This document shows, one piece after another, positions 1 to 64,000 of a stretch of 64,000 nucleotides of DNA. The notes beneath the pieces were generated by a model. It worked only from the letters and a program-made list of their open reading frames with translations, was not told where the DNA came from and did no database searches. The stretch spans positions 310,001 through 374,000 of the forward strand of contig JAVKOQ020000009.1 in the NCBI GenBank assembly GCA_031835245.2, in the 5' to 3' direction. The stretch comes from Balamuthia mandrillaris. Its lineage: Eukaryota. A program made the position numbers and the translations under genes. Numbering within the stretch: the stretch's first letter is position 1; the number at the start of each line of letters is the position of its first letter.

Positions 1-18
1 GTTGTTTGCGTTCTTATT

Positions 19-1056
19 TCAAACCGGTATTCTGGGTTTCTTTCGTTTGGGTGGTTGCGATGGATCTGCTGGCTCTCGTTCTTTCGCTTCGTCTTTCTCT
101 TTTTCTTTGCGTTGTTGTCGCTGGTCATCAATGAGCTCTCTCTTAAGTTTCCTTCGTTCATTCTCTTCCTCTTTTTCTTCCGCAAGGGCACACGACATAG
201 ACCACATTTGGGTAGGCGAGGAGTATTCGTTTTCATTCGTTGGAGCTGAAGAGGTTATTGCCGCTTTTGGAACCACATTCATAACGCTTTCTTCTTCTTC
301 TTTTTCTTCTTCTTCTTCTTCTTCTTCTTCTTCTTCTTCTTCTTCTTCTCGTGGAGAAGGAGCAACAACTGAAGGAGGAAGATAACAAAGCAAGACCCGT
401 TGTACATTCCACGATGATGGCGACGATGGTGATGACAATTCAACGTCCGTTGATTGTTCAGAAGAAGTAGAAATAGGGTGAAGGACAAGGAGAGCATGAT
501 TAAAGATAGGGTGTATCTCTCCTGTTCTAGTCTCCTTGAGAGCAACCAACACGACTCTATTCTTTGCGTTGTCGTTCGTTATTGAGGCGGAGGAAGAAGA
601 AGGTTTTGTCTGATTTGTAAGAGAGAAGGGCCGAAGTTGAGAAAAGAGCTCATAGTCGTCGTCATAGTCGCTATCGTTGTTCTCTAGAAGAAGAGCAGAT
701 GGTGACGATTTGAGTCTTGGAGGTTTGTTCAAAGCTCCGCTGTATTCCCTTTGTTTGACGCTAAGAACGAACTCTCCTTCTTCTGGGCAAGATACTTGCT
801 TTTATTGTTAATACATAGTGAGTTGGTATGTTTTCGAATAAAGTGAGAAGAGAAAGAATAGAGGAACATAAAGATAGGTTGAAGAGAGGAGAGACGAACG
901 CATATGGGATCTATGGAGGAAAGACAAAGGCGCCAGTAACGCGGTTTGCCACTTTGCGCAATGCTTGTGACGGAGTAATTGTCCAGGCGAGGTGGTTCCA
1001 CTATAGCTTTGCTATTTCAAAAGGTCAGCAAAACAGACAGAAAATGAGAAAGAAAC

Positions 1057-1117
<61 letters not shown>

Positions 1118-1200
1118 CAGAGCAGAGACAGAGACAGAGCAGAGCAGAGCAGAGCAGAGCAGAGCAGAGACAGAGCAGAGCAGAGCAGAGCAGAGACAGA

Positions 1201-1240
<40 letters not shown>

Positions 1241-1650
1241 CAGAGCAGAGCAGAGCAGAGACAGAGCAGAGCAGAGCAGAGAGAGAGCAGAGCAGACAGA
1301 GCAGAGAAAGAGGCAAGAGAGACAGAGAGACAGAGAGAGAAACAGCACGAACACAGAAGCAGAGAGGAGGAAGAGAAAGAAGGGCGTTACTTTCTCGTTA
1401 GGGAAGAAGGGATGCCTCTGAAGCAAACGTTCACGAAACGTACGACGTCAGCACGTTTGCGCCTGCTCTGCGTTACTTGTTGGCTTTCAGCAAGTTTGTG
1501 CTCCAGAAAATCGTGGGGCAGTATTTTAGGATGCGCTGTAAGGGAGAACTGGTCCAGTTTGCCTTGAAGCAGAAGAGGGTGAGCAAACAAACACAGAAAG
1601 AGAGAGAGAGAAAACAGTGATGAGATCTTGCTATAACGAATCAATAACAA
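19..1650 (-). CDS. Hypothetical multi-exon protein (acidic, low-complexity C-terminus with basic NLS-like tail)
   Basis: 237-aa ORF 19..732 ending PPKRKKPRIPV, plus upstream minus-strand ORF pieces (729..1001, 1387..1650) separated by intron-like CT-repeat tracts. No family recognised; start uncertain. Confidence 0.45.
1061..1340. repeat. Compound microsatellite (GA)n / (GAGCA)n / (GAGACA)n
   Basis: Directly visible tandem GA and GCAGA units, probably intronic. Confidence 0.95.
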
Positions 1651-1911
1651 GTGAACGAAAACAATTTGCTTGCATTCATTGGTACAAACCTTGGTTCAGA
1701 GACTGTTGCTCCAAAGCACTCCTACTCTCATGGATGTCCATGGCGGGCCCTCCCTCTTCCATCCTTTGGCTGCGCTCTTTCTTCTGATGTTTGCCAGTTC
1801 TTCATGTAATTTCGATAAAATTTCCACAACCACCCAATCAGCACCTGCCACGTCGCCTGATCGAGTTTTTCGCAGATCAAGCCGCCCAAAAGAAGAGGAG
1901 GAGGAGCAAAC

Positions 1912-2700
1912 ATGGAGAGGAAAGCTTCCCTGGAAGAAATAAGAAGGATATTCTCTGAGCTCAAAAAGGAGGAGGAAAATAAGGTCTGGTGCAACACTCT
2001 CTTTGATTTTTTTAATAGCCTCGTCCAAAGACAACTGACGATAACAAGCCGTCGTGTTCTCCTATGTAATGCATTACCTGGGTTTTTTTTCCATGTTCAT
2101 TTTGTTGTTGAACTAGTGCTGTTTTGACTGTGGAGCCAAAAACGCGTCGTGGGCATCGGTAACGCACGGCGTCTTTCTCTGCATCGAATGTGCATGCTTC
2201 CATCGTGACAACATCATCCAACAAATCAGTGCCCTAAGGTATCCATTATTCCTATCTTCTTCTTCCGTTCTTCTTCTTCTTCTTCTTCTTCTTCTTCTTC
2301 TTCTTCTTCTTCTCCCCCTCTTCTTTACAAAAAAAAAAAAACAAAACAAAAACATAAAGGTCGGCAACCGAAATGGAGAGTTGGAATGTGGGTCAATTGA
2401 AGATGATGCAAGCAGGTGGCAACGCACGAGCCAAGGCGTTCTTCAAAGAGCACCAATCACGCGCCCTGGTGCCTCGCAACGAGCTTCGCTCAAAGTATGA
2501 GAACACAGTGGCTGAGCTCTACCGAAAGCAACTCTGGGCGGAGGTCTATGGCGAGGATGGGGCGGGCGACGACGTTTCCGCATTCAAGTAAAACTTCTTT
2601 TTTGGTGAGAGAGGAGCGAGGAGAAGAGAGAGGATAGGAGAGCGCGTTAACGAACGGACATTTCGTTCCTTTGCACAGCCAACATTGTCGCAAGGCATGA
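1912..2700 (+). CDS. ArfGAP domain protein
   Basis: Exons give [25 protein letters not shown] / [29 protein letters not shown] / [24 protein letters not shown]. This is the ArfGAP C4 zinc finger with the catalytic Arg and the GGN motif. Confidence 0.9.
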
Positions 2701-3032
2701 CCTTGTCCAAGTATCAAATTTTGCCTCGAGTGGTGAAAAATACGCAGGAAGAACGGTGGAAAAGAATATCGTAGGAGGGCAACCAAATGTCCTGCCACCA
2801 CCTGGCCCGCCGGATTCTCAAAAAACGCCATCGACAAGTGCGCCCTCTCAGCCCCCGGCCGTTCCTCAAGCATTTCTCTCAGGGGCGGGTTCTTGCCTCA
2901 AATCGTAGTTCTCTTTTACCATGGAGCAGGGCCATCCAGCATTCCAGCCGCGGACCAACCAAAAATTTCCCTTTTGAGAGGGGCGTAATATTGCACCTGT
3001 AACGAGAGCAGAGAGAGAGCAAAGCAAAAAAG

Positions 3033-3982
3033 ATGTCGAACAAGTGCGTGCTTACTGATCTTTTTTGTTTGTTTGTTTTCCTTCAACAAGTACTAACCAT
3101 TGTCTCCCGTTATGGTCCTCTTTTAACAGCTTTGTTTCTGCTGGCTTTGACAAGTATGGACTGGAGGTGGGTGTTCTCTTCTTTCCTTCATCATCTCTTC
3201 CCTTCCTTCTTTCCTGCTCTCTTTTGGTTGGTGTCAGCCTCCCCTCCTCATCTCTCTTCTGTCCAACACCCCCCTAGGACACCTTGAGCCAAATGGTAGG
3301 CGGCCGTGGCCAAACCGCCACCACAAGGTCCACCTCCAGCGGCCCCTCTGGAGGAGGCGGCCTCCGCACCGTCCACTTCCAGGACAACAACGCCGTTCAG
3401 GTGGCCCTCAAGGAGTTTGCCAACGACTCGGGCAACATCGACTGGGTGCTGTTGGACTATGCCGCTGGTAGCCAGGACACCCTGGTGCTGGCCTCCAAGG
3501 GCTCGGGCAGGACGCCCATGCCGCCCACCGCCGTGCAGCACCTCCTGGACGACGCCAAGGTGCAGTACCTGTTGGTCACCCAGCAGCAGGGTGGGGCTGC
3601 TCAGTACGCCTTTATCACTTGGCAGGGCGCAAGAGCACCTGCTGCTCAGGTTCAAGGTTCTCTTCCTTTGCTTCTCTGCTTCTCCTTTTCTTCTTCCCTG
3701 CCTTCTTTGTTTCATGTGCTCTTCAAAACTTATGGTTCATGTTTTGTTTTGGTTTTAGCTTCTGCTGCGCATAAGAAAGAGTTGCATGCTCACTTTGCGG
3801 TTTGTATCTTTGCTCTCTCCTCTCTCTTTGGTTTTTATTGCGTTTGAAAAAAAAAACCAACATATTTATTTCGTTGCGCTTGCAGAAAGAGTTTAGGACT
3901 ATCACTGGCAAAGCTCTCCAATCTGGTGAGCTTAGAGGATAAAGCACTAACCCACAACTGTTTCATACTTTCCGGATGTATA
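3033..3982 (+). CDS. ADF-H (cofilin/coactosin/drebrin-like) domain protein with N-terminal membrane segment
   Basis: ORF 3284..3847: ALKEFANDSGNIDWVLLDY...LVLASKGSG...LDDAKVQYLL...YAFITWQG matches the ADF-H pattern. Ends approximate. Confidence 0.65.
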
Positions 3983-4050
3983 ACACCTGTTCTCGTTCCA
4001 TATTGTTCCAGCAAAAAAAGAGATAAAGCTTACAGTACAATTACAATTTT

Positions 4051-4410
4051 TTATTGAGCGGTGAACAGCTTTGTATTCCATGAGAGACGACGGTTCTTCT
4101 TGACCTGTACGTCATCTTCAGGGCTGCTGCTGCCACTGCCACTGCCGCCAATACCATCTTTCATGTCCTGAAAGACGGTTGCCAACAGAGAATTGCCAGT
4201 ATTTCTGCCGACACTGCCACCAGTGATCGTTCCGCTGTTGTTTTCTTCGGTGTTCACGAGGCTTTCCAAAGATGACAACCTGCTCTTGAATGTCTCCAAC
4301 ATATCGTACAATCCTGTTCATCATTGAAGAAGAAGAAGCAGAAGGAGAAGAAGGAAGAAGAAGAAGAAACACAAGAAAGATAAATTAACATAAGACAGAC
4401 GATGGGGTGA

Positions 4411-4458
<48 letters not shown>

Positions 4459-6789
4459 GAAAGTGGTGTAAAAAGAAGAAATTACCTCCAAACTGTTTGC
4501 TAAGATCTCGCTTCTCCTTTTCAAAGCGAGCGGGAAGTGGCGGTGAGTTACCATTGCTATTGGACAAAGAGGAAGATGCTTCTTTGGCGCGAAGAATTTG
4601 CAGCTGCAAATCTCTTTTGGACTTTGTCTCCGACTGCAGCTTCAATTTGAAGAGCTTCAACTCCTCCGATAAGACGTGCGCGCGTTGTTTTTCCATCAAC
4701 AGCATCAGATGCAGCAACCGTTTACTGGGCGTAATATTTCCTTGAACTGGCCGTAACGTGTCAGTCAAAAGACTACCTTCGCTGTTGAACTTGCCCAACA
4801 ACTCTTGCAACATTTGCTTCTTCTTAAGTTTTTCCTCTTCGCTGGTCTGCAAGACCGCCGAATACAGCGCCAAAATTACCTCCAATGCTTCTTTCGTGTG
4901 CAACAAGTTTTCTTCCGTTTCCTCCTTCGTTGCTGCCGTTTGCTCGTTTTCTTCTTTCTTGTCCGTCGCTTCATCTCGTTCTTTTTGTTTTTGTTGTTGG
5001 GGTTGTCGTTGTTGCTGCTGTTGGAACAACGCCTTGTCCAACGAAGAGATTATGTCTTCCTTCCGTGCCACAATGTTGTCCAGCACAAACTGATGAGCGC
5101 TCCACTTGGTTCGTATTCGTCTTGGCTCTCCTCCAGCGTTTGCTGCTGCAGCTGAGGCAGCAGCACCCATGGCACCCACATCATAGTAAAAGGAAGTACG
5201 ATGTGTGCCTGGTCCGCCGGTGCGTCTGTTGCTATAGAAGGAGCTATCCAGAGGAACGTGGACCAAGGTTTGTAGGAAGCGTTGCATACGGGGTTGATTT
5301 TCCTCGATGAAGCTGTTCATGACGGCCATGTAGGCTTCTTTCTCGCCAAAGGCCACATTGTAGGCCACGTTGGAGATCACCTTTGATATCAGCATCAACG
5401 ACCGGAAAGCTCTTGGACTTGGATTTTCTGTGTATGGGGTATTGTAAGTGAATGGCAAAATAACGAGAGAGACAAGAGAAAGAGAACCCGAAAGGAGGCC
5501 AAAGGCAGTTGGGGAGACAAGAGCTGGGGCGATGAAGCGGAGAAAATAAAAGTTGCTGACGACAGTATTGCACATGTTTGGAAATCTTTGGGCCACTTCA
5601 TGTTGCGCCTCCAGAAAAGTGAACTTGAGTGAGCTGTCCATTACAACCGATGGAATGTGAGCAGAGTGTGCTACAGTAAATAGGGGGTGTTGTTACCTAG
5701 GAAAGGCGTCTGTAGAGTCGTAAAGGATGTTAAGCACTTCCTGTGCAGCCTCTCCCAATCTCTTTTGATTTCGCTTCAGGTCCTCTCCTTTGCTTACACG
5801 CATTGGATCCACCTTTAGCATAGAGATGAAAGATGGCGATTCTTAAAAGATAATAGGAGAGGAGTGATGAGAGGAGAGAAAGGAGAGAGAAACACGAGAA
5901 CAGAGAAATAAAAGGACACGGAGAAAGGTAAAACCTCCATGTCAACGTTATCCTCACAAATTCGTTGTATGAACGGCCGCAGGGTTGCCCTAAGGTAGTT
6001 GGCTCCTCGTCTTTTACATTCCAGAGAGAAGAGGTAGGTGGCCAGCCCTGACTGCCGAAACAGAGTTCGTTCCTCTGCAATGTCTAACCATGATGAAGAG
6101 ACACCGAGTCGTTCGTTATTTCTTGTTGAAACAAAAACGAAAATGAAAAAAATACAGCAAAGGAGAAGGAAAGAAAGACGAGAGGAGTACAAAAGAAGAA
6201 GCATGAAGAGCGACGCATGAAGAAAGACGAGAGAAGAAAGAACTACAAAGAAGAACAGGAGAGAACTTGAACGAAGAAAGAAGAATAGGAGGAGGAAGAA
6301 AAACATACTAGTGATAGCGACTTCTTTGCGCAACGCCCAAATGACAAGGCGAGCCTCCCTGTTCCGCCCCTCAAAAATGTTCATGAGGGCCTTGCTCCAC
6401 GTAGCATGATCGTCCACTTTGATGCACTCGTACAACACCGAAAAGAGACCATACGACTCGATCAACAACTTTGTTTGTGTTCACCCCCACACAAATTTTT
6501 AAAAGAGAATGATTAAAATAAAAACGCACAAGTGGAAATAAAGAGAGCATACGTTTTCCAACTCCAAGTATGGATTTTTCTTGTTCTTGAGCTCCCAATA
6601 GTCCATTTCGTCATCTTGCTCCGCGCTGGAGGAGGAGGGTTTGAGGTGCTGCTGTCCCGGTTTGCCATCGTCGCCCTTTTTCTGGTTCCGGCGCTTCAGG
6701 AGCACCACCTCCTCTCCGCTGAGCCGTCGAAGCGGATTGCTGGTCACCGTAACCACTTCCTTGTTCTTCTTTGGTCGCTTTAGCATCAT
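4051..6789 (-). CDS. Ras GTPase-activating protein (RasGAP) with C-terminal coiled coil
   Basis: TLFRQSGLAT (arginine-finger region) and VVSNFYFLRFIAPALVSP...LMLISKVISNVA...FGEKEAYMAVMNSFIEEN (FLR motif) across several exons. Confidence 0.9.
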
Positions 6790-7112
6790 TTCTGTGGTCC
6801 AGTTTTTCTTTCTTTCGTGGTGGTCTTCTGCTCCAACACCTCGGTTCTTTCTTTCTGCTGTTCTATTTTTTTCAGAGGAATTTTTTTTTGGGGTTAATTT
6901 GTGCAATATTCGTTATGATTGGTTGATAGTCTTTGATTATCATTGGTCGATTGAATTTAATCTTCGGTTGCCGGGCAGCTAGCGTATCCTGGTTACGCAT
7001 TGATGACATCGCCTCCTTCGATCCGTTTAGATTGTTATAGAGTCGACAAAATATTTACTCCAATCCAAAATCAAATAAATTATTGTCGACGATACAAAAT
7101 CGGCCAAGACTT

Positions 7113-7443
7113 TTATTCATCCAGCATGAGCGTGGAAGTGGTTTGTACGTGTTCGGCGTGTTCGTCCTCCTCGCTGTCGTCCAACGGCGGCTTGAACGGG
7201 TTCTCCACGGCGAAACCGCCGCGCTTGTTGTGGAAGATGCCCATGTTACGCGCTCTCTTGATGGTCTTGGCCAGCTTGCGTTGATGCTTGGCGCAGCAGC
7301 CGCTCACTCTCTTAGGGAATATTAGCCCTGTTCCTGTCATGAACGACATCAGCAGAGGTACATTCTATTTGCATAGTAATGAACAAACAGCAGGTTAGAA
7401 GGTTGAAAGTTGGGTTTGTTCTTTTAAAAAATGGACCGCAACT

Positions 7444-7485
<42 letters not shown>

Positions 7486-8773
7486 TAGGTTACCATGGGA
7501 TCCAATTCGGGCCTGGCCCAAAAAGGCCGACAAAACACGCAAGCCTTCTGTCGAACAAACTGTGGTTTGCGGTCTTCTTCATCGCGTGCCTCGAGGTAGC
7601 CACCCTTTGCTCCGCCCTCTTCCATTTCTCCACTGCCTTCTTCCACTCCCCCCTCTGCAAACTCTGCTCCTTCCCCCTCTTCCGCTTCCGCTTCCTCTGC
7701 ATCCTCGTTCTCGTCCTCATTCAAGTCGTCCTCATCATCTCCTCCGTGCATTTCCAGGGTGACCCCCTTCATAAACGCCCTGTCCTCCTCCCTCAGCTTC
7801 TCCAATGGGGTTTGGATGCTGCTGACCGACTCGTAGTCGGCCGGCTCGAAACTGGTGGCGAAGATCTGGGTACGCCTCTGGAACTTCCTCCTCTCCCTCT
7901 CCATCTGCTCCAGCTCTCGCTGCTCCGCCAGCTCCTCCTGCAGCAGCCCTGCGTCGGAGACCTGCAGGCCGAACCGGTTGCCTCCGGCCTTGATCACTGC
8001 CTTTGTTGGCTCCTCCTTGGCCAGGGCGAGCAGCTTCCTCAGGCCGAGCTGGTTGTCAAAGAACCGGTGGACCTGACGCTCGTGGAGCTTGTCGAACCTG
8101 CCCTCGCTAAGGGCGCGCTCCAGCTCCGCGTCCGCCTGCTTGGCGTTGGCCCAGGCCAGCGTGGCATCCACCCTCTGCTGCTCCGTGTGTCGCTCGTACC
8201 ACTCGGGGTTGAAGAGGGCGTAGGGCAGCTGGTTCTTGCACTCGATCCAGGCGTTGCTCTTCAACCAGGTGCGTTCGTGCTCGGGAGTACGCTCCAAGGT
8301 CCGTTGGATGTCTTCCAGCTTGGAGAGCAGTTTTTGTCTGAGGTCCCTTCCTTGAGTATTCGCCCAATTGGGTAGGTTGTGAGAAGGAGTGGCAGAGGGA
8401 GAGGGAGAGGAAGATGGCGAAGTACCAGGAACAACTCCACTACGACTGAAGGTGAACGGCGGCGGTTGGGCATTCTGTTTACCAACAAAGAAATAAACAA
8501 GACAAAAAAACAAAAAATAAATAAAGAAAGAAAGGGCAACAAAAAAGAGGAGGAAAAATAAGATTGGATTTGTACATTTTCTTCGCGGAGAGGGAGGGCA
8601 GGGCGGAACGATCGACGAGAGGGAGTAGCGGCAGGCCAAAGCGACGGCTGCACTGACGCACTCATCCACAACGAACTACCGGTCCGCCATCCTTTGCCAG
8701 CATAGCAAGGGAACTGGCTGTAGCGTAGGCCCAAGGCCAAGCCCCTGGTGGTGCTACTTGTGGCGGGCTTCAT
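7113..8773 (-). CDS. Mitochondrial ribosomal protein S18 (bS18m) with long N-terminal extension
   Basis: C-terminal exons ACVFC...ELDPM / NVPLLMSFMTGTGLIFPKRVSGCCAKHQRKLAKTIKRARNMGI form the S18 signature. The N-terminus resembles a mitochondrial targeting peptide. Confidence 0.8.
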
Positions 8774-8968
8774 CCTTTGCTTTGCTTTTCTTCCCTTCTC
8801 TCTTTTTTATTGCTATTTTTTCACGTCGTCTTGAGAACATGTTCAGCAGAAGAATTTTTATCCATATTTTTTTTTATTTCAAATTATTTCAAATTATTCT
8901 CTTTTTTTTCGTTTTGTTGCTTTTTCTTCACAGCAATCACATTCAACAAGCATGGGAGGTCAAGGTTG

Positions 8969-11426
8969 TCAGTGGGAGGAAAGCAGCTTGGTGGCGGCTG
9001 ACAACCATGCCTTGGAGTCCACTCCAGGAACCTTCGACAGCCAACGCTTTGACTTTTGGGCCATCATGGACCAATCCATGCGCAAAGCGCTCAGTTTTAC
9101 TTCCAAGAATGCAAGAGCCAGCGCGGTGGCCCATGCTCTCAGCAGCTCTTCTTCCTCCTTTTGCGGAGGAGGAGAGGGAATTGAGGTTTGCAGTTTTTGG
9201 AGGGTGAGAGAAGAGGAAGCTGAGCGAAGAATGGAAACCAGGTCTTGGGTGAGGGCGTAGGAGCCATTGGCGCGTTGGAGAGTAACAAGGCGAGAGAGGA
9301 GCTGATGATGCTGTTCCGAAGAAGGAGAAGAAGAAGGAGAAGTGGCGGGTGAGAAGGAACTCTCGGTGTTATATTCTTCACGTGCTTGCTCGTTTATCAT
9401 TTGGAAGTTTTCAAAACCTCCAGCGGATCGAACCTGGCTATGTTGACTATATTGATAATGCTCTACCCCTGCGCTTCCTCCTCTTCCTAGACCTCTTCCG
9501 CCCCTTCCGCCTCGTCCTCCTCCTCCTCTTCCTCCACCGCCTCCTCTTCCACCATAGCCAAAGCCTAAATGGCTGTCAGCAGAGCTACTGCTTCTCTTTC
9601 GCTTCTTTGTAGGACTTCTGCTCCTGCTCCTGCTCCTGCTCCTGCTTCTTCTGCATCTATCCCTCTCTCTGTCCCTGCTGCGACGTCGACGGGATGAACT
9701 GTCCCCACCATGAGCTGCTGGTGTCAACGGCACAACGCGTCGTACAAGAGTGCCAGAAGTGGCTTCGGTGCGTTCTTCCACAGCCACAAAAGATGCGTGC
9801 CTAGACAGCAATTGGTGTCTATTGTCAACAAGAAAGCATTACAGTCAGGTAAGGACCGAATAAAAGAAAGAACAAAAGGAAAGACGAAACTTACCGGGTA
9901 CTCAGGCTAATGATTTCATCTTTGAACGATGCCTCGTTGGCGGCTTCTCGTTGTTCCAACTCTAGAATTCTCGCTCTGGCCGCCAGCTGTCGAATGCCAG
10001 GTTGCGTGCCTCGCAGCGGCACGCTCAGCCTCACCACGTCTGACACGTTTGGTTCCATGTCAAGGATGAGCACCACCGAATCGGGGTTGTTCTCTGTGAA
10101 ATATGCTTCCTCCTTCTCTCCTTGAGCCTTTGCTTCTAACTCCATCACTTCCTGCGTGGTAGTCTCTTCTTTGTCCTTATCCTTGTTGTCTTGTTCGGCT
10201 CTCTCCTCTTCCTCTTCTCCTTTAGCCTCTGCCTGTTCTGTGCGTAGCTTCTTAGAAGGGCTCGGCTTGTCTTCTTCTGTTCCATTTTTAACAGAGCTAT
10301 TGGCTTGCTTCAGTAGGCCAAAGAGAGTGTACCTGGACCCAGGAAACATGCTTGGCATAGTTTCTGGCACCAACTGTATCTCCTGTGTTTTACCATTCTT
10401 CGCCTGCATACTCTCGGGCCAAACCACTTGTATGCCAGAGCCAGCAATTGAGGGCTGGGTGGAAAGGTTCAGCTGACGTATGACGGTGCTTTCCAAGCGT
10501 TCTCCAGGGGTCACAAACTCGGCTGTACCTCCACCGGCTCGCGCCACACCACGTACCAAAGAACGTGAGACGGAATGGCCAATGCCCAAAGAGAACAAGC
10601 GAACAGAAGGAAGTTGATTGGCCAACTCTTTGGGAGAAGGTAGAAAAGTTGCAGAAGAAGACGATGACGAGGATGAGGATTGCTGTGAGCTCGAATGCAG
10701 AGAGCGGCACTTGCGTGATCCGCGATTGCCACAGTCGCAATAGAAGCCACCGAACTTGGGAAGCTTTGAGAGCTTGTGGCCTTTATGGCATGTTTCCTTG
10801 CATACCACGCAACAGCCTGATAAAACAATATTAACAAGATGAAATCAGCAAACTATTCAACAAAAATAGATAAAAGACAAGGAAAGAAAACAGGAGAAGA
10901 AGAATCGCCTTACCATCGTTCGTGTTTGGGAAGCAGGTATCGCAATGGTAGTAAAACTGGTTGTGGTAATTTTGAGCGGTTACGGGAAACGAGCAACTAC
11001 CGTTATCCAATGTTGCTTGTACGGAAGAATCGACCTTTCTTTCTGAAAGTTGTTAAAGAGCAAGGTAAGTATGTTTTCGTCTTATAAAACCTAAAAGGAA
11101 GAAAAAAAAACTTACCTCGATGTTCCTGCACCAAAGTGATGATGTGATCCGTGTTGGAGACTTCACCATCCGTTAGCAAGAATATTTGTCGGTGATAACC
11201 TTCATGCCAAGGAATGGTGTAGGCATAATAAAGCGGATCATCCAGTCGTGTACCTCCCATGTTTGCACGCATTGCGTCCACATGAGAGCTGGCCTCTTGC
11301 AAAGTGTTCTCATCGTAGGAACGACTCTCTGGAAAGAGAGTTGAATACTCGGAACCAAAACTGATGACTGATTTGAAAAAGCTTGATGAGTACAAGACAT
11401 TGAATAAAATACCAAAGAAAGGACAA

Positions 11427-11474
<48 letters not shown>

Positions 11475-12868
11475 CTGTTAAATTTACAATCCTCGGGTAG
11501 ACTGCGAAGGAAAAGCTGCAACGCGCTTTTGGCCTGGGACATTAACGCGCCGCTCATACTGCCCGAACGGTCCACTGAAGTTAGAAAATATCAAGCATGT
11601 CAGCAAAAAGGAAGAAGAAGAAGAGAGCAAAAGAGAGAAGCGAGACGCACCTAAAAAGATAAACTCGCATCTAAACTCATTAACAGAAGAAGGTACCTCC
11701 GGAACAACTGTAACAACAGCAGCCCCTCCATCAGGGTCCAACCATGCTCTCGCCTCATAAGGGTCCTTCTGTCTGACCTGCAGCACAAAGTCACGGTCCA
11801 TGCTTACCTCCTGTTGGGCAAGAGAGACAGATGCCGTTCTTTCTCCTTGCAGCTCCAACTTGATGGGATGAGAGGGCGACTCTATGCTGCGAATGGCAGA
11901 CGGCATTGATACGGATAGAGAAAGAGAAAGACCATAGCTTGGTGAGGATGACGAAGAGGAGGAGGAGGAAACGATCTCCGAGTGGATGGCTTGTTCTTCC
12001 GAGGTGGAGGTGGAGGCCTGATAGCGCGAAGCTATCGTTGTAGGGAGCATAAAACGTATCTGGTCGGACCCTTCTGCTTGCAATTCACCCACCAATTCCA
12101 TCTGAAAACAAAGCAATGCCCGGTGTCAATAGGGAACTGCAAAACAAGAACAAGAGCAAGAGAGCATGGGAGGGTGCCTACCGTTATGGTACATTCTTTG
12201 CCAGGCGACAGGTTGCCGATATTGACTTTGAATATGTCGTCTTTCTCTGCAAGTGTGAAGGAAAAAAAAAAGTAAGATCAGCAAACGCAGGTAAGAGGAC
12301 AGCGATAAAGAAGAACAGCAGATAGCAACCACGAAGGGAACGATGACAGAGATAATAGTAACGCTACGAAGAGGACAAATGCGACGGCCTTAGACCAAGA
12401 ACGAGAACGAGAACGAGACCAAGAACGAGAGCGAGAACGAGAACGAGAACGATGCTACAGGATAAGAGGTAACGCACTGTGTTCAAGCAAATAAGCGCCA
12501 TGCCCTTCGGCAATGGCGTCGTCGTAGAGGTCCTGCGCCTCTTGGTTCGCCTTGACCTCACCCACCACGGTCCTTCCCTCCACCTCCGCTCTGAAGCCAC
12601 AAACGGAGGAGCTCTCCTCCAAAGGAAAGACAAACGTGACTTCCAATGGGTTCTCCTCTTCATTGAGGTAACGCTGAGTAATGGTGAGGTGACTCATAAG
12701 ATCACACAACTCTCCCTTGACCTCAACACTTTGCAAGGCAATGGGAACGGACTTGCCACCGGAATGAGCAACACAACCCCAGAGACCCCATTTAGCACTG
12801 TGATGAGAACGAGAGGAGTGGTGAGAGCTTTGAGAGTGGTGGTGGCTTCGGCGGTATCGTGAGGACAT
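8969..12868 (-). CDS. VIT + vWA domain protein (VWA5A/PARP4-like) with inserted UBR-type zinc finger
   Basis: VIT: ITQRYLNEEENPLEVTFVFPLEESSSVCGFRAEV. vWA MIDAS: DRSGSMSG, NMGGT, LLTDGEV, LFSLGIG. Cys/His insert CKETCHKGH...FYCDCG. C-terminal LQRANGSY...WATALALAFLE. Confidence 0.9.
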
Positions 12869-13210
12869 TAGACCTGTTGTTAATGTTTTTGTTTGTGGAT
12901 AGTTGTTGGAAAGCGGGACTTTTGCGAAAAAAACAGACAGGTTAACGACCGTTTATAAAGGATTCTCGAAAGGTAAGGGTGCGTTACGAACGAAAAAGAA
13001 AAGAATCTTCGTCGCTTCTTTGCTTTCTTCTATATTATCCTCTGACGTGGCATTTTCCATATTCCAGAACTGCTGAGGTGTGATTAACCCTATGACATCA
13101 CTATACCCTTTTACAGTACATCGTGACATCAGCGCAATTTAGCCAAAAAAATAAAAGAAAGAAAGATGGAATGGGGCAGCCTGCTGCAAGGTTTGTTGTT
13201 AACAGATCCT

Positions 13211-13302
13211 CCTCTGCCTCTGCCTCTGCCTCTGCCTCTGCCTCTGCCTCTGCCTCTGCCTCTGCCTCTGTCTCTGCCTCTGCCCCTGCCCCTGCCCCTG
13301 CC
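13211..13302. repeat. (GCCTCT)n / (GCCCCT)n hexamer microsatellite
   Basis: Visible tandem hexamers in the 5' region of the next gene. Confidence 0.9.
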
Positions 13303-13367
13303 TCTCTCGTGCTCTTTCTGATCATGTGCCCTGCCACTCTCTATTTGTGTGGGGAAAAAACAAAGAT

Positions 13368-13953
13368 ATGTTGCTTTCCAAGCAGGTAGTGGATGGGCTG
13401 GCAGTCTTCACACCGAAGGGCGAGGTCGTCTACACACACGGAGTTCTGGATTTGGAGCTTTGCAATCAGCACCACAACGACCATGACAGAGCCATTGACC
13501 AATTTTTGGGCCACTTCCATGGACTCTGCTCTTCTCAGGCGGAGCAAGAATGTTTGATCCATCAACAACAAATGGGAGGGAAGAAAACACACCAAGTGGA
13601 TGGAAGCGAGCGTTACTCTCAGCAAAGGGATGCCTTTCAGGGGGTTTACTCGCGTCGCTTTCATCTGTTGGGGCTGCGCTTCTCGCCATGGAAGGTGAGC
13701 GCGCAGGCCATCTATGCCGTCTCCCCCAACAAGGAGCGGGGCATGCTGCTGCACAACCTGCCGCATTGTCTCCTCCTTACCGTCTACAAGAAGCCATTGT
13801 TTGCGCAGCAAGTTATTCCTGTCGTGGTGCGTTTCTTCTTTCGTCTCTTCTGTTTGCTTTTTTTCTTCACCTCATTCTTCCTTTTCTTTTTAAAAGGAGT
13901 CCTTCTGTGATGTGCTGAGAGGAGCAGGAAGAGGAGATGAGAGTGATTTCTGA
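13368..13953 (+). CDS. Profilin-like fold protein (divergent)
   Basis: LAVFTPKGEVVY...FHLLGLRF...AIYAVSPNKERGMLLHNLPHCLLLTVYKKP...VESFCDVLR follows the profilin secondary-structure pattern. One 3' intron. Confidence 0.5.
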
Positions 13954-14122
13954 ACTGTAGTGCTGTAATGTATGATACAAGTCAAAAAGAGGTACTTATG
14001 GTATTGTTCTCTCTTCTCTCTCTTCTCCCTCTTCCTCGTCTTCTCTTCTCTTTTTTTTCTTTTTTCCCCTTTCTGCAGAACTAAACCATCTCCGACGCCA
14101 CTTTCCTGCAAAAAGCCAATAC

Positions 14123-14984
14123 TTAAGATGAACAACCAACAAGACAAAAAAGAAAAACGAAAGGAGAAAAAAACCTTCTGGATTCTCTCGCTTTAGCCTC
14201 AGCCTCGCTCTGCATTTGTTCCAACGCTCTTTGGAAGCCTTGGAAGCCGCCATACCCAACGTCGGCTTGCCTCGTGGAGGCATAACCCCACGTTATTCTC
14301 TTGGGTGGACTCAAGAAGTTGCGATAGGCTAATGCCATCTGCCTTGCTGCTTCATCCAATGCCATCATCTTTGGAAAGGAGAAAAGAAGAAGGGGCAAAA
14401 CGAGAGGTAAGAACGACATGCAGCAAAGAGAAGGAGGAGAAAAAGAAAGAGGAAGGCGTAGAGAAAATCGGAAAGATAACAAACGCCATAAAAGGTGCCA
14501 AGACCGGTGCAAGCAACGCTGCGGATGGCGTTGTCAGGGTGGGCTTGGTTGTGGTCTTTGATGGCGCGCAACATCGCCTTCATTGCCAAATAGACATGAT
14601 CGGTGCCTTGGATGGACATCGGCACTCTCATCGTACTTATTGTTAAAGTGTTTTGTGTTTGTATCTTGATGTGACGAACAGGATGAAAGAAAGAAAGAAA
14701 GAGAACAACAAGAGAAACAAGGGAGGAAGGAGGAAGGTACGGTGTGTGAGCGAGCCATGGATGACGAGGATGGTTTGTGGGGAGGATGAAGGAAGTGCCG
14801 ACCGGTTGTTCTCCATCAAAGTGATCTATTATGTGTTGTTGTACTCGTTGTTGAAGTTGATCGCCCTTTTGTGAATAGATATTGTTACGTGAGAACAGCA
14901 GGAAGAAGAAGGACAGAGAAGCATAGAAGCAAAGAAAGAAAGAAAGAAACGACAAGAAACGACAAGAAGGAAAGTAAGGAAGGA

Positions 14985-15015
<31 letters not shown>

Positions 15016-15489
15016 AAGAAAGAAACGTACGAAGAAGGCGGTAATGGCAGCATCGACACCACCATCCATAAGACCAAAGCTGTTGGCAGCACTGACCATG
15101 CAGTCAAACTTTGGCAGCTGCTCAAAGCGACAATGCTGAAACTTGACCTTTTTGGTGTTTTCGGTTTTAAAGATTAATTTGAGGCATGAAGCTAGCTGAA
15201 GAAGAGAAAGGTTTTGAGGTGGTACATCAGGTAAGCCTTTGAAATGTTTCCGTAGCTGGTTCACCAGTTCCAGCTGTAAGTCGACGAGGATGAGCGTGAA
15301 GCCTGCTCCTTTCAGCGGTGCTTCTTTGTTCTTCCGCTCCTTCTTTTGCTCTTTTTCTTCTTTTTCGTCTTTTTCAATATTGCCTTGCTTCTTTTCCCCT
15401 CTCTTTTTTTCCAGCTTCTCCTCCTCTTCTCTCTCCTCCTCCTCTACATCGCTAGCCCCTGACGAGAACGAGTCGGTATCTTCCGCCAT
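14123..15489 (-). CDS. Macro domain (Appr-1-p processing / ADP-ribose binding) protein
   Basis: DCMVSAANSFGLMDGGVDAAITAFF, EQPVGTSFI, WLAHTP/TMRVP, SVACTGLGTFYG and AARQMALAY are macro-domain motifs. 3' end approximate. Confidence 0.88.
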
Positions 15490-15955
15490 TACCGCTTCTT
15501 CTTGCTTTTCTTTCTATCGTTACTCCCTTCTTTAATATTCGCATTCGCTGCAAATATTTCGGTTCCATGAAAATTCATCGCAAATATTTTTGGTTTCACC
15601 AATATTCTTCGGCATGGCTTTTTCCTCTCAGACAGAACGTCCAGTTTTACTGGAATCACTCTCGGATCCAGTGGCAGCCCCTTTGTGCATCTTATGATCG
15701 GACTCAGATCTTCCAGGACGGGAGAGAGGACAAAAAAAAGCCCCAAAATTGGCGGGAACGGACAAGAGCGAACTCACCTGCTCCCAAGCTAATAGTGCCG
15801 AACCTCCAACATAACTCCTGTGAAACCAATTTCATAATTGCACCACTAAATGCATCTCCTTCAAATAAATAGTAATCATTATAGCAAATCCGAAATACAA
15901 AAGAGCAGACACCAAGGGACCATGTTCCTGGCCTGAAGAACAACCCCCTCGAAAC

Positions 15956-17693
15956 ATGTTCGATGCGGAGAACACCGCTCTGTGCATACGCGCTTGCTGG
16001 AGCGGCGGTGTGGCGGTTGGTGGTGCGTGCAGCTGCGGTGGGAAGTCAGCAGGAGGAGGAGAAGCATCTTCCGGCTCAAGACCAGGGTTCGGGCTGCTAC
16101 AAGGATACACCGAACAACAAGAAGCACAAGAACAAGAACAAGCATTGAAAAAAAGTGATATCAAGGGAGAAGAAGGTCTTTTAGGTGGTGATCTGGGTGC
16201 AGGTGCGCTATCTGAAAGAGAGCATACGGTTGAGCATCCACAACAACAACAACAACAACAAGGTTGGGGTCCAAAGGACAACCTCCTGCCACGTGTGTCT
16301 GCTCTTGCGACCAGAGGGGATGCTCTATGCACCCCCACTGCCCTCGGAGTAGCCGCAGCGACCTCTGGCAGTTGTAAAGACCATCACTACCAACAGGAAG
16401 AGGAGGGCAAGGAAAGAAGCCTCGTTCCTGAACCCAACGGGCCTTTTATTCATTTGCCTGCAAAGAGCACCAGGCCGCTGGCCATCCCTTCCTGGTCAAG
16501 GAGGTTCATCGTCGAGGAGCCGTGTTGCTCTTCCTCCGCCTCCTCTTCCCTAGACTCATCGCCACCCAGTTTTTGTTCCTCCTCTCCACCTTCCTTCACG
16601 CTCCTGCCGACACCAACCTACAGCGAGGACCACCACGACGGACCAGCACAAGCAACCGCAGCAGCAGCAGCAGACGAGGCGGGACAAGGCGGCAAGCAGG
16701 TGGTGGTTGTCTCCTTGGACGTTGCAGACAGCCTATCTGCCACGGTATCTCAACCAAGCGCTACAACCGGACTGCCGCCACAAAGGGTTGGAACCACCAC
16801 CACCACAACAGTAGCTGCCGCCGCCGCCGCCAACCCTAGGGGTGGGCCTTCGGGTGTGTGCAGCGAAGACAGCGAGTGCCCCTCTGGGTTTGAATTTTTG
16901 GAGCTGGCACAGCTGCTGCTGGAGGAGCCCATGTTTCGGCTTGGCGGTGTTGTTGGGGTGGTGGCCGGTGGGGAAGGAGGGGAGGACGCTGCCTCTGCTC
17001 CCGCTGCCTCCTCCTTTGTTTTTTCACCGCCGGGTGTTGGTGGCCACGGGGCCACAGAGCAGCCAGATCCTCAACCTGTTGTCCCTGTGGCGGCGGCCGT
17101 GGACCCACACTTGAGCCAGCAGCCACCACCACAAGAGGGTGAGCCGCACACCGACCACGGAGGGATCAGCAAAGCACAACGCTTGGAACCGGATCCCAGC
17201 AACAACTTTGGCCACCACAATAGCCGTGTGGAAAAGTCTCTCAACCCCACTCACCCACAGGGTGGGGGTAGTGGCAGCGATGGCAAAGGAGTCCCTCTGC
17301 TCAGAGTTCCGCCAATGAACGCTCCCCATCACCCTGCTCCTTCTCATCCCTCTGTGCAGCCATCTACGGTGCCCTCACACCATAATTATAGCCAGAACCA
17401 GGTTCAACACTTTAATCCCTTTCTTCATGGCTCTTACGCCACCGGTTTCACAGGCCCAACCGCCCCTTCCCCAACGATTGGCAGCGGTTCTTTTGGACCT
17501 TATTCTCACTCTTCTCCTTCCTTTGCTGCTTGCCCTATGGGCGCCACCTCTGTCTCCTCCGCTTCTGCTTATTCTAATTCTCATGCCACCATGATAGCCT
17601 CTCATCCGCCCTCTTTGCACGGTTAGTTCCCATCCTCTATTTCACACTATTGTTTTGTTGTTAAACTCTAGTCTCTCTCTCTCTCTCTCGCTC

Positions 17694-17724
<31 letters not shown>

Positions 17725-19729
17725 ATCTCTTTCTGCCGTTAGCACTGACGGACTCCAATGTCCTGCGGCTGAGCATAAACGTACCAACAATTGGCATGTT
17801 CTACATGTTCAGCCATCCTGAAACTAAAGTGGGACAACTCTTGGCCACTATAGAGGGGCAAGTGCTGGAGCTTTATCGGGCCGACATCAAGGCCGAAAAA
17901 CTGCAGGACCAATTCAAGATTGACCTACCGCCATCCTATACAGTGGGCTCCATGCTGAAACCCGACTCCGTACTTACGCTTGACTTTTCTTTTAGGAGGT
18001 CCAATAGCCTTCCAACTCGGCCAAATCATCGGTACTTCTTCCTCGTTTTGTTCTATTCCTCCCTACCTCTTTTCTCGATCTCCTGCTTTGCTCTGTTTTG
18101 CTCTGATCTAATACGCCCTTCTCTAATCTCCTCCATCTTCCCTTCTCTTTTCTTTTTTTACTCCTCATATTCCTTTTTTTTCCCTTTGTATCCGCGGCTG
18201 ATCGCTTGTTTTTTCTGGCTCCAAACAGGCCGCCTCATGGCTCGTACACACTTATGTTATCTGCCTCCCCGCCTTCCTCTCCTCCTTCCGCAGCCTCTGC
18301 AGCTGCTCCCTTCCATTCCTCTTCCTCCGTTGACCATAACAATGATATACATCCATCCAGCGAAGCCAGACACAACACAAACGAAACAGAAGACATTCTT
18401 TCCGTTCTGCAACGGAGCTCAGCTGCTGACATTAGCTTTGCTTTTACGGAACAACCTCCTCCTCATGTATACCAAAACAATGAGTTCAGCTGCACAGTCT
18501 GTATAAATTCTTCCCTGCAGCTTTCTTCATCGGAATCATCCTTGTCTCGGTCTTCCTCCTCTGCTGACAAAAAGAGCAAGGACGAAGACGCAAATGAAAG
18601 CAAAGTCGCAGAAAAACAGCCTTCTTCCCCGTTTTCTTTTTCAATTCCTCCTCTTTCTTCTTCCTCCTCCACCATGATTCCGACCTCGTTTCTGCCTATT
18701 GACCTTCAGCTCTGGGAACACAAAGACAGCGGCAACGTGCAGCTTAGCGAGGAAGATTTTTCCAAACGGAGCCTTCTGATGGACCGGCGGAAAGGCTTTG
18801 TAATCTTCTTCCTCAAAATACGAAAGAACTCCTACTACGGAAGAACGCCTTTCTATCTCCACATGCGAGGCAAGGATCAATGGAAGGACGTGCCGACTGT
18901 CATCTCTGAGCCTATCATCGTTTCCGCCAAGAAGAAGCGTCGGCGGGCTGGAAAGAAGAGAAACATGCTCGACCAGCATCGCGGCAAGAAAGCCAGTGAC
19001 ACGCAATCCGACGAAGAAGAGGAAGAGGCAGAGGAGGAAGAGGAGCATCCTTCCTCTTCTCATCATAGCCATCAGCATCAATATCCTTCTCCTTATTACC
19101 CTTTTCCTTCATCATCTTCATTATCTCCCTCCGAACTATCTAAGCATGTACTTCCTCACATGTATCCTCCGCTACCACCTTCTCATTCCCACTCGCCGTC
19201 AGCAGCAGCATACGGAGCGCCAGTCCCTTATTTAGGGGCACCGTACTACCATCCATCTCCTTACTATCCTCCCACTCCCTATACCCCATACCCATTGCCT
19301 CCTTCTCCTTCAAATCGGTTAGCATCATCCCCTTATCCTGCTATTCCTTATACAGCCTCTCCCGCTCCTTCTCACCCTCATCAACCCCAATCTTCTCACC
19401 ACCACAATCACGCTTCCTCTTCTCATCATAACTATCCCTATTATCAGCCGCCTTATGGTCCTGTTGCTTCTTCTGCTTCCACCAACAACAGCGGGAGTTT
19501 GGCTTCCGCCGCTCTTCACCAGCATCATAACCACCTCAACCATCACCGCAACAACAGCGACGCTGACCCTACCAACAAACTGCACAGTAACGATGGCTCC
19601 TCCAACAGTGGAGGCAATAGCGGTGGTCCATCAACAAGCAACAATGGCCGCCACTCCCTTCCTTTTGCCCCTCAATTCCAACAACCCCAGCAGCAACAAG
19701 GATATCCACCACCTCACAAAGCCGCGTAA
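15956..19729 (+). CDS. Large low-complexity putative transcription regulator with a ubiquitin-like (Net1/Cdc14-binding-like) domain and a CudA/STAT-like beta domain
   Basis: Consecutive ORFs 15956..17626, 17655.. and 18206..19729. Folded islands: FYMFSHPETKVGQLLATIEGQVLELY..LQDQFKIDLPPSYTV and FTEQPPPHVYQNNEF...FFLKIRKNSYYGRTPFYLHM...VISEPIIVSAKKKRRR. His/Pro/Tyr-rich tail. Confidence 0.5.
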
Positions 19730-20829
19730 CCACCAATTCCGTTTGTTGTTCGCAAGACAAGTCTCCTTTTAACATTACATTTTTCTGTTATTTCCCAACT
19801 GCTACTACTATTGACCAGGCAAATGCTCCACATCCCGTAGATGACCCTCTTTCTCCAGTTTAGCACGTTCAGCACCCAACGCACCATAACATTCGCCAAC
19901 CGTTGCACACTTTTCAATCCAGGTGCTGAGCATGGAGCGCTTCGGGACCTTGTTCACATCAAAGGCCCAGAGCATGGCCATCAACGGCCACACAAAGGCC
20001 TCGCCGACCCGCACCCTCCCTTCCAGCCCCTCCGGCACCACTTCGTGGCCATACTGTCCTTTGGCCGCTGCCAGAATGCAGCCGGTCAGCACCGAGCGAA
20101 AGCTCTGTCGCGAGTAGATATGTTGCACGCAGTCCTTGTAGCATTGAAAGCCCTCAGAGGTAGCTTCCACCGAGAGGCTCCCCAAGAAGCCACCCTTGTG
20201 AGTAAGCTCGGCAACCGCTCTCAGGGTGGAACCGTCCGAGACCCCATTGGTGCACCAAGTCCCACCACCAACAGCATCTTGTTGTTTTGATGAAGGCGAG
20301 GATCGTCCAGGGTGGCTACAGCTGTGATGGAGACGCAGTCCTCAATGGGGTCGCCCAGTCCGTCCTCGTCTCCGGCCATCAGAGAGTCCGAGCCGCCGAG
20401 GAAGTGCACTCGCTGCTGTCCATGACTATCTAAATAACAAGCAATTTGATATAATAATTGCATAGCTCTAATCCATGGATATTCTCCAGTCCTATCCTCT
20501 TGTTCTTTCCAATAAGCTTGTCGTTAAGTGCTGCTTCTTTCTCTTGACTATGCCATAATTGTAAGGCCAAGGGACGGAGTAAGTGCCATGATGTCCGTGC
20601 GGCTGCTGCTGCTGCTAACAAGAAAGCAAAATCATTCTTATTTATATACTACTCAGCATTGACCATCCATCCTAAATCCCATTGATCCCATCATCATCAC
20701 AGTCTCCTCCAAACAACGCGAAACACACCACTTATCGAGGAAGGAGCACATATGGATCTCTGGGGCGTAGTGCTTGCTTGGCACGCTCTCTGCGGTGACT
20801 CGTTTAACTTGCACCGTTCTCTTTGGTTC

Positions 20830-21094
20830 GAAACGGAGTTATCCACGAGAAACTGGGAGGCAAGAAGGTCTTCCGTTGCCCTCGTTGTCACCTGGAAGCG
20901 GACAGAGACATCCATGCGGCCAGGAACATCCTTTTGCGCTTTCTAGCTCGCCAGGACATCATTGTGGACGCGAAGGGAAAAGAAGAGCTGTACGGACAGG
21001 GTCTGGCAGCATTGGGTCCTACCCCCGCGAATGCATTGCCCTCTCGTGGTGCATTTGTGCAAGATTTGCAAAATGTGCAAGTTTAATGTAGGCG
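20830..21094 (+). mobile_element. 5'-truncated TnpB/Fanzor2 (IS607-like) element: nuclease C-terminus plus right end
   Basis: Encodes GVIHEKLGGKKVFRCPRCHLEADRDIHAARNILLRFL, the zinc-ribbon CxxC plus RuvC-III DRD..AARNI of TnpB/Fanzor. Ends at TTTAATGTAGGCG. Flanked by the direct repeat CGTTCTCTTTGGTTC (20815-20829, 21093-21107). Confidence 0.88.
21015..21094 (+). ncRNA. Putative Fanzor omega-RNA scaffold (copy 1)
   Basis: 80 nt overlapping the ORF 3' end. Hairpin CGCGAATGCATTGC/GTGGTGCATTTGTG, second hairpin TTGCA/TGCAA, and CCTAC near the 5' end complementary to terminal GTAGG. Homologous copy at 47554-47633. Confidence 0.7.
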
Positions 21095-21563
21095 TTCTCT
21101 TTGGTTCATCGGGAAGTTGTTCCTCAAAGACCACCGGCGCTTCTCCCTTTATTTCGTCCGTGTCCCCAAAGGAGTAGGACGCGATGACGACCTTCTTGCC
21201 AAGCCTTTTGAGTTCTGGATACAGTATCATGCTGTGCACAAAGTCGAAGCCTCCCCCACACCCGCACAGCATAACCGTTTGTACAGAGGGATCGGCCAGC
21301 CTAGTAACGAATGTTGGCATCAGGAAGGAACTTGGGGTTGCGGGGGAGGCCTTTCCATTACAGCGGCCGCCTTTTCCAGCCCTTTTTGCTTTTACTTGCT
21401 TTTTGCTTTGTCTTTCTTTTCCATCCTTGTTGTAACACCTTATTCTTCCCGTTATATAAGTACTTCATTTTTTGTTGTAAAGAAAAAGTTTAAAGTTCGA
21501 AGCCTGTTCAACGAACGGCAGCAATTGGAGCGAAACTGGGTCAACTGCACTTAACCATAACTG

Positions 21564-23732
21564 TTACGTCTTTGTCAGGGAACGCCGCCGTATCCTGCTG
21601 GACCTACGAACACTAGTGTTCACCTCAAAGCTGTTTTCCACTTGTGTCGTTTGTTCTGTTTCTTCCTCTTCCTCTTCCTCTTCTCCCTCCTCCTGTTTGG
21701 CTTGTAATGTTTTTCTTGTCTTGCCGGCTATCATTGTTGATGATCCGCTTTTCGTTTTTGTCTTTTGTTGCTGAAACACAGATAGTTCTGCTGCAAATAA
21801 TAGCGTATGTGCCCAGCCTGTGTTCTCTCTAAATGTTGTTCTACGTACAGGCCACCAAAGTATATCAAATATATATGGTACAAAGGTGAGGCCTAGAAAA
21901 GAAGGCGGAGACAGGCAAGTGAGAAAGTACCTGAAAAAGTCACCAACGCGCCTGTACATAGTTTCGTTGAGGGACCCTTTTCCTTTGCCTTGTAGCTTCC
22001 GCATGAATCGCTGTGCTATTTGCCATACATGAGTATCCACTGCAAGCAGCATAGCTTTACGTTAGTTGACAGAGAAAGAATACAGAGCAGCAGAGCAAAC
22101 CAGGTATAGCATCTTGCTTATCCAACGAACACAAAGCAATGCAATCTGCAACCTTCCTTCCAATTCCCTTCGTAACGACCAAGTCAGAACAGCGGATGCA
22201 AATATACCATCAGATATAACTTACCATCAATGATGTTAAACTTTTTTGCGCCTCTTCTCGAGTAACTTCATTGCTGCGAAGACTAGCCAACCAATCCTTT
22301 CCCTCTGATATTTCGCAATGAGACTTTTGGTGTTGACAGAAGGAGAGAAGAGGGAAGGAGAGCAGAGCAAAGGAGGGAGAGTGCGAAACCGGAAGAATTA
22401 TTGGCCAGTATTTGCTTGGCAGCAGCTGGAATGTACCGAGCACGGTAGCCAAAGCCTAGCTCTCGTAGACGTGACTCAGATACGTCGCATAGTTGTTGTA
22501 ACGTAGGAAAGGCGTGAAAAGGCATGCCCGTGCTGTTGGCTTTATGGTCTCCTGCTATTAAACAATCCCCGTATTCCTTGCATAGTGCTTCCACCATTTT
22601 CATGATACGTCCAATGTTGTTGTTTTGGGAGCATATGAAGCTAACCTTTAGTTATGCAGGGACGCCAAGTCAGTTATTCCGAAGTGGAGAGAGAGAGAGA
22701 GAGAGAGAGAGAGGCAGAGAGGCTGAGAGAGAGAGAGCTCACCAAGCATTCTAAGGGGTCCTGTCTAAGGAGGCGAAGGCCGTAGAAACGAGGGCCAATA
22801 TCGCGGAAATGAGAGAGAAGTGCAACGCTTTCGCTCTTCTTTTTATTATCCTTAGCGTTGGAAGCAGGAGCGTGTAGGGTGGTCCATTGAAGCCAAGCCT
22901 GCTGCATGGACGTGGTGTCCAGCTGGAAATAGTCTCGAAGAGCGGCCTCAGCTTGTGCTTCCATCGCAGCCTCCTCCTCCTCCTTCACCTCAGAGGAGGA
23001 AGGGGAAGAAGCGGCATCGGAGCATAGAAAGCGATAGTGTATGGTGCTCTCATCATGTTGGTGCAGGAAGAAAACAACACGTCCGATCACACCGCTCCAC
23101 ACAACCGCTTCTCCGTCACCTCCACGGCTACTCGAAGAAGAAGAGGCTGAAGAAGAAGAAGAAGAAGAGGGAGAAAAAGGGGAGAGTTGATGTGACCGCC
23201 AGCGGAAGCTCTGACCGGATTGAAGGGTAAGGCCCAGCCGCAGTTCGTTTGGGGCGCATAGTTTTAGCTGGCGCCAACGGAAGCCGTCCTCTTTCAACAG
23301 CAGCGACCCTTCTTTCCTCTCCAGGGTCTCCTCCTGCTTAACACCTTTCTCTAACTTTGTGGTGTTTTGTCTTTTGGAGGGTGACTCCCCTCCCACATCA
23401 GTGGCCTCCTCCTCAATCTCCCCGTGCTGGTGCTCCCTCTCCTCCTTCTTCCTTTTGTGGGGGATGCTCGCCGTTGGGCCTTCCCTTTGCTTCCTTCTCT
23501 TCTCCGCCATGTTCTTCTTCTTCTGCTTCGCAGTGGTCGCTGCTTCTTCTTCTTCCTCCCTAATGACGTGTTTGTGAGGTGCTGCTGCTGCTGGCCGCAG
23601 TGGTGCTCCTCTCCAGAGCCTTGGCCGCTCCCAGCACCGCTCCCCCGACCACCACAAGGAGGAGAAGGGCCTGCTGCTTGTTGTCCCTCTGCTTGGGGCC
23701 AGCAGCAGCAGCGCTGACACTCTTTTTTGCAT
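21564..23732 (-). CDS. OGG1: 8-oxoguanine DNA glycosylase
   Basis: ELRLGLTLQSGQSFRW, GLRLLRQDPLECL, FICSQNNNIGRI, LRELGFGYRARYI, GIGRKVADCIAL, VDTHVWQIA, GWAHTLLFAAEL. Confidence 0.95.
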
Positions 23733-23930
23733 GTTGGTCGTCCTTCTTGTGAGAAGAGAGGAGAGGAGAGGAGAGGAAAGAATGAACGAAGCACAAAAGA
23801 GTGAAGAAACAAAAGGAGAAAGCAGAAAGCAGCAGGCAGCAGGCAGCAGGCAGCAAGACGAAAGAAGGAAGGTAGAAGGAGGACTATGTATTACTGAGCA
23901 GTTGTTGGCCAGCAACTAAGCGCCACGCCC

Positions 23931-26900
23931 TCAAGAAAGGGATAAAGAGGAACGGGAAGGGGAGGGAGAGGAGGAGGGTGAGGAGGAGTTGGAGTCAAAC
24001 AGCTTGAACTGAGAGAGCCAGCTGGAGCGATAGTCGGAACGGCATTTGACAAAGTCGAGCAGGTCCGCTCGGTCCATCTTGGCGAGGGCGCTGCTCGACA
24101 GCAGCTCCGACAATTGCTCAGGAGAGACCTGATGGATGTGGGCTACCTCCATCAGCATTGCAAACTTGTCGTTGAGGTTACTGTTCTTTATCTCTTCTTC
24201 TATGCACTTTTTGTACTCTTGTAGGTCCCTTTGTTGCAAACACAGTAAAGAGAAAATAGGTTGGTCAATTGAAAGAAGAAAGCACAAGAGAAACAGAAAG
24301 TGACCAGATCGCTATATTTGTACCTTTGCAACTTCACGCCTCCTAGCCCCTTGCTCACCGGATACTTTTTCAAGTGTGCCATAAGCACTCTTTTTGAAGG
24401 AAAGAAAATAATGAATACTATATGGAGCGGTCGAAGAGAGGGTGAGGAACGAATGTACCTAAAGACCTCGAGACCGTACTCCTCCAAAAAGCTTTGACAG
24501 TTGGCACCATCCAAGTTAGATTGTATGACGGAGACATCAGCCGCGATGGCAGCAACAGCCTGCGCGCAACCAGCGGTCACCTTGTCAATGGCCTCGAAAG
24601 CGTCATCGCTAAGACGAAAGTCTGGTTTCTTCTGCTTGCTTGACAATAACTTGCTCAGATCATTGCTCATCCGTGATAACCAAGACAACAATTAAGGGCG
24701 ATAGTCATATCCAAAACTGAAAAGAAGGAAGAATGAAAGAAGAAAACAAAAAGGATATAATTGAGACAACAATCAAGGCCTTGTGATATGAGATCCTCAA
24801 AATGGTTGAGAAGAGTGTTCTTCTTTTCGAGGCATTGATTTGAAACTGTGCGTGAGGATGACACATGTGGTAGCTATTGATGCGTTTGTTTGCGTTAAGT
24901 ACTTTGAGTTAAACAACCGAATAAAGATAATGTCGTACAATGAGAACATGGAAGTGCCGTTGGATGAGGATAACTATCTGATGGATTAAAATTAACATAG
25001 GTGAGTAAGCTCACACAAATGAATGTTTCTGCTGAAAGTGATATGGGGTGGGGCTGTGAGGCTACACAAGCGCCCGCCCATCACCCACACCACTTCCGTC
25101 GGCTCCATCGGGCAACGCTACGCAACGAGGTTCCGAAGAAGGATGTTGCGCGCTCCATTTACATCGCGATCCAGTCGTATCCCACATAGGAGTCGGCCAG
25201 GCGAGACAGCTAGAAATTTGCTGTCGAACCTCTGTCGACTTGCCCGAGGGAGCCAACGGGAAACGTGGGATGTTTTGGGAAAATACTCAGAAAAACGAAA
25301 TTTCACTTACCTGGTTCACTTGTTGCGTTATTTGGAAGAATGTCGTTGGGGAAGTGCTACTCTTTCTCTTTTTCAATTGCAGAAGGGCACTGAAAGAAGT
25401 TTATGAGCCAAAAAACAACTTGAAGAAAGCGGGTCCATATATACGTACTGTTCAAGAGCTGGACTGAGATATCTGTAGCCCAGGTACTCCAGTAACATCT
25501 CGAAAATTTGATAGAGATTCTGCGAGCTAAAAAGGGGCAACAACAATCCTTAGCGTTCTTTTCAACAATAAACGGCGAGAAGGAAACGTACATGTCTTCC
25601 TTGGAAGAAAGCTCCAAACAACGTTCCACAGCACCCTCACTGCAATGGAGAAAGGCAAAGATGGGTTCCAGCGAGGTTAGGGCTGTTACCGTTGCCAGTT
25701 TTGGTGTTTTTGAGTTTGTGGGTGCGCCGGGCCAACTTCGGGAAGCTCTATTCTTCTCTGCTTCCTGTGTCGAATGGAAACAAATTAGCCAGGCTCATGC
25801 ACAAACAACTCAAGCAAACAAACCTGTTGCAGCTGAGCCAAGTGATTCTCATAAAAGAGACGAAGGTATTTGGTCTCGTTTGAAATGTAGCTGGACATGT
25901 ACTTGTAGAATAAGGACTGCACCATGGAACTAAAATCAAACTGACCAATGTTATATTCTTGCAGAACCTTCACGAACTGACAAGTTTCTGCATGGGCCGA
26001 TTTTAAGATGCGGAGGTAAAACAACAGGGACTCGGGGGATGAGTCTCGAATGTTCAGCATCTTCTCCAAGAACATGCCGATCTACAGCCCGAAGAGAGAG
26101 TTAGAGAGAAATAGAAAGGAAAAAAAGTACTAAGTTAGAGGATGAGGAATGGGTAAATAATAGAGCTGCAATGGATAATACCCGTTGTTCGAAAATCCGT
26201 TGTGCCAACTCTCTCATGACAACTGCTGGATTAGGAAAAACCTTGCTTATGACCTCGTATTCATGCTTGCAAGCGTGCGTTATATCATAGAAGAATGCAT
26301 GTATTCTCGCATCCTCTTTAGTATCTTCCAGTTCGTTTGTGCTGATAGATAACGTTATAAGAGACGAGTAACAGAGATAGAGAGAGAGAGAGAGAGAGAG
26401 AACAATAAAATACCTAATTCTATGTTCACCTGCCTCTGCAAGGGCTGAATCCATATTGATACTCTCAGTATCGAAAAACATGTTCAACTTCATGATATAA
26501 TGCCGGATGCAAGACCCACAGCCATTGAATTCATTCAAGATCGAAGCAACTTCCTATAAAAGCACAAGAAGGATGAAGGTGAATATATGGGCGGTGCCAT
26601 GAATAAACAAATGAGGGCTTTGAATTGCAAGGTAGTACCTTCATCTTTGCATAGTCGTTGCGCTGAGAGGCTTCATCAAATTCCTGTAAGAGCTTGTTTT
26701 CCAACTTGTTACTTTCCTTCTCCACTGCTTCTTTTCCCTAAAGGGGACATAACCTCACCGTAAGCAAACCAATATTTGGGATGGAAATAGTACCATAAAG
26801 AAGGAGAGAGAGAGAGAGAGAAGAAGAAGAAGAAGAAGAAGAAGAAGAAGAAGAAGAAGAAGAACCTCTTTGGTGCGATCTAACAAATGCTCATTCAAGC

Positions 26901-28170
26901 GTAGGCGTTCAGCAACAGGATCCTGCGACAGCGACCATGCAAGATGACGGAACTGCGAACTGGGAGCAGTAGAGGTTGCACCAAGCCCGTTATTAGTGCT
27001 GCTGCCAACGACGCCTCCACTGGAGCCTGCAGTTTGGATGTAGTCCAGATCCTCCCGTTCTTTCCTTGTAAGCTTGACTTCCTCCTCCACTCGCTCCAGC
27101 TCTTGGGTAAAGCTGTTCAACTTCTTAAGAGAGCTGGCTTGCTTGGAGGTCAGTCCATCTTCTTCAACTCCATTTTTTTCACGTTCAGCAGTGCCTTGGT
27201 TTAACTTTATAAAGTGCTGAATGAGATCTATGAACGCAGAGAGAAACAGAATGAGACCATAATGTTATGAAAGGTAACACCCTATCCATTCAAAAAGCAA
27301 GTCTTACAAACCAGCTATCTCTACAGCTTTGCTGCGCTGCTTTTCCAAAGCTTCAAGCCTATCTCCGATTTGTACAGCCGTGTCTCCCACTTTGTAAATC
27401 CTCTGATCCAGTTCTTTGAAGCCTGCAAAAGTTTTCTGTATGCCCATACATAGCATGCCGTCACATTTTGTTTTCTGAATAAGCAACAAACTACAAAGAG
27501 AAGAGAAGAGCAGAGAAGAGAAGAGAACGACGAAGAGAACGATGCAGAGAAGAGAAGAACATATACCTCAAAACTTCGACTTTGTACAGTAACTTTGCTT
27601 TTGTAGGCCTCTTCCTCCGCTTTACAATCCTGCTCTTGGGCCAGCGCCTTCTTCTCTATCTGTTACGATTGTTTGTCAGTAGGGAAGTGAGAGAGAGAAG
27701 AGAGAGAGAGTGAAGAGAGCGAGAGAGAAGAGGAGAAGTGTCAAACAAAAACGGTCACACATGAAGAGGAAAGAAGCTAACCTGCTTCTGCAACTTGTTC
27801 AGCTCCTCCAACGTTCCTTCGAACAGCGTTAAGAAAGGCTTGATGTTGAACAGCACCACTTTTATGGCAAGGAGGAGTGAGCCAGTCACAGAACAGAAAA
27901 AAAAAGAAAGAAAGAAAGAAAACCTTGCTCTTTGTTTTTGTTGTGCTTTGAATTCTTCTCTTCCTCGTCCTTGACAGTCATGTCGTAGACCAGCCTCTTT
28001 GTAATGGTGTCCACATAGTCCCTCACCTCAAAGTCCTCTCTCTGGGGGAGGACGTCAACAAAAAAACAAAGAACGAAAGAAAGAAAGAGAGTCATGGTGA
28101 ACCGCCGCTCACAGCACCACAGCAGGTAGGTTACCTTGAACCGTCGAACATCACCAGGGGCCATACTCAT
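23931..28170 (-). CDS. EXOC5: Exocyst complex component Sec10
   Basis: FKELDQRIYKVGDTAVQIGDRLEALEKQRSKAVE, EYEVISKVFPNPAVVMRELAQRIFEQR, KQKKPDFR, LDGANCQSFLEEYG, DLQEYKKC, FVKCRSDY. Many short introns. Confidence 0.92.
25035..25262 (-). mobile_element. Second TnpB/Fanzor-family remnant with structured RNA, inside a SEC10 intron
   Basis: 25186->25118 encodes CGIRLDRDVNGARNILLRNLVA*, the TnpB RuvC-III motif. Surrounded by inverted repeats. The host intron 24978-25310 (333 nt) is much longer than its neighbours. Confidence 0.75.
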
Positions 28171-28779
28171 CTTGAAAAGCCCAACCCCCCTAATGGTCAC
28201 CACAAGCCCTTTCGTGTTGCTCTCTCTTTCTTTTCTTTTCTTTTTTGTTTATTATTTTGGGTGGAATTTCTCGTGTCGACCTATGAAGTTTCTGCTCTCT
28301 CCTGTCCTTCGAGGTTGTTACCCCTCGTGCAGAGGAGGAGAGCACAACCTCTGCTTCATGGCTGCGCATCCAGCGGTGGTTTCCGCAGCGGCAAAAGGGA
28401 GGGGTGCTGAAAGACACACTCCACCACCACCACCACACCTCATTTGTTGCTGCTTCGCCTCACGGAAAACCGGGGCGCGGTTCCATAGCAAAGGGGAGTG
28501 GTGGCAAGATGAAGAGTAGATAAAACAGGGGTTAGGGCTGGATTAGGTCAACTAAGAAGAGGGCTCCGCGCCCTTTCCCATTGGTCGTTTTTATTGGTTT
28601 ATCCATATAAGGAACACCCCGCCGCTTTGAACGAAAAAACAAAAAATAAATCAAAAAGACATAAAGCTGAGCCCACCAACAAAAAAAACACCCTTTACTG
28701 GTTCAAGAGCAGAAATTAGTTATTGGGGGGAAGAACCTGTAGAAAAATAAGAAGGAGGAGGGGGTGGAAATAGTGTAAG

Positions 28780-31180
28780 ATGTCATCCTCCGAACACTCT
28801 TCGGACAGCGAAAGATCGGGCTCGAGGAGCGGGTCATCTGGGCAGGATGGATCCTCTCGTTCGGGTTCCAGGTCTGGATCAAGGTCTGGTTCCTCTCGCT
28901 CCCGCTCTGGAAGCTCCCGAAGCAGGAGCAGGAGCAGAAGCAGGAGCAGGAGCGGTTCCAGCAGGTCTGCTTCTCGCTCTCCTTCAAGGGAGGGTTCCAC
29001 TGTGGAGGAGTCTGCCACCAAGGGAACCGCCACATCGCAGCAAAGCAACAGCGACAGTGACAAGGGATCCCGTTCGCGCTCTCGCTCTCGCTCTCGTTCT
29101 GGGAGCTCTCGTTCTCGTTCGCGCTCTCGCTCTGCCTCCCGTTCTAGGAGCAGCCGAAGCAAGGGCAGCGAGCGCAGAAGTTACGATGACAGCTACTCAG
29201 AGGACTACTACAGCAGCGAAGGAGAGTATAGCGACGAGTATTCTGATGATGATGACAAGTCTGACGCGAAGAAGCAAGCCTTTGCTGAAATGCCTCAGCC
29301 CAAGGTTCCCGATGAGAACCGCATCTTTGCTGATCCTTACGCGGCTGGGTTTGTTGACTCTGTTTTTTTTTTTTTGAAAAGCTTTGCATGGCTGGATGGG
29401 TTCGAGAAAAAACACTAACCTTTTGTTCGGTTTATCCTACGACAGCTTGCAGGAGAACATTAAGCAGCTGAGCTTGCATGCACTTAATGTGCAGAAGAAG
29501 GAGATCGCTGCCATGAAAGAGTTCACCGCTACATTTAAGGGCATGAAGGAGACAGATCCCAAGAAGGAGGAGAGCCAGAGGACCGAGACCGCTGACAAGA
29601 TCGCGGACATTAGGGCCGAGAGGAAAAAGTACCGAGGCCTCCTGTACGACGCCATTAAAGAGCGTAACAACCTGATCGAAAGCAGAGATATTGCTAAGCG
29701 TGAGGAGAGGCTTGCTAAGAACAGGGTAAGAATGAAAGATATCAGAATAACTTGAAAAATGTAGAAGGAGCTAACCTTAATTGATACACAGGCAGACAGA
29801 GTGGATCCTTATGGCGGCTTCGATCTGTTCCTGTTTGCCTTCTTCGTGATGGAGGTGATCCTGTTGGTGATTTACATCATTCTGTTGGACTACAAGAACA
29901 ACCCCTTCCCATCCGATCCGGTCGTAGTACAGAGGGACGCCACCCTCATCCAAGGAACGCCCAACCGTATTGACTACCTCTACTCGTTCTATTTTGGCAT
30001 CGCTGTCTTTGTATTCGTAGGTCTGAGCTTCACGTCCACATGGCTGCGAAGATATTCCTACTCCGCTATGGGGCTGCACTTCCTGATGGGTGTGGTGGCC
30101 TTCCAGTGGGCCCTCTTCTGGAACGGTCTCTGGATTGCGGCAGAGGCTGACAAGGACAAGATCAAGCTGGAGATTGACGATATTGTGAAGGCGGCCTATG
30201 CTGCCGCCTCTGTGATGATAGGCTTGGGAGCCGTCATTGGCAGGATAAACTCCCTGCAGGCCTTGGCCTACACCTTTGTGGCCGCCATCACCTGGACCGG
30301 CAACTACTGGATCTGTCAACATGAGATCGAGGCCAACGATGTGGGTGGCAGCATGACCATCCACCTCTTCGGTGCCATCTTTGGCGTGGCCGTCTCGTTT
30401 GGCCTCAGCTTTGGCGATAAGAAGAACTATACGGCCGCTGGTGAGCACGAGCGCCCATACTACTTCGGAGATGTTATGAGCTTCCTGGGAAGCCTCCTCA
30501 TCTCCGTCTTCTTCCCTGCTTTCAACGCGGCCCTGGCGCCCGATGGCACGCAGGGACGTGTCGTGGTGAACACGTTGCTCTCCATCCTCTCCGCCGGAGT
30601 GGTCTTCTACTCCTTCTCCAAGTTCTTTGTTAACCCCAGCAAGCTGAGGGCCTTGGACTACCAGAGCGGCTTCCTGGTGGGCGGCATTGCCCTGGCCTCT
30701 GCCCACTCGGTGTGGCTCAGTCCCTGGGAGTCCATGGTCATTGGTAGCGTGGCGGCCATCCTGGTGTGGCCCTGCATCCACTACCTGGCCCCTAGGGTCA
30801 ACAACCCGGACAAGTTGGGTGGCTTGGCTGGCTTCCTTCCGAGGGACACCCGTGGAGTGCTCCCCACTCACGCCCTTGCCGGCTGGTTCGGTGGTCTTGT
30901 TGGCATCATCACCTGCGCTGCTTACGAGGATCAAGCCCGCCACGGCCAAGACTCACACGAAATGTTCCCCCAGGACCCCGAGCAAGCCTTGGCCTTGTTC
31001 TTCACTTGGCTCATCTGCTTCTTCTTGCCCCTCGGCATGGGTCTCCTCACGGGTGCCTTCATGTTCCTCCTCGACAAAACCGTGCCCTCCGAGGTCTTGC
31101 CTGGCAAGCGCAGGTCCAAGAACAGGAAGTTCCACGATGAGAGCGTCTGGACTGAGCTCCCGCTTGACGTTGATGTTTAA
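28780..31180 (+). CDS. Rh/ammonium transporter family protein with Ser/Arg-rich N-terminal extension
   Basis: FVFVGLSFTSTWLRRYSYSAMG, SVMIGLGAVIGR, DVGGSMTIHLFGAIFG, FLGSLLISVFFPAFNAA, DTRGVLPTHALAG. Upstream exons 28780.. and 29445..29725 splice into it through short introns. Confidence 0.88.
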
Positions 31181-31384
31181 AATGTTGTTTGTTGCCCCTT
31201 CCCTTGCCCATTCGCCTTCCTCTCTTTTCAGTCTGCTTCTTCTGCTGCTGCTGATGCACGCCGCACTTTATAACGAGAGAGGCCCTTTTTTTATCCCCCA
31301 ACAACCTTCGCTCTTCTTTCTTTTTGTCTGTTTTTCTCAGGAAGAGAATGATGAGAGACAAAAGAGAGCGAGAGAGGAGAGAAA

Positions 31385-31431
<47 letters not shown>

Positions 31432-31543
31432 AGGAGTTGGAAGGCAAAGTCTATTCAAGTAAGGGATAAGGAAAAGAGAAGAAGAGCGCCTCTGCGCATG
31501 CTATTCATAATCCTGTGAAGATGCTTCTCTTTTCTGCAAAAAA

Positions 31544-34500
31544 TCAATAGCAAGCAGAGCCAGGCAGCTTGGTAGACAGGCAGGCAAGGTTGTTCTGTAC
31601 AAAGCTTTTGAAGCGCATCACATAGGTACGTGGTACCAAGATAGAGTACCAAGGCTGATAGGCGCTCATTTCAGCACACTTAAACAGCAATGCACAAAAG
31701 GAGAGATAGTGGTACCTGTCAGTAACGGCGAGGTAATTGGAGGCGTAAAGAAATTCTCCTGAAGTTTTGTAAAAGGGAAGTGGTTGGCTAGTGCTCGGCA
31801 ACAAGCAGTGGTGAGCCCTACAGGAGTGCGTTCATTAACAACAAAACAAGGTTAAGGAGAATGGGTAAAGAAACGCACCAAAACTGAATGTCTCGTCCGC
31901 TTTGTTTCCAAAAAGTAACCCTTCATTTTCCAAAACAAATAGCATTGTTAGAACAAGAGCAGTAACATAACAAGATGGCATAATAACATACTCAGCTTCG
32001 CCAAAGGTCACAAAGTTTTCGGGATATCCAGGTTGAAGTTTGATCTCACCGATCTGCTTCTGGAAGGGGTCTTTCCAAGTGGCTACCGTTTGTTGAGTAC
32101 GAGTGTCAAATAGCTGAAGATGGCCAGTGCCAAAACCAAAGATGACCTCGTAGGCATTCTTGTAGGCATGGCAATAGAGTTCCTGGTTTAGATTATTATT
32201 GAAGACAAAAGTCAAGTCTTGATCAGTAATAGAGAATGTTTCGTAGTAGTTAGGCAAAAAGCATACCGGTCTTCCAGTATCTATAACGACTGAACGTCTG
32301 GTTCTCTCCGTCCGTATATCAAACTGATGATATCTCCCGAGATCGGTGGTACAGCTTGCAAGGTAAGGATCTGTATGGTACATTTGGTGAACTGCAGAAA
32401 AGCAAACTTGAAGAAAAGAAAAGAAACAAACCGTCAGGGTGCCACAGAACGCTGCTGACCACTTCATGAACAGGATAGTTATTGTTCTCGCTTCTTTGTT
32501 GTTGGGTAGCCATATCCCTACATAGCCTCTCTATGTCGGTCACTAAATAGTCCGAAGTAGTAGTTAGTGCATACCCAACGACATCCGGTTCCCTGAAAAA
32601 TTGAACAACGTACCGAATACACTTCCATCAAAGCCGCCTGAAAGGACAAGACTCTTATTAAAGGGAGATACACTGATCTCACGAATGAGGTCCTGGTGAA
32701 AGACCGGAAAGTAGGCTGTTTATGAAGTTAGCAACATTAATGCATAGCCAAAGGAAAGGTACATACTTAATTCCATGTCCCTTTGTGAGAACTCTGGTCC
32801 TATTCGCATATAAATTAATCTAGAGAGTGATGGTGAGTTAGCGTCTTTTAACGATACTAGATGGCACATACTTATTTGCTATGGCAAACAGAGCACTGTC
32901 TTGGTCTATCCATTGAATATCTCTTACATGCTGATGGTGTTGGATTTTAGCATTTAGCGATAATGAGAGGAAAGTTTTAAACAATCAGAAGGAACTCACA
33001 TCATCGATTGTGTACGTCCATAGAGAGGCAAACAAAGAGTCGGGCTGTGAAGGGTTCATATCTACACAAGCAAATATAAGTTGATTCCGATGCCTCTTAG
33101 AGATATCTTGCTCTTCTGTTCCACAAATGAAGCGACCACTGGAGTCTTGACTAAAGGCAGGCCGACTCAGTCCCGGTGTTATGCCTATTTGATTGAGATA
33201 TATGTGAGGAGTAGGCGCTATACGAGAGCAACAGGCATGGCGTACCTCTGTCATTAACGCTAAGCTCAAACAGGTTTATCCGCTGAAATTAACAAATGAA
33301 AAAAAAGCGCATTTAAGTCGTGTGATTTGTGCAAAGGGAGATGGCAGAAGCAAGGTGTACCTTGACTGGCTGAAGGGGAGTTGGCAGAATGGGACTTGTA
33401 TTGATCTGATAAGAGGCTTCATGGTGAGAGGCTTCTGGTAGGGATGCATCTCCAGAATATCCATATTCAAATGATGTGCCTATGTCATATCAAAGAGAAG
33501 TGTTAGTAGCGGAGTATGTTAAAAGCTGCGTAGATAGGCGCACCAGATGTAGGAGGGGAATATGGTCGAAAATGAGTATCCCCTTCTCATTGAGAGAAAA
33601 AGCAATTTGGAACAAACAAAAGAAACACATTTGAGCGCCATTGTAACATTTTTCCAGAGAATAAGCAAGAAAGAAGCAGAATGATAACGATGTACGTTAA
33701 GTAAGATAAGACCAGCAGCAAGAGAGAGAGAGAATGAGAGAGAGTACCATAAGCTTCAGATGGAGGTGTGCGGGTCACGTTTGTCAGGGAGGGCGGACCC
33801 GTAAAGTAATGCGGCAGCTCGCCGGATGGAGCGTGCGAAGGGCTTTCTCCGCCCTTGGTTAGCGAGGTGCTTTCACCAGCAAAGTGTGGTGTTGACACAT
33901 ACATTTCTTGGTGCTGTTGGTCATGTTGTTGTGATTGTGGGTGTTGATGAGGGGCATGGTGGTGCGACAGATAGTCGCTGTGAAAGGCACTCGTGGAGGA
34001 CGAAGGAGCTGCCCATATATCAAGCAGTGATGTGGTGGAGTCTTCCATGTGGTGATGAGGGTGGTGATGAGGATAGGCAGCTTCACTTGGTGATGGGGTA
34101 GATGGAAAGGAATAAGGGCCTGTGACGTCTCGTCCTGAAGGAGACAAGTCGCTAGTCTCTTTCAACGAAGCCGGTTCTCCTATTGTTGAGATAATAATAA
34201 TAAAAAGAAGAAGAGTGAGAAGAGAGAAGCGATAAGACAGAGCAGGGTTTCCAGGATGAGACTATACCAGTGGTAGGAGTAGGGCTGGACGCGAGAGAGT
34301 TCGATGTGGAGCTGCCAGACGATGAAACAGAACCAGATGACTGCATTGACGTGTTAGTAGTGGGGGTGGGTGAGTGAGTAGCTGAAAGGCGAAGGAACCA
34401 AGGGTCTTTGCTGCCTTTCTTAACGGAGGGTTTAAGGGAGAGGTTGTTAACCCAAGACCGTCGTCCTCCTTTTTGCAGAGAGATCGTAGATGCGATGCTC

Positions 34501-35669
34501 GATGGCTGAACGGCTTCTTTGAGTTGCCGCTGCTTTTCTTTTGCTCTCTTTAGTTTCCTATCTTCCTCTTCTTCCTCTTCCTCTTCCTCTTCCTCGTCTT
34601 GCTTTTTCTGGTCTTCAAGCCTCAAAGAGTAAAACGGCAGTTGAAGGTCAGCAGTAGCAGCTTCCCTGTTCGTAGTATTCTGAAGGTCCAGCAGGCAGAG
34701 TAAGTTCTCCTGCTCAGCAAGAAGGTTAAACACGTCTTGCTCCTCGTCGTCGAGGCTGGCTTCGTCCTCAACAGAGGGAAAAGAAACTGGTGAGAGAGAG
34801 TTTAAAGTGGAGGCAGCTGCAGCGCTCTGCACTGCTCGCGGTTGTTGTTGTTGAAGGGAGTGGTGGTAATGAGGATGGAGTTCGCCAGTAACGGCTTCAA
34901 CGACACTGTCAACCTCTTCTAGCAATGGCAAGTCAGCTATGTTGACAAGCTCTTCCTCCACACTCCAACCAGTCAAACTCTTTCCCCTTTCTTCCTCCTT
35001 TTCTTTTTCCTCCTCCTCCTCCTCTTCTTCCTCTTCCTCCTCCCCTTTCTTTTGGTGGCTTGATCTTACGGTGGCTGCGTATGCTGCAACAAAAGGCGAA
35101 CAAGCAGTGGCAGCGGCGGTGGAGGCGTTGCGTAGCTGCTGCCAGCAGGCGTTGTGGTGGTTCTCCTGCTGTTGACCACTATAGTGGTTATGGTGGTTGG
35201 CGGGTTGGTCAAAGGGAGGGGCTGCCTTGGCTGTCCCTCCTGCTCCTCCTCCTCCTCCTAGCTCAAGGCTGTGGCTGAGTAGTTGTAGGGGCAAGGCAAC
35301 GGTTAAAAAAGTGCCCAACGGGTCTCCGCAACTTGCCTCTTCTGCTTCTTCTTTCTCTTCTTCCTCCTCTTCTGCCCCCTTCCACCACTTACTCATACAA
35401 TAGGCTCTCCTTGCTCCTCCGTCCCTGTCCCTGCCCTCGTTCTCGTGGCCGCTGCTGCTGGCAGGAAGGTGTGATCCGCCGCCGAAACCGTCGCTGAGGT
35501 CGTCCAACTTGCTTTTGTAACCGTCACTAGCGCCACCTGCGCCGCCCAAGTTCACGGCGCAAAGACCCTCACCGCCGCCAAACGCAGCAGCAAGGGCGGC
35601 AGCAGCAGGGGAGGGAAGGCAGCCCCCACCAGCCAGCGGCCATTGAGGGTGGTGGTGCGGCTGCTGCAT
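31544..35669 (-). CDS. WD40-repeat protein with long low-complexity N-terminus
   Basis: FHQDLIREISV, SGGFDGSVF, VVSSVKW, LASCTTDLGRYHQFDIR, FGFGTGHLQLFDTR, WKDP. It is uncertain whether the 521-aa ORF 34152..35717 belongs to the same gene. Confidence 0.6.
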
Positions 35670-36211
35670 AAGGGCAACCCCTCCCTCGCCTTTCTGTAGT
35701 TTTTCCCTGGCTTCCACGTGGGCTACACCGCCTCCCCTTCTCTTCTCCTGCCCTCTCTCCTGTCCTTCTACGAGCCTTGCCGTAACTTACTGTTACGCCG
35801 CTTGAAGCTGTGCGTGTCCCCCCCAACCGTTCTCTGTTTGCCTCTGAGGAGGAGGATGATCCGCTGCCAGGGCGCTCGCTTTACGTCTTGGCCACCCAGC
35901 GTGCCTGGTCAGTAAGCAGTCACCGCCCTCTCTCCCTTTGGCGCTTTACTTTTTCAACCACGAAATAAAAAAAAAGGAGGTGGGAGGGGGATAAGGGGAG
36001 GGAAGGGAGGCGGGCACCACTGCCCAACAACCATGCAAGGGGGTTTGGTGTGTAACCACTGCCCCATCATGGGTTGTGGTTCCTCCGCTGTGCCCCCTCC
36101 CCAGCAGCAGGAGGAGCAGCAAACGAATGAATGAATGGGATGACCAAAAAAAGGAGAGAGAGCGATTTTTTGTGTTATGAGCCGCCTGCTCTTCTTCTTG
36201 TCAACTTGTTT

Positions 36212-39200
36212 TCACAAAAGGATGGGTTGGGGCTCTCCCGATGCAACAGCAGGGAAGGGAGATGACGCCGAGAGCCGCCCCTCCTCGTCCCCTTCGCCAT
36301 CCCCCTCGTCAGATTGTGGTTGGTGGTGTTCCACAGGCGAATTGTGGTTGGCAAAGCGCTCAAACACCCGCCGCTCCAACTCCTTCACTTCGTTGTCCAA
36401 ACTCGTCCACTCCGACACTATCCGCACGGCGTTGTCCAGCTTCGGTGTCTTGGTCATTGGGTTGTTACACTTTTACAAAAAGTTAGACAAAGACCAAGGC
36501 GAGCAAGACCAACAGAAAGATGCTCACCAAATCGATGGTCTTGGCGTTGGCTTTGGACTCATCGTCACACCAGGTCTCGCACCATAGCCACTCCTGTGGG
36601 AGAGAGAATATGGGCACGTGGTGTTGCAAGTAGTTTGGCAGATCTTGGTCCAAGTTGGCCAGAGAGTTAGCGTCCCTGCTTAGCCCGTTGTATGTCTGCC
36701 GCAGTATGTCCCCTGCTCCCATCTTACGGAACCGATCCAAGTCAATAACATAGAGAGCACTTTTATAAAAAAAAGAGGAGATGAGAAAGATTTTGTCAGA
36801 AACTGCGAGTGTAAGAGGGAATGAAGAATATAAGGAGACCTAATGTGATAAGGTCTTCCCCCCAAGTGGTCGTTCCAAAAGCCTTTCTTCCAGAAGCGAA
36901 AGCCCTCTATTTCCTCCCTGCTATCACAGAAAGGCGTATAGCCATAAGGTGCTCCATGCAGATCCATGTCTTTCAATTCTTTTAAATCTGCTCTCACAAT
37001 CTTGTTGCGCGAGTTAGTGCTTGAAGTTGCCAGGGGCGAGAGTAGAGAGCAGAGAAGCAGGGAAGAGAAGAGGAAATCAACCTGATCAGCGTCCACGTAG
37101 ATAACTTTTTTCAATCCAAGCGGAAAGAGTACATCCAAGAAGAGGATCTTGTAGCTGCGTGCCGAAAGTAAGTATGAACTGATAAGGTTATGTAGGAAAA
37201 AAGGGGGAACGTGAGCATTACCCCCAAATGATCCGCTGCTTTTCGGTTTCCTGGTGCAACCATGATGGCCACTTGTAGGTAACCAGCTGAACACTGCAGT
37301 TGTATGCCTCACACATATGAGGAATAAATTCCTGGTTGGTTTCCTGTTAGTTTCGTTTCTTCATCCAGGAATGATGTAATGCAAGCACAAACCTTAAAGC
37401 GAGGAGACAAAAAGTTGTTCAAGAACCAAAACTTGACAGGAGATTTTGTATTCTTAAGAACGCTAAGCATCATTATTTTCAAGAAGCGTTCATACAAATG
37501 GCCTGTTGCAACAGAAAAAACGTGTAATGTATCATCATCTTCTTGCTTGATTTGAGGTTTAGGTTGCTCTCCTCCAAATAGGCTATTTCCGACAAAAGTC
37601 AGAATAGGAATATCATCAAACAACACTAAACACAATTGAAAGGCGTACTTGGTGAATGAGCTCCATAGTCCAGTTGGCTGGGCAGGCTCTCCCTCTTGAA
37701 CCTCGCCATCCTCGTTCAAAAGAGACTCTGCCTCCATGCCCGGTTGTTTGGCAACCTTTACCACGGCAAAAAAAAAGTCAGCTCCGTTAAAACGTTAAAG
37801 CAACTAAAAGAACAAAATTACCTTTAGCATGACATAATCTCCCTGGAAGCTAGATACAGAAATGGGCCATTGAGAAACAGGATTGCGTTGGCTGTCCAGC
37901 AGATGATATATGCGACTACCACGGCCAGGAGCCAAGTTTATGTACCATACTCCTGGATTGGCAGGCAATTGGAAGTAACCATAAGACATCACCAACGTAT
38001 CTGCTACTTGTGGATCTGTCAAACTGCCAAGATTCAACTGCAGTCCCGATGGAGTATCCCTGAAAATGTATTCCAAACACGTTCCTACAAACAAGAAAAA
38101 TAAATGTTAGAGGTAACTGCCCATCAAAGATAGCTGTGAGAACAAAAAACAAACAACACCCACCTTCTATAAGCAGAGAGCACGTTTTCCGTCTTGAGGT
38201 CGCTGAGTCGAATGTTATCAAGGTCGTGGACTGCAGAAACAGCTTGAACTAACCACGTGCGCGGTGTGTCCATGGTCAACGAAAACAGCTGGTCGTGGGG
38301 CAAATTGTTAAATGTGGCTCGTAGATCTCGGTAGGCATATCTGCATTGAATGAGACACGACGAGAATGAGACCAGGGATGAACATCACTAAAACTAAATG
38401 AGGCAAATGATATGAAGGAGCGTACTCATTGGACTCGGTAAAAAGATCCTCATTTTGTAAAGTAACATATCGGTAGAAAGATTTAAGAGGAATGTCTTTC
38501 AAGTCTTTGCTTGGATTTAGTACAACATTGACGTTGAGGCCCAATTCCTTGGTCAAAACCTACGATTACCGAAAAAAAAAAATCAGATGAGCAAGACAAT
38601 CCGGAGTAAGCATAGCTACACTAAGTGTATCAAACCATCAGAACAGGTGTTATCTTTTGGGAAAGCTTGCTTAGTGGATTAAGCACAGCAGTTACTGTCA
38701 TTACCAACTGAGATTTGCTGGCTCCGGTAGGACCGAGAACAAAGTCGCTGAAAGATAAAGAGTGCAAGTATTAATAGTCTTTCAGAGCAACTAACGAGAA
38801 AGAGGACAACGTACGGAATGAGATCCCCTACAGCAACCTTGTGGGATTGAGTTTTGTAGTCGTGACCAATGAGAGACGCTGTAATCATTTGAATATCGCT
38901 TATGTAGGAGCTGGTGAGCAGATCAGGGTCGGCTACATCATACTCCGCTGAAGAGAGGAGAGCGGCCAAGGCATTTGCACCCGTTGCTCCCATGAACTCA
39001 GTCACAAGAGCGAAATCAGAAGAGCTAAGGTGCTCCTCATCGCTAAGGCTAATGAGCCTGCCATTGCTAAGAATTGCGCGTTGAGAGCTATCCAAGCCAA
39101 GCTCCTCCACACAAAATTCTTTCTCTCTCAGCGCTCTTTCCTGGTGCGCAGCCAGCTGGTGGTCCATAAGAGCAATAAACTTGCCAGGTTCATCGATGAG

Positions 39201-42200
39201 GTTGGATTCTAGGGCTATCCTATCGATGAGTTGTCGTGTTTCTTCTTGATTCAGAACTTGATGTTGTGAGAGGGCGATCACTGCGTTCGCTAACAGGCGT
39301 GTGGCGAAAGGAATTATCTTTTTCATGGGTTTGAAGTAGGAAGGATCTGATGGATTAAAGGTCACACAAGTGAGTAAACCCACAAATGCAAGAATGCAGT
39401 GATGGCGTGGGCTAGAGGGCTACAGAAACGCCCATCCCATGGGGCTTGTATGGTAGTTTGGGAAATAAAACAGAAAAAGCACATTTCACTTACCTGTTAC
39501 AGTCATCAGCGCTCGGGTGAACAAGGCATTATGCAGTTGCTGCAGATCGGTGTTGTGCAACAAAGTGAGACGAACATTGCTATGCTTTTGTTCCTCCTGT
39601 GCCTAATAATTTTGTGAATCACATTTTATGTCACAGCCAACAAAGTAGAAACCGTTTGACATTAGCAAACTTACCACAAAAAGCAGCGTATCCAACGCAA
39701 GCTCTGCACCTTTAATTGTTGTCAAATCAACGACAACCTGGTTAGATATGGACTTAACCAAATGGTCCGCTAAGTAAGCAACCAAATAAAGAGGTACAAG
39801 TTAGTAATGGAGCAAGCAAAAAGAATATAACGCTTCCCCAGTATACTCACCAGAGGGCGACGCAAAGTAACGGGTGTTAAAGAGGTCCACATGTCGCAAT
39901 AACGGAACAAAGGTAATCTCGCTGGGAGGCGCGCATATTTTAGGGTTGTACCTGCTGAAAGTGCCAGGCTTGGACAAGTGCCAGCTGTAAACATCGTCTT
40001 GAGGCGAGAGTTCGTGTGCCGTGAGCGCGTTGGCTACTTCGGCGTAGCCGTAGTAGGCTACCTTCATAAGCTCTTGCTCAAACTGTGCGATGAATAATGC
40101 TGTCAATCCTCATTCCCGAACTCAAACAAGGTGTATACACAAGGTAGACGAGGGCAGTACCATACGAATGGTTGCGGGTGTGTACTGATTCACCACGCCA
40201 TTTGAAAAAACGAAAACTTCCTGTTGTGGATCCTTGAGAACAGCACCTTTGGTACGCATGAAGGCTAGCATTTTGCGTATATTGGCATCATAGCGGTTAC
40301 TCTCTGCAATATTGGTCCTCCAAGAGATATTTACTTCATCCTCTGCTACGCTGGATGAATATATAGCCTGTTTAAAGGCGTTGATGAAATCCTCTTCGCT
40401 CAGTGCACTGGTTTCATCCATTTCTCGTGCCATAATATAAGCCTTATAATAATACAATAATACTAGTCAGAATGGCCAAGCTACAAGAAGCTATAGAAAT
40501 GAAAGGGAAAGACCTTTTTGAGGAACATTGCAGCTTTGCGCATTCCATGATGGTCATGAATGTAAAAGTAGGCTCGAACAACATGAAGCACGAGTGGATC
40601 GAGGTCGTCCATGTTGATAAGATCCAACGACTCTTTCTGTTGCTTGCCAGAGGAAAGCAAAGCACCACTGCTGGCTAGCTCTTGGAGTTCTTCAGAGGAA
40701 TAATGACTTTTGGCTTCATACTCTGATGATGAGGGAATATGAAACAGGAAGCCGAAGCGGATCGGGATGTTGCTTGCCCAAATCTCGCATGCTCTTGACA
40801 GTAGCTGGAGACCGATAGGACTCGTGGGATTAGCCACCATTACCATGGTAAACAGATTTCTTTTCAGGCGGACAAAGGTCCCAGGGAATGTTTGCGAAAA
40901 TACCTATTAACAACAATTATTTAAGAGTGGGTGAGATGGAGCGAGAAAGAGGGTTTGGGGGCAGTTACAGTGGTTAAACTGGAGGACCACTGAGAATACA
41001 TTGCGTCTGTCTCCAAGTCGTTGACCCACGAAATCGAATTTTTAAAGGGGAATTCCTCCTCGTCATCATCGTCCACACCGGGAACATCATCACGCAAGTC
41101 GAACCTCATATCAGAAAATTGGGGTTGTTGGGAAAGAGCAGTTGAGGCAATATCACTACTCAGGCCCTTGCTAGTTAAAAAGGCCATGCGATCGTGTTGT
41201 TCTCTCAGCGCAGAAAACATACTATCGGCAATGAACGTCCATTCTTGGTTAGAAGCAAAAAGTGGAGAAGCAGAAGAGGAGGGCTTACCTATAGGCATTG
41301 ATGTTATCGTGGAAAAAGGGGATGCCATTTATAACGAGCCCTTCAGAAAACATCATCTGATAGGCAAGTACCTGTTTGTTGGCATCAATATTTTCTTGAA
41401 TGGTGGCATTCAATTTTACTTTGCTAAGAGAGGCTGCTGCCGGAGGAAAGTTCTGACTGATGTCACGCATGACCATCAACGGATCGGACGCTTGTATGAT
41501 CCGTTGACTAGCTTGATAGCCCAAATCTATGAAAGGGAGAAAGAGAATAAAAAAGGAGAGAGATAGGGAAACGAACGGAACAGTCAGCGCAATGCTTATT
41601 TTTGCAATGCCTGTACTAGAATAGAGCAACAGGAAGTCGAACCTTTAACTTGCCATGCCTTAAGCTGGCCAAAATCGTGCTCCTGGACGGTGAGCAAAAG
41701 ATAGTCTTTAAAGGCATCCAGCTTGGAAGCTAGCTCAGGCTTTCGCTCTTTCAAGCGTTTAAACATGAATCCCTCGACCTCACCTTCCTCTTCTTCGCCA
41801 GCGCTCAACACCTGTTGTTCTTCCCCGCCGTCGCCCTCGACTTGAGTGTCATCGATGGCCTTGTACTCGGTGCTCTTGACTACCAGCTCCACGCCGTATC
41901 CCTGAAGGGGCAGTGGTACCGCACTTTTGGGGTACGAGTGACGCAAGGCGTAGTGGAGAAGGCCGTTGGTGGAGGCCTCCTTCAACAAGTTGTGATACTC
42001 CAAAAATTCCTCCGAAGCAAAGCTAGCATAGAGAACTGCCTCGATGGCAGCCTTTGGTTGTTTGCTCGGGTGAACGTGCTCCTGCTTGCCCAACAGAAAC
42101 AGGGTCGCGTGCTCGGTAGCCTTTGTGTTGCCCTCAGCAGCATGCAAAAGGGCCTGCTGTAGGTCATCCTTGCTGCAGATCCGCTGGGAGAGGTGCGAGA

Positions 42201-42777
42201 GTTGCACCCATGTGGTGCTGTTGCACTGTTGCTGCTCTCCGACTGCGAGGAGCTGCTCGGCAAAGCTCCTGAACATTTCCACGGCGGGGCTGTAGTGTCT
42301 AGTACGCAGGGCATACCTGAGGAAAGGCACTTGGTCCGCGGCCAGTTGGGTGGCCGCCTCGACCACTCGTTGGTACTCCTCCTTTTGGTGTAGTGGCGGT
42401 TGCTGCTGCCTCAACTGAGCAAAGAGCTCGACGAAAGCCCAAAACTTTGCATTGCTGTCTTCCGCGAAAAACTCGCTTGTAGATGGTGGTGTTGGCGATT
42501 GAGGAGGCGGACGTTTAGTTCCGGGAGGACGGTTTTGTGTTGTTGTTTTGTTTTGTTTTTTTTAAATGGAGTGGGGTAGGGCGACGTACCTTGCTTCGAG
42601 AGCGAGCGGAGTGACGCCCCAGCCAGCTTGTAAATCGATGCTGACAACCTTCTTTTGAGAGTCCAACGCAGCACAAGACCAACACAGTAACAGCGTTGCC
42701 ATCGCACAGTAAAGCAGCCAATGCAGGCCCATCAGCCGGTCCATCCTCCTCCTGGTGACAGCCATTTTTCTTTCCAT
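36212..42777 (-). CDS. UGGT: UDP-glucose:glycoprotein glucosyltransferase
   Basis: Signal peptide, [90 protein letters not shown]. Confidence 0.97.
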
Positions 42778-43061
42778 CAGCAGCAACAGCCTGAAAAAAA
42801 AACACACACACACACGGGCAGAACTCCTGTATGCTCTGCTGCTTCTTCCGCTGCTGCTTCTTGTCTTTTCTTTCTTTTTGTTTCTTTTTTCCGGTGAACG
42901 GCATGTAATCATAGGATTGGTCGATCCCGATGATCTTGAATAGATTAGACATTCAGGAACGACGTGAGAGAGGATAACAGCCGACGAGGGAGAGAGGCGG
43001 CAGCACCCACCCATCACAGGCAACCCCCACCCACCCACCCCACCATAGCGTAGTGGCAATA

Positions 43062-44421
43062 ATGGCCCAAAGAGAGGAAGCAGAAAGAGGGCCAGTGGCT
43101 GCTGAAGCGCGGCGATGGGACCGCTTCTTTTTGCAACGGCTGCACGAGTTTGTGCTGCGAGATGAACAGCAGAAAGCTCCAAGAGTCGTTTTGCCGTCCA
43201 GGAACCGCGCTTCTGTTGCCATCGTCATTCGCGTCTCACCCTCGCGCGAGGACCCGGACCCTTCCCTCGTGGCTGCAAGTGCTACTGCTAGCACCGACAT
43301 GCTTTCATTCTTTGACCGTAGTACTCCTCCTTGTTCTTTCCCCTTGGGTCATGATGGGAAAAGAGCTCTAACAACCTTCCACATGAATAGAGGAGTGGGT
43401 GAAGCGTGGAGCACCCGAGATTTTGTTCATCAAACGTGCGATAAACCCGAGAGACCGGTGGAGCGGTCAGGTGGCCTTTCCTGGTGGACGTAGGGACGAC
43501 AGCGATAGCAGCGACCAAAGTGTGGCTGAACGGGAGGTCAACGAGGAGATAGGGCTCGACCTATCAGACCAGAGGTACCAGCTCCTCTCTTGCTTGTTGC
43601 TGCTTCTTTCATTCATTGGACCTGTCCCCCTTCTTACGTGGTACTGTGCCTGATGATCAGAGCGTTTGCCATGCTGATGCAGCTGAGCGACAAGTCTGTG
43701 TTTCGTACACGTGCCAGTAACAACAAGAAGGACGGCCTCGTTCTCAGCAGTTTTGGTTTGTAGAATGCCCTCTTCTTGTTTGCTGTCGATAGAAGAACTC
43801 TTCTCTCTCCTGTCCACGCACTGACGCTAAATGGGATGCTCCGCTTTATTGGAATGCATGATGGCAACCACAGTATATTTGCAGCTTACCAAAGACACAC
43901 CGCCACTTCACTTGAACCTCAAAGAGGTTCAATCGTACCGTTGGATACCTGCCTCTTTCTTCCTGAACCCACAACTGAAGGTGCTGGCCTATCTCCTCGT
44001 ATTCGATGCTCTTATGCCGCCGGTGACGGTGTGGTATGCTTCCCTCTGGCGGCTATTTGGCAAATACCGCAGCGACCATTTCTATTTTCCATCACTGCTG
44101 CTGCCATCGCCCTCCTCTCAGAGCAAAACGCAGGCAGCCACCGACTATACCACACTGCCATGGGCGTGGGGTGCCGACCAAGTGCGCTTCATCAATGGAG
44201 AAGAGGTCAAGGAGTACGTGCTATGGGGACTATCGTTGAACGTGTTGGGCACCTTCCTGGATACGTTGGGATGCTCCAATCGGCTATGCTTTCCTGGCAA
44301 TACTCCCTTCAAATCTCGTTCTCTATTGTTGAATGTTTTGTTGGAGCGACAGCACCGGCATGAAGGGCCTGTACAGTCCTGCACCTCTCCTCCTTCTATC
44401 AAAGTTACTGCTAAACTTTGA
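43062..44421 (+). CDS. Nudix hydrolase (CoA-pyrophosphatase-like)
   Basis: RASVAIVIR, EILFIKRAINPRDRWSGQVAFPGGRRD...AEREVNEEIGLDL (Nudix box), LWGLSL. Confidence 0.88.
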
Positions 44422-44422
44422 G

Positions 44423-44460
<38 letters not shown>

Positions 44461-44593
44461 TAATGTATTCTTTTGAAAAGGAGGCATGAAATGTTTACTC
44501 AGATCATCTTAGTTCAATAATGGACTCCACCATTCCTTGGAAGGCCTCCTCTTACTATTTCTAGCCTCAAAAGAGAAAATCATAGAGGAAAGC

Positions 44594-47230
44594 TTACTTG
44601 TGCTTCTCACTGCCGCTGCTGCTTCCAGCTCCTTGGGCATAGATAGGGTGAGAGAAGTGGGTGGCAGCATCAATAAAGGCCGTTTCTTGGGAGCTGTAAG
44701 CATCGATTTGTTTCTTGAGGGCCTTCTCTTCCTCCTCGAGCTTGCTCTTGGTGGCGCTGACCTCAAAGATCTGCTCGAGCTGGTCGTCACCAAGGGTGGA
44801 GACCTTGCCCTGAATCTCGTTCCACAGCTCGGTTTGCATTGGCACCAAAAGGAAGTTGTAGAACTTGAGCAGGATGTTTTTGGTGATGCGATCCCTCAGC
44901 CGTGTGAACAGCTCCTTGGTGAGCTGCTCGACGGCCTTCTTGGTCTCTTCCGCATCCGTGCGGTCCATTGGGAGGTTGCGATCAGCATACTCGGTGTACT
45001 CCCAGTAGATGGTTCTGGTGCCATAAAACTCGTCCAAGCACTTGGTGAGCATCCTCTTGGAGCACAGCTCCACAAACTTGTTGTAGAGGTCCTTGACGTG
45101 ATAGGTGAAGAAGGGATACATATCAATGTCGTTCACATCCACAGAGGTGGGATCGTGGCTGCCAGTCTGCCACTTGGCGTTCCGTCTGGAGTCCACTATC
45201 TTCTCCACGATGTCAGTCAGACGGAGCAGCACGTAAACAGCACGACGGCAGGTTTGCTCAATGAGAGGAACCAGCTCCTCTCTGGCCTTCTGTTGAGCCA
45301 GGTCGCTGGCAGCCCAAGCATAGTTCGGGATGTTGTTCAGCTTGTTGATTCCAGCCGCGGTGGCAATGTCGTCCATGCTGATGTCAGGGAGCTTCTGGTG
45401 GTCGGCTACGGCCTTGAACTCTGCCAACAACCTCTCAAACTGCTGCCCTCCGTAGAGCTTGCTGTCCCAGTAGGGGATGTTCCACTCCTCTGGGTCCAGC
45501 CTGATGGTCTTCTTATTGGAGTCCAGCCAATCACCATCTCCAGACTGGGCCTTCTCCTCCTCCAAAGTCTGACCGTTGACAGCAGGGTTGCCCTCCGAGG
45601 TGCCAGCAAGCAGCTTGTCTACCGCTTGCAAAAAGTCGATGACATAGTTGCTGGCGATGGAGCGCAGCTTGACGCTGTTGAGGCCCTGCAGTTGAGCCTG
45701 CACTTGGGCCAGGCGGAGTTGGGTATCCACTTTGTTTGCCCTGAGACGCTTTAGGATCTGAGGGATGGCGTCCTGGTACTTCTTCCAGGTGAGGTTCAGC
45801 AGGTATTGTCTCAGCTGAAGGATGCCCACGCTGGACTCGTATCTTCTGTCATACTGGAGCTGCTCCAAGGAGCGAAGGTCGCGCCTAACTGCCTGGTAGA
45901 TTTTCTCTTGGAACTTGGCAGGATCCTTGAACTTGGCCCTCACCTTTGGGGAGAGGCTCGTCGTAAAGAAGCACTTAGCGTCGGGGAGTGAGCCTCCGAG
46001 GTAGCGGTTGACCTGCCTTGTGGAGGTAAACCTCTGCAGGTGGAAGTAGAACTTTGTGTAGACAAAGGTCGTGCGGGAAAACTCAGGGTCCACCTGTTTG
46101 ATGAACTCAAACATGTCCAATTTGTCCCAGTCCTTGGCCTCTTCCACGCAGAGTATGAGCCTGTGGGGGTACTTGACAGTGTTGTAGACGATGGCCTGTA
46201 CGTCTCCACATTGGCTGTCCTCCTCGTCCTTGATGAGTCCTGGTGTATCGATAAGGGTCATGTTACAGCAGTACTTGTATTCATATTGTACATAAATAGG
46301 GTCTTCCGAGTATTTCGAGATCTTATTTCTCTTTTCCAGCTCTCCGCTAAGGTCACTGACCGAGACAGTCACATCATGGTCGTAGTCCTGTCCTTTCAGC
46401 AGCGAATCTCTCTTAATAGTCACTTTGGGTTTATCGAACTTTGGGTTGTTGATTATCCTTAAGTAAACTGGTCTTTTGGTAGCTCGTTCAGTAGGGGTTA
46501 AGGTAGATATTTCTCTCTAGAGAGAGAGAGAGAACAGAGGAGAGAGAGCAGAGAGTTTTAACAAACAAAAACCAAAGTTGGAAAGGATATCATAGCCAAG
46601 ATGACTGACAGACTGACCAAGGAAGCCTTCAATGAGGCTGGACTTACCCTGACCCTGGTAGCCAAGCAACACAATCTCGGGAGTGACGATTTGGATGTTG
46701 AGCTCTCGGGCATAACCTTGAAGTTTGTCATAGGAAGTGAAGACCTCTGGAAAGTTGCCAAAAGGGAACAGTTTGTAAATCTCTTTGTAATCCACAGAAG
46801 AGTCCATCGGAACAGATTCTAACGATTGGATCTCGCTTTCTTCGTCCTCGGCTTCCTCCATCCTTCTGCGCTCTTCGTCGAGTTTCTTTTTTTCTGCCTG
46901 CTCCTTCTTTTTCTTTCTGTCATCGTCCCTCCTTTGCTTAACGTCTTCTTTTTTCTTGTCCTCATCCTTTCTCTTTCTCCTTTCTTCCTCTTCTCTCTTT
47001 ACTGCATCATCGTCTCCCTTGCGGGATTCGTCTTCTTCGGTTTTCTTTTGCTCCGGTTCATTGGCCGTGGATCGTTTTTCAGTAGATAGGCTCTTGCGCT
47101 TCTCTACCTCGGCCTCAGTGGAAGTTCGTGCTGCGATGATGGCCAAACCAATCAGATAAGCACAAAAAAAATACTGAGAACAATAGCGTACCTTTATCTT
47201 CCTCCTTGGCCTTTTTCTTGCTCTCCTTCT
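44594..47230 (-). CDS. Dynamin-like GTPase, Dlp/ARC5(DRP5) clade
   Basis: PEIVLLGYQGQGKSSLIEGFLG (G1), TKRPV (G2), LIDTPGL (G3), FVYTKF, KLYGGQQFERLLAEF. The charged N-terminus and true start are uncertain. Confidence 0.9.
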
Positions 47231-47462
47231 CCTTGCGTCCCTTGAACATACCTCAAATAGTGTCTCTACTTTTCTAGGAGTCAAGAAGAAAAAATGAAAG
47301 AACTACAAAATAGCAAGGTACCACAGTGCCTCTTTCAAAGTACGATGCTTGGATTTAAAAAAATCCAAATAAAAAGTCTTAGGATAAATTTGGTGAAGAG
47401 ACACCCAACAACCAATAGCGTAAATCTGTCGACATCCGCCTAATAAACTCGAGGGGTCTTAT

Positions 47463-47756
47463 TTGTTCACGCCAAAATTTCATCAAGGAATACAACGACT
47501 GGAAAGAAAAGGAAGGACCAAGACGGGTCCAGAAGCTGTTCAGTTCGTAGGAGCGCCTACATTAAACTTGCACATTTTGCAAATCTTGCACAAATGCACC
47601 ACAATGGGTGGATGCATTCACGGGTGTAGGACCTTGTATGAGCGCTTGTTAGTTTTACAGCAGACAATGATGGAAACCCTCAAAATGCAGGATGAGGCGA
47701 TCGCATTGGTGGACAAGCTGGAGGAAAGGAATCGCAAACAAAGAAAGTGGTTATGA
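47463..47756 (+). other. Short helical ORF or gene fragment carrying an in-frame 90-nt insertion
   Basis: Removing 47544-47633 restores EAVQLYERLLVLQQTMMETLKMQDEAIALVDKLEE, which reads as an amphipathic, TPR-like helix. Expression unknown. Confidence 0.35.
47554..47633 (-). ncRNA. Putative Fanzor omega-RNA scaffold (copy 2, ORF-less)
   Basis: The reverse complement, GGTCCTACACCCGTGAATGCATCCACCCATTGTGGTGCATTTGTGCAAGATTTGCAAAATGTGCAAGTTTAATGTAGGCG, aligns end to end with 21015-21094. The 3' part is identical and the differences cluster in and near hairpin 1. Confidence 0.8.
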
Positions 47757-47911
47757 AGGAACACAACGTAAGCGGAACACCCATGAAATGTCGTTAACGC
47801 CAGCATTGCCATGCTGGCTGGATTCAAGGTGTTGTTGATACACCTAAATATCAAAACTGCACATACACAAATAACAAATGTAGATTGGAAGGAAGAAGAA
47901 CAAAAGGATGT

Positions 47912-49553
47912 TTAACCACTTGTAGAAGAACCAGTGCTGCCGTAGGTGGGAGGCGTGGTGTTGTAGGGAGAGTAAGGCGAGTTCTCTCCCACGAAGAAAC
48001 GGGGGCTTGGGCTGTAATTTGTCGTTGGAGGAGCTTCCTCGTCGGAATCGTAACGCTGTGGGTTGTCAAAAAGCAAAGATGAACGGACCGTGGGGTGTTG
48101 CAGAGGACTCTCATCTAAGTAATTTTTTCGTGGTTAGGGCAGAGGCCAAAAAAAAAGGATTAACAAGGATAAAAACGACCTGGACCAAGCGGCTCGTTTA
48201 TTATGCCTCTTCTCGTGGAAGTAACGCTTGCAAGACGAGCTCTATAAACAGAGGAGCTGGGAATGTAATAACCTGAATTAAGGCCAGTTATACAGAACAA
48301 AGCACGATTGCATAACACAACATGACAGACACGAACACACACGCATACACACAAATTGCACAAAAAAGTGAAAGGATATCCGCCAGAAAAGAAGGATGAC
48401 AAGAGAGGCTGGAATGATCTCCCACACAAAGAACAGCATAAATACAATCCCATCCTGCCAAGCAAACCCCTAAAGTGGTAACAAGAAAATAATGTTTGGA
48501 TGAGAAATGAAGGTTGTTGTTGGGAGTAGAGCAGACAGCATACGCTTTCAACAGCAAGGCTGATTACTCCAAAGGCCGCTAATACGTTGTACACAGCACG
48601 AGTCGTGAAGAGGAAAAACATAAGTACAGTGACTGCAATAACGTAAATAGGAGAGGTCCTTTGGGGCTGGAATGGAATCTTTACAGCAAAAAAACTTGCA
48701 TGCATCAGAAAAGCAAAGATGAAGGGCGACGCAACCAAGGAGAGAACACGAGTAAACCAAACCTGGATTTGTCCTTTTTTCATGAGTAGATACACCTTCC
48801 ACCCATAAAAAGCCAAAATGGTGACAAGGAAGCAGAAAATAACAGCAGTAAGGGTGTTCAGAGACTTGGTCTCCCACTTCCCTGAGCTCTTCAGGTCCTC
48901 TTTTCTTCCTATGACTGACATCACAATAGTAGTGGCTAACGCAACAGTGTTACTTGAGCCAAAAATAATAGAGAGAGAGCGAGAGAGAGAGAGAGAGAGA
49001 GAGAAGAGAAGTTTGGAGGATGGCTTTAGCTCAGTACCGATAGTACACGACAAGAAGATAAGGTTCACCACGATGTAAATAAAGCAAAAGATCTTTCTTC
49101 TCTGGTACCACACTTTGTTGCTACGGGCATCTATACTGGCGTAAAACAGGACGAGAAGCGAAAAGGTTGAAAACTGTATGTTCACAGCGATCCTGTGTAA
49201 CACGAACAAACAGACCATCCGTCAACGAAGCAGTAAAACGAGAAGGAAAAAAAGCACCAAACCAGAATATGAAGACAGGGAGACCGGCGTTGATCAGCTT
49301 ATCAAAGTAGTCTATCATGAGAAAGTAAACGCAGCGAAGCATCGCCCAAAACTTTTTTCGAATAGGTTGTGGAAGCAAAATAATGGGTCAGAGTGAGCAC
49401 CGACAAGAAACAGAGAAGCGGTAGTGAAGATACACACCAGGCATTGAATCAAAAAGCCAAACTGCCAAGACAATAGGTTGTGTCTGATGGGTAAAATTTG
49501 TCGTCGGGGGCTCGTTCACGCGCATATTCTGCAATTAATCCAGCAATAGCCCT

Positions 49554-49595
<42 letters not shown>

Positions 49596-49744
49596 AGGAG
49601 AAGGGAGAGGAGAAGAGAGAGGACGCAAAACTTGTTCCATATGATGCGCGCTATTTGAAAGAGGCAGACCAGCAGCAGCGCCAAGTAAATGAAGAAGAGA
49701 GCAAAAGTGAAGGAAAGAGGGTTGACGGAGGCCATGGTGGACAT
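47912..49744 (-). CDS. GPR137/TM7SF1 (THH1/TOM1/TOM3-domain) seven-TM lysosomal protein
   Basis: LALLLVCLFQIARIIW, VNIQFSTFSLLVLFYA, FFLFTTRAVYN, WEIIPA, and C-terminal LFDNPQRYDSDEE typical of GPR137. Confidence 0.8.
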
Positions 49745-49998
49745 TGCAAGGGCAGCAGCTTCAGCTTGGCCTCTTTGGGCCTTTCCCAAGACCTGCTTCT
49801 GTGCGCGTGTGCGTGTGCTACGTAGTTCTCTGCCCAAGGGAGGAGGAGGAGGAGCAGCACGTTTCCTCTTCCGCTTCTTCTACTCGTTGTTGCCCCCTTT
49901 TTTTTTTTGGTTGGTCGACAAGAATAGGAGCAGCTGGCGTCATGCGTTGTATAATATACACCCACACAGCACCAGCAGCACCACCGCACAGCAATCCA

Positions 49999-50793
49999 AT
50001 GGACCACCACCAGCAGCACCACCACCACGAAGCGGAAGAACCGCCTCACCAGCAAAGAGCGGCGGCGGTGAGGTACGCCACGCAGCTGACCTATCCGCCA
50101 AGCCACTGGGCGCATGGCATCACCGTGGAGGCCCGCCAGGCGGACAGCCTCTACAGGGTGGGAGCTCTGTGGCATCGCGGAGAGGTCCCCGTGGTGGTGG
50201 CCTTGAACCCCACGGACAGCAGGGGTTACCGCTTGCTCTGCACCGTTACTGACCCGGAGGACGTCACCCGCACCTTCAACAAAGCGCCAACGGCCGAGCA
50301 AATGGCAGCTCTGGGCGCTGCCCTGGCCTTCATGGCTGTGCCTGTCTTCCAAGAGTTGGGCTTGGTGGCGCAGACCATGGTGCTGGGCAACAACTCCCAC
50401 AGCATGGAGAAAGAAGGAGGGGAGGGCGAGGAAGAGGAGGTGATGGTGGTGGGTCAGCCGCATGAGCCGCATCTCATCCATGGGCATGTTGTGGGGCGTG
50501 GCAACCCTCGTTGGGAGGTGGTCAAAGGGCTGCCCCTTGGTGGGCCACCTCCCGGTTCTCTCTTTCCCCTCAAGTCTCCGCATGAAGGTCAAAAGAGAGG
50601 GTGGACGGCAGAGCACGCGGCAGCCTTTCGCACTCGGCTGCAGGAACTAATCGAGAAACACGCCCACTTGGCTGCTTCTCTTTACCAACTTCTTCCTTCT
50701 CCCTCTTCCTCCTCCTCCTCCTCCTCCTCCTCCTCCTCTACCACAGCTTCTTCCTCCTCTGCCACAATAGCAACATCCAAAGACAACAACTGA
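49999..50793 (+). CDS. HIT-like domain hypothetical protein, single exon
   Basis: Long ORF with VALNPTDSRGYRLL...QTMVLGNNSH...HEPHLIHGHVVGRG, a HIT-like HxH motif. Confidence 0.55.
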   Translation: MDHHQQHHHHEAEEPPHQQRAAAVRYATQLTYPPSHWAHGITVEARQADSLYRVGALWHRGEVPVVVALNPTDSRGYRLLCTVTDPEDVTRTFNKAPTAEQMAALGAALAFMAVPVFQELGLVAQTMVLGNNSHSMEKEGGEGEEEEVMVVGQPHEPHLIHGHVVGRGNPRWEVVKGLPLGGPPPGSLFPLKSPHEGQKRGWTAEHAAAFRTRLQELIEKHAHLAASLYQLLPSPSSSSSSSSSSSSTTASSSSATIATSKDNN

Positions 50794-50880
50794 ACACAAA
50801 AACCATCTTGCTTGTTGCGGCAAAAAACACCCCAAACAAGAATTGGGGAAAAGGGGAGCGGGCGGGCGGGAAGAAAGGTT

Positions 50881-51337
50881 CTAAGAGCGCCAGAAGCTGA
50901 AGAAGCCCTTCTTTGCTTTCTTTCTGGCGTCGAGGGAGGGAGCCTGGATGGAGGAGAGGGCCAAGTCGAAGAGGATGGGTTTGCAAGGAATGGGCTGTAG
51001 CTCGGGAGGGAAATCCACCACTCTCCTTTCCTTGAGGACGCGTCCAGTGGCATCGTACGTGTCCATCGCCCGCAGCAGTGAATACTGCGATTCCTGTATC
51101 GCATGAAAATAAAGAAGAAAAGGAGATTCGTTAGCGTTGCTTTAAAAACTTTGGCCATAGACAGAGCCAGAAGTGAACCCTTTCTCCTTCAGCTGCGGCC
51201 TCTCCTGCTGTTGAGCTACTGCCAGCGGCATCTGTCTTTGTGGCTTCCAAAAAGGCCTTGGCATGGGCAGCGCAAGTCTTTCCCTTGATCTTTTTCTCCA
51301 GTTCTGCGAGGCCAGCCACATCAGCCTATCAAAAAGC

Positions 51338-51374
<37 letters not shown>

Positions 51375-53170
51375 GATGAGTACACTTAATAGAAACGAAG
51401 AGTTTAGTAGAGAAAACAAACCGGGATTGGCTTTGTGCACTGCCGGTAATGGGCAAGGGCGGAAGCGATATGCTCTGATGTTCTCTCGAACAAAGCCAAA
51501 GCTTCGGGCCACTTGGAAGCTTTGAAATGAGTCAAAGCTACATAGTAGCAGCTGTTGCACACGAGAATCAGCGTCAAAATAAAAATAAACTAGCAAATAA
51601 AGCAAAGGCGATGCTTACCGATATGCTTTAAAACATAAAAGTCGAGCCGCCACCTGTCTTGAGAATTCTGGGTCGTCTGTCTGAAGCTCGGAAATGTCTC
51701 GCATATTCTGGATGAGAAATAGAAAGGTCAGTGTCAGACGGCGCACAGAAATGTTTGGCCAAAGAACAAAACAAGAACGGTTACCTGAAGTAAAGTATCA
51801 TAAAGCTTAACGAGGTCCTTTGGCTTGACTGCTTTGCCTGTTTGTTGCTTCTGGCCATCTCCAACCTCTGATGTGCAATTGATGATCAGATACTTTCGTG
51901 CTTCTCTCTCACCGTGCTCATAATGTAGCAAGTTACCTACCTTGTAATTTCTGGCCTGCGGTTTGCACCATCAGTAAGTTTCGATCGATGGTTCTGGACA
52001 ATTTGCAGTACTCCACATAGTTCTTAAGTGCAAGGAGGGCTTCTTCTTGCCCTTGTTGTTTCAGCGATTTCTTTTGTGCATCTTGGAACTGGCGTAACTC
52101 GTCTCTGAGACAATTGGCTGCATCATTGTAAGCCACAAACACTTTGTCATAAAGGGCGAGCTTAGCTTCAGCGGATTCCTCCTTCTCTATCTCGAATGCG
52201 CTTTCCTGCGCCTTCAAAATATGCTCACGCAGCTTGTCAGACTTAACAGGGATCGTTTGTTTGCCCCAAGTAATCTCTCGCATGCTCTCAGCATGCTTCT
52301 TCCTGGTCTCCGCCAAAACTTTCTGTGTGTTGTAGCGCATAGCATCAGTAAAGGAGAGAGTAATAGAGTGAGAACAATAGAGCTGCATACATCAAGTTTT
52401 TCTTGGAGGATGTCGGAGGTAGCTCCATGACTAAGCTCCTTCAGTTCAGAGACGCCAGTTTCTTCGCCAATGCCAAGGTTGTACTTACAGAACCGGATGT
52501 TTGGCTCTATTTCTTCAACCCTCTGTCTGAACATTTCTTGGTACTCGGAGTGGCCTACCTTGCCCAAGTGGTTGTAGATTTTCCTGCAAACACGCACTCA
52601 GCCTTTAATTTTTGTAGCTGTGAATGGAGTGCAAATTCGTACCTAGCACGGTCAAAGCACTCGAGCGCCTCCTTCCACTTCTCTTGGTGAAAGTGGAGGT
52701 TACCAGCCATCCAACCAGCGTAGGCTTCCGCCTCCAACTTGGTACGATCGTCGGCCAGCTCCGAGCAGAGGTTTAGTAGGTCTTCGCTCCAGCGCACGGC
52801 CTTCTTCAGCTTTCGGTGCAAGTGGAAGTTTGCTCTGGGATTGCCGTCGTCCTCTTTCAGCTCCATAGCGTAGCTCCATGACCTCTCCGCGTTGAAGAGG
52901 GGCAACAAGAGGTATCTTCATGAGAGAGAAAGGGAGCGAAGTTTAGCGCTCAAAGCAAGCACAGAAAAAAGCAACAGCAGCAGTACCTTGCTTCAACGAC
53001 AATCTTGGCATCAAGCTTCTTTGGGTTGAAACGTCCTTTTCCATGCAAAAACTTCAAAGACTTTCGAATACGACGCAGACGACGGCTACAATACTGACGA
53101 TAGCGTTGGTAGTCACCATGCCGCAAACCATTTTGGTACTGTGCCGTTTTGATAACGTGCAACACTGACC

Positions 53171-53221
<51 letters not shown>

Positions 53222-53372
53222 TATCAGACAAGACAGTGAAAATAAAAAGTGACCGAGAACTACCTTCAAGAGAAAATTGTTTTGCCTTCTCTTCTCTCTT
53301 TTCTCGAGTTTCTTCTACAGGAGAGGTGGTAGCCTCAGGGCTCTCAGCAGCAGCAGTGGGCAGGGCCTCCAT
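50881..53372 (-). CDS. SRP68: Signal recognition particle subunit SRP68
   Basis: IKTAQYQNGLRHGDYQRYRQYCSRRLRRIRK, LFNAERSWSYAMELK, FPPELQPIPCKPILFDLA. Confidence 0.95.
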
Positions 53373-53834
53373 TCTTAATCGAATGTGTTTTTTTTTTTTA
53401 AAAGGGGGGGGAACTGAGCTCCCGTTCTTCTTCTTTTGTTGGGGGAGTTTTTGTCGACGAGACTGCATGAGGGGTGGTTGTGGCTGACGTGGCTGTCGTT
53501 GAGCCTGCATGAGGGGTGGACACTCGGCCCCCCAAACCACACCTGCAAAAAAGAGGAGAGAACCGTTTGTTGTCAACGTTGTGGGATAGCGCAGGGAGAG
53601 AAAAGGAAGGAAGGAAAAAGGAGCCAGCCCTTAGAATTCCAAGAAGTACTTCTCGCGCTGCTTTTTTTTTGTTTGCTTACCAAGCCGTTCGTGCTGACGC
53701 CGTCATTTCCCCTTCCTGTTTTTTTCTTCACTTTGGACCACGACACGGGAACAAGGGGAGTACTTCGAAACGGCCCGCAATACCACTACCCCGGACATAG
53801 GCCACTGAGAAACAGAAAGAAAGGAAGACAAGAA

Positions 53835-56219
53835 ATGATGGAAGACCAAACCGGGCAGGACCTCTCCTCCCAGCAGCTGGACCTCAGCAACGAGTTTTGG
53901 AAGGACATACCAGATGACCTTTTGGACAACCTTTACTTTGAACTAGAGTACGTTTACCTTGCTTCTGTATTCTTGTGTTAAAGAGGTCCTGTTTTGCCTT
54001 GTTGCGAAGCCATGCATAAAAGCACAAAAGAACCAAGAACATGCGGACGCTATCTTATTGACCTTTGTGATTCCAACGTTGTCGTACATAGACACACAGC
54101 AACACTTTCTTTGCCACAGACGAACCAGTTCTTGGAAGAAGAGGAAGAAGAGGAGTACCAGCGGTCCCAAATATCACACTCTGCTGTAGCTGGCGTCGCT
54201 GCTGAACAGGCCTATCACCCACACTCACATCTAAAGAGAGGACACAGCGGAACCATCGATCCATTCCACTTGCAAGCACAGGGCTCTTCCTCTTCAACTT
54301 CCTCTTCATCTTCCTTATCCCAACAGCAGCAGTTTGAACAAATGGCACAGCAACAACGGCACATGCTCCGTAAGCAGCGAGAAGGAGGCTCTAGGGAAGA
54401 AGAGGAGGAAGAGGAGGAGGAAGAGGAGGAAGAACCCCAACCACCACGCAGATTGGAGGAAGAAGAACTATCAAGCGAGAACGAACAGGACTTGATGGAA
54501 GGAAACACCACTTTTCCCTTTGCCACAGAAGTATTCACACAGGAGCAAGCGAAGGCTCGGCTCGTCATCGACCAAATTCATCAACTTTTCCTGCAGCAGG
54601 AAAACCAGTTGGATCAGCTCAAGCAAAGTCAACAACAGATAATAGTGCAGCCTTCCAAAGAAGCCATTGCAGAACTCAATACCCAGCTGGCGAACCTTGA
54701 CCAACAGATCGTTGTCGAGCTTACAGAGGCTCAGAATATACACAGCAGTGTCATCCTTGACCCCGCGGCTTTGCACCAGCTGCGAACATTGCTATCCCGG
54801 CTTAAGATTCAACAACAGCGAATCAGCCTTTACCAGGATGAACTTTCAAATCTTCTTCATCCTCGCACGCCCACTCCATGGTCTGCCTCTCCTTATCTCA
54901 CTCTCGCTTTTTTTCTGCTTCTTGGTTGACAAATTACCCATTTTTTTCAAATTGGCATTATTCAACCATAGCATTGCAGCGCTAGCTATTACAGAGCAAC
55001 CCACTCCCCAAGTGTTGTTTAAAGGAAAGACTCTGGAGGATGCCTATGCCCTCGTTCTGTTAACGGGCGCAAATGTGAATATCCAAAGCATAGGCAAGGT
55101 TCGAGCTGTGCTTGTGGCTGATGAAAAGATTGGCAAGTCCAAGAAGCCAGTAGAGAATGACACCCAAACTATGGATGCATTGAAGCGCATATCCTTCTTC
55201 CACGGCATCAAGGTCAACGTTTCAACCAGAATGTCGATGGTTTACCTCAAATTTGCGGTACCGATACAACTCGCGAACAATGACGGCATTCTTCACACCA
55301 TAGAAAGTTCCGGCTCATACCCCATCATAGTTATCACTAATGAAAGCCAGTGGTGCGAGGCTGCCGGCAAGCTACTTCTGTTTGAGGCGTTTACATCTCA
55401 GGTAATTTTTATTAATCCTTTTCTCCTCTTCCTCTTCTCTCTCTCTCTCTCTCTCTCTCAGGTCTGATTCTTCTGTGTGGCGATAGGACGAAGTACCTTG
55501 GCCACTGTTAGCAAATGTAACCCACACCCATTTTTTGAAAGCAACAAGGCAAGAGGCCAGCAATCCATCACGCAGCCTCAGCAACGCTGAGTTTCAATAT
55601 CTCCACTACAAATTCTTCGGTATGTTTTCATTCTCCTGAACGAATGATTGGTATGGCCCTGACTTAACTTCCATTCAGGAGGGCAAGCACACGTGACTAA
55701 GGTGCAAGCTGGGAGGTTTTGGTATTGGTTTGGTCAGGTTGTACAGAGTCTACGTTTTAAGCGACATATCGCCAATCTGTGGTTCACTGGGTGCGTCTCT
55801 TTTTCTCCTACAATCACGTTCTACAACACCTTGTTTTTCACTTACATCAATTACAATCAAAACTAAGGTTGATCTATGGATTCATACCAAAACATGTTTG
55901 CAACGAGCTGTTGACAGACGAAGAAATAGGAACGTTCATAATCCGCTTTAGCGAAAGTTATCCAGGCCTCTTTGCAGTGGCCTACGTGGACGACGACGAG
56001 GCAGAAAGAGTAAAGCATTACCTGGTGAAGCCTGAGGACATCAGCTCAAACAAGAGCTTGCCAGACTTTTTGAGAGAGAAACCTCAGTTCCTGTGGCTGA
56101 AGCAGCTGGACCCAACCACAGGTGAACTTCGCAAGTTCCCCAAAGACGCGGTACTCAAGGACTACTATTCCAAGCGCCAGCGATCTGGCAAGCCCACCAA
56201 CGGCTATGTCCTCTTGTAA
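53835..56219 (+). CDS. STAT transcription factor (Dictyostelium-type)
   Basis: Coiled coil, ALAITEQPTPQVLFK, PIIVITNESQWCEAAGKLL, SH2 (LIYGFIPK..LLTDEEIGTFIIRFSESYPGLFAVAYV..VKHYLV), C-terminal phospho-Tyr motif NGYVLL. Confidence 0.92.
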
Positions 56220-56309
56220 TTTTCCTCTCCCTCCTGTGGGAATTTACAACAGGGCATTCCTCTTTTACTATGTGATATTTATCAAAAGATAACGCTTATG
56301 CTTATGTCT

Positions 56310-56339
56310 TTTGCCACACTTCAAGATTTAATGTAGGCG
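56310..56339 (+). mobile_element. Possible degraded right-end fragment of the same Fanzor family
   Basis: CAAGATTTAATGTAGGCG versus the scaffold terminus CAAGTTTAATGTAGGCG, in the intergenic gap between STAT and DHX16. Confidence 0.4.
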
Positions 56340-56375
56340 CCTTAGTGCTGCCTTTCACAATTTACAGGACAAAAT

Positions 56376-60653
<4,278 letters not shown>

Positions 60654-60959
60654 TGCGGCGTAGACAAACTGTTGCGGAGGAGGAGGGGTTCCGGGGCTGG
60701 GTGAGGCAACCAACAACAACTTGAGCCCTTTCTTCTTCTTGCTTCCTCCTCTCCTCTTGGGCTTTGACTCCCCAAGCAACTACTCCGCGAACTTTACAAT
60801 GTTAGCCTTATTTGCAGCTGCTTACGTCATCACTATGAGGGGCCGCAATTCCTCCCCGCCCCCTCCCAAAAAAAAAGCACCGCGCAGAGAAGCAGCAGCA
60901 GCAGCAGCAGCAGAGAGAGAAGCAAGCAAGGGAGAAGCAGGAGTAACCAAGTGGTAACC

Positions 60960-61412
60960 ATGACCGCCCATTTGCCGCCCAACTTGTTGCGCCTCTTTGC
61001 GGCGCGACCACCCATCCCTTATCTTCCACCACCCGATGAAAACAGAAAGCCGCTGCCTCAATACTCTGGAATAGCCGCCTACATCTCTCGTTTTACGGAT
61101 GCCGACGTTGTTGAACCACCACCTGCCACCCAGCCTGAGACTAAGCAACAGCGCAAAGAGCGCAAGCGACAGGAGAAAATGGAGAAGAACAACGCCCAGA
61201 TCGCCGAAGAGATCACCAAATGTATGTGGAGGAGCTGCTTTCTCTCACCTCCCCCAACACACTCAGTGACACTACTTGTTGACCTCTTTTTTTTTTGTTA
61301 CGAAACAGGGGACCCCCATGAAAACCCTGAGGCCACTGGTGACGCTTGGAAAACTCTTTTTGTAGCTCGCTTGGTACTCCCCTCAATACTGTTATTCTTG
61401 TCCTTTGTCTTT

Positions 61413-61453
<41 letters not shown>

Positions 61454-62517
61454 TGCTGCTGCTGCTGCTGCTGCCTCTGCTCTCTTTCGCTCTGTCTCTG
61501 TCTCTGTCTTTGTAGATAGAACTGACAGCGAAGAAATGCCTTTTTGGATGAACAGAATTATAAAACAAGCAAGAGAAAGCTGGAGCGTGAGTTCGAGGAG
61601 TATGGACCTATCAAACGGGTATGTAGTTTTGCCAGTTAGTGGCCCTGTATTTTTACTGATGTAACACACATTGCAGGTGCGGTTAGTGACGGACCAGGAA
61701 GGCAAGTCTCGTGGTTATGCCTTCATTGAATTTGAGTCCGAGCACGATATGAAAAGTAACTCTACGCTCTCGTCTGCGTTCTTCTTTTGTTGTTGTTCTT
61801 CTTCTTCTTCTTCTTCTTCTGCTCACTTTTCTTTCTTTTCTCTTTGTGTCATGTACCTATTGGCTGTGATTACATGTTATCTTATTGGTTGCGTTTCCCT
61901 CTACACAAACAGCGGCCTACAAAGAAGCCGACGGCAGAAAGTTGGACGACTACCGCATCCTTGTGGACGTGGAGCGAGGAAGAACAGTGAAGGGCTGGCG
62001 ACCTAGAAGACTCGGTATAAATTTCCTGCTCTCCTTGTTGTAGTGTTATTCTCATCTCCTACGGTAAACAGGGGGCGGTCTGGGCGGGAGGCGTCCTACC
62101 GAGCCTGGTCGTAGTGGGAGCGCACCTACAACTTCTGCTAGGTTTGTGACCTATTTGCACTTGCGTTTGTTTTTGGGTTTGGTTTGTGTGATTAATGTAC
62201 GGGTTGGGATTGGGAATAGCAGGGAGCAGCATTCTGCCTTGGGTCGCCAGGGCAGCCGAGAGTCTGATAGGCATCGCAGCAGCAGCAGTAGTCGCCGTAG
62301 TAGTTATGCTGATGACAGAGGCAGCCGAGGCAGCAGGCCCCGAGACAGAGACTATGATAGAGGCAGCTCTAGGAATTATGATAGAGATCGTGACAGGGAT
62401 AGGCATCGTGACAGAAATAGAGACAGATCAAGAGACAGGTTCGGTGTTTGTTTTTGATGTTTTTTAATGCGCTCACGCAATTGATCTTGACTTTGCTATA
62501 GACACTCTAGGCGGTAG
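60960..62517 (+). CDS. SNRNP70: U1 snRNP 70 kDa protein
   Basis: [42 protein letters not shown] (RNP1), [28 protein letters not shown] tail. Confidence 0.96.
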
Positions 62518-63003
62518 ACGAAGGATTAACCAGTCTTGCTCCGTGAAGCCTCGTTTCCTCTCTTTCTCAGCCTCTTTTTTTTTTAATATTTCTCATCGTT
62601 TAGCGTGTGTTTCTACTGGATGGGGTGCTCTCATAAGGTCCACCTTAAAAAAACTAAGGGTAAGCTTCCCATCTGTCTTGCTCCCTGTCTTGGTTTCCCC
62701 TCCTCTCCCTTCCTTTCCTGCTGCGCTGGTAAGTAATTTGGTGCGTTTAAAGAATATCTTCATGGCCGCCTCTGTGCATGTATGCCCCCATTCACCAAAT
62801 TCTGCTTCACACAACGCCGTAAATGACCCCAATGTTTGCAACTGTCCCACCGTTCCCAAACCTTTTTTTTTCCTTACTCTATTATTTTCCCTAACAATAG
62901 CGCCAACCATCTCACTTTGTCACCTATATACTCTCGCTTGCGGAAACACAAAAGAGCGGCAGACGTTTTTGTTCACCGCCGGGTATGGTTGGTTTGAGCG
63001 TTG

Positions 63004-64000
63004 CTAAACTTGGGAATCTTCGTTGCCGTTGTTGCTTGTGGTGTGCTGCTGCTGCTGTTGTTTGAGCTTCTTCCTTTGCTGCCGGATTAGTTTGGCTTGT
63101 TTGAGGTCGTATTTGCTTACTGTTTTTATGGATCCGCGCTTGGGAGGCTTCCGCTCCATTTCCTTCTTTTTTGATTTGCTACAGGCACACAACAGTAAGG
63201 CAATCGGTTGATGAGAGAGAGAAAGAGAGGTGGTTATTACCTCGGTTTCTTCAGGGCAAGCATCCACTCGGGCACAGGGCAACCAGAGTTTTTCATGATG
63301 TTGGCAATGCTTCGTAACATCTCAGCATCATTCTCAGTATAAAAGGTGATGGAGGAGCCTTCCTTGCCAGCACGCCCACTGCGGCCAATCCTGTGAATAT
63401 AGGTCTGGGAGTTTTGAGGGAAGTCATAATTGATGACACAACTCACAGCATGAAAGTCCATGCCTCGTGCCATTAGATCTGTTGTTATCAGAAACCATAT
63501 TTTGCCCATGCGAAACTTTTTGACAATGCCTTCTCTCTGTTACCAGATTGCAAAAGGTGTAAGGAGCGAAGATGCTAATTGCGTTAATGATTTTAAATAT
63601 ACCTTGGTTTGTGACTTATCTGCATGGATTACGTCAACATTCAGGTTATCATAGGCCAACTCTTGGAATAGCTCTTGTGCTCGCTCTTTTGACTGCACAA
63701 AGATCAACACTGGTGGTCTTATTCCCTGCAAATAAATGAGAGAGCTATCAATAAAAACACACATACTTGGATTTGTTTAGGGCCTACCTCCTGGATTATT
63801 TGTCGTAATGCTGCCAGTTTGTTCTCTTCTTTGCCAACAAATTTAAGCGTTTGTTTGATGGTAGTTGTTGCTGCGTTGCTGAAATAATTATAATAATAAA
63901 CGGAATGGAGGTGAGATAAAATACTGACAGAAAAGAAGAGAGCAACAAACCGCGCGCCAACAAAAATGTGGAGAGGATTGCGTAGAAAGCTCTGTGATAA
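63004..64000 (-). CDS. DDX52: DEAD-box RNA helicase ROK1/DDX52 (3' part; runs off the window)
   Basis: [71 protein letters not shown]. Confidence 0.92.

Follow-up and report, generated by a model that had tools for sequence, protein, structure and literature searches.

A 278-nt insert in a DUF1152 gene of Balamuthia mandrillaris consists of the front-truncated end of an IS607-type Fanzor2 element and its guide-RNA scaffold, and is flanked on both sides by copies of its own predicted target. The cassette is real and recurrent. It derives from a Fanzor2/IS607-type element and is not a normal insertion, as the 13-nt duplication and the verified empty allele show. We think it probable that a Fanzor cut at the empty allele left this scar when DNA-templated repair copying stopped early.

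The focal cassette and its empty alleles

Coordinates refer to the window, the whole 64-kb stretch of DNA that was analysed. The features are as follows.

19808..21272, minus strand: host DUF1152 gene (PF06626), broken in the window allele
20398..20734, no strand assigned: second lesion, about 334 nt of other DNA in place of host residues 89-131 (43 codons)
20814..20816, plus strand: CCG, predicted TAM; the CG within it is the core dinucleotide, which is found again at the element end
20817..20829, plus strand: left copy of the target, 13 nt, equal to the first 13 nt of the predicted guide; single copy in the empty alleles
20830..20839, plus strand: 5' junction, 10 nt of filler or variant sequence; other listed copies depart from the window sequence at 20840
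20832..21086, plus strand: C-terminal end of a truncated Fanzor2, from the second half of the zinc finger through the RuvC-III RD motif to a tail that overlaps the scaffold
21014..21094, plus strand: predicted omegaRNA scaffold core, ending in GCG; fold z -2.8, ends the same in relatives
21095..21107, plus strand: right copy of the target (13-mer), host flank and predicted guide start, placed from TnpB/Fanzor biology (PMC13565253; PMC10711439)
47554..47633, minus strand: locus 2, 80-nt scaffold copy with a partial scar
56295..56339, plus strand: locus 3, decayed scaffold end with no clear duplication

An earlier note on this DNA had described a truncated Fanzor end and scaffold lying between two target copies, and this layout is confirmed. 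The direct repeat is exact over 15 nt (CG and a 13-mer), occupies 20815-20829 and 21093-21107 at a spacing of 278 nt, and its 13-mer would recur at this position by chance with p of about 5e-6. By its match to the PF07282 profile (E 7e-7) the insert encodes the zinc-finger end of a TnpB/Fanzor protein. The RuvC-III RD motif is in frame, and the first half of the zinc finger is present in the continuations of other copies. The left element end is absent, the insert beginning inside the zinc-finger coding region, and the stop codon of the fragment (21084-21086) stands 8 nt before the element end, GTAGGCG, at 21094. The first 10 nt of the insert (20830-20839) have no match in the other copies listed; inspection of the sequence at the 5' junction gives TTC/GAA, a 3-nt fold-back.

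The predicted scaffold comprises a small hairpin, the loop of which (21018-21022) can pair with 21088-21092 as a pseudoknot, and two stem-loops. The last 85 nt of the element fold better than 199 of 200 shuffled sequences. All cells of the 5-bp pseudoknot pair in five sequences, with one compensatory change, a score reached by 55 of 500 shuffles and not significant alone. A search of Rfam returned four weak matches to the scaffold, all far below the gathering score. No TnpA (serine recombinase) was found in the 64-kb window.

The earlier note had proposed a search for empty alleles, and these exist. Two runs from other studies, X12 (unspliced, DNA) and X6 (spliced, RNA), have contigs from which precisely 278 nt are missing. 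An intron was considered for the skip in X6 and rejected, as no slide of the joint gives CT..AC ends and the DNA run has the same skip. In X12 the joint is shifted by one base (14 rather than 15 shared letters) at window position 20815, which may reflect a silent wobble-base change that destroys the CG motif and makes the allele resistant to cutting. Deletion of the 278 nt yields the peptide EPKRT-VQVKRVTAES, identical to that of the intact annotated protein P0010. The suggestion that this deletion restores the host frame is therefore correct locally and fails for the rest of the allele, because the window allele also lacks residues 89-131.

This second lesion lies 80 nt from the TAM and is present in runs X1 and X2 and absent from X6 and X12, the X6 contig departing from the window at its edge, 20735. 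No repeat of the lesion DNA (20398-20734) was found elsewhere in the window. The locus-tag prefix of P0010 is also that of the protein reading through locus 2, and the window allele and an intact empty allele are therefore probably both present in one assembly. The annotated ogg1 model P0009 (window 20946-23510) is an erroneous fusion with the broken DUF1152 gene that enters the cassette antisense. In X2 a 65-nt deletion (20774-20838; one contig, with 31 letters on the short side) removes the TAM and left copy, and an opposite-strand joint lies in the right flank (21143/21304); from these two changes the focal locus looks repeatedly rearranged.

The cassette family and its relatives

The cassette belongs to a multi-copy family in which the 3' ends are fixed and the 5' breaks varied. 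Summed contig depth climbs towards the element end in all four runs. In X12 the flank has a depth of 46, the ORF one of about 300 and the end itself one of 2037. These values are not copy numbers, and contig depth shows that there are many more 3' ends than ORF pieces. Among the rows listed, right-hand loose ends fall at 21094-21097 and lead into diverse flanks (agreement between contigs 0.46-0.65). The 5' breaks give inserts of 36, 80, 125, 148 and 265 nt, and of about 675 nt in P0119. Thymine is the first base after the element end in 21 of 33 contigs among those listed, with rows overlapping between runs, and in seven of nine X12 right flanks (p 0.001). Pieces of the scaffold and of the 3' part of the ORF occur in spliced (RNA) contigs of X6 and X11. 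In one scaffold subfamily (position 47603; X6, X11 and X12, in spliced contigs) the middle stem-loop differs and yet, judged by eye, remains paired.

P0119 is encoded on another contig. The antisense reading of this longer copy fits a Fanzor2 RuvC domain with the alternative catalytic Glu, and is compatible with the DE-YTSKTC of homologs (score 357 against 40-71 for eight shuffles, at the protein level only). This Glu is placed six residues before the zinc finger, in a region outside the focal window fragment. In the P0119 gene model the 3' half of Fanzor is inverted and fused to an N-terminal half in sense orientation, which carries HTH_OrfB_IS605; the RuvC-I middle is missing. Protein searches returned no intact Fanzor ORF of the cassette family. 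One gave eight distant matches among 137 candidates, another gave relatives that were all at most 76% identical among the best 150 of 429 representatives listed, and a third gave one rearranged copy. The same searches gave no copy of the family covering the RuvC-I DPG and no TnpA. The exact scaffold motif had no match in viral contigs and none in metagenome contigs, and none of 301 candidate stretches for P0119 in viral contigs was confirmed.

A scan with the homolog P0133 led to eight metagenome loci, which were fetched. A resolvase with a MerR HTH, that is an IS607 TnpA, is present in all four of those scanned, and the RuvC-I DPG in all four relatives checked. The scaffolds of L003, L005 and L007 have the 5' hairpin and 3' end of the focal scaffold, with one compensatory change in the predicted pseudoknot. 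Identity over the N-terminal half is 47-59% for L001, L005 and L006, and the loci are relatives and not members of the same family. CCG, the predicted TAM, is the left junction in all three full-length relatives for which a left end was found (L004, L005 and L007 start directly after it), and L005 and L007 finish in GCG. A matched core dinucleotide, CG before the target and again at the element end, is thus common to L005, L007 and the focal copy. These sequences support a CG core and a predicted CCG TAM independently of the earlier note, which had given CCG as the TAM of NlovFz2 (Saito et al., 2023; PMC10432273).

L005 (266-2403) and L007 (2593-3965) are full IS607-type elements with a CG core in metagenome contigs. 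The right flanks of both resemble the start of the left end, hinting at a target preference of TnpA. The T that follows CG at the cassettes resembles the TT with which the left end begins, and the insertion sites of the cassettes may thus have been chosen by the transposase. Neither L005 nor L007 has a duplication (the longest common stretches are 4 and 5 nt). IS607 elements move as double-stranded DNA circles and leave no target-site duplication, or TSD (PMC13565253; bioRxiv 2023.11.20.567912). The view that the cassette is not the product of ordinary IS607 transposition is upheld by these relatives without duplication, by the recurrence of the CCG/CG motif, by scars at other copies and by the absence of poly(A) from the window loci and the flank rows listed.

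The earlier note expected a guide-matching upstream repeat at the other copies, and this was borne out in part. Junctions were compared by eye from the loose-end rows listed. Seven 5' junctions are readable, and three of them, including the focal one, have a clear motif and duplication (13, 13 and 18 nt); two are partial, one is unclassified and one has no duplication. A CG at 9-19 nt before the junction is weak evidence alone (background 37%), so matched duplications were used as the criterion. The X12 junction at 47592 was left out (two contigs, unreadable consensus).

Two of the three clear scars rest on consensus rows and not on single contigs. The second is an X6 copy in which CCG and 13 nt precede a 36-nt scaffold end. 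The X6 right-flank consensus (six contigs) matches this 13-mer at 12 of 13 positions, a level reached by unrelated flanks in none of 200,000 simulations, and the X2 consensus (four contigs) matches it at 10 of 13 (25 of 200,000; 1e-4). A 12/13 match is unlikely to arise from one unweighted member (0.001), and more than one X6 contig may carry this guide. The third scar is an X12 copy with ACG and 18 nt; three X12 contigs begin with the first 3 nt of this stretch, and their consensus matches nine of the next 15 (p 0.004).

At locus 2, GCG (47643-47645) adjoins 9 nt (47634-47642) that match the guide (47545-47553) at seven of nine positions; its left copy leaves the host frame intact, and its scaffold has a young appearance. 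No empty-allele joint at locus 2 is found among 15 joints listed. The other partial case is P0119, where the tripeptide beside the element end is met again some 11 residues beyond the 5' break. This is compatible with at least 7 nt after CCG, at the protein level and within a gene model that may be spliced. The unclassified junction, from X6, has its nearest CG 26 nt away, and its right flank is not among the rows listed. The junction with no clear duplication is locus 3, which is 18 letters longer in run X11. Six guides could be read at the nucleotide level, and in this small sample none of the 15 pairs shares more than 3 nt.

Other features of the window deserve mention. At locus 2, contigs of X2 and X12 leave the window sequence at 47634 and 47639 and continue for at least another 752 and 1073 letters; these may belong to an empty allele, the window allele having suffered a deletion of its own, or may be other DNA. 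Contigs of the same runs also leave the window allele at about 47470, and roughly 1 kb of a plus-strand gene may be absent from the window around 47471-47640. A fragment of a second, different Fanzor/TnpB family lies on the minus strand at 24975-25190. It is a truncated zinc-finger/RD end (profile E 7e-9) with a structured 3' region (z -2.3) and an apparent end TCCATCAG, and no duplication was found at it. At 50407 and 54151-54154 contigs of X2, X6 and X11 join backwards with short filler, probably at a common low-complexity repeat.

Proposed aborted homing and the alternatives

Abortive homing, one of two routes put forward in the earlier note, is the best of the models that we weighed. TnpA would insert a full element at the focal CG, and the right flank would thereby become the guide. 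Fanzor would then cut the empty sister (after excision) or an empty homolog 13-19 nt past the TAM, and the TAM-distal end would invade the filled copy and copy inward through the guide, the scaffold and part of the ORF. Synthesis would abort at this stage and the new strand would be end-joined to the TAM-side end, which would still hold the TAM and 13 nt. The product would be without a left end and hence beyond excision by TnpA, and cassettes of this kind would accumulate. The bias towards the right end would follow if Fanzor keeps hold of the TAM-side end after cutting. Cas12a retains this end. The product, keeping the TAM and 13 nt, could be cut again, and the 65-nt deletion in X2 is such as a second cut would leave. 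Homing of this kind would keep or spread a guide locus at an occupied site and would create no new sites by itself.

Two features of the focal cassette shape this model. The guide is the local flank of the empty allele, and the simplest donor is therefore a full element at the same site on the sister or homolog. A target duplication of guide length requires both an empty and a filled template. The duplications of 9-18 nt overlap the Fanzor2 cut sites reported at 9-21: after nucleotide 19 for NlovFz2, at 9-14 and 17-18 for MmeFz2 (PMC10432273) and at 15-21 for the Apm enzyme (bioRxiv 2023.06.13.544871). The fit is loose, since NlovFz2, the enzyme with a CCG TAM, cuts after nucleotide 19 and not 13, and trimming must be assumed. 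A Fanzor2 guide of 11-13 nt suffices (PMC10432273).

It counts against homing that only three of the seven readable junctions have a clear duplication, and that the second truncated Fanzor family in the window has none. Contigs of the four runs, which break in the repeat, contain no filled allele with a longer element at the focal site, and no full-length donor was seen at any scar site. P0010 makes it probable that an intact empty allele, with the target complete, is present in the same assembly, so that cutting must either be infrequent or have ceased. The Chlamydomonas Fanzor gave no cut in vitro (bioRxiv 2023.06.13.544871), and neither an intact Fanzor ORF nor a TnpA of the cassette family turned up in the searches described above.

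An origin independent of Fanzor, by faulty TnpA integration or by a chance break or template switch between the filled and empty alleles, appears unlikely, although it has points in its favour. All the duplications start at the CG used by TnpA, 21 of the 33 right flanks among those listed begin with T as does the left end of the relatives, and an active Fanzor in this host is presumed from sequence. A serine recombinase, however, exchanges strands at the dinucleotide with no TSD (PMC13565253; bioRxiv 2023.11.20.567912), and random breaks would not cluster at 9-18 nt. In Chlamydomonas reinhardtii, moreover, the scar accompanies Helitron-borne Fanzor1 and is almost never seen on Helitrons that lack Fanzor: TSD-bearing loci make up 70%, 57% and 10% for CRe-1, CRe-2 and CRe-3 against 1/200 for the Fanzor-less Helitron-1N1 (PMC3627910). 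A scar found across transposase types and almost absent where there is no Fanzor identifies Fanzor, and not the transposase, as the common factor.

The second route of the earlier note, RNA-templated capture, is disfavoured, and we regard it as quite unlikely even at the allelic site. The target strand's 3' end, paired with the guide, would prime reverse transcription through the scaffold and the RNA upstream. The right-end polarity would then be accounted for directly, and the scaffold and ORF 3' pieces in spliced contigs of X6 and X11 are in keeping with such a template. The copies, however, extend 265 and about 675 nt into the ORF with differing break points and no common 5' limit, so that this route would call for a long mRNA and for a reverse transcriptase supplied from elsewhere. 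In Chlamydomonas, copies that contain RuvC retain introns (bioRxiv 2023.06.13.544871).

The earlier note further proposed that guide loci spread without a transposase, and on this point the evidence is unfavourable. The focal guide is the flank of the empty allele, none of 15 guide pairs shares more than 3 nt and the flanks are diverse, and T is favoured after CG. We consider it very unlikely that Fanzor cut partly matching sites into which a cassette with its guide was copied from another locus, with no part played by TnpA. The two mismatches in nine between the guide and left copy of locus 2, where the host frame is kept and the scaffold looks young, are what such copying might leave; they could equally stem from a diverged donor haplotype or later mutation. 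Spread of this kind would need a guide match of only 11-13 nt (PMC10432273), about one perfect 11-nt site behind CG is expected per guide in an assumed 50 Mb, and the 12/13 match in X6 could reflect a guide present in two or more contigs. The broader idea, that Fanzor2 writes its guide cassette into new, partly matching sites, the end of an off-target cut priming copying from RNA or from an ectopic DNA template, also seems improbable to us. The new flank would then extend the guide, and the hints are locus 2, with its 2/9 mismatches, and the X6 guide that is possibly shared between contigs.

A 5' truncation and a duplication of 13-18 nt are typical of LINE copies. Plain LINE-driven retroposition of a Fanzor transcript is nevertheless highly improbable: poly(A) tails, named in the earlier note as a sign against its reading, and simple-repeat tails are absent from the three window loci and from the flank rows listed, and the duplication begins right at the element end and no donor guide has come with it, although the guide RNA extends 14-15 nt past that end (PMC13565253).

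Related systems and significance

The closest parallel known to us is found in the non-autonomous Fanzor1 elements CRe-1, CRe-2 and CRe-3 of C. reinhardtii, whose 5'-truncated copies have 7-19 bp TSDs after TTTT (Bao & Jurka, 2013; PMC3627910). They share with the cassette a fixed 3' end, varied 5' truncation, a variable TSD directly after the target motif and full-length copies with no TSD. They differ in that Fanzor1 there is carried on an HUH Helitron2 with a TTTT target, whereas the cassette is a Fanzor2 of IS607 type with a CG core and no rolling circle. Neither Helitron2 ends nor an HUH transposase were met with here; the relatives carry a serine recombinase and their ends are IS607-like. 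Bao & Jurka credited the CRe layout to rolling-circle copying. Jiang et al. (bioRxiv 2023.06.13.544871) reported that the CRe small RNA extends into the TSD and kept the rolling-circle reading; the Chlamydomonas Fanzor gave no cleavage in vitro in the same work. Craig (2023; PMC10288648) tentatively suggested an HUH transposase together with a Fanzor cut.

Among IS607 and IS607EU elements (CboIStron, ISXfa1, ACa-1/2, ISvMimi and NlovFz2) we find the same overlap of the zinc-finger/RuvC end with the right-end RNA, a predicted pseudoknot, a matched dinucleotide at both ends and a 3-nt TAM (CCG in NlovFz2). The known elements are two-ended and have no TSD, whereas the cassette has a 13-nt duplication, a core of CG instead of GG, and neither a left end nor TnpA. 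In bacteria TnpB restores excised IS607 copies (bioRxiv 2023.11.20.567912; PMC13565253), and TnpB homing resembles our model in the guide from the right flank, the cut at the empty allele and repair from the filled copy. Restoration in bacteria was shown to be complete, whereas the cassette would be an incomplete product in a eukaryote, deduced from sequence only. In abortive gap repair of P and Ac/Ds elements, interrupted copying from the sister or homolog produces defective elements. There the break results from excision by the transposase and both ends are usually kept, whereas the cassette keeps one end only and is anchored at the TAM. Ghost Fanzor loci, like the cassettes, are protein-less guide-RNA loci present in many copies per genome, but the Spu ghosts run from inverted repeat to inverted repeat, and the cassettes lack a left end and have a target duplication (Saito et al., 2023; PMC10432273).

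The earlier note knew of no description of such a cassette. For Fanzor2 this stands: in literature that included few subscription papers and no supplements, we found no account of this scar or of any scar interpreted as aborted Fanzor homing, and no report on Fanzor in Balamuthia. No such Fanzor2 scar appears in the available portions of Yoon (2023; PMC10711439), PMC10432273, the IStron preprint (2023.11.20.567912) or PMC13565253. In general terms the claim does not hold, as the CRe-1/2/3 layout (PMC3627910) and the idea of a cut (PMC10288648) had been published. Loci are tabulated in the supplements of Bao & Jurka and of Saito et al., which may affect how novel the scar is.

The native role of Fanzor was stated to be unknown (Saito et al., 2023; PMC10432273), and the available portions of a 2026 review (PMC13565253) list evidence of homing only for prokaryotic TnpB and IscB. 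If the scars are aborted homing, they are a trace left in nature by Fanzor acting in the host that carries it. That the scar occurs in a clade with a serine recombinase takes away the explanation by rolling circle that has been given for the Chlamydomonas copies since 2013, and the nuclease is indicated instead. Should guide cassettes be written into new sites, guide loci would colonise a eukaryotic genome without a transposase. Aborted homing itself offers a possible origin for stand-alone guide loci and a way in which such elements knock out host genes. If it is correct, every genome with Fanzor would hold a readable record of cuts made in vivo, in which the TAM could be read from the motif, the position of the cut from the length of the duplication and the lengths of repair tracts from the break points, with no need to purify the enzyme.

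Follow-up and report, generated by a model that had tools for sequence, protein, structure and literature searches.

A spliceosomal intron of Balamuthia mandrillaris SEC10 that is probably a deletion derivative of an IS607-type Fanzor2 element

Introduction

The origin and fixation of new spliceosomal introns are still an open question: the known Introners account for the insertion of an intron, not for an advantage over the intron-less allele. Mobile elements of the IS607 type, according to the passages of PMC6188088, carry neither terminal inverted repeats (TIRs) nor target duplications and cross over within a shared 2-bp core, normally GG. A terminal pseudoknot has been reported for both IS607 TnpB and Fanzor2 (excerpts of PMC10711439 and PMC11832414). 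In the bacterial IStrons, guide formation and splicing compete, the two fates being exclusive (portions of PMC13521648 and 10.1101/2023.11.20.567912).

Here we characterize a 333-nt intron of the SEC10 gene within a 64-kb window (the whole stretch of Balamuthia mandrillaris DNA that was analysed), for which a preliminary description had reported a second Fanzor remnant with long RNA stems. The ends of this intron are those of a repeated family and coincide with its splice sites; the SEC10 copy is spliced, a sister copy has an empty allele, the ancestry is Fanzor2, and the copies form a deletion series. Our best reading is that the family is an IS607/Fanzor2 Introner of the non-autonomous kind and corresponds, on the spliceosomal side, to the bacterial IStrons. 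For the SEC10 intron we assign a probability of roughly 0.7 to its being an internally deleted copy of a Fanzor2 element whose ends are splice sites, removed by the spliceosome, probably mobilized in trans by an IS607-type recombinase, and with a right end that is a predicted scaffold guided by the next exon.

Results

The host gene, SEC10, lies on the minus strand (approximate extent 23931..27264) and was recognized by Pfam Sec10_HB matches on five read-through ORFs, four of them above the cut-off. Its reading frame is open only with 25310-24978 taken out, a GT..AG intron of phase 0 that is, at 333 nt, enlarged as previously described relative to nearby SEC10 introns (59–100 nt, borders read by eye). 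A joint from 24977 to 25311, skipping exactly these 333 nt, was found in public runs X16 (two reads) and X17 (one read) and in a contig of run X5, which is tagged as DNA and behaves as RNA, since its pieces stop at exon borders. Run X1, the sole DNA run compared at this site, carries the intron with 0 differences and yielded no empty form; the joined form in RNA could derive from another strain whose allele lacks the intron.

When the window was searched against itself, the ends of this intron were found to recur, with 30 of 37 identical columns on the left and 36 of 44 on the right, in a second intron 14 kb away, which belongs to an unrelated gene with a Thioredoxin_15 domain. This sister intron (39347..39493, minus strand, 147 nt, phase 1) is a shorter deletion derivative that lacks the Fanzor tail, and the inner stem of the SEC10 intron also matches it, more weakly. 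Both introns read CAG|GTAAGTGAAAT ... TTTAATCCATCAG|AT, and removal restores the frame in each, reading frame being the sole basis for the sister, whose junction has no cover in RNA run X11. No more copies of the family were found within the window. The SEC10 intron (24978..25310) is thus itself the element from end to end, not a remnant "hidden in" an older intron as first proposed, because both of its ends are family ends; the preliminary description had overlooked both the intron as the mobile unit and its sister.

Comparison of the introns between strains, suggested at the outset, showed the sister intron to be precisely absent from DNA of another strain. An 8114-nt contig of run X12 joins 39346 to 39494 with one CAG left and all 147 nt missing (117 letters on the short side of the joint, the CAG being assignable to either side). 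This contig differs from the window at scattered positions and retains the adjoining 72-nt intron, which X11 skips in RNA; it is therefore genomic and comes from a diverged strain in which the site is empty. DNA run X3 holds filled and empty forms of the sister intron, the joined form with just 27 letters on the short side; heterozygosity, mixed strains and ongoing excision are all candidates for the two forms.

Between them, the two copies were compared with 8 of 19 public runs. In four of four runs compared with the SEC10 copy, the match to related sequence breaks off at 24978, the very position of the 3′ splice site, and beyond it the flanks are unlike one another (loose ends in seven contigs of X1, with an agreement of 0.48, five reads of X16, four reads of X17 and three contigs of X5), a pattern repeated at the right terminus in the runs compared with the sister copy (X3, X12, X11 and X15); in organism B (X15), the family right end is joined to two different flanks. 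At this right end the depth, summed over copies, reaches 964 against 18–31 in X1 (~30–50 times the flank), 9276 against 78–90 in X3 (~100 times) and 731 against 12.5 in X12 (~58 times), which suggests, roughly, tens of family copies, a summed depth not being a copy number. Most copies lack the Fanzor tail, depth in X1 being 230–290 at 25100-25160 compared with 964 at the end. Internal deletions of other copies are seen as joints 25015->25288, 25128->25291 and 25145->25240, the last of which retains both arms of the inverted repeat, and as three further joints in runs on the sister copy, with the shortest members measuring ~85 nt. Many copies are read through at the right end in RNA, so that not all of them are spliced introns. 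The runs showed no circle junction, an absence that carries no weight as evidence. Pattern scans for the family ends or the peptide returned 0 matches in viral contigs and 0 in metagenome contigs; three viral and five prokaryotic matches to looser patterns were rejected as chance, being without further similarity or a Fanzor match.

At the left, insertion took place behind CAG (25311..25313), the predicted target-adjacent motif (TAM), which also precedes the sister intron and five of the six displayed left ends of other copies. In these five, two of them inferred from the side lengths of a joint, the match to the family runs through CAG and then stops, whereas the sixth stops at 39492; the six are a sample of the left ends. 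Position -4 in the left flanks reads C, A, A, G and never T (n = 4). The predicted 3-nt TAM CAG also matches the element's own right junction, which speaks against our preferred reading. The left end proper, with the 5′ splice site GTAAGT (25263..25310), shares the 30 of 37 identical nucleotides with 39493-39457, and its depth is raised by other copies. It is followed by the left arm of the long inverted repeat (25240..25262), a predicted mask of the pseudoknot strand, and by internal sequence with a hairpin (25187..25239), which ends at a deletion junction, 25187/25186. No Fanzor profile matches 25187-25239 in any frame, and for the same reason the assignment of 25187-25290 to a Fanzor N-terminus was ruled out.

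Directly beyond this junction, in sense orientation to SEC10 as previously reported, lie the last 22 codons and the stop of a Fanzor2 gene (25118..25186), encoding CGIRLDRDVNGARNILLRNLVA*. The peptide reaches 21.2 bits against Pfam PF07282 (below the cut-off of 26.3) and, in a six-frame search of the window, E 1.5e-8 against a profile of 108 Fanzor2-type proteins, matched by residues CG..NL only, the seeds of the profile having been picked via the remnant peptide itself. The proteins closest to it are Fanzor2, with at most 18 of 22 residues matching among the 193 compared. Of the zinc finger and RD motif, just the last C and DRDxNGARN are left in the SEC10 copy, and the cysteines had been described as lost by the protein. 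Their absence is instead the deletion junction: relatives diverge from the SEC10 copy precisely at 25186/25187, where loose ends begin at 25186 in four of four runs, and their loose letters, read by hand, continue in frame into a C-x4-C finger, in which another cysteine precedes the C of CGIRL by five residues, a spacing found in 13 of the proteins compared. The SEC10 copy accordingly consists of a left end, a deletion, the last 22 codons and a right end. In X17, 16 Fanzor-tail reads with an intact finger compare with one SEC10 junction read, so that longer members of the family are transcribed. The proposed search for parents and copies succeeded for the copies; a search for the parent protein gave 17 candidates, the best 78% identical over 23 aa, and did not recover the full-length parent.

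The stems of the preliminary description are present where it had placed them. The inverted repeat 25240-25262/25094-25115 comprises 20 Watson-Crick pairs, one G-U pair and two unpaired positions, and the best inverted score in the intron is 14, compared with a mean of 7.6 and a maximum of 11 in 100 shuffles; the hairpin at 25205-25225 is present, and the downstream stem 25076-25095/25035-25054 has 15 Watson-Crick pairs, two G-U pairs and three unpaired positions. The intron folds with a z of -4.29 (0 of 100 shuffles equal), and the plus strand, likewise ahead of all 100 shuffles, is equally stable (z -4.94), for which reason folding energy cannot choose the strand. The sister intron (z -0.99) and the right end of the window's other Fanzor2 family, named for its GTAGGCG sequence (z -1.34), fold no better than shuffles. 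The right arm (25094..25117) can alternatively form a small hairpin, depending on whether the left arm is included in the fold, and no substitution in relatives is listed for 25096-25118. Below it, 25035..25095 forms the long stem of a predicted omegaRNA scaffold (z -4.14 for 24978-25097), followed by a short predicted hairpin (25001..25015), whose 3′ strand contains CTCAC, presumably resembling a branch site.

Variants of a related copy in X5 hit nine predicted pairs, of which five hold (two through double changes) and four break. Within the lower long stem, two pairs are kept by compensatory changes on both sides and two more despite a change on one side, while one is broken; outside it, one pair holds and three break. 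The claims of a second, multi-copy Fanzor family with conserved RNA pairing are upheld, and of the testable outcomes named in advance as counting against them, none was found: the family is multi-copy, matches the Fanzor2 profile and carries compensatory changes.

The right terminus of the element (24978..24984) reads CCATC-AG, a predicted pseudoknot strand plus a 2-base core that is also the 3′ splice site, and the final 14 nt of the element are free of listed variants in the four runs compared with the SEC10 copy and again in those compared with the sister. The complement of CCATC, GATGG, lies at +11 from the stop in the loop of the first post-stop hairpin (25109-25105) and is the predicted partner strand of the pseudoknot; another GATGG lies inside the long stem (25082-25078). 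Pairing probabilities, calculated with ViennaRNA, which does not model pseudoknots, depend on the RNA supplied. In the whole intron the favoured partner of GATGG is the left arm (P 0.79), and CCATCAG is unpaired with a probability of 0.74–0.96, versus 0.30 in an RNA starting at the stop codon, where GATGG pairs with the 3′ end (P 0.83). With a 5′ end at 25186 or 25239 the pseudoknot pairing reaches only P 0.15–0.19, a result that weighs against our reading. With both stems looped out, 48 nt are left on the 5′ side and 57 nt on the 3′ side. By analogy with TnpB/Fanzor anatomy, the start of the next SEC10 exon (24957..24977) would be the guide.

No RNA was seen over the unique part of the SEC10 copy, depth being 0 at 25200-25299 in X16 and X17 and at 25200-25279 in X5, a zero that is weakened by the tiny coverage of these three runs and by their not being small-RNA libraries. 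A related copy in X5, with 16 differences, spans the right end (24978-25130) and runs into 173 nt of flank; its depth of 291.8, compared with 80.6 for the SEC10 message, makes it a candidate for an expressed unspliced scaffold with guide. An Rfam search of the window gave no match at the gathering score (three chance matches, E 3.6–9.8). It detected no group I ribozyme core, the best match in the SEC10 intron having E 3.6, and no box C/D or H/ACA snoRNA above chance inside that intron.

The window's GTAGGCG family, to which the SEC10 element had been called unrelated, is distinct in that the right ends of the two show no nucleotide match; it is akin in that their peptide tails show 60% identity across 20 aa and their right-end layout is held in common. 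That layout also occurs in two IS607-Fanzor2 loci, L001:2101-4290 from a giant-virus bin and L132 from a metagenome, which share the right end TTTAAT + 5 nt + GG. Fanzor2 loci as a whole show no enrichment of the motif, and TTTAAT-N5-RG was rejected as a general Fanzor2 right-end mark (5 of 74, shuffle mean 2.1, maximum 6).

Further observations concern this second family and its surroundings. A 5′-truncated copy at 20815-21107 (plus strand) seemingly interrupts an exon of a minus-strand gene. On either side of it stands a direct repeat of 15 nt (20815-20829 = 21093-21107), made up of the core CG and the 13 nt with which the copy's right flank opens. Such a repeat is compatible with cleavage by Fanzor just beyond the TAM and abortive gap repair, or with a target-primed insertion. 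A shorter copy at 47551-47645 (minus strand) has a looser version of the flanking repeat, and 56322-56339 (plus strand) contains just the last 18 nt of the family. At 29765-31180 (plus strand), in a region otherwise rich in introns, lies an intronless gene of the ammonium-transporter family (PF00909), the nearest protein found being 36% identical.

Assignment of the SEC10 family to the IS607 type was weighed against movement of an Introner of Fanzor2 ancestry by another enzyme, either a DDE transposase duplicating CAG or AG or a gap repair started by Fanzor, in place of a serine recombinase. TIRs, which IS607 elements lack, are absent (at most 8 of 15 positions, four end definitions, both copies), and in the related Fanzor2 loci that are nearest to the remnant a same-strand TnpA match occurs in 110 of 160, none of them of the SEC10-intron family; in L001, a MerR-HTH plus resolvase gene overlaps the Fanzor2 gene. 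Six groups of related elements have a right end fixed from two copies (excluded were 5 of 17 pair rows without a clear end and one ambiguous row): it reads 5 nt + GG in four and 5 nt + CG in two, and the exact complement of the terminal 5 nt lies within -42..+24 of the stop in four of the six. AG at the right end was found in 0 of these 6 groups, against our reading and in favour of the other enzyme; likewise, the letters shared by both junctions of the SEC10 family are (C)AG, not the GG core of IS607. CAG on both sides is also compatible with a 3-base target-site duplication, no TnpA match was found in the window, and some Fanzor2 are located in non-IS607 transposons with TIRs (excerpts of PMC13565253). 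On the other side, IS607 crosses over in its shared 2-bp core without any duplication (PMC6188088, in the passages cited above), and the TAM of MmeFz2, TAG, likewise ends in AG (sections of PMC10432273). We regard another enzyme as unlikely and an IS607-type recombinase as likely.

Discussion

The mechanism we propose would begin from family ends that are observed: members start with GTAAGT, finish with CCATCAG and are preceded by CAG, so that insertion in sense into an exon would give CAG|GT...CAG|, a perfect, scarless intron. Filled and empty alleles would then coexist, as seen for the sister copy. Excision and integration would proceed by crossover in a 2-base core, AG instead of the usual GG, and internal deletions would generate the non-autonomous copies of 333, 147 and ~85 nt, the shortest having the size of an ordinary intron. 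RNA left unspliced at the 3′ site is predicted to fold the Fanzor2 pseudoknot over CCATC, the omegaRNA then running from the unspliced right end into the opening bases of the next exon; this scaffold RNA would bind Fanzor made by longer copies and direct it to CAG plus the next exon, that is, to the intron-less allele, where repair would bring the intron back or propagate it. Within the complete pre-mRNA, the left inverted-repeat arm would pair with the pseudoknot strand and free the 3′ splice site, looping out most of the length and favouring splicing; the long inverted repeat is thus predicted to toggle between splicing and guide formation. Most copies retain the ends alone and would be plain passengers. 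That all of these parts operate as a complete spliceosomal IStron in this genome, with IS607 insertion behind CAG, splicing to hide it, exon-guided Fanzor2 homing to fix introns and the inverted repeat as the switch, is a proposal we offer tentatively and consider doubtful as a whole.

Three other explanations are much harder to sustain. The preliminary description envisaged an omegaRNA freed from the spliced intron in the fashion of intronic snoRNAs, which sense orientation, a housekeeping host and a stable fold would suit. The family boundary, however, is the 3′ splice site: the scaffold would end at the intron AG, its guide would be the next exon, and the excised lariat would carry no guide and so cannot yield a working omegaRNA. 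The guide would leave with the mRNA, and guide use and splicing would compete, as splicing and omegaRNA maturation are mutually exclusive in IStrons (PMC13521648 and 10.1101/2023.11.20.567912, as excerpted). We consider snoRNA-like release very improbable; a guide-less scaffold could at most serve as a Fanzor decoy.

A dead Fanzor fragment dropped into a pre-existing intron, with the stems as leftovers and nothing mobile as an intron, would be in keeping with the 22 codons that are all that is left, with the five differences between the SEC10 copy and the commonest right end in the last 38 nt and with the lack of RNA over the unique part of this copy. It is largely refuted, and we give it scarcely any credence, as both intron ends are family ends common to another gene's intron and to deletion forms, and the sister copy has a precise empty site. 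Least probable of all is a precise loss of the intron via spliced cDNA, with a family spread unrelated to its Fanzor ancestry (for example by reverse splicing): gain and loss are indistinguishable from a precise empty site and most copies lack the Fanzor tail (the X1 depths given above), but the same X12 contig keeps the neighbouring intron, and copies that are read through in RNA suggest sites other than introns.

If the IS607/Fanzor2 reading is true, a bacterial insertion-sequence lineage, IS607, joins the sources of nuclear introns, the IStrons gain a spliceosomal counterpart, and a Fanzor2 with a CAG-type TAM is predicted. With respect to fixation, a Fanzor2-derived Introner offers a testable answer, in that its right end makes the 3′ splice site and would also direct a nuclease against alleles lacking the intron. 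Public data already show alleles with and without the intron, Fanzor tails that are expressed, and a series of deletions reaching the size of normal introns.

Among described systems, mirusvirus shintrons (sections of PMC12768974) are similar in being spliceosomal introns tied to an endonuclease, the expected targets of which are alleles without the intron. They differ in relying on protein-guided HNH, GIY-YIG or VSR enzymes and in residing at fixed target genes of viral genomes, whereas targeting by the SEC10 family would be RNA-based and different for each insertion; TnpB, Fanzor and IS607 do not appear in the shintron text PMC12768974.

Fanzor2 and eukaryotic IS607 elements, including ghost loci (PMC3627910, PMC10711439, PMC10530073, PMC10432273, PMC11832414 and PMC3673617, all in excerpt), share with the SEC10 family the C-terminal DRDxNGARN, the lack of TIRs, a terminal pseudoknot strand and a 3-nt TAM ending in the core (both predicted here), and protein-less copies that keep their ends. 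The SEC10 family departs from these excerpted accounts in its core, AG rather than GG or CG, and in that the elements are themselves spliceosomal introns. In the portions available of PMC3627910, PMC10711439 and PMC10432273 the word "intron" is absent, and in those of PMC10530073 it means introns inside Fanzor genes.

Introners (PMC9860276, PMC12130899 and PMC12166617, in part) are like the SEC10 family in comprising similar introns in unrelated genes that are non-autonomous, polymorphic for presence and absence and removed without a scar. The sources listed for them in these portions are different: TIR, LTR, non-LTR, Helitron and Crypton elements. The main texts of the three papers mention neither IS607 nor TnpB, and IS607, TnpB and Fanzor are absent from 12 of the 14 supplement files of PMC12130899. 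Among the matches listed in a literature search, which mostly lacked subscription papers, none combined Introner with Fanzor, TnpB, IS607 or serine recombinase, and for Fanzor together with spliceosomal intron and IS607 the IStron paper was the sole match.

The closest likeness is to the IS607 IStrons (CboIStron; 10.1101/2023.11.20.567912, PMC13521648 and PMC13565253, in excerpt), in which the element ends are the splice sites, the right end doubles as the omegaRNA with a pseudoknot overlapping the 3′ splice site (predicted here), the exon junction left by splicing is identical to the unoccupied DNA site and the guide is the downstream exon (also predicted here). The IStrons described in these excerpts are bacterial elements that use TGGG / GG and rely on a group I ribozyme for splicing. 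The SEC10 element, in contrast, is nuclear, is bounded by GT-AG, sits behind CAG, has no Rfam match and belongs to a family with members of ~85 nt; having no group I ribozyme, it is not an IStron proper. The similarity within its family ends at the splice sites, its SEC10 copy is spliced in frame and its sister varies between presence and absence: it has the tested hallmarks of an Introner, and its way of working is that of an IS607 IStron.

Follow-up and report, generated by a model that had tools for sequence, protein, structure and literature searches.

The closest precedent for the locus described here, as far as the accessible part of the report goes, is the set of truncated Fanzor1 copies in Chlamydomonas reinhardtii. 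Copies of the Fanzor1-Helitron2 elements CRe-1, CRe-2, and CRe-3 have intact 3' ends, truncated 5' ends, and duplications of 7-19 bp directly behind a fixed motif, TTTT, and were attributed, at a time when RNA guidance was still undiscovered, to one-ended rolling-circle transposition (Bao & Jurka 2013, PMC3627910). The truncated copies can include sequence lying 5' of the element itself, pointing to a DNA template there (PMC3627910). An RNA-guided explanation of truncated copies was not found in the literature consulted.

Several other systems are relevant, again as described in the portions of the reports available. IS607 elements usually have GG as their core, and a canonical insertion is a full-length element that closes with GG and lacks a duplication; homing of TnpB elements by cutting and recombination is established for IS605 and IS607 (PMC10711439, PMC13565253, 10.1101/2023.11.20.567912). 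The omega-RNAs of IS605 and IS607 elements have a three-hairpin scaffold with a nexus hairpin and a predicted pseudoknot (10.1101/2023.11.20.567912). Fanzor 'ghost' loci, which have an omega-RNA without the protein, were proposed to supply guides in trans, and a figure legend points to such loci for Fanzor2 of Naegleria and Mercenaria as well (Saito et al. 2023, PMC10432273). Two Fanzor2 nucleases have known cut sites: NlovFz2 uses the TAM CCG and cuts after base 19, and MmeFz2 cuts after bases 17-18 and 9-14, with the target-strand cut at +9..+14 and 3' overhangs at the ends (PMC10432273). We also set the locus beside two further reports (PMC10530073, PMC11832414), in the parts available. In the literature consulted there was no account of such stubs in Balamuthia and none that named Balamuthia and Fanzor together; figures and supplements on the Naegleria and Mercenaria ghosts may already show such stubs.

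We analysed 64,000 nucleotides of Balamuthia mandrillaris DNA (the window) and found that an 80-nt insert at 47554..47633 on the minus strand (copy 2) is a genuine feature, the 3' end of a multicopy Fanzor2/IS607-like element of this organism. Copy 2 comprises the final 23 codons of the Fanzor tail, the stop codon, the right end, and a predicted three-hairpin omega-RNA scaffold, and is identical at 72 of 80 nt to the 3' end of another copy in the window (copy 1, plus strand, 21015-21094; blastn E 8e-27). A preliminary description had called copy 2 an omega-RNA-sized right end of copy 1's element that lacks RuvC and zinc-ribbon coding; both points hold, although the tail codons and stop are included. 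On the minus strand the order is GCG (47645-47643), CTCATACAA (47642-47634), the insert (47633-47554), and CTCCTACGAA (47553-47544). The plus-strand frame is open across the insert (ORF 47424-47756). There is no A-rich or simple-repeat 3' tail, and the end of copy 2 abuts native flank. Its terminal CG (47554..47555, minus), a putative recombinase core and TAM end, replaces the CG of the native CCG motif; in an S2 contig, non-element DNA ending in C is followed by CG and the guide. At both copies CG ends the element as well as the motif, which is CCG at copy 1 also.

Copy 1 fits the Chlamydomonas pattern of 5' truncation, motif, and 7-19-nt duplication exactly. It is a 265-nt, 5'-truncated element (20830..21094, plus) with a zinc ribbon and RuvC-III DRD motif (PF07282, 29.7 bits, cut-off 26.3), and its left duplicate, CCG plus 13 nt (20814..20829, plus), has an exact right match at 21095-21107. 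Copy 2 differs from the CRe copies in having no duplication and, instead, a deletion to a near-cognate site, and the Balamuthia elements are of Fanzor2 type with [C/G]CG rather than Fanzor1 in Helitrons with TTTT. The likeness to IS607 and IS607EU elements (carrying TnpB or Fanzor2) lies in a right-end dinucleotide that also ends the TAM, a three-hairpin scaffold with a predicted pseudoknot, and possible restorative homing by cutting and gene conversion, to the extent covered by the available text (PMC10711439, PMC13565253, 10.1101/2023.11.20.567912), whereas the Balamuthia copies are CG-ended, 5'-truncated, and scarred rather than full-length and GG-ended. Because the left end is missing from both copies and copy 1 has a 13-nt duplication, we regard them as derived pieces and not canonical insertions. 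SINEs and other retroposed small-RNA copies are short, protein-less, dispersed copies of structured RNA. Copy 2 shares these properties, but has neither a duplication nor an A-tail, host DNA was deleted, and the site was apparently chosen by TAM and guide. Like the ghost loci, copy 2 has an omega-RNA scaffold without the protein; however, in the part of that report available, the Spu-1 ghosts are ~550 nt and keep both ends (PMC10432273), and copy 2, missing its left end, would not be movable by a transposase. By the features tested, copy 2 behaves like a TnpB homing scar and is not a canonical IS607EU insertion, a ghost locus, or a SINE.

The flanks of copy 2 in element-free alleles

Both flanks of copy 2 are native host sequence. 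Among the longer relatives of the small protein annotated at this locus (2 matches among 46 candidates) we found QOT17_023511 (P0165), a 407-aa DUF7869 transposase-like protein (score 0.95, together with structure matches) with an end that reads ...ALHTHY RSYEPNSFWTRLGPSFSFQSLY DRLLVLEQTMM.... The C-terminal end of this gene (residues 368-407) lies at 47634..47756 on the plus strand (37/41 identical; in tblastn, residues 366-406 match from 47628, 37/41). Residues 348-369 are encoded on the minus strand at 47490..47555 (tblastn, 21/22 identical), in a host segment that is inverted relative to the element-free allele, and residues 1-347 had no match in the window at E 0.01.

The element-free arrangement was found in contigs from S2 (X2 record 10 and X3 record 17). 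In these, 47634 is joined to 47507 on opposite strands, and the sequence continues to 47555 with no differing letter and then into non-element DNA, of which 30 letters, translated by hand, read LVKKALHTHY. The right flank of copy 2, the would-be guide CTCCTACGAA (47544..47553, minus), is element-free in these contigs and is found in QOT17_023511 as RSYE. In the element-free alleles, CCG-CTCCTACGAA and GCG-CTCATACAA are thus native sites on opposite strands, face to face and about 50 nt apart (48 nt from the end of the guide to the shared hexamer), and the native protein reads ...RSYEPNSFWTRLGPSFSFQSLYDRLL....

These alleles do not bear out the preliminary description of copy 2 as having the same target-duplication signature as copy 1. 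The two flanks are separate host sites on opposite strands, and a true 13-nt duplication is present only at copy 1. Removal of the insert had been thought to restore EAVQ-LYERLL, but this was not the pre-insertion protein, because both flanks are native in the element-free allele. The guide had been taken for an imperfect, hence foreign, copy of the target; it is the locus's own flank, and contains no foreign letter since both it and its look-alike are native. The supposed target copy is the older sequence. With both sites standing in element-free DNA, the two mismatches predate the insert and are uninformative about a donor, and the open frame through the insert is coincidental. The copy 2 locus itself does not show capture of a guide in trans.

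We conclude that the window allele is derived relative to the element-free allele. It has the host segment in reverse orientation and has lost at least 347 codons of QOT17_023511; between the target's CG and base +9 of the look-alike stands the end of the element. In run X1, one contig was identical to the window across 47325-47519 (0 differences, depth 48), including the inversion's other junction, and another, at equal depth, departed at 47555 into 189 non-window letters. These contigs suggest an inverted yet element-free haplotype, and the inversion may therefore be earlier than the patch. Several haplotypes of the locus were present within one sample (depths of 48, 43, and 26 in X1); we found nothing on Balamuthia ploidy in the literature. 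None of the 24 pieces listed (of 93, runs X1-X3) contained the joints between element and host found in the window, so S1 and S2 probably lack copy 2. We saw no allele here that carries the full element.

The NCBI model QOT17_001986 (104 aa; 47290-47756, plus) is likely spurious, made up of the inverted host piece, element antisense, and the tail of the DUF7869-like gene. We considered and rejected it as a true host gene: its only homologue was itself (1 of 5 candidates) and its Atlas scores were at most 0.80. Nearby, haplotypes differ by many substitutions and indels in 47299-47480, a stretch that lies directly upstream of a dynamin-like gene, and in S2 the motif CGCCAAAATTT recurred directly after 47480. 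Of the sequence words in 46800-48400, 7-15% were present in runs X15-X20 (three other organisms plus two soil samples), as word matches only.

The look-alike site and possible signs of cutting

The left junction of copy 2 lies at a near-cognate site of the guide, in agreement with an earlier suggestion that a near-cognate target had been cut. The site, GCG plus CTCATACAA (47634..47645, minus), is older host sequence that is element-free in the same two S2 records; it has a mismatch to the guide at position 4 and is broken at base +9. There were 13 sites of this quality in 128 kb of strand, counting the guide site. Random junctions passed in 47 of 200,000 cases with the [C/G]CG motif, 116 of 200,000 with NCG, and 48 of 80,000 with 3 nt of slack, and the chance of so good a look-alike at a random junction is about 2-6e-4, by a criterion set after seeing the case.

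S2 likely carries an 8-nt deletion at +11..+20 of the CCG target. The S2 piece across 47507-47555 has 41 letters over 49 places, with 0 other letters and 8 gaps, and the deletion would lie at 47534..47541, between two AG dinucleotides. Depth bins place 4 of the 8 gap places in 47514-47537, consistent with a single 8-nt deletion; one placement at 47510 (3 nt from the piece's end) or two 4-nt gaps also fit the arithmetic. The cut range of NlovFz2 and MmeFz2, +9..+19, fits the copy 2 junction at +9, the 13-nt duplication at copy 1, and the probable S2 deletion, and the TAM of NlovFz2, CCG, is that of the Balamuthia copies. These nucleases are from other hosts, and cutting in Balamuthia is read only from the positions of junctions. 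We read copy 2 as a probable repair scar at a site that the nuclease of the element had cut.

The element family and its predicted omega-RNA scaffold

The summed contig depth at the element end was ~30-100x that of the flanks in three runs (not a copy number), and at least 7-8 contigs per run, among those listed, left the right end into other flanks. We conclude from this depth and these contigs that the family is multicopy, and its dispersal, anticipated earlier, was borne out. An exact 20-mer of the right end had 0 matches in viral contigs and 0 in metagenome contigs. The scaffold variant of copy 2 was also found in a longer copy with a different flank, P0166 (QOT17 'Transposase'), where 26 antisense residues are identical and the element continues for ~230 codons. 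Judged by this match, the variant is an existing subfamily, and copy 2 is independent of copy 1, as had been proposed. P0166 also contains an N-terminal HTH_OrfB_IS605 domain (PF12323, 38.4 bits), running opposite to the copy-2-type end in the same record. The P0166 model, antisense of a long 3' part followed by the sense N-terminal Fanzor part, is itself a second rearranged, head-to-head copy.

The relatives of the element indicate the kind of parent it had. Copy 1 was 66-71% identical to four longer relatives, and the nearest proteins were of Fanzor2 type. The catalytic E, expected some six residues ahead of the zinc finger, was present in the close matches P0003 and P0011 and in 38 of 160 related loci; it lies outside both window copies, and for Balamuthia was read only by eye, in the antisense frame of P0166. 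The 92 longer candidates included no intact Balamuthia Fanzor (4 matches, none from the Balamuthia family), and no intact nuclease was a close match among the 150 representatives listed. A match to an IS607-type resolvase was found in 13 of the 38 Fanzor2-type related loci (18 of all 160), and in P0012 the resolvase is fused to a TnpB end; in Balamuthia neither a serine-recombinase TnpA/transposase nor the left end of the element was seen. There were no bracketing repeats at related loci L081 and L084, and no relatives of P0003 in viral contigs.

The 5' ends of the copies vary. Known ends leave 265 nt (copy 1), 80 nt (copy 2), ~36-39 nt (one X1 contig), and ~690+ nt or ~230 codons (P0166), so that 1 of 4 is at the nexus hairpin, and a comparison of 5' junctions across copies, suggested in the preliminary description, gave no clustering at GGTCCTAC. 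Two loose ends, X3 47601 and X1 47603, were rejected as 5' junctions because they are diverged scaffold variants. Excision of copy 1 leaves 115 codons in frame with no stop; the gene that it interrupts (20656-21278, minus) has a weak match to DUF1152 (E 0.074). A possible third, older right-end remnant (copy 3; 56322..56339, plus) matched at 18 of 19 nt and was ~70% alike over 46 columns; its exact 13-mer occurred 3 times, against a mean expectation of 0.88 at up to 2 mismatches. The surroundings of copy 3 (56290-56365, plus) lie between two convergent genes, with a weak flank look-alike after ACG ~45 nt upstream. Separately, a remnant of a second Fanzor/TnpB family lies at 25121-25193 on the minus strand (CGIRLDRDVNGARNILLRNLV; PF07282 E 2.5e-4), beginning 7 nt past CCG and bracketed by a 20-nt, 90% inverted repeat (25096-25115 / 25240-25259); no clear duplication was found there.

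Some unrelated loci have guide seeds of 6-8 nt in common. The flank of copy 3 and that of one X1 contig share 8 nt, CCTTAGTG (3.5e-5 per pair; ~5e-4 over some 15 pairs). TCAACA was found in mixed flank rows of X1 and X3 (agreement 0.48-0.55) and after CCG at one 5' end of a short copy in X1. These shared seeds are the best lead for action in trans, and a thin one.

Copy 2 likely contains the whole minimal scaffold, beginning at its first base, in this one case. Its folded form is predicted to have two long hairpins closed by CCUAC/GUAGG (z -2.45; 4 of 200 shuffles equally good), and that of copy 1 had a z of -3.89. A small hairpin is possible in the first 11 nt of copy 2, with CCUAC in its loop. 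This putative nexus hairpin, GGT-CCTAC-ACC (47623..47633, minus), could form a pseudoknot with GTAGG at 47560-47556, as suggested by the local fold, the pair count, and the architecture given in the available part of 10.1101/2023.11.20.567912. In the pair count, 96% of 52 cells were paired, compared with 23-50% after sliding (two sequences only). Three hairpins, with the first loop pairing with the 3' end, are a feature of omega-RNA scaffolds that copy 2 shares in prediction, and because the 11-nt hairpin fits the IS605/IS607 nexus and pseudoknot, the scaffold would be complete; the earlier view that the insert starts at the first structured element agrees with this fold. In longer copies an additional hairpin lies 5 nt upstream of the copy 2 5' end. 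No Rfam family exceeded threshold (2 weak matches), and no nucleotide similarity to the scaffold was found among 160 related loci (a single match, E 0.23). In RNA run X22 (12.9 million records), 9 reads were placed, 8 of them on the element and all in one direction; 6 extended into longer copies, and none of those listed came from the joints of copy 2. Small RNAs are lost in such libraries.

Possible origins of copy 2

Our leading explanation, held tentatively, is that copy 2 is the scar of a Fanzor cut whose repair began to copy an element-bearing DNA template, broke off early, and was completed by end-joining. On another copy of the chromosome, a full element would once have entered the CCG site at its CG, and its omega-RNA would have used that flank as guide. 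The nuclease, guided by the locus's own flank, would then have cut an empty allele at both the CCG site and the GCG look-alike, freeing the DNA between; the guide-side end would have invaded the filled allele, synthesis would have halted after 80 nt, and end-joining would have linked the new strand to the look-alike's stump at base +9. The same route, with the stump of the same site, would give the perfect 13-nt duplication of copy 1. We rank DNA-templated homing first because one route yields both copies, bacterial TnpB homing has been shown, and several haplotypes coexist, which makes an allelic template plausible. It is also favored by the element-free allele in QOT17_023511 and the S2 contigs, by the position of the left junction at a near-cognate site, by the fit of the probable S2 deletion to the Fanzor2 cut range, by the variation of 5' ends within the family, and by the right junction, which is the exact CG/flank joint expected, from the portions of the IS607 literature available, of an IS607-type insertion or its copy. 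Against it, the full-element allele and an intact Balamuthia Fanzor were not found in our searches, two cuts are needed, one of them at a site with a position-4 mismatch, and the order of inversion then patch is deduced from X1 contigs, with the contigs listed lacking the window's element junctions. Under this route, the exact coincidence of the 5' end with the first scaffold hairpin would be a matter of chance, and guide seeds shared by unrelated loci are not something that allelic homing predicts.

Those last two observations keep an RNA-templated patch in play, although we consider it rather doubtful. Here the RNP would have cut the target, and the guide-paired 3' end of the target strand would have been extended by reverse transcriptase or polymerase theta along a mature omega-RNA, from the allele or from a same-seed locus, to the RNA's 5' end, with the cDNA joined at the look-alike stump. 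The 5' junction at the first base of the predicted nexus hairpin, with the whole three-hairpin scaffold retained, fits this well, as do seeds shared across loci (8 nt between copy 3 and X1; TCAACA) and the single direction of the 8 of 9 placed RNA reads on the element; in the part of that report available, the SpuFz1 scaffold, at 75 nt, is of similar size, and the 3' overhangs of MmeFz2, whose target-strand cut is at +9..+14, give a geometry suited to priming (PMC10432273). However, copy 2 is a single case with no foreign letter in its right flank, the other 5' ends are at 265, ~36-39, and ~690+ nt, the extra hairpin just upstream in longer copies means that the RNA 5' end may differ, the RNA reads derive from longer copies, and the seed rows are partly mixtures (agreement 0.48-0.55). 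A self-inflicted deletion, in which the guide of a full recombinase insertion directed a cut at the look-alike on its own chromosome, and resection plus end-joining then left 80 nt, with no templated copying, is unlikely. It needs one cut, explains why the right joint is exact and why the left one lies at the look-alike, and would remove a nuclease that would otherwise keep cutting, but it requires kilobases of one-sided resection, there is no microhomology at the joint, and the S2 deletion indicates that the CCG site was likely cut while empty. Since it cannot give the 13-nt duplication of copy 1, the family would need a copying route anyway.

An assembly artefact or chance rearrangement, such as a chimeric join of a repeat with a heterozygous rearranged locus, is improbable. 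None of the 24 pieces listed of 93 (X1-X3) spans an element junction at the site, and the annotated model with the insert may stem from the window's own assembly; yet the inversion's other junction is present in X1 at depth 48, with 0 differences over 47325-47519, both element joints are at mechanistically exact places, and the scaffold variant is a real subfamily. We give almost no weight to an imperfect target-site duplication, that is, a foreign omega-RNA inserted in frame into a small coiled-coil gene. The open frame and the inclusion of the insert in QOT17_001986 are in its favor, but the two supposed copies stand apart in element-free alleles, the native gene encodes the 407-aa DUF7869-like protein on one strand through both pieces, and QOT17_001986 has no homologue of its own length. 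Conversion of the guide within a quasi-palindrome (a GTAGG/CCTAC hairpin with the element end) was dropped once the guide proved native.

Beyond this locus, we raise the speculative and on balance unlikely idea that the family spreads without a transposase: the Balamuthia Fanzor2 RNP would cut wherever TAM and seed match, the omega-RNA would be reverse-transcribed from the cut strand, and the stub would become a new guide locus. If true, loci with shared seeds would form lineages, and Balamuthia would have a natural counterpart of prime editing, an RNA-addressed retroposition in which host genes are also deleted and inverted.

The role of Fanzor in its own eukaryotic genomes is still inferred from bacteria. 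At this locus, one target is found in three natural states: intact, with a likely 8-nt deletion in the cut window, and with an element-patched deletion that ends at a near-cognate site; a second locus, copy 1, has the clean motif and a 13-nt duplication. With many such stubs in an amoeba of several haplotypes, in vivo cutting, homing, the choice of DNA or RNA template, and off-target damage become testable from existing assemblies.
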